Numbered from the stretch's first letter, positions 1 to 14,130 are shown. The stretch: 14,130 nucleotides of DNA from an uncultured Deinococcales bacterium (GCA_964247135.1 CAXTTL010000125.1:1-14130); one strand, 5' to 3'. The notes: generated by a model from the sequence alone, not told the origin. Translations and numbers: made by a program.

Positions 1-1764
1 TGGATGCGCAGTTGTGACTTCCAGAATTTCAGCTCGAGTCACCAGACTTTCTGGTTTTGGTGGCGTATTCGCGGCTGGCAGTGTGATTTTGAGTTTTAAA
101 CACGCGCTGCACTGTCCGCAATCGTGGTCGCTCGGGTCGCCAAAGTACCGTGCGAGTTGTTTGGCATAACAATCTGGGTTTTCAAACAACGCGACAACGC
201 TGTGAAGTCGCGCCAAATCTTGACTTTCGCGTTGCTCGAGTCTGGAATACAACTTTGAGGCGAGCGCATCGACATCAGTCATTGGTTTTAAACGCGTGTA
301 CTGACTTCTCGAGTCGCTGACCCGAACTTCGGCTAAATTTTGTTCGTCCAAATAATTGAGCGCCTTCACAATCCGGTCTCGGTCTTGACCAATGTTGGCG
401 GCGATCACGTCAGGACTGAGCGTGAGCCAATCGCGCCCCATTTTTCCAGCTTTAAAAACGCGGCGCAAAAACGTTTGGCGCTCCAAATCAAATCGCTCGA
501 GAATTTTGTCGATGTCACTCGAGAATTTCAGTTGATAGGTGGCGTATTGCGGCGTACCTTGCGACAAAACCCCCAGTAGCTCGAGGTAGGTTAAAAGTGT
601 TTTAAGGACTGTGCCGCGAATGTTGGTTTGCGTTCCGAGTTCGTACAAATTCAGCAACTTGGCATCTTCGCCTTGGCTTAAAAAGTCAATCAGAGATCGC
701 ACCGAACTTAAACTTGGCGTGTCACCGTAAGCGAATTGCTCGAGTGCCGCCAAATCCTCCAAACTACCGAACATCACGGCGGTACTCGGCAGTCCGTCCC
801 GTCCGGCGCGTCCGATCTCCTGGCTGTAACCCTCGAGACTTTTGGGCAGTTGGTAATGGTAGACGGCTCGAACATCAGATTTGTCAATGCCCATGCCAAA
901 GGCGATGGTGGCGACCACCACGGCATTTGGCGCGGTCATCCACCAATTTTGGACGTTGCTTCGAGCTTCGTCCTCCATGCCCGCGTGATAGGCTCGAGCC
1001 TCAATTCCAGCGTTCTCGAGTGATGCTGCCACGCTTTCGGCGTCACGTTGCAAACTGACGTAGACGATGCTGGTGCCCGGGTTTGCTTTAATTTCGCTTG
1101 CCAAAACTGAGGCTCGAACGATCTGCTTGGTTGGTTTGGCAATCAAGCTCAGGTTGTCGCGCCTCGAGCCGGTGATGATCGCGGCTGAAATTGGAATGTC
1201 AAAGGCTTTGCAGATGTCCTGTACGACTTTTGGCGTGGCGGTGGCGGTCAGTGCCAGAATCCGCTCGGCGCTTATTTCTTTGGCGAACGCCGCCAATTTC
1301 AGGTAATCGGGTCTGAAACTGTGTCCCCATTCCGAAATGCAGTGCGCCTCATCGATGGCGAACAAGGCAATCTTGGTACGCCGCATCAGGTCTTGGAACC
1401 GTTCGTTGTTGAATCGTTCGGGTGAAACGTACAAAATTTTGAGGCTGCCGTTTTTAATCTCGTTCCAGATTTGCAAGTTTTGATCGCGTGCCATGCTCGA
1501 GTCGAGTCTGGCAGCGGGAATGCCTTTCGTCAGCAGGTCTTCGACCTGGTCACGCATCAGGGCAATCAACGGCGAAACCACCAGCGTCAGCCCCTCGAGT
1601 TTAAGTGCCGGAATTTGATAGGTTAAGCTTTTGCCGCCGCCGGTCGGAAAGACTGCCAGGGCGCGAGCGTCGCGCTCTAAACTTTCGAGGACTTCAAGCT
1701 GTCCAGCACGAAAATTTGAGTGACCAAAACGTTTCAAAAGTTCCAAGGGTTCGGCTGACTCCAT
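1..1764 (-). CDS. recQ: RecQ-family ATP-dependent DNA helicase (3' end runs off the window)
   Basis: Manual translation of segments in one frame from the ATG at 1764 (MESAEPLELLKRFGHSNFRAGQ). Motifs found: Walker A AVFPTGGGKSLTYQIPAL, Ia LVVSPLIALMRDQV, II FAIDEAHCISEWGHSFRPDY, VI SQEIGRAGRDG and Zn-binding CYAKQLARYFG...CGQCSAC. The frame is open at position 1, so the ORF track (which needs a stop) omits it. Confidence 0.96.
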   Translation of the reverse strand, partial: MESAEPLELLKRFGHSNFRAGQLEVLESLERDARALAVFPTGGGKSLTYQIPALKLEGLTLVVSPLIALMRDQVEDLLTKGIPAARLDSSMARDQNLQIWNEIKNGSLKILYVSPERFNNERFQDLMRRTKIALFAIDEAHCISEWGHSFRPDYLKLAAFAKEISAERILALTATATPKVVQDICKAFDIPISAAIITGSRRDNLSLIAKPTKQIVRASVLASEIKANPGTSIVYVSLQRDAESVAASLENAGIEARAYHAGMEDEARSNVQNWWMTAPNAVVVATIAFGMGIDKSDVRAVYHYQLPKSLEGYSQEIGRAGRDGLPSTAVMFGSLEDLAALEQFAYGDTPSLSSVRSLIDFLSQGEDAKLLNLYELGTQTNIRGTVLKTLLTYLELLGVLSQGTPQYATYQLKFSSDIDKILERFDLERQTFLRRVFKAGKMGRDWLTLSPDVIAANIGQDRDRIVKALNYLDEQNLAEVRVSDSRSQYTRLKPMTDVDALASKLYSRLEQRESQDLARLHSVVALFENPDCYAKQLARYFGDPSDHDCGQCSACLKLKITLPAANTPPKPESLVTRAEILEVTTAHP

Positions 1765-1770
1765 TTCCAG

Positions 1771-1776
1771 ACGATA
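1771..1776 (-). promoter_or_regulatory. -10 element (TATCGT) for a probable leaderless recQ transcript
   Basis: TANNNT lies 6 nt upstream of the recQ ATG, with no Shine-Dalgarno sequence. Confidence 0.55.
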
Positions 1777-1837
1777 CCGCAGTATCTTTGAGTTGGTCTA
1801 AATCATGTGCAATTCCCTGTTTTTCCCTGCCCAAGCC

Positions 1838-1846
1838 TGCTAGTCT
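1838..1846 (+). promoter_or_regulatory. Putative extended -10 element (TG-C-TAGTCT) for the hypothetical gene
   Basis: TGnTAnnnT match ending 37 nt upstream of the ATG at 1884, divergent from the recQ promoter. Confidence 0.35.
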
Positions 1847-1883
1847 ATGGGGGTTTGAATTTCAAAATCCAAACGATATTCCA

Positions 1884-2330
1884 ATGACCAACACTTTACC
1901 CATCCCCAGTCTTGAGTTTGGAGCGCTACAAAAAGCCCTTCGGCGTGCGCTATCGAGCCGAGGCATGACCTGGGAAAAATTTGAGGTTGGCGCTCAACTC
2001 GCCAAACTCGAGGTCAGTGCACAACTTGAAGGCTTTCTTGACGCTTTCGTCACGGCTTACCCGCGACTTCGTGATGGCTTGGAACGTTTTGAAGCCACTC
2101 GAGCTTGGGTCACCAAATTGGTGTTGGCAATGCTGCTGGCACTCCATTCGGAAACCGACCCCGAACCTCGAGCCGATTGGGAGGCGCGTCCGTTTTCGGT
2201 GCGCGAGTCGAGCAATAGCGATAACGTTTTGTTGGTCTCTCGAGCGCTCGATTTTGATTGGTTTACCGGATTGAATCCCGCCTTGATTCGACTGCGTTCG
2301 TGCGTGGTTTGGGCAAGATTTCTGAGCTGA
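1884..2330 (+). CDS. Hypothetical protein (148 aa)
   Basis: 3' part of track ORF 1605..2330 that does not overlap recQ; starts MTNTLPIPSLEF. It fills the gap between recQ and the desaturase. No recognisable motif. Confidence 0.6.
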   Translation: MTNTLPIPSLEFGALQKALRRALSSRGMTWEKFEVGAQLAKLEVSAQLEGFLDAFVTAYPRLRDGLERFEATRAWVTKLVLAMLLALHSETDPEPRADWEARPFSVRESSNSDNVLLVSRALDFDWFTGLNPALIRLRSCVVWARFLS

Positions 2331-2337
2331 AGACGGG

Positions 2338-2386
2338 TAGAATGTCTTTATCGCTCCGTTTTCGTCCTCGCATGTTTGTCAGGAGA
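2338..2386 (+). promoter_or_regulatory. -10 element (TAGAAT, 2338-2343) and Shine-Dalgarno (AGGAGA, 2381-2386) of the desaturase gene
   Basis: Near-consensus -10 hexamer, a leader of about 40 nt, and a Shine-Dalgarno 4 nt before the ATG at 2391. Confidence 0.5.
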
Positions 2387-2390
2387 TGTC

Positions 2391-3467
2391 ATGGCTTCAA
2401 TTATGCCCCCAAGAGAAATTATCGACCAGGATCGTCCCTTAAGTCCTGCCAGTTTGTTATCGCGCAGCTACCGCGACCGGCTCATCGAACGCGGTCTGCT
2501 CGGCTTGTACCGCTGGTACACCGCCCGTTCTCAAGAAACCCGCAATTGGAACCCAGACTTGGGTTTTGATTGGCAAAATATTCGCACCGATTTCAACCCT
2601 CAAGTGCAAATGGTGCTCGAGGGCTTCTTTGCCGTCGAGCAGTACGCCCCCGATTACGTTAGCAAGTTCTTGCACATGGTTCGCCGCTCGCACGGGCGCA
2701 GCCACTTTCAAATGCGCTGGGGTTCTGAGGAAGAAAAACACGCCGACAGTTGGGAAAATGCCGTTCTGTTCAGCCGCAGCCGCACGCCAGCCTACCTCGA
2801 GGAGTACAAGATTGCGCTTCGCACCAACGAGTGGAAACTCCCCTGGGATGACGCGCTTCATGTCTTGCTGTACACGGTTTTTCAGGAACGCGCTACCCAA
2901 TTAAATTACCTCAATCTGGCAAAAATCACCCAGGGCATCTCGAGCAAACCAGAACTCAACGACCAGATTGATCCAGTCCTCACCAAGGTTGCCGTGACCA
3001 TCGCCACCGACGAGGCGGCGCATTACAATTTCTTTCTCGAGTGCGCCAGGTTGTTCATGTACTATTACCCGCTCGAGACGCTCGAAGCCATGCGCGATGT
3101 GGTCAATCACTTTGCCATGCCGGCAGGCGACATCATTCCAAACTGGGACGAGTTCTTTGAGGCGGCGTACAAGTGCGCGGTTTATGGACCCAGGGAGTAC
3201 GCCAGGGATGTTGTGGCGCTGGTGTTCTCGCAGTTTGGCGTGCAGGGCAAGCGTCAACTCGAGGAAGGCATCAAACGCACGCGCCTTGTGCCCGACGAGC
3301 AGGGACAGATGATGCAAACCGCGATTTGGGAAACCTTTGATCCCGAAATCATGCTCCGCGACGTCAAGCGCATTTACGCCAAGATTCAGGGACACGAAGC
3401 CAAATACGGCATGGACAAGATCGATCCCGTGGCACTCGTGGAAAATCCCGTCTGGCCCGTCCGTTAA
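2391..3467 (+). CDS. Acyl-ACP desaturase family (FA_desaturase_2, ferritin-like diiron) protein, 358 aa
   Basis: Diiron ligand motifs AVEQYAPDY, WGSEEEKH, VFQERAT, DEAAHY and FAMPA parallel the plant stearoyl-ACP desaturase motifs TEEALPTY, WTAEENRH, SFQERAT, DEKRH and xMPA. The start at 2391 is supported by AGGAGA. Confidence 0.88.
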   Translation: MASIMPPREIIDQDRPLSPASLLSRSYRDRLIERGLLGLYRWYTARSQETRNWNPDLGFDWQNIRTDFNPQVQMVLEGFFAVEQYAPDYVSKFLHMVRRSHGRSHFQMRWGSEEEKHADSWENAVLFSRSRTPAYLEEYKIALRTNEWKLPWDDALHVLLYTVFQERATQLNYLNLAKITQGISSKPELNDQIDPVLTKVAVTIATDEAAHYNFFLECARLFMYYYPLETLEAMRDVVNHFAMPAGDIIPNWDEFFEAAYKCAVYGPREYARDVVALVFSQFGVQGKRQLEEGIKRTRLVPDEQGQMMQTAIWETFDPEIMLRDVKRIYAKIQGHEAKYGMDKIDPVALVENPVWPVR

Positions 3468-3491
3468 GCAATCCAACCGATCTAAAATTTC

Positions 3492-3518
3492 AGGCGCATC
3501 CTCGAGGTGCGCCTTTTT
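3492..3518 (+). terminator. Rho-independent terminator after the desaturase
   Basis: AGGCGCATC-CTCGA-GGTGCGCCT forms a 9-bp stem (one G-U pair) running into a T5 tract. Confidence 0.8.
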
Positions 3519-3532
3519 AGATGCTCGAGCCG

Positions 3533-3538
3533 TAGAAT
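3533..3538 (+). promoter_or_regulatory. -10 element (TAGAAT) for a leaderless HD-hydrolase transcript
   Basis: 6 nt upstream of the ATG at 3545, no Shine-Dalgarno, directly after a terminator. Confidence 0.65.
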
Positions 3539-3544
3539 ACCGTT

Positions 3545-4081
3545 ATGAACCCTCAGGTACTGGCGCTTCAATTGATTGCCGAACGAATTCCTGGAACCCG
3601 CAAGGGTTCGCTCGAGGCGGCTTGGGTTCACTCAAAGCGGGTGTCGGAACGCTTGGCGCGGCACGGTTACGGACTTGACGTGGTTTTGGCTGGATTGCTG
3701 CACGATATCGTCGAGGACGGAAATACCACCTTACAAGAACTCTCAGACGTTGGATTCTCGAGTCGAACGGTTCGTCTGGTCGACCTCTCCAGTCACGACG
3801 ATGCCATTTTGGACAAAGACGAACGTTGGGCGCAAATGGTTTTCAGGCTCGAGCAAGCGGGTGACAGCGAAGCCTGGGCGGTCAAGGTCTGTGATTTGAT
3901 TGATAACTTGCACGGTTCTGTCAGTTTAGGCTTGGAGCGTCGCGCGGTGTTCTTTGAAGTCAAAGCCCCGACGTACCTCAGTTTGTCTAGAGTGCCACTG
4001 CAAATGAACGCCTTGTGGCTCGAGTTGCTTGAAGCCTTCTGTCAACCTGGAATTGATCGCTACAGAATTCTTTACGGTTGA
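3545..4081 (+). CDS. HD-domain hydrolase, RelA/SpoT hydrolase (Mesh1/small alarmone hydrolase)-like
   Basis: Motifs TRK...HSKRV, AGLLHDIVED and VKVCDLIDNL match the HD_4 pattern (H...LHDxxED...KxxDxxxN). Single domain, 178 aa, with no synthetase domain. Confidence 0.82.
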   Translation: MNPQVLALQLIAERIPGTRKGSLEAAWVHSKRVSERLARHGYGLDVVLAGLLHDIVEDGNTTLQELSDVGFSSRTVRLVDLSSHDDAILDKDERWAQMVFRLEQAGDSEAWAVKVCDLIDNLHGSVSLGLERRAVFFEVKAPTYLSLSRVPLQMNALWLELLEAFCQPGIDRYRILYG

Positions 4082-4174
4082 TTTTAAGCCGTGCCAAACA
4101 GCCTAGGCTGGCAAAACGCACGGGATTTTGCTGAAAGGATTTAAACTGAATTTTGAAAAAAACAAGGAGGATTT

Positions 4175-4624
4175 ATGAAACGCTTTTTAATTGTACTTCT
4201 GGTACTTCTGGGCTTCTCGTCGCTGGCTGGTGCGCAAAAGTTCTCAATCGGTGGCGGTATTAACGGTTCGGCTGGTTCTGGACAGAGCGCCCAAATTGGA
4301 GCCAGTCTTCAGTTTTCGATCAATGACTTGGTCGCCATTGGACCGTTGGGTGTGGACTTGCGCATCAATGCCGATGCGAGTTTCTCGAGCAGCACCAGCA
4401 TCGAAATTGGAATCACGCCCTTGGCGACCTTTCAGGTGGCTCAGTTTCGGTTGTACGCGGGTCCAAGCCTCAAATTTTTTATTCCAGGTGGGTTGGGTTT
4501 CGGTGCAGCCGCAGGTTTTAATTATCCCATCGCGCCAGGTTTGGACAGTTATGCTGAAATTAATTTGACTTTCGCCCCATTCTCGAGTTGGGCGCTACGG
4601 GTTGGCGTTCAGTACAGCTTCTAA
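4175..4624 (+). CDS. Small outer-membrane beta-barrel protein (about 8 strands) with signal peptide
   Basis: N-terminal signal peptide MKRFLIVLLVLLGFSSLAGA, alternating amphipathic Gly/aromatic-rich strands, a C-terminal BAM-type motif LRVGVQYSF, and a strong Shine-Dalgarno AAGGAGG at 4164-4170. Confidence 0.8.
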   Translation: MKRFLIVLLVLLGFSSLAGAQKFSIGGGINGSAGSGQSAQIGASLQFSINDLVAIGPLGVDLRINADASFSSSTSIEIGITPLATFQVAQFRLYAGPSLKFFIPGGLGFGAAAGFNYPIAPGLDSYAEINLTFAPFSSWALRVGVQYSF

Positions 4625-4636
4625 AGATTAAAATTG

Positions 4637-4671
4637 AAAGCCTTTTGAATCTAGGTTTGAGAGGCTTTTTT
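4637..4671 (+). terminator. Rho-independent terminator after the beta-barrel gene
   Basis: AAAGCCTTTTGAATC-TAG-GTTTGAGAGGCTTT stem (several G-U pairs, valid on the + strand) ending in a T6 tract. Confidence 0.7.
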
Positions 4672-4684
4672 CATGAATCTGCGG

Positions 4685-4690
4685 TACACT
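4685..4690 (+). promoter_or_regulatory. -10 element (TACACT) for a near-leaderless PASTA gene
   Basis: 8 nt upstream of the ATG at 4699, no Shine-Dalgarno, downstream of a terminator. Confidence 0.55.
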
Positions 4691-4698
4691 GTGCCCCG

Positions 4699-6525
4699 AT
4701 GACGCTGGAAAAACTTGATGGAAAATACGAGGTCAAACGCGAAATCTCGCGCGACGCCGCCGTTCGCAGCGTCGAAGCTGCCACCTCGGATGGTCGCGCC
4801 GTCCGTGTCGATTGGTTTTTTGTCATCGATCCAAAAAGCCGTTCTAACTTTCACCGTTACCGCACCGCCTTAAAAACCGCCAACTCCCCGCTGATGCTCG
4901 ATGCCGTCGCCCGACCAGGGGCGTATTACACGGTTTGGCAACTCGAGGGCGGGGCAAGTGCGGCATCATGGTTGGAAGCGCATCCCAAGGATGACGGATT
5001 CCGTGGACACCTTCAAACCATCGCCACTTCGCTCGAGGCTTTTGGTTTTTCGCTCGCCGATACCGATGTGATTGCGGTGGAACACCGAGAAAACGGCAAA
5101 GCCGAGGTGCGCCCAGCGATTGCCAATTTACGTCTGATCGAACGGACCCCAGACGAGATTAAACAATTGAACATGACCTTGCTCGAGCCGAAAAAAGCCC
5201 CAGCCAAAGCCATTTTTGCGGTCAACACCAAAAAACCTGTCGTCAAACCAAATCCCGTGGTTGACCCCAATCTCGAGCCTTCCACCAAGGCTGTCATTCC
5301 AAAATTAAACCAACGCCGTTTGACCATTTGGGGCATCGTTCCAGGAATTGCGCTGCTGATTGGCACGGGGTTTTTTGGTCAACAGGTGGTCCAAGCCTTT
5401 TTGCAACCCAGCATGGTGGTTGTTCCCAATGTGGTCGGCAAACCCGTCCGTGAGGCGGCCAAAATCCTTTCTGAAACCCGTTTAAACACCAACCTCGAGA
5501 AGGGCAACGACAACACGCAGCCTCAGGGCATTGTGCTGTCGCAAAACCCGCCCAAGGGAACATCGCTGACCGAAACCCGAGTGGTCAGCATTGTTGTGAA
5601 TTACCCAAGACCACTTATTGCCCCAGATTTGGTGGGCAAGCTTGGCACTGAAGCCAAAATCACCCTCAAAGAATTGGGTTTGGTCACCGCAAACGTCGCC
5701 ATCGTACCAGCCGCCGAGGGTGAACCTCGAGGCGTGGTCTTGGCGCAAAATCCAATTCCAGGAACGCAGATGATCAAGGGCAGCGGCGTGACCATTCTGG
5801 TCAGTGGCGCACGCCCAGAAAAGGGCAAAACCTTCCTGCCCGATTTGACTGGACTTTCGTTCGAGGAAGCCCGAGCACTCATTAAGATGTCCGGTTTGAC
5901 CTTGGTCGAAATCAACACCCGCAATTCGACAGTTGCCAAAAATACGGTTTTGGCTCAAACCCCTGCGCCAAACAAAAGCGTGGCGCTCGAGGGTGAGGCG
6001 ACCTTAACAATTGCCACCACCGCGAATGCCCAAAAACCGGTCGTGCCAGAGCCAATTCGACCACGCCCAATTGTTCCAATCCCAAACAACCCGACCCCCA
6101 CCAACCCCCAAGCCACACCAATACCGACACCCACTCCCACACCAACACCAACGCCAGAAACCACAACTGTGACACCGCCCGTCACAAGCCCGACCAACAA
6201 CCCGGTTCTTCCCGAAGGTCAAAAACCTCCAGCCGAAACGCCGACCACCCCCGATCCTGTGACCACGCCAACGCAACCAGTTCCAGTGACAACACCCACG
6301 ACCACCACCCAGACACGTTCCGTCACATTTTCTTATCTTGTTCCGGCAGACCTTGGAACGGTCACTTTGGAGGTGCGCATGGTAGACGACGACGGCGAGA
6401 AAACCATTTACGGTCCGCTCAGTGTCCCTGGAGGCACAACAATTGACCTGCCTCGAGAGGTGCGCGGCAAAGCAACCTTCACGGTCATTATTGATGGAGT
6501 GCCGAAGTATGTCGGAGAATTGTGA
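4699..6525 (+). CDS. PASTA-domain membrane protein (degenerate kinase-like N-terminus, TM helix, 3 PASTA repeats, Pro/Thr linker, C-terminal beta domain), 608 aa
   Basis: TM segment IWGIVPGIALLIGTGFFG. PASTA repeats begin VVVPNVVGKPVREA, LIAPDLVGK and FLPDLTGLSFEEA, with VLSQNP, VLAQNP and VLAQTP motifs. The track start at 4588 overlaps the upstream gene and terminator, so the ATG at 4699 is preferred. Confidence 0.9.
   Translation: MTLEKLDGKYEVKREISRDAAVRSVEAATSDGRAVRVDWFFVIDPKSRSNFHRYRTALKTANSPLMLDAVARPGAYYTVWQLEGGASAASWLEAHPKDDGFRGHLQTIATSLEAFGFSLADTDVIAVEHRENGKAEVRPAIANLRLIERTPDEIKQLNMTLLEPKKAPAKAIFAVNTKKPVVKPNPVVDPNLEPSTKAVIPKLNQRRLTIWGIVPGIALLIGTGFFGQQVVQAFLQPSMVVVPNVVGKPVREAAKILSETRLNTNLEKGNDNTQPQGIVLSQNPPKGTSLTETRVVSIVVNYPRPLIAPDLVGKLGTEAKITLKELGLVTANVAIVPAAEGEPRGVVLAQNPIPGTQMIKGSGVTILVSGARPEKGKTFLPDLTGLSFEEARALIKMSGLTLVEINTRNSTVAKNTVLAQTPAPNKSVALEGEATLTIATTANAQKPVVPEPIRPRPIVPIPNNPTPTNPQATPIPTPTPTPTPTPETTTVTPPVTSPTNNPVLPEGQKPPAETPTTPDPVTTPTQPVPVTTPTTTTQTRSVTFSYLVPADLGTVTLEVRMVDDDGEKTIYGPLSVPGGTTIDLPREVRGKATFTVIIDGVPKYVGEL
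6040..6315 (+). repeat. Low-complexity Pro/Thr-rich coding linker (PTPTPTPTPE...)
   Basis: Translation of the PASTA gene. Codons vary between repeats, so this is a protein-level repeat rather than a DNA-level one. Confidence 0.75.
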
Positions 6526-6536
6526 AGCTTCGAGCG

Positions 6537-6542
6537 TAAAAT
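6537..6542 (+). promoter_or_regulatory. -10 element (TAAAAT) for a leaderless hydrolase-PanK transcript
   Basis: 7 nt upstream of the GTG at 6550, no Shine-Dalgarno. Confidence 0.55.
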
Positions 6543-6549
6543 AATTATC

Positions 6550-7449
6550 GTGAATTCTTCCACTCCCGAAATCCACGGCGATGGTTTTAAACCACATCCG
6601 GCGCTCGAGCCGTACTCGAGAAATCTTGACGGCGCGTTCTATTTTGATTCAGAACCCTTTTCAACCAAGCCAATCGTGGTACTTGTTCATGGCAACGGCG
6701 ACGAAGCCGATACTTGGCGTCACGTCTTTACACCGCTTGCCAAATCATTTCGGGTTGTGGCGCTCGATTTACCTGGTTTTGGACGTTCACTTCCAGCCAA
6801 GACCGGCGATTTGAACAGTCTCACCGCAGCCCTCTGGAGTTTTATAGATGACTTAAAACTTCCAAGTGTGCATTTGGTTGGCTCAAGCATGGGCGCGGTC
6901 ATTTGCGCAAGCTATGCGATTCAAAATCCAACTCGAGTGGCAAGTTTGACAATGGTTGGCGGCGCAACTTTAAATTCTGGCGAACTCGAAGCCAATCCTG
7001 GCATCAAAAGTTTGCTCGAGCTTGGAACGGGCGAGGCTTATTACAATGGTTTGCGCACCTTGGGACAAGATGCGGCGTTCGCAACGCTCGAGCCGTATTA
7101 CGCCAACCTTCAAACGATGTCAAAATCTGATCTCGGATTTTTGCGCGAACGTGTTTGGGCGAGGGTTTGGTCTGACACGCAACGAGACGCCTTCCTCGCC
7201 GCTTTGAGAAGTCTGTTCAAGCAAAGTCCAGCAACGACTTCTGAACTCGAGCATCTGCCGTTGCAATTGATTTGGGGAGCACATGACCAGATTGTTCCAT
7301 TTCAAGCCGCTTTGGACATGCAAAAAGCGTTGCCACAAGCCAAACTCGAGGTGATTGACGGGGCGGGTCATCTTCCGCACCAAGAAAAACCAGCAGCATT
7401 TCTAGAAGTGCTCAAGATGTTTTTGTACCATCTCGAGGCAAAATCATGA
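6550..7449 (+). CDS. Alpha/beta fold hydrolase (Abhydrolase_1/6)
   Basis: VLVHGNG oxyanion loop, ALDLPGFGRS, nucleophile elbow GSSMG, acid residue in WGAHDQIVP, catalytic His in GAGHLPHQE. Confidence 0.93.
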   Translation: MNSSTPEIHGDGFKPHPALEPYSRNLDGAFYFDSEPFSTKPIVVLVHGNGDEADTWRHVFTPLAKSFRVVALDLPGFGRSLPAKTGDLNSLTAALWSFIDDLKLPSVHLVGSSMGAVICASYAIQNPTRVASLTMVGGATLNSGELEANPGIKSLLELGTGEAYYNGLRTLGQDAAFATLEPYYANLQTMSKSDLGFLRERVWARVWSDTQRDAFLAALRSLFKQSPATTSELEHLPLQLIWGAHDQIVPFQAALDMQKALPQAKLEVIDGAGHLPHQEKPAAFLEVLKMFLYHLEAKS

Positions 7450-8288
7450 TCTTGGGTTTGGATTTTGGTTTGACCAACCTGGACGCCGTGCTGGTTGAAG
7501 CTGGGCAGATCGTGCAAGGCTGGCGGCAAGATACCCACGGCATTGCCAATTTGGAATTAATCGAACAGATTGTGATTGATCACGACATCAAACTTGGGCA
7601 CTTGACTTGTATCGGCACCACGGGCGGCAGGCACAAAGAACTGTCCTCGGGTTTTAAAGGGATTCCCATTTTCAAAATAGGCGAAGCGCAAGCGGTCGGT
7701 CACGGCGGTTTGCAGATGGCAAAACTCGAGCAGGCGCTGGTGGTCAGTGCGGGTACGGGCACGAGCATGATTGCCGCTCGAGGCTCAATCTTTGGGCATG
7801 TCACGGGCAGTGCGGTGGGTGGCGGAACGCTCTTGGGTTTGGCAAAATTGCTGCTCGCAACAGCCAACCCGCTCGAGATTGCCGCATTGGCAGCCAAAGG
7901 CAATCCTGCTGGGGTTGACAGCACCCTTTTGGATGTTCTGGGTTCTGGCATCGGTCATCTGCCCAGCGATGCCACCGCCGTCAACTTCGGACGCCTCGTG
8001 GCACTCGAGCAACCTGCAACCCGTGAGGACATGGCGGCGGGTTTGGTGACATTGGTTTCGCAAGTGATCGCGGTGATTGCCCTAAACGCGGCAAATGCAC
8101 AGAACCTCGAGCGCATCGTGATCGTCGGACATCTGGTGGACCTCGAACCGATTCGTGCCGCCATCCAGCGGGTATGGGGTTTTTATGGGGTGCAACAGCC
8201 AGCAATCATGCCCGCAGCACGAGGTTTTGCCACCGCCTTGGGCGCGGCACTCGAGGCAGAAATTGAACATGGAAAAAGCCGCGAGTGA
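7446..8288 (+). CDS. coaW: Type II (Fumble/CoaW-like) pantothenate kinase
   Basis: ASKHA motifs GLDFGLT, TTGG, GEAQA, VSAGTGTSM, GSAVGGGTLLGLAKLL, GNPAGVD, ATAVNFG and EDMAAGL correspond to S. aureus-type PanK-II. The start overlaps the upstream stop (ATGA). Confidence 0.85.
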   Translation: MILGLDFGLTNLDAVLVEAGQIVQGWRQDTHGIANLELIEQIVIDHDIKLGHLTCIGTTGGRHKELSSGFKGIPIFKIGEAQAVGHGGLQMAKLEQALVVSAGTGTSMIAARGSIFGHVTGSAVGGGTLLGLAKLLLATANPLEIAALAAKGNPAGVDSTLLDVLGSGIGHLPSDATAVNFGRLVALEQPATREDMAAGLVTLVSQVIAVIALNAANAQNLERIVIVGHLVDLEPIRAAIQRVWGFYGVQQPAIMPAARGFATALGAALEAEIEHGKSRE

Positions 8289-8301
8289 ATCTTCGCGGCT
8301 T
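8273..8301 (-). terminator. Terminator of the ABC operon, overlapping the 3' end of the kinase gene (possibly bidirectional)
   Basis: Inverted repeat AAGCCGCGA-N8-TCGCGGCTT, running into a T5 tract on the - strand; lies between convergent genes. Confidence 0.75.
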
Positions 8302-8321
8302 GAAAACCCGAGTTTTAAGAC

Positions 8322-9335
8322 TTAAAGCACATCGTCACGAATACAGGCTTTGAAATGCCCTGGCGCGACCTCTTTTAATTCTGGCACGGTATGCTCGCAT
8401 TCGGCAATCTTGTAACGGCAACGCGTGCGGAACACGCAACCGCTCGGCGGGTTGATTGGACTTGGAATATCACCTTCAAGCAAGATTCGCTCGCGTTTAA
8501 TGGTCGGGTCTGGAATCGGCGCAGCCGACAATAGCGCCTCGGTGTACGGATGCTTGGGGTTGAGGTAGAGTTCTTTGGCTGGCGCAACCTCCATGATCTT
8601 GCCCAAATACATCACCACAACGCGGTCGCAAATGTATTCGACCACCGCCAAATCGTGCGCGATAAACAGCAGCGTCAAACCAAGATCGCGTTGCAAATCC
8701 TCGAGAAGATTAACGACTTGGGCTTGAATCGAAACGTCGAGCGCCGACACGGGTTCGTCTGCCACGATAAATTCTGGCTTGACCGCCAATGCCCTGGCAA
8801 TACCGATGCGTTGACGTTGACCGCCCGAAAACTCGTGCGGGTAACGGCGCATGTGATCCGGCGACAAACCGACTTGACGCAGCAACTCGGCGACCCGATC
8901 CACTCGAGCCTGCCCTTTGGCGAGGTTGTGAATTTGGAGTGCCTCGCCGATGATGTCACCCACGGTCATGCGCGGGTTGAGCGACGCAAAAGGGTCTTGG
9001 AAAATGATTTGCATTTTCTTGCGGTACTCGCGCATGTCGTTTTTGGAAAGCTTAACGACATCCTGTCCGTCAAACTTGACCTCGCCCGAAGTGGGTTCGA
9101 TCAGCCGCAAGATGGCGCGTCCAGCCGTGGTCTTGCCCGAGCCTGACTCACCGACCAAGCCGAGCACCTCGCCGCGATGAATCTTAAACGAAACATCGTT
9201 GACGGCTTTGACGTTCGCCACCACCCGAGACAACAAACCGCCGCGAATGGGGAAGAACTTCACCAGATTGTTGACCTCGAGCAAAACGTCTTGTTTGACT
9301 TGTTGCTCGGTTTTTTGGGGACTGGGTGCGGTCAC
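8322..9335 (-). CDS. oppF: Oligopeptide/dipeptide ABC transporter ATP-binding subunit (OppF/DppF type)
   Basis: [27 protein letters not shown] and a C-terminal oligo_HPY domain with Cys cluster. GTG start at 9335 follows GAAGGAG. Confidence 0.95.
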
Positions 9336-9337
9336 GC

Positions 9338-10342
<1,005 letters not shown>

Positions 10343-10381
10343 GTTCTGCCCCCATAAATTTAATACCATGGTTCCTCGAGT

Positions 10382-11524
10382 TTACTGACGTTTGCGTGGA
10401 TCAACCGCGTCGCGCAAACCATCGCCCAGGAAGTTCCAACATAATACTGCCAAGACAATAAAGAAACCAGGAATCAGCACCCAAGGGCGGTATTGAATGC
10501 TGGCAAAGCCGCCTTCCTGGGCAACACTGATCATCAAGCCCCAACTCGAGTATGGTTCTCGAATGCCGTAACCCAAGAAACTCAGTCCAGATTCGGCAAG
10601 AATTGCACCTGGAATGGCAAGCGACAGATTGACAATCAACAATGAAAAAGTGACTGGCAACATGTGCTTACCAATGATCCGAGCTTCGGAGGCGCCCAAA
10701 GCGGTCGCTGCCTGCACAAAATCAACCTCACGCAATGCAGAAATCTGTGAGCGAACAGTTCTTGCCAAACCACCCCAACCGATAATGCCAAGTACAAAAA
10801 TAATCCCGTAAAAGCTGACAACAGGATCAATATTTCTTGGAATCAGCGCGGAAAGCGACAGCAATAAGAACAAATCTGGAATGGCTGAAAGGATTTCGAC
10901 AAAACGCATGATGATGTTGTCAACCCAACCACCAAAAAACCCTGCCAAACCACCCATAAATAAACCCAATACCGTTGAAATGGCAACAGCAAAAATACCA
11001 ATGGTCAATGAAATTTGCGCACCATACCAAATTCGGGTAAAGGTATCACGACCAAAGCCATCTGTGCCCAAAATAAAAATATTGCCAGGCGAATCGACAC
11101 CAAACAAATGCACCGTCATGGGAATAAAACCAAACAACTGATACGGCGATTCTGGTCGGTTGTGAAACAATTTAATCGGGTATTTAACACTGCGGTCTTC
11201 TTTATACCCCTCTTCAAAGGTATCGGGATTGGTAAAACGCGTGGATTTGTAAACAAAAGGCAAGTTGAACTGCCCAGTTTCAGGGTCAATCACATACACT
11301 CGAGTGGGTTGCTGGAATTTGGTGATGTCCGTGGTGCTGTACTCGGACAGGCTGTACGGTGAAATAAAGGGGGCAAAAATCGCACCAATATACAAGACCA
11401 CCAAAATCATGCCGCCAAACACTGCCAATTGGTGCTTGCGAAATTGCTCCCAAACCACCTGCAATTGGGATTTGGACTTGGCGGTATCGAAATTTGTACC
11501 TGAAACTCCAGTTGCGAGTGCCAT
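10382..11524 (-). CDS. oppC: Peptide ABC transporter permease (OppC/DppC type)
   Basis: OppC_N-like WEQFRKHQLAVFG, LGTDGFGRD, EAA-loop DFVQAATALGAS and GDGLRDAVDP. The ATG at 11524 abuts the oppB stop. Confidence 0.94.
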   Translation of the reverse strand: MALATGVSGTNFDTAKSKSQLQVVWEQFRKHQLAVFGGMILVVLYIGAIFAPFISPYSLSEYSTTDITKFQQPTRVYVIDPETGQFNLPFVYKSTRFTNPDTFEEGYKEDRSVKYPIKLFHNRPESPYQLFGFIPMTVHLFGVDSPGNIFILGTDGFGRDTFTRIWYGAQISLTIGIFAVAISTVLGLFMGGLAGFFGGWVDNIIMRFVEILSAIPDLFLLLSLSALIPRNIDPVVSFYGIIFVLGIIGWGGLARTVRSQISALREVDFVQAATALGASEARIIGKHMLPVTFSLLIVNLSLAIPGAILAESGLSFLGYGIREPYSSWGLMISVAQEGGFASIQYRPWVLIPGFFIVLAVLCWNFLGDGLRDAVDPRKRQ

Positions 11525-11525
11525 A

Positions 11526-12509
11526 TCAGTAGTACCTAATCCGTGGATCAACCACACCGAGCAAGAAGTCGGACATTAAATTGCCAATCACCAACAACAC
11601 CAAGGTAATCGCACCAATGCTGACATTGACGTAAATATCTTGCGAGAACAGAGCCTCGAGAAAGACTGGGGTTAAACCGGGCCAGTTGAAAACCACCTCG
11701 ACAAAACCTGCACCGCTAAAAATTGCGGGCAGCAAACCGCCAATATTGGCAACAAAAGGCGTGATTGCGTTGCGCAGCGTGTGCTTGTAAATCACCACGC
11801 GTTGCGAAAGACCTTTCGCCCTGGCGGTACGAACAAAATCTTGATTGAGAAATTCGAGCATCTGCGCCCTGAAACCTCGAGATTCGGAGGCGATGCTTCG
11901 CAGCAACAGCGCAATCATGGGGGCAAGCGTATGCCATAAAACATTGGCAACTTTGCCAAGCGGTGAAAGTGAATCGTAAAATTCGCTGGTCATGCCACCA
12001 ACAGGAAGAACTTTAGCGTTTAATGCCCAATTGAGTTGAATGATACCAAAAATGAGGATTAAAGCGAAGAAAAACGATGGAAAACCTAAAAAAAAGTACG
12101 AAAATAAACTTATCGTTTTATCACCCAAGCTGTATTGCCTTATAGCGCCATAAATACCAATCGGAATTGCAATCAAGTACAACAAAAAAGTTGATCCAAA
12201 AACCAAAATCATGGAGTTAAAAACTTTAGGTCCAATCAAATCCCAAACGGGAACATTGCTTTCAAAAGAAACACCTAAATTTCCGGTCACAAAATTTTTA
12301 AGCCACAAAACATATTGCACATAAACTGGCTTATCCAAACCAAACTGCCGCTCAATCCGTGCAATGGTTGCAGGCGTAGTTCGTGGATCGAGCCGTTTTG
12401 CATCCAAGAAATCACCTGGTGCGGCTTGAATGATTAAAAACGTTAGTAATGTTGCCCCAATAAAGACTGGGATCAAATTAACAAAACGCCTTAAAATGTA
12501 GGGAAGCAC
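11526..12509 (-). CDS. oppB: Peptide ABC transporter permease (OppB/DppB type)
   Basis: YILRRF, PGD, FGLDKP...QY, DFVRTARAKGL, HTLRNA, EVVFNWPG and DPRIR. GTG start follows GAGGAG. Confidence 0.95.
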   Translation of the reverse strand: MLPYILRRFVNLIPVFIGATLLTFLIIQAAPGDFLDAKRLDPRTTPATIARIERQFGLDKPVYVQYVLWLKNFVTGNLGVSFESNVPVWDLIGPKVFNSMILVFGSTFLLYLIAIPIGIYGAIRQYSLGDKTISLFSYFFLGFPSFFFALILIFGIIQLNWALNAKVLPVGGMTSEFYDSLSPLGKVANVLWHTLAPMIALLLRSIASESRGFRAQMLEFLNQDFVRTARAKGLSQRVVIYKHTLRNAITPFVANIGGLLPAIFSGAGFVEVVFNWPGLTPVFLEALFSQDIYVNVSIGAITLVLLVIGNLMSDFLLGVVDPRIRYY

Positions 12510-12528
12510 AAATGTCTCCTCAATCTTG

Positions 12529-12559
12529 GCGAAACTCGAGCGACTTGCTCAAGTTTCGC
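12529..12559 (-). promoter_or_regulatory. Intergenic stem-loop between the binding-protein and permease genes (mRNA stabiliser or attenuator)
   Basis: On the - strand, GCGAAACTTGAGC-AAGTC-GCTCGAGTTTCGC forms a 13-bp stem with one G-U pair and no U-tract. Confidence 0.65.
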
Positions 12560-12595
12560 ACTTTTATTCGTGATGTTCAAGGTTGCTTTTGAAGC

Positions 12596-14130
12596 TTATT
12601 TTTGCATCCAAGTGGTTTCGGCAGTCACAAGACGTGGACCATTGATTGATGTTTGCAATGCCGTTGGCAATTCGCCTTTGACATTTGATCCCCATGAGAA
12701 GTGAACGTTTGGCGATACGAGATAATCCCAAGCTTGGTAGCCAGATTGCACATTTTGAATTTGTTGGGCAATCGCTACACGCTTTTTGAAGTCGAGTTCT
12801 TGTTTGCCACGGGCGAACAAAGCTGTGACTTGGGTTTCCCAAGCTGCCAAGCATTTACCTGACTTATTGAATGCGTGCAAGTTTGTACCGCAAGGTTCGA
12901 CGTTATCACCCAATGGGTAAATGCGTCCACCACCGGAAAGTCCAAGCAAAATCGCATCAAACTTACGATCATCACCATCAGAAAGTAGCAATTGAACAAG
13001 TGTATTGAAATCAACCGGTTTGAAGTTGACTTTGACGCCGACTTTTTTGGCTTCGTCAGCAAAAATCTTTGCCAATTGTTCGCGTTGGTTGTTACCACTG
13101 TTGGTGGTCAAGTCAAATTCGGCAACTTTACCCGCTTTGTTGACCAAATAACCGTCACTGTTCTTTTTGACAAAACCAGCCTTAGCAAGCAATGCCGTTG
13201 CAGCCTCGAGGTTGTAATCAAACTTTTTCAGGTCTGGCGAAATCCATTGTGTGAATGCCGCATAGACACTCGAGTAAGCTGGTTGTCCCAAGCCACCATA
13301 AACAATGTCCACCATTGCAGCACGGTTTGTGATGTGGCTCATGGCACGGCGGAAGTTGTCGTCTCGGAACATGGTTTGCTTGCTTGGATTGCTCTTTTGA
13401 TTCCAGTTAAAAACAATCCACTGGCTCGAGGAGGCTGGTCCAACGTTTGCACGCAAAGTGGCTTTCAACTTGCCAGCATCGATTGCCGCTTTCACTTGAC
13501 GCAGTTGGTCAGCGTTTGCGGGTGAGAAAGAATCTGTATCGCCGTTCAGATATGCAGCCAATTGAGCCGTTGTATCTTTGACAATCGCAATGGTGCGTCC
13601 ATCAAGATAAGGCAAGCCGTTTCCAGCCGAGTTTTTGTTCCATTCGCCGAAAAACTTGTTGGCAACAAATTCTGCACGTTCACCCGGTTTGTAGCTTTTA
13701 AACTTAAACGCACCATCAGAAACAATTTGTTCGGCAGGGGTGTTCATTGTCCACATGGCTTTGATGCCTGCTGCACCTTTTGCGGCATAAACTGGTTCAA
13801 AAACATGCGTCGGTGCGGGAGAAAATGCCAGGGTTTCGATGGCATCTGCGGCAACTGTTGGCAAAATAGCTTGAATGGTATCCGCATCAATTTTTTTGAT
13901 TTTGATTGGCTTATCATTAATGAAAAAACTATCGTAAGCGTTCGCACCAACATCTTCGTCGGTATTAATCTTAAATGCAGTAATAAAATCGTCAGCAATG
14001 ATTGGCTTACCATCAGACCACTTCATGCCTTTACGCACGTTCATAGTCCAAACAAGTTTATCTTTAGAAACGGTATAACTCGAAGCCATATAAGGAATGT
14101 ATTCGCCGGTCGCGGGATCATAGGCAAACA
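12596..14130 (-). CDS. oppA: ABC transporter substrate-binding protein, family 5 (OppA/DppA/AppA-like), 5' end outside the window
   Basis: Family-5 motifs RKGMKWSDGKPIIADD, GAFKFKSY, PYLD, FRDDNFRRAMS and YNLEAATALLAKAG. The frame stays open upstream of Met 14089 (FAYDPATGEYIPYMA) to the window edge. Confidence 0.93.
   Translation of the reverse strand, partial: FAYDPATGEYIPYMASSYTVSKDKLVWTMNVRKGMKWSDGKPIIADDFITAFKINTDEDVGANAYDSFFINDKPIKIKKIDADTIQAILPTVAADAIETLAFSPAPTHVFEPVYAAKGAAGIKAMWTMNTPAEQIVSDGAFKFKSYKPGERAEFVANKFFGEWNKNSAGNGLPYLDGRTIAIVKDTTAQLAAYLNGDTDSFSPANADQLRQVKAAIDAGKLKATLRANVGPASSSQWIVFNWNQKSNPSKQTMFRDDNFRRAMSHITNRAAMVDIVYGGLGQPAYSSVYAAFTQWISPDLKKFDYNLEAATALLAKAGFVKKNSDGYLVNKAGKVAEFDLTTNSGNNQREQLAKIFADEAKKVGVKVNFKPVDFNTLVQLLLSDGDDRKFDAILLGLSGGGRIYPLGDNVEPCGTNLHAFNKSGKCLAAWETQVTALFARGKQELDFKKRVAIAQQIQNVQSGYQAWDYLVSPNVHFSWGSNVKGELPTALQTSINGPRLVTAETTWMQK

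Follow-up and report, generated by a model that had tools for sequence, protein, structure and literature searches.

The XhoI palindrome CTCGAG recurs so often in the 14,130 nt stretch of DNA analysed here (the window), which derives from an uncultured Deinococcales bacterium, that the question arises whether codon usage, an artefact or a force acting on the DNA itself has placed it there. An earlier note on this sequence had counted about 67 copies, and an exact recount gave 67, the first at position 33 and the last at position 13430, against a mean of 2.15 (SD 1.59, maximum 8) in 200 dinucleotide-preserving shuffles of the window, none of which reached the real number. The density was ∼5.8 per kb over the first 10.3 kb and ∼2.4 per kb in the GC-poorer genes for the opp permease and the binding protein, the GC content of the window dropping from 0.52–0.55 to 0.43–0.47. 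The features referred to below are the following.

33..13430, no strand: 67 copies of CTCGAG, 4.7 per kb, defined by positions and shuffles.
3492..3514, plus strand: hairpin resembling a terminator, downstream of the desaturase gene; CTCGAG (3501–3506) lies at its apex and a T run follows.
3524..3529, no strand: intergenic CTCGAG between the desaturase gene and the HD-domain gene.
10375..10380, no strand: CTCGAG within the 12-base spacer separating two opp genes.
12535..12540, no strand: intergenic CTCGAG between the opp permease gene and the binding-protein gene.
12596..14089, minus strand: family-5 solute-binding protein gene with three sites in 1.5 kb.

The genome-wide observed/expected comparison proposed in the earlier note was carried out on the assembly to which the window belongs (G000; 5.09 Mb in 386 contigs, the longest of 116 kb, 84% complete). 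It revealed 33,925 copies (6.66 per kb, or ∼1 per 150 bases), 24.8 times the zero-order expectation from base composition, which makes CTCGAG the commonest hexamer of all and places it above the at least ∼15-fold genome-wide over-representation that marks a short palindrome as highly iterated (HIP type). Confinement to one contig did not apply, as all 386 contigs carried the word, with a lowest contig density of 2.56 per kb. A maximal-order (order-4) Markov model gave only a 1.24-fold excess, but CTCGAG itself inflates the pentamers CTCGA and TCGAG that set the expected value, and the model was therefore discarded as a null. Many other palindromes are avoided in this genome. The suggestion that one-off variants are also common held only for transitions, which were mildly raised (TTCGAG and CTCGAA 1.7- to 1.8-fold, CCCGAG and CTCGGG 1.4-fold, CTTGAG and CTCAAG 1.2-fold), whereas GTCGAG was at expectation (0.97-fold) and most transversion variants were at or below it.

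Relative to the 12 genes used in the window, 37 sites were read as CTC-GAG (for example 2616), 12 as xxC-TCG-AGx (2939, 3757 and 4384 among them) and 10 as xCT-CGA-Gxx (including 5726 and 6932), all six examples being as given earlier, and genes of both strands carried the word, as had also been reported. Eight sites lay outside these genes; they comprised the four previously called intergenic (3501, 3524, 10375 and 12535) and four others (2007, 2098, 2167 and 2239) inside an ORF without a Pfam match (1605–2330). According to one explanation, the excess merely follows from codon-pair, dipeptide or amino-acid usage, in particular that of Leu-Glu, or is an assembly, binning or repeat-family artefact, and 17,070 of the 27,132 coding copies in G000 (63%) are indeed in the CTC-GAG frame. 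Codon-shuffled controls, as called for in the earlier note, spoke against it: synonymous-codon shuffling eliminated 86% of the coding copies, leaving 3,806 (1,594 after codon-order shuffling), of which 2,994 were in the CTC-GAG frame, and reduced the other two frames from 3,903 and 6,159 copies to 261 and 551, so that these are 11- to 15-fold enriched. The spacers of G000 were denser still (8.9 per kb, observed/expected 43), and CTC and GAG are minority codons outside the word (15% and 32%, respectively). An artefact is likewise contradicted by the presence of the word in 386/386 contigs and in 18/18 independent assemblies of the source family, and a repeat family by flanks that are not conserved. 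This explanation is refuted, and we give it practically no weight.

When the contexts that permit the word were considered, CTCGAG occupied 77.7% of Leu-Glu contexts (4.9% expected; ln odds 4.2), 41.8% of [SPTA]-Arg-[GAVDE] contexts (1.3% expected; ln odds 4.0) and 48.9% of x-Ser-[Ser/Arg] contexts (3.1% expected; ln odds 3.4), and the spacer excess on the same scale (ln 43 = 3.8) fell within the range of the frames. CTCGAG is present wherever the protein allows, the odds on the word being about e^3.4 to e^4.2, and the similar excess in three frames and in spacers points to a single DNA-level force. Leu-Glu is the most over-represented dipeptide of the G000 proteome (observed/expected 2.37) as compared with 1.02 for Glu-Leu; it was made so by the DNA-level force, which has reshaped codon use and dipeptide content. 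The shuffles, the spacers and the equal strength across frames hence bear out the earlier view that Leu-Glu codon-pair usage cannot explain the excess, and the occurrence of the word in all frames and in non-coding DNA, beyond codon usage, is again that of a HIP.

Placement of the sites was near-Poisson in G000 (variance/mean 0.91 at 500 bp), and a search for helical or nucleosome-like spacing revealed none, the only departures being a 3-base periodicity and a depletion below 18 bases; such near-random placement offers no positive support for a structural role. The flanks showed weak preferences only, for A at −3 and G at −1 (G at −1 and C at +1 in 39% and 38% of sites genome-wide and in 35% and 35% in spacers), and no conserved sequence of the REP or MITE type was detected beyond the core, no flanking base exceeding 39% genome-wide or 46% in spacers. 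CTCGAG therefore arises in place via point substitutions, without conserved flanks or a repeat element.

The conservation of sites between orthologues, another comparison called for in the earlier note, was determined against a same-genus genome over 310 kb aligned at 85% identity. CTCGAG was kept at 78% of orthologous positions compared with 38% expected, and its Jaccard index of 0.682 ranked first among 2,901 hexamers (median 0.27). By frame, 994/1,221, 188/260 and 298/388 coding sites were kept (0.38 expected), as were 235/320 non-genic sites (0.32 expected), and CTC and GAG codons were retained in 90% and 95% of cases inside the word as against 55% and 72% outside. Differences between the word and its one-off variants were spread evenly over the three half-site positions (122/128/108), all of which are guarded alike. 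CTCGAG is thus held at orthologous positions, beyond background and codon conservation as for the HIP of Xu et al. (2018), by a DNA-acting force that is equal in three frames and spacers and guards all six bases. Conservation rose only slightly from crowded to isolated sites (70% to 84%, rho 0.076), a trend that may be confounded by gene-level constraint. In six genomes compared over 15.8 kb, 33 'all but one' patterns were found versus 10 singletons; a reading as net decay was dropped because permissive contexts are 42–78% occupied, and saturation or parallel gains would give the same pattern. A context-dependent mutation bias acting alone, with no bias in fixation (for example through a polymerase or repair enzyme that tends to write CTCGAG), would account for an excess equally strong in all contexts, for near-random placement and for the mildly raised transition variants. 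Creation bias alone does not, however, conserve synonymous and spacer sites far above background, and we know of no mutational process that generates a palindrome of six bases while pressing equally on each of them, which makes this alternative very improbable. The divergence data fit selection on function as well as a fixation bias such as biased repair or conversion.

Within 40 bases downstream of stop codons, CTCGAG was about twice as dense as elsewhere (14.3 and 10.8 per kb). The uptake words DUS of Neisseria and USS of Pasteurellaceae are also frequent just after stop codons, and Deinococcus and Thermus are naturally transformable, so that CTCGAG could be a signal for uptake or recombination that molecular drive has spread, the competence machinery preferring DNA that bears the word and recombination then enriching it. 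The retention of all six bases, the distorted proteome, low-GC islets without the word and its sharing by a whole family, with weaker forms in other lineages of the order, are in line with such a signal. Known uptake words, however, are 9–12 bases long and not palindromic, whereas six bases discriminate little and CTCGAG is several times denser; no receptor is known, and the Thermus-sized genus, probably the transformable one, lacks a specific excess. Inverted terminator pairs, frequent for DUS and USS, are also rare here: close pairs in spacers were only mildly raised and a mere 0.9% of intergenic sites had at least four perfectly complementary flanking pairs. Taken together, we consider an uptake signal unlikely. 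CTCGAG as the centre of long hairpins is equally rare (the same 0.9% of spacer sites), and the hairpin at 3492..3514, with a nine-pair stem and an RNA fold of −21 kcal/mol (z −2.15), is one local use of the word and not a general pattern.

Density was lowest in solute-binding-protein and ribosomal-protein genes, which shows that the benefit per site is small beside the constraint on codons and amino acids. Ten of the 20 lowest-density genes scanned encode ABC-transporter solute-binding proteins, the class of the gene at 12596..14089 and the one with the lowest density genome-wide. Ribosomal L16, sought as a proxy for highly expressed genes, was absent from the G000 assembly. In the relative G005 the ribosomal-protein operon carried ∼2.4 CTCGAG per kb, compared with 6.25 per kb over a 400 kb sample of that genome. 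CTCGAG-free gaps of more than 1.5 kb numbered 16 in G000 versus 1.4 expected, and the six that were opened proved to be low-GC islets with a reverse transcriptase-protease gene, an AAA ATPase, pilin genes and genes of unknown function. A reading of the lowest-density genes as mobile DNA was wrong for the long ones, which are mostly transporter binding proteins, and holds only for the small low-GC islets. The absence of the word from these islets also fits the 'self'-word reading considered below.

Besides its enrichment in all 18 assemblies of the source family, which agrees with the earlier proposal that the trait belongs to the lineage, CTCGAG showed a graded abundance across Deinococcota: the Deinococcus-sized genus avoids it, in genus g9, which is Thermus-sized, it is neutral, with a frequency resembling that of the backwards-read control GAGCTC, and elsewhere it reaches 1.4–6.7 per kb. 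The weaker versions include those of genera g13–g15 of the Thermus-containing family (1.4–3.4 per kb), whose genomes are 97–100% complete and in several cases single-contig. A search of the literature, supplementary tables of methylome surveys excepted, found no publication reporting CTCGAG as an iterated palindrome.

As the earlier note had tied the DNA-level system to a CTCGAG or TCGA methyltransferase, relatives were surveyed for an orphan enzyme of families PF00145, PF01555, PF02086, PF02384 and PF07669 that co-occurs with the trait. In Elhai's model for HIPs, a resident enzyme methylates the word and methyl-directed mismatch repair fixes site-creating and reverts site-destroying mutations, CTCGAG being then a functionless by-product. 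According to Elhai (2015; PMC4390886), every HIP of cyanobacteria is accompanied by a methyltransferase whose specificity matches it; methyltransferases are plentiful in the present genomes, and the preference for G just before the word and C just after it is reminiscent of the model's G-mC step. None of the five families, whose specificity is unreadable from sequence, yielded an enzyme that tracks the trait, nor did any XhoI-type nuclease. The methyltransferases found in G000 adjoin nucleases of other families (NgoPII, Eco29kI, MvaI/BcnI, NotI-like and SacI-like), are type I or MmeI-like, match PF01555 weakly or partially (a 466-aa ORF and an edge fragment on contig C4) or are not conserved in the family. 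The last group includes the one solitary-looking candidate, a 349-aa N6_N4 gene beside alaS on contig C36, which had close relatives only in G002 and G007 among the 18 family genomes, with a further copy, interrupted by a stop, in G019 (neighbouring family f2). An N6_N4 gene beside a NotI-like gene on contig C207 was likewise dismissed, with close relatives in only 4/18. The closed relative G011 had no PF01555 gene; its single C5 gene matched nothing at more than 38% identity in the 30 further genomes searched, among them G000, and its D12 genes were M.CbeI-like or adjoined a SacI-family nuclease, so that this genome appears to lack a plausible cognate enzyme in the five families searched.

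An HsdM-like family of 630–800 aa was patchy (19/151 genomes, including 9/77 of the CTCGAG-poor genus g7), and N6_Mtase genes of 500–540 aa were judged type I by their neighbours. PF02086 seemed promising at first (17/18 genomes of the source family, 15/15 of g13, 7/27 of g9 and 19/77 of g7), but it splits into unrelated groups: M.CbeI-like, partners of a SacI-family nuclease (7/18 family genomes), Dam/DpnII-like and a separate orphan in g13 and g15. Vsr was not found in G000, the six positions are guarded equally instead of one methylated base, and the density is ∼6 times the roughly 1 per kb at which the model is said to saturate (Elhai, 2015). The proposed methyltransferase link is thereby weakened, within the limits of an 84% complete G000 and of specificities unreadable from sequence, and the repair model appears to us no more probable than an uptake signal. 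The XhoI-family nuclease PF04555 was not found in G000 and occurred in 4/151 genomes of the phylum, all outside the source family and without depletion of CTCGAG, and identity to the XhoI-linked enzyme of G021 did not exceed 28% for any methyltransferase of G000. With its site enriched rather than depleted, G000 does not have the features of a resident XhoI-type restriction-modification target. As judged from gene content, CTCGAG does not appear to be a restriction target here, and no sign was found that it needs a cognate methyltransferase.

Of the earlier proposal, a DNA-level, lineage-wide and HIP1-like system stands, the methyltransferase link found no support in the five families searched, and the data do not favour any one of the uptake, recombination and nucleoid-protein options over the others. 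We tentatively favour the reading, which may well be wrong, that CTCGAG, as a HIP-type word, is kept genome-wide for a putative symmetric DNA reader. A two-fold symmetric, sequence-specific reader, putatively a protein dimer, would use CTCGAG across the genome as a mark of, or a binding site on, the resident chromosome, and each site would give a small advantage, through either selection or reader-coupled fixation bias. Somewhat less probably, the word could serve as a chromosome-wide 'self' word for such a DNA-binding protein, whose role would lie in recombination, repair, transformation or defence. Highly iterated palindromes would then be a general bacterial strategy with independent origins in Deinococcota and cyanobacteria, and what HIP1 does, a question on which 30 years of research have given no answer, could be tested in a second, genetically unrelated system; the near-complete g13–g15 genomes with weaker versions would make such tests possible, and the grading of the trait across one phylum makes comparative and experimental searches for the responsible gene feasible. 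In practice, CTCGAG dominates the k-mer composition of these genomes and can affect binning (the G000 bin lacks the ribosomal-protein operon), gene finding and the detection of horizontal transfer. Digestion with XhoI, if the sites are unmodified, would cut such DNA about once per 150 bp.

Among known systems, CTCGAG resembles DUS and USS in being a dense, lineage-wide and protein-distorting word that is rarer in low-GC islets and enriched just past genes, and differs from them in being shorter, palindromic, several times denser and rarely in inverted pairs. Very-short-patch repair by Dcm/Vsr, which acts on CCWGG in E. coli, can raise the frequency of a methylated palindrome; its effect is small and guards one base, as opposed to 25-fold and six bases guarded equally here. 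CTCGAG shares its six bases, and the expected two-fold symmetric recognition, with the targets of XhoI-type restriction-modification, as predicted for the MamA/MSMEG_3214 pair of M. smegmatis (PMC7526240); such targets are normally avoided, and CTCGAG is 25-fold enriched in a genome in which no XhoI-family nuclease was found. HIP1 (GCGATCGC) is the highly iterated palindrome of cyanobacteria, where alternate HIPs exist (Elhai, 2015; Xu, Lawrence and Durand, 2018; PMC5861425). HIP1 sites are conserved at orthologous positions and show a long-range periodicity of 10–90 kb on the chromosome scale (Xu et al., 2018). Unlike HIP1, CTCGAG has six bases rather than eight and no cognate orphan methyltransferase was found for it in the five families searched. 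Like HIP1, it is a short GC-rich palindrome, over-represented tens-fold in all frames and spacers, conserved beyond codon conservation in the same kind of test as that of Xu et al., embedded in a genome that avoids many other palindromes, and unexplained in function. Outside cyanobacteria, no highly iterated palindrome is known to have been described so far, and CTCGAG shows that such words are not a cyanobacterial oddity: the HIP1 analogy is apt, and a different word in another phylum provides a denser counterpart, at ∼6.7 per kb and hence ∼6 times the roughly 1 per kb given for HIP1 by Elhai (2015).

An exact count of CTCGAG in the window gave 67 copies, the first at 33 and the last at 13430, in agreement with the approximate figure of the earlier note, whereas 200 dinucleotide-preserving shuffles of the window yielded a mean of 2.15 and a maximum of 8, none reaching 67. 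The reading frames quoted there for example sites were all correct when the sites were assigned to genes, and the four sites named as intergenic all lay outside the genes used here. Its remark that one-off variants are common held for transitions only (1.2-1.8 times expectation) and not for GTCGAG, which was at expectation. An artefact confined to this contig was looked for in the assembly of the source genome (5.09 Mb in 386 contigs, 84% complete; the window is contig C125), but every contig carried the word (median 6.8/kb, minimum 2.56/kb), so the enrichment is genome-wide. With 33,925 copies (6.66/kb, 24.8 times the base-composition expectation), CTCGAG is the commonest of all hexamers in this genome and contains 62% of all its TCGA. 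Genome-wide, position -1 was G in 39% and position +1 was C in 38% of the sites, with no longer common sequence; CTCGAG is thus not a dispersed repeat, as its flanks carry little information. Spacer sites showed a weak context of A at -3 (45%), G at -1 (35%), C at +1 (35%) and T at +3 (46%); such symmetry of averaged flanks is automatic for a palindrome and by itself proves nothing.

Coding DNA was examined in 4,221 genes from a simple codon-score ORF caller, a rough set omitting genes cut by contig ends. Its 27,132 CTCGAG fell to 3,806 after within-gene shuffling of synonymous codons and to 1,594 after shuffling of codon order. The excess over the synonymous shuffle was present in the CTC-GAG frame (17,070 copies vs 2,994), the xCT-CGA-Gxx frame (3,903 vs 261) and the xxC-TCG-AGx frame (6,159 vs 551), and spacers of 20-400 bases held 2,436 copies in 274 kb (8.9/kb), 43 times expectation (ln 43 = 3.8). 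The small remainder after synonymous shuffling, together with the spacers, upholds the earlier argument that Leu-Glu codon-pair usage is an insufficient cause. Taking the expected occupancy of permissive amino-acid contexts from codon use outside CTCGAG, we found the word in 77.7% of Leu-Glu contexts (4.9% expected, ln odds 4.2), 41.8% of [SPTA]-Arg-[GAVDE] contexts (1.3% expected, ln odds 4.0) and 48.9% of x-Ser-[Ser/Arg] contexts (3.1% expected, ln odds 3.4). Similar pressure in every coding context and in spacers is what a DNA-level force predicts, and ln odds of 3.4-4.2 across frames and 3.8 in spacers bear out the proposal that the excess arises at the DNA level. The force extends to protein composition: Leu-Glu is the most over-represented dipeptide of the genome (21,980 copies, observed/expected 2.37), compared with 1.02 for Glu-Leu and 1.63 for Ser-Ser.

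Across syntenic stretches, the DNA identity of five same-genus genomes to the window was 81-86%. For the conservation of individual sites, 400 kb of one same-genus relative (G005) was used, of which 310 kb aligned to the source genome at 85% identity. The Jaccard conservation of CTCGAG was 0.682 (2,215 and 2,022 sites, 1,718 common), the highest value of the 2,901 hexamers that occurred 60 times or more (median 0.27, 95th percentile 0.40). The comparison of orthologues proposed in the earlier note thus revealed strong conservation, with 81%, 72% and 77% of coding sites retained in the three classes vs 38% predicted from the background identity per codon position, and 73% of non-genic sites retained vs 32% predicted. 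At conserved amino acids, codons were kept more often inside than outside the word (CTC 90% vs 55%, GAG 95% vs 72%, TCG 94% vs 70%, CGA 86% vs 54%), a control that was applied to HIP1 by Xu et al. 2018 (PMC5861425). In 434 cases a CTCGAG in one genome faced a one-off variant in the other; 358 of these differences were transitions, spread evenly over the half-site positions (122/128/108), and no base stands out as better guarded than the rest. Transition variants of the inner bases, CTTGAG and CTCAAG, had some of the lowest conservation values of any hexamer (0.07-0.09); decay products or precursors with a short life would behave in this way. Neither G at -1 nor C at +1 had an effect on site conservation (77-79%). 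Conservation rose slightly from crowded to isolated sites (70% to 84%, rho 0.076, p 4e-4), a trend of little weight, as gene-level constraint could cause the same. A comparison of six genomes across 15.8 kb returned 33 site patterns of the 'all but one' kind vs 10 singletons; net decay was rejected as a reading of this ratio, since permissive positions that are 42-78% occupied would give the same. The force on CTCGAG is therefore DNA-level, frame-independent and site-conserving, and bears on each of the six bases of this two-fold symmetric palindrome. Selection and fixation bias are not separable by divergence data alone; a pure mutation bias behind so well conserved a word we regard as highly improbable.

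The spacing of CTCGAG showed a 3-base periodicity and a deficit below 18 bases, and no 10-11-base phasing was seen in the source genome. Copies never occurred at distance 6, because such spacing would make GAGCTC, and distance 8 was nearly absent (11 vs ~216 expected), partly because GAG-NN-CTC is itself under-represented, at 0.31 times expectation overall; the latter suggests another avoided word. Counts per window were otherwise near Poisson (variance/mean 0.91 for 500 bases and 1.12 for 1 kb; spacing CV 0.96). Density was twice as high just behind stop codons (14.3 and 10.8/kb within 40 bases) and also raised 20-60 bases upstream of starts. Longer palindromes around CTCGAG were found at less than 1% of sites genome-wide. 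Two features of the window concern its placement:

Window 3492-3514: terminator-like hairpin with CTCGAG at its apex
Window 1605-2330: putatively coding 241-codon ORF overlapping the start of the recQ-like gene, no Pfam match

Four further CTCGAG sites (2007-2239) fall within this putative ORF, to which a stretch of contig C73 is paralogous at 73% identity; several other contigs, of same-genus genomes, resemble window bases 1812-2331 at 72-75%. From these matches, the ORF would be part of a repeat or of a small gene family that is not annotated.

Only 3 of 1,611 genes of at least 1 kb lacked CTCGAG. Mobile DNA was ruled out as the content of the lowest-density long genes, since none of the 20 scanned belonged to a mobile-element family; they comprised 10 ABC-transporter solute-binding proteins, 3 ABC permeases, 3 members of other known families and 4 familyless genes. 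The window has a gene of the solute-binding class at 12596-14089. Both rpsL and rpsG had zero copies, and the ribosomal-protein operon of G005 carried ~2.4/kb vs 6.25/kb over the 400-kb sample. The ribosomal L16 gene was sought and not found in the 84%-complete source bin, from which the S10/spc operon is probably also absent; this absence might reflect an atypical k-mer make-up of the ribosomal-protein operon. Scarcity in such genes fits a weak per-site force yielding to strong codon and amino-acid constraint.

Gaps of more than 1.5 kb free of CTCGAG numbered 16 vs 1.4 expected. The six opened were sharp-edged islets (GC 0.26-0.40) within CTCGAG-dense DNA, containing a reverse transcriptase/trypsin-like protease fusion, an AAA ATPase, two pilin-like genes with Wzy_C, and unknowns. 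Two of these loci are as follows:

Source genome G000, contig C4, 51606-53234 (L238:1107-2735): reverse transcriptase fused to trypsin-like protease, GC 0.35, no CTCGAG, dense genes on both sides
Source genome G000, contig C135, 1000-3271 (L236): two pilin-like genes (N_methyl motif) and Wzy_C (O-antigen ligase-like), zero CTCGAG

The former looks like a recently acquired, defence-type gene; the latter, whose neighbours hold 15 CTCGAG per 1.2 kb, is a surface locus of the variable kind, with a composition that looks foreign. One low-GC restriction-modification pair of the source genome likewise had 0-1.3 CTCGAG/kb. The motif-free stretches are foreign-looking in composition, and we therefore infer that resident DNA gains CTCGAG over time. 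The word arises in place and is missing from the low-GC islets. An uptake-signal drive, by which it would spread as a signal for DNA uptake, seems unlikely to us.

All 18 other genomes of the family hold 838-4,448 GCTCGAGC. A phylum survey sampled 150 other genomes, with the reversed word GAGCTC as control. CTCGAG was at or under expectation in genus g7 (2-6 Mb; 0.01-0.28/kb), and in genus g9 (about 2.2 Mb) it roughly equalled the control (~0.6-1.6/kb), with no specific excess. Genera g13-g15 reached 1.4-3.4/kb (control 0.1-0.7), g6 1.55/kb, g27 2.4/kb, and family f4 0.7-2.9/kb (control ~0.8). Pooled, 72 loci from other phyla gave 0.35/kb.

The earlier note had suggested a co-occurring CTCGAG or TCGA methyltransferase. 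The search covered five methyltransferase families, mostly in incomplete genomes and with specificity not readable from sequence, and revealed no gene in these families conserved with the trait. In the source genome, C5 methyltransferases adjoin NgoPII-family and Eco29kI-family nucleases, one N6_N4 enzyme adjoins an MvaI/BcnI-family nuclease, another (contig C207) a weak NotI-like match, and a solitary N6_N4 gene (contig C36) alaS. Further genes are one type I HsdM-like, two MmeI-like and one 1,499-aa Eco57I-type, and contig C4 has a 466-aa ORF that matches PF01555 weakly, plus an edge fragment. Neither an XhoI-family nuclease nor Vsr was found in this 84%-complete genome. As partners of the word, the C36 gene was rejected with close relatives in only two of 18 family genomes (G002 and G007) and a stop-interrupted copy in G019 of neighbouring family f2, and the C207 gene with close relatives in 4 of 18. 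In the closed relative G011, PF01555 genes are absent, and the only C5 gene, which adjoins an HD-CE gene, has no relative above 38% identity in 30 other genomes searched. The N6_Mtase genes of G011 either have neighbours that mark them as type I or fall in a family of patchy occurrence, which 9 of 77 g7 genomes also carry. PF02086, at first tracking the trait, splits into unrelated groups: an M.CbeI-like enzyme, whose site we take to be GGCC; the partner of a SacI-family nuclease; a Dam/DpnII-like group; and a conserved D12-class orphan of ~357 aa that, going by the size and score of the ORFs, 17 of 17 sampled g13/g15 genomes carry. In both g13 genomes opened (G030 and G038; L223 and L224, contigs C1) the orphan lies between housekeeping genes with no nuclease neighbour, and it has no PDB relative by sequence; its clade ranks second in CTCGAG richness. 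Nucleases of the XhoI family were found in 4 of 151 genomes of the phylum, all from families f4 and f2, where CTCGAG is not depleted. The operon with the SacI-family nuclease and one XhoI-type locus are located as follows:

Source genome G000, contig C320, 1061-2985 (L218): operon of D12-class methyltransferase and SacI-family nuclease (PF09566, 29.7 bits)
Closed f4 genome G021, contig C1, 75199-76793 (L126): XhoI-family nuclease gene facing an N6_N4 methyltransferase gene

Both genes of the latter locus lack CTCGAG, in a genome that itself carries 1.7/kb, and the methyltransferase is at most 28% identical to any enzyme of the source genome; a presumed CTCGAG restriction system thus stands alongside a non-depleted target. 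With no methyltransferase following the trait in the families searched, a methyl-directed repair ratchet behind CTCGAG appears rather doubtful.

Other palindromes are avoided in the source genome. GAGCTC is absent both from the whole 5.09 Mb, where 1,369 copies are expected, and from the 400 kb of G005; the SacI-family nuclease, found in 7 of 18 family genomes, could thus explain this only partly. The tetramers GGCC (380 copies, observed/expected 0.02), CTAG (0.07) and CCGG (0.23) are depleted, and about 30 of 64 hexamer palindromes are at 0.1 times expectation or below, with single-digit counts for GGGCCC (1), CGGCCG (3), AGGCCT (4), CGTACG (5) and GGATCC (7). Some of these avoidances fit the resident NgoPII-, Eco29kI- and MvaI/BcnI-family systems.

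As the agent behind CTCGAG we tentatively favour a putative symmetric DNA reader that would use the word, such use possibly giving each site a small advantage. No published account of CTCGAG as an iterated palindrome in Deinococcota was found in the literature searched. Its nearest known counterparts are the HIPs of cyanobacteria (Elhai 2015, PMC4390886; Xu et al. 2018, PMC5861425). CTCGAG differs from the HIPs in that a methyltransferase link was not found in the five families searched, and resembles them in abundance, frame independence and site conservation alike.
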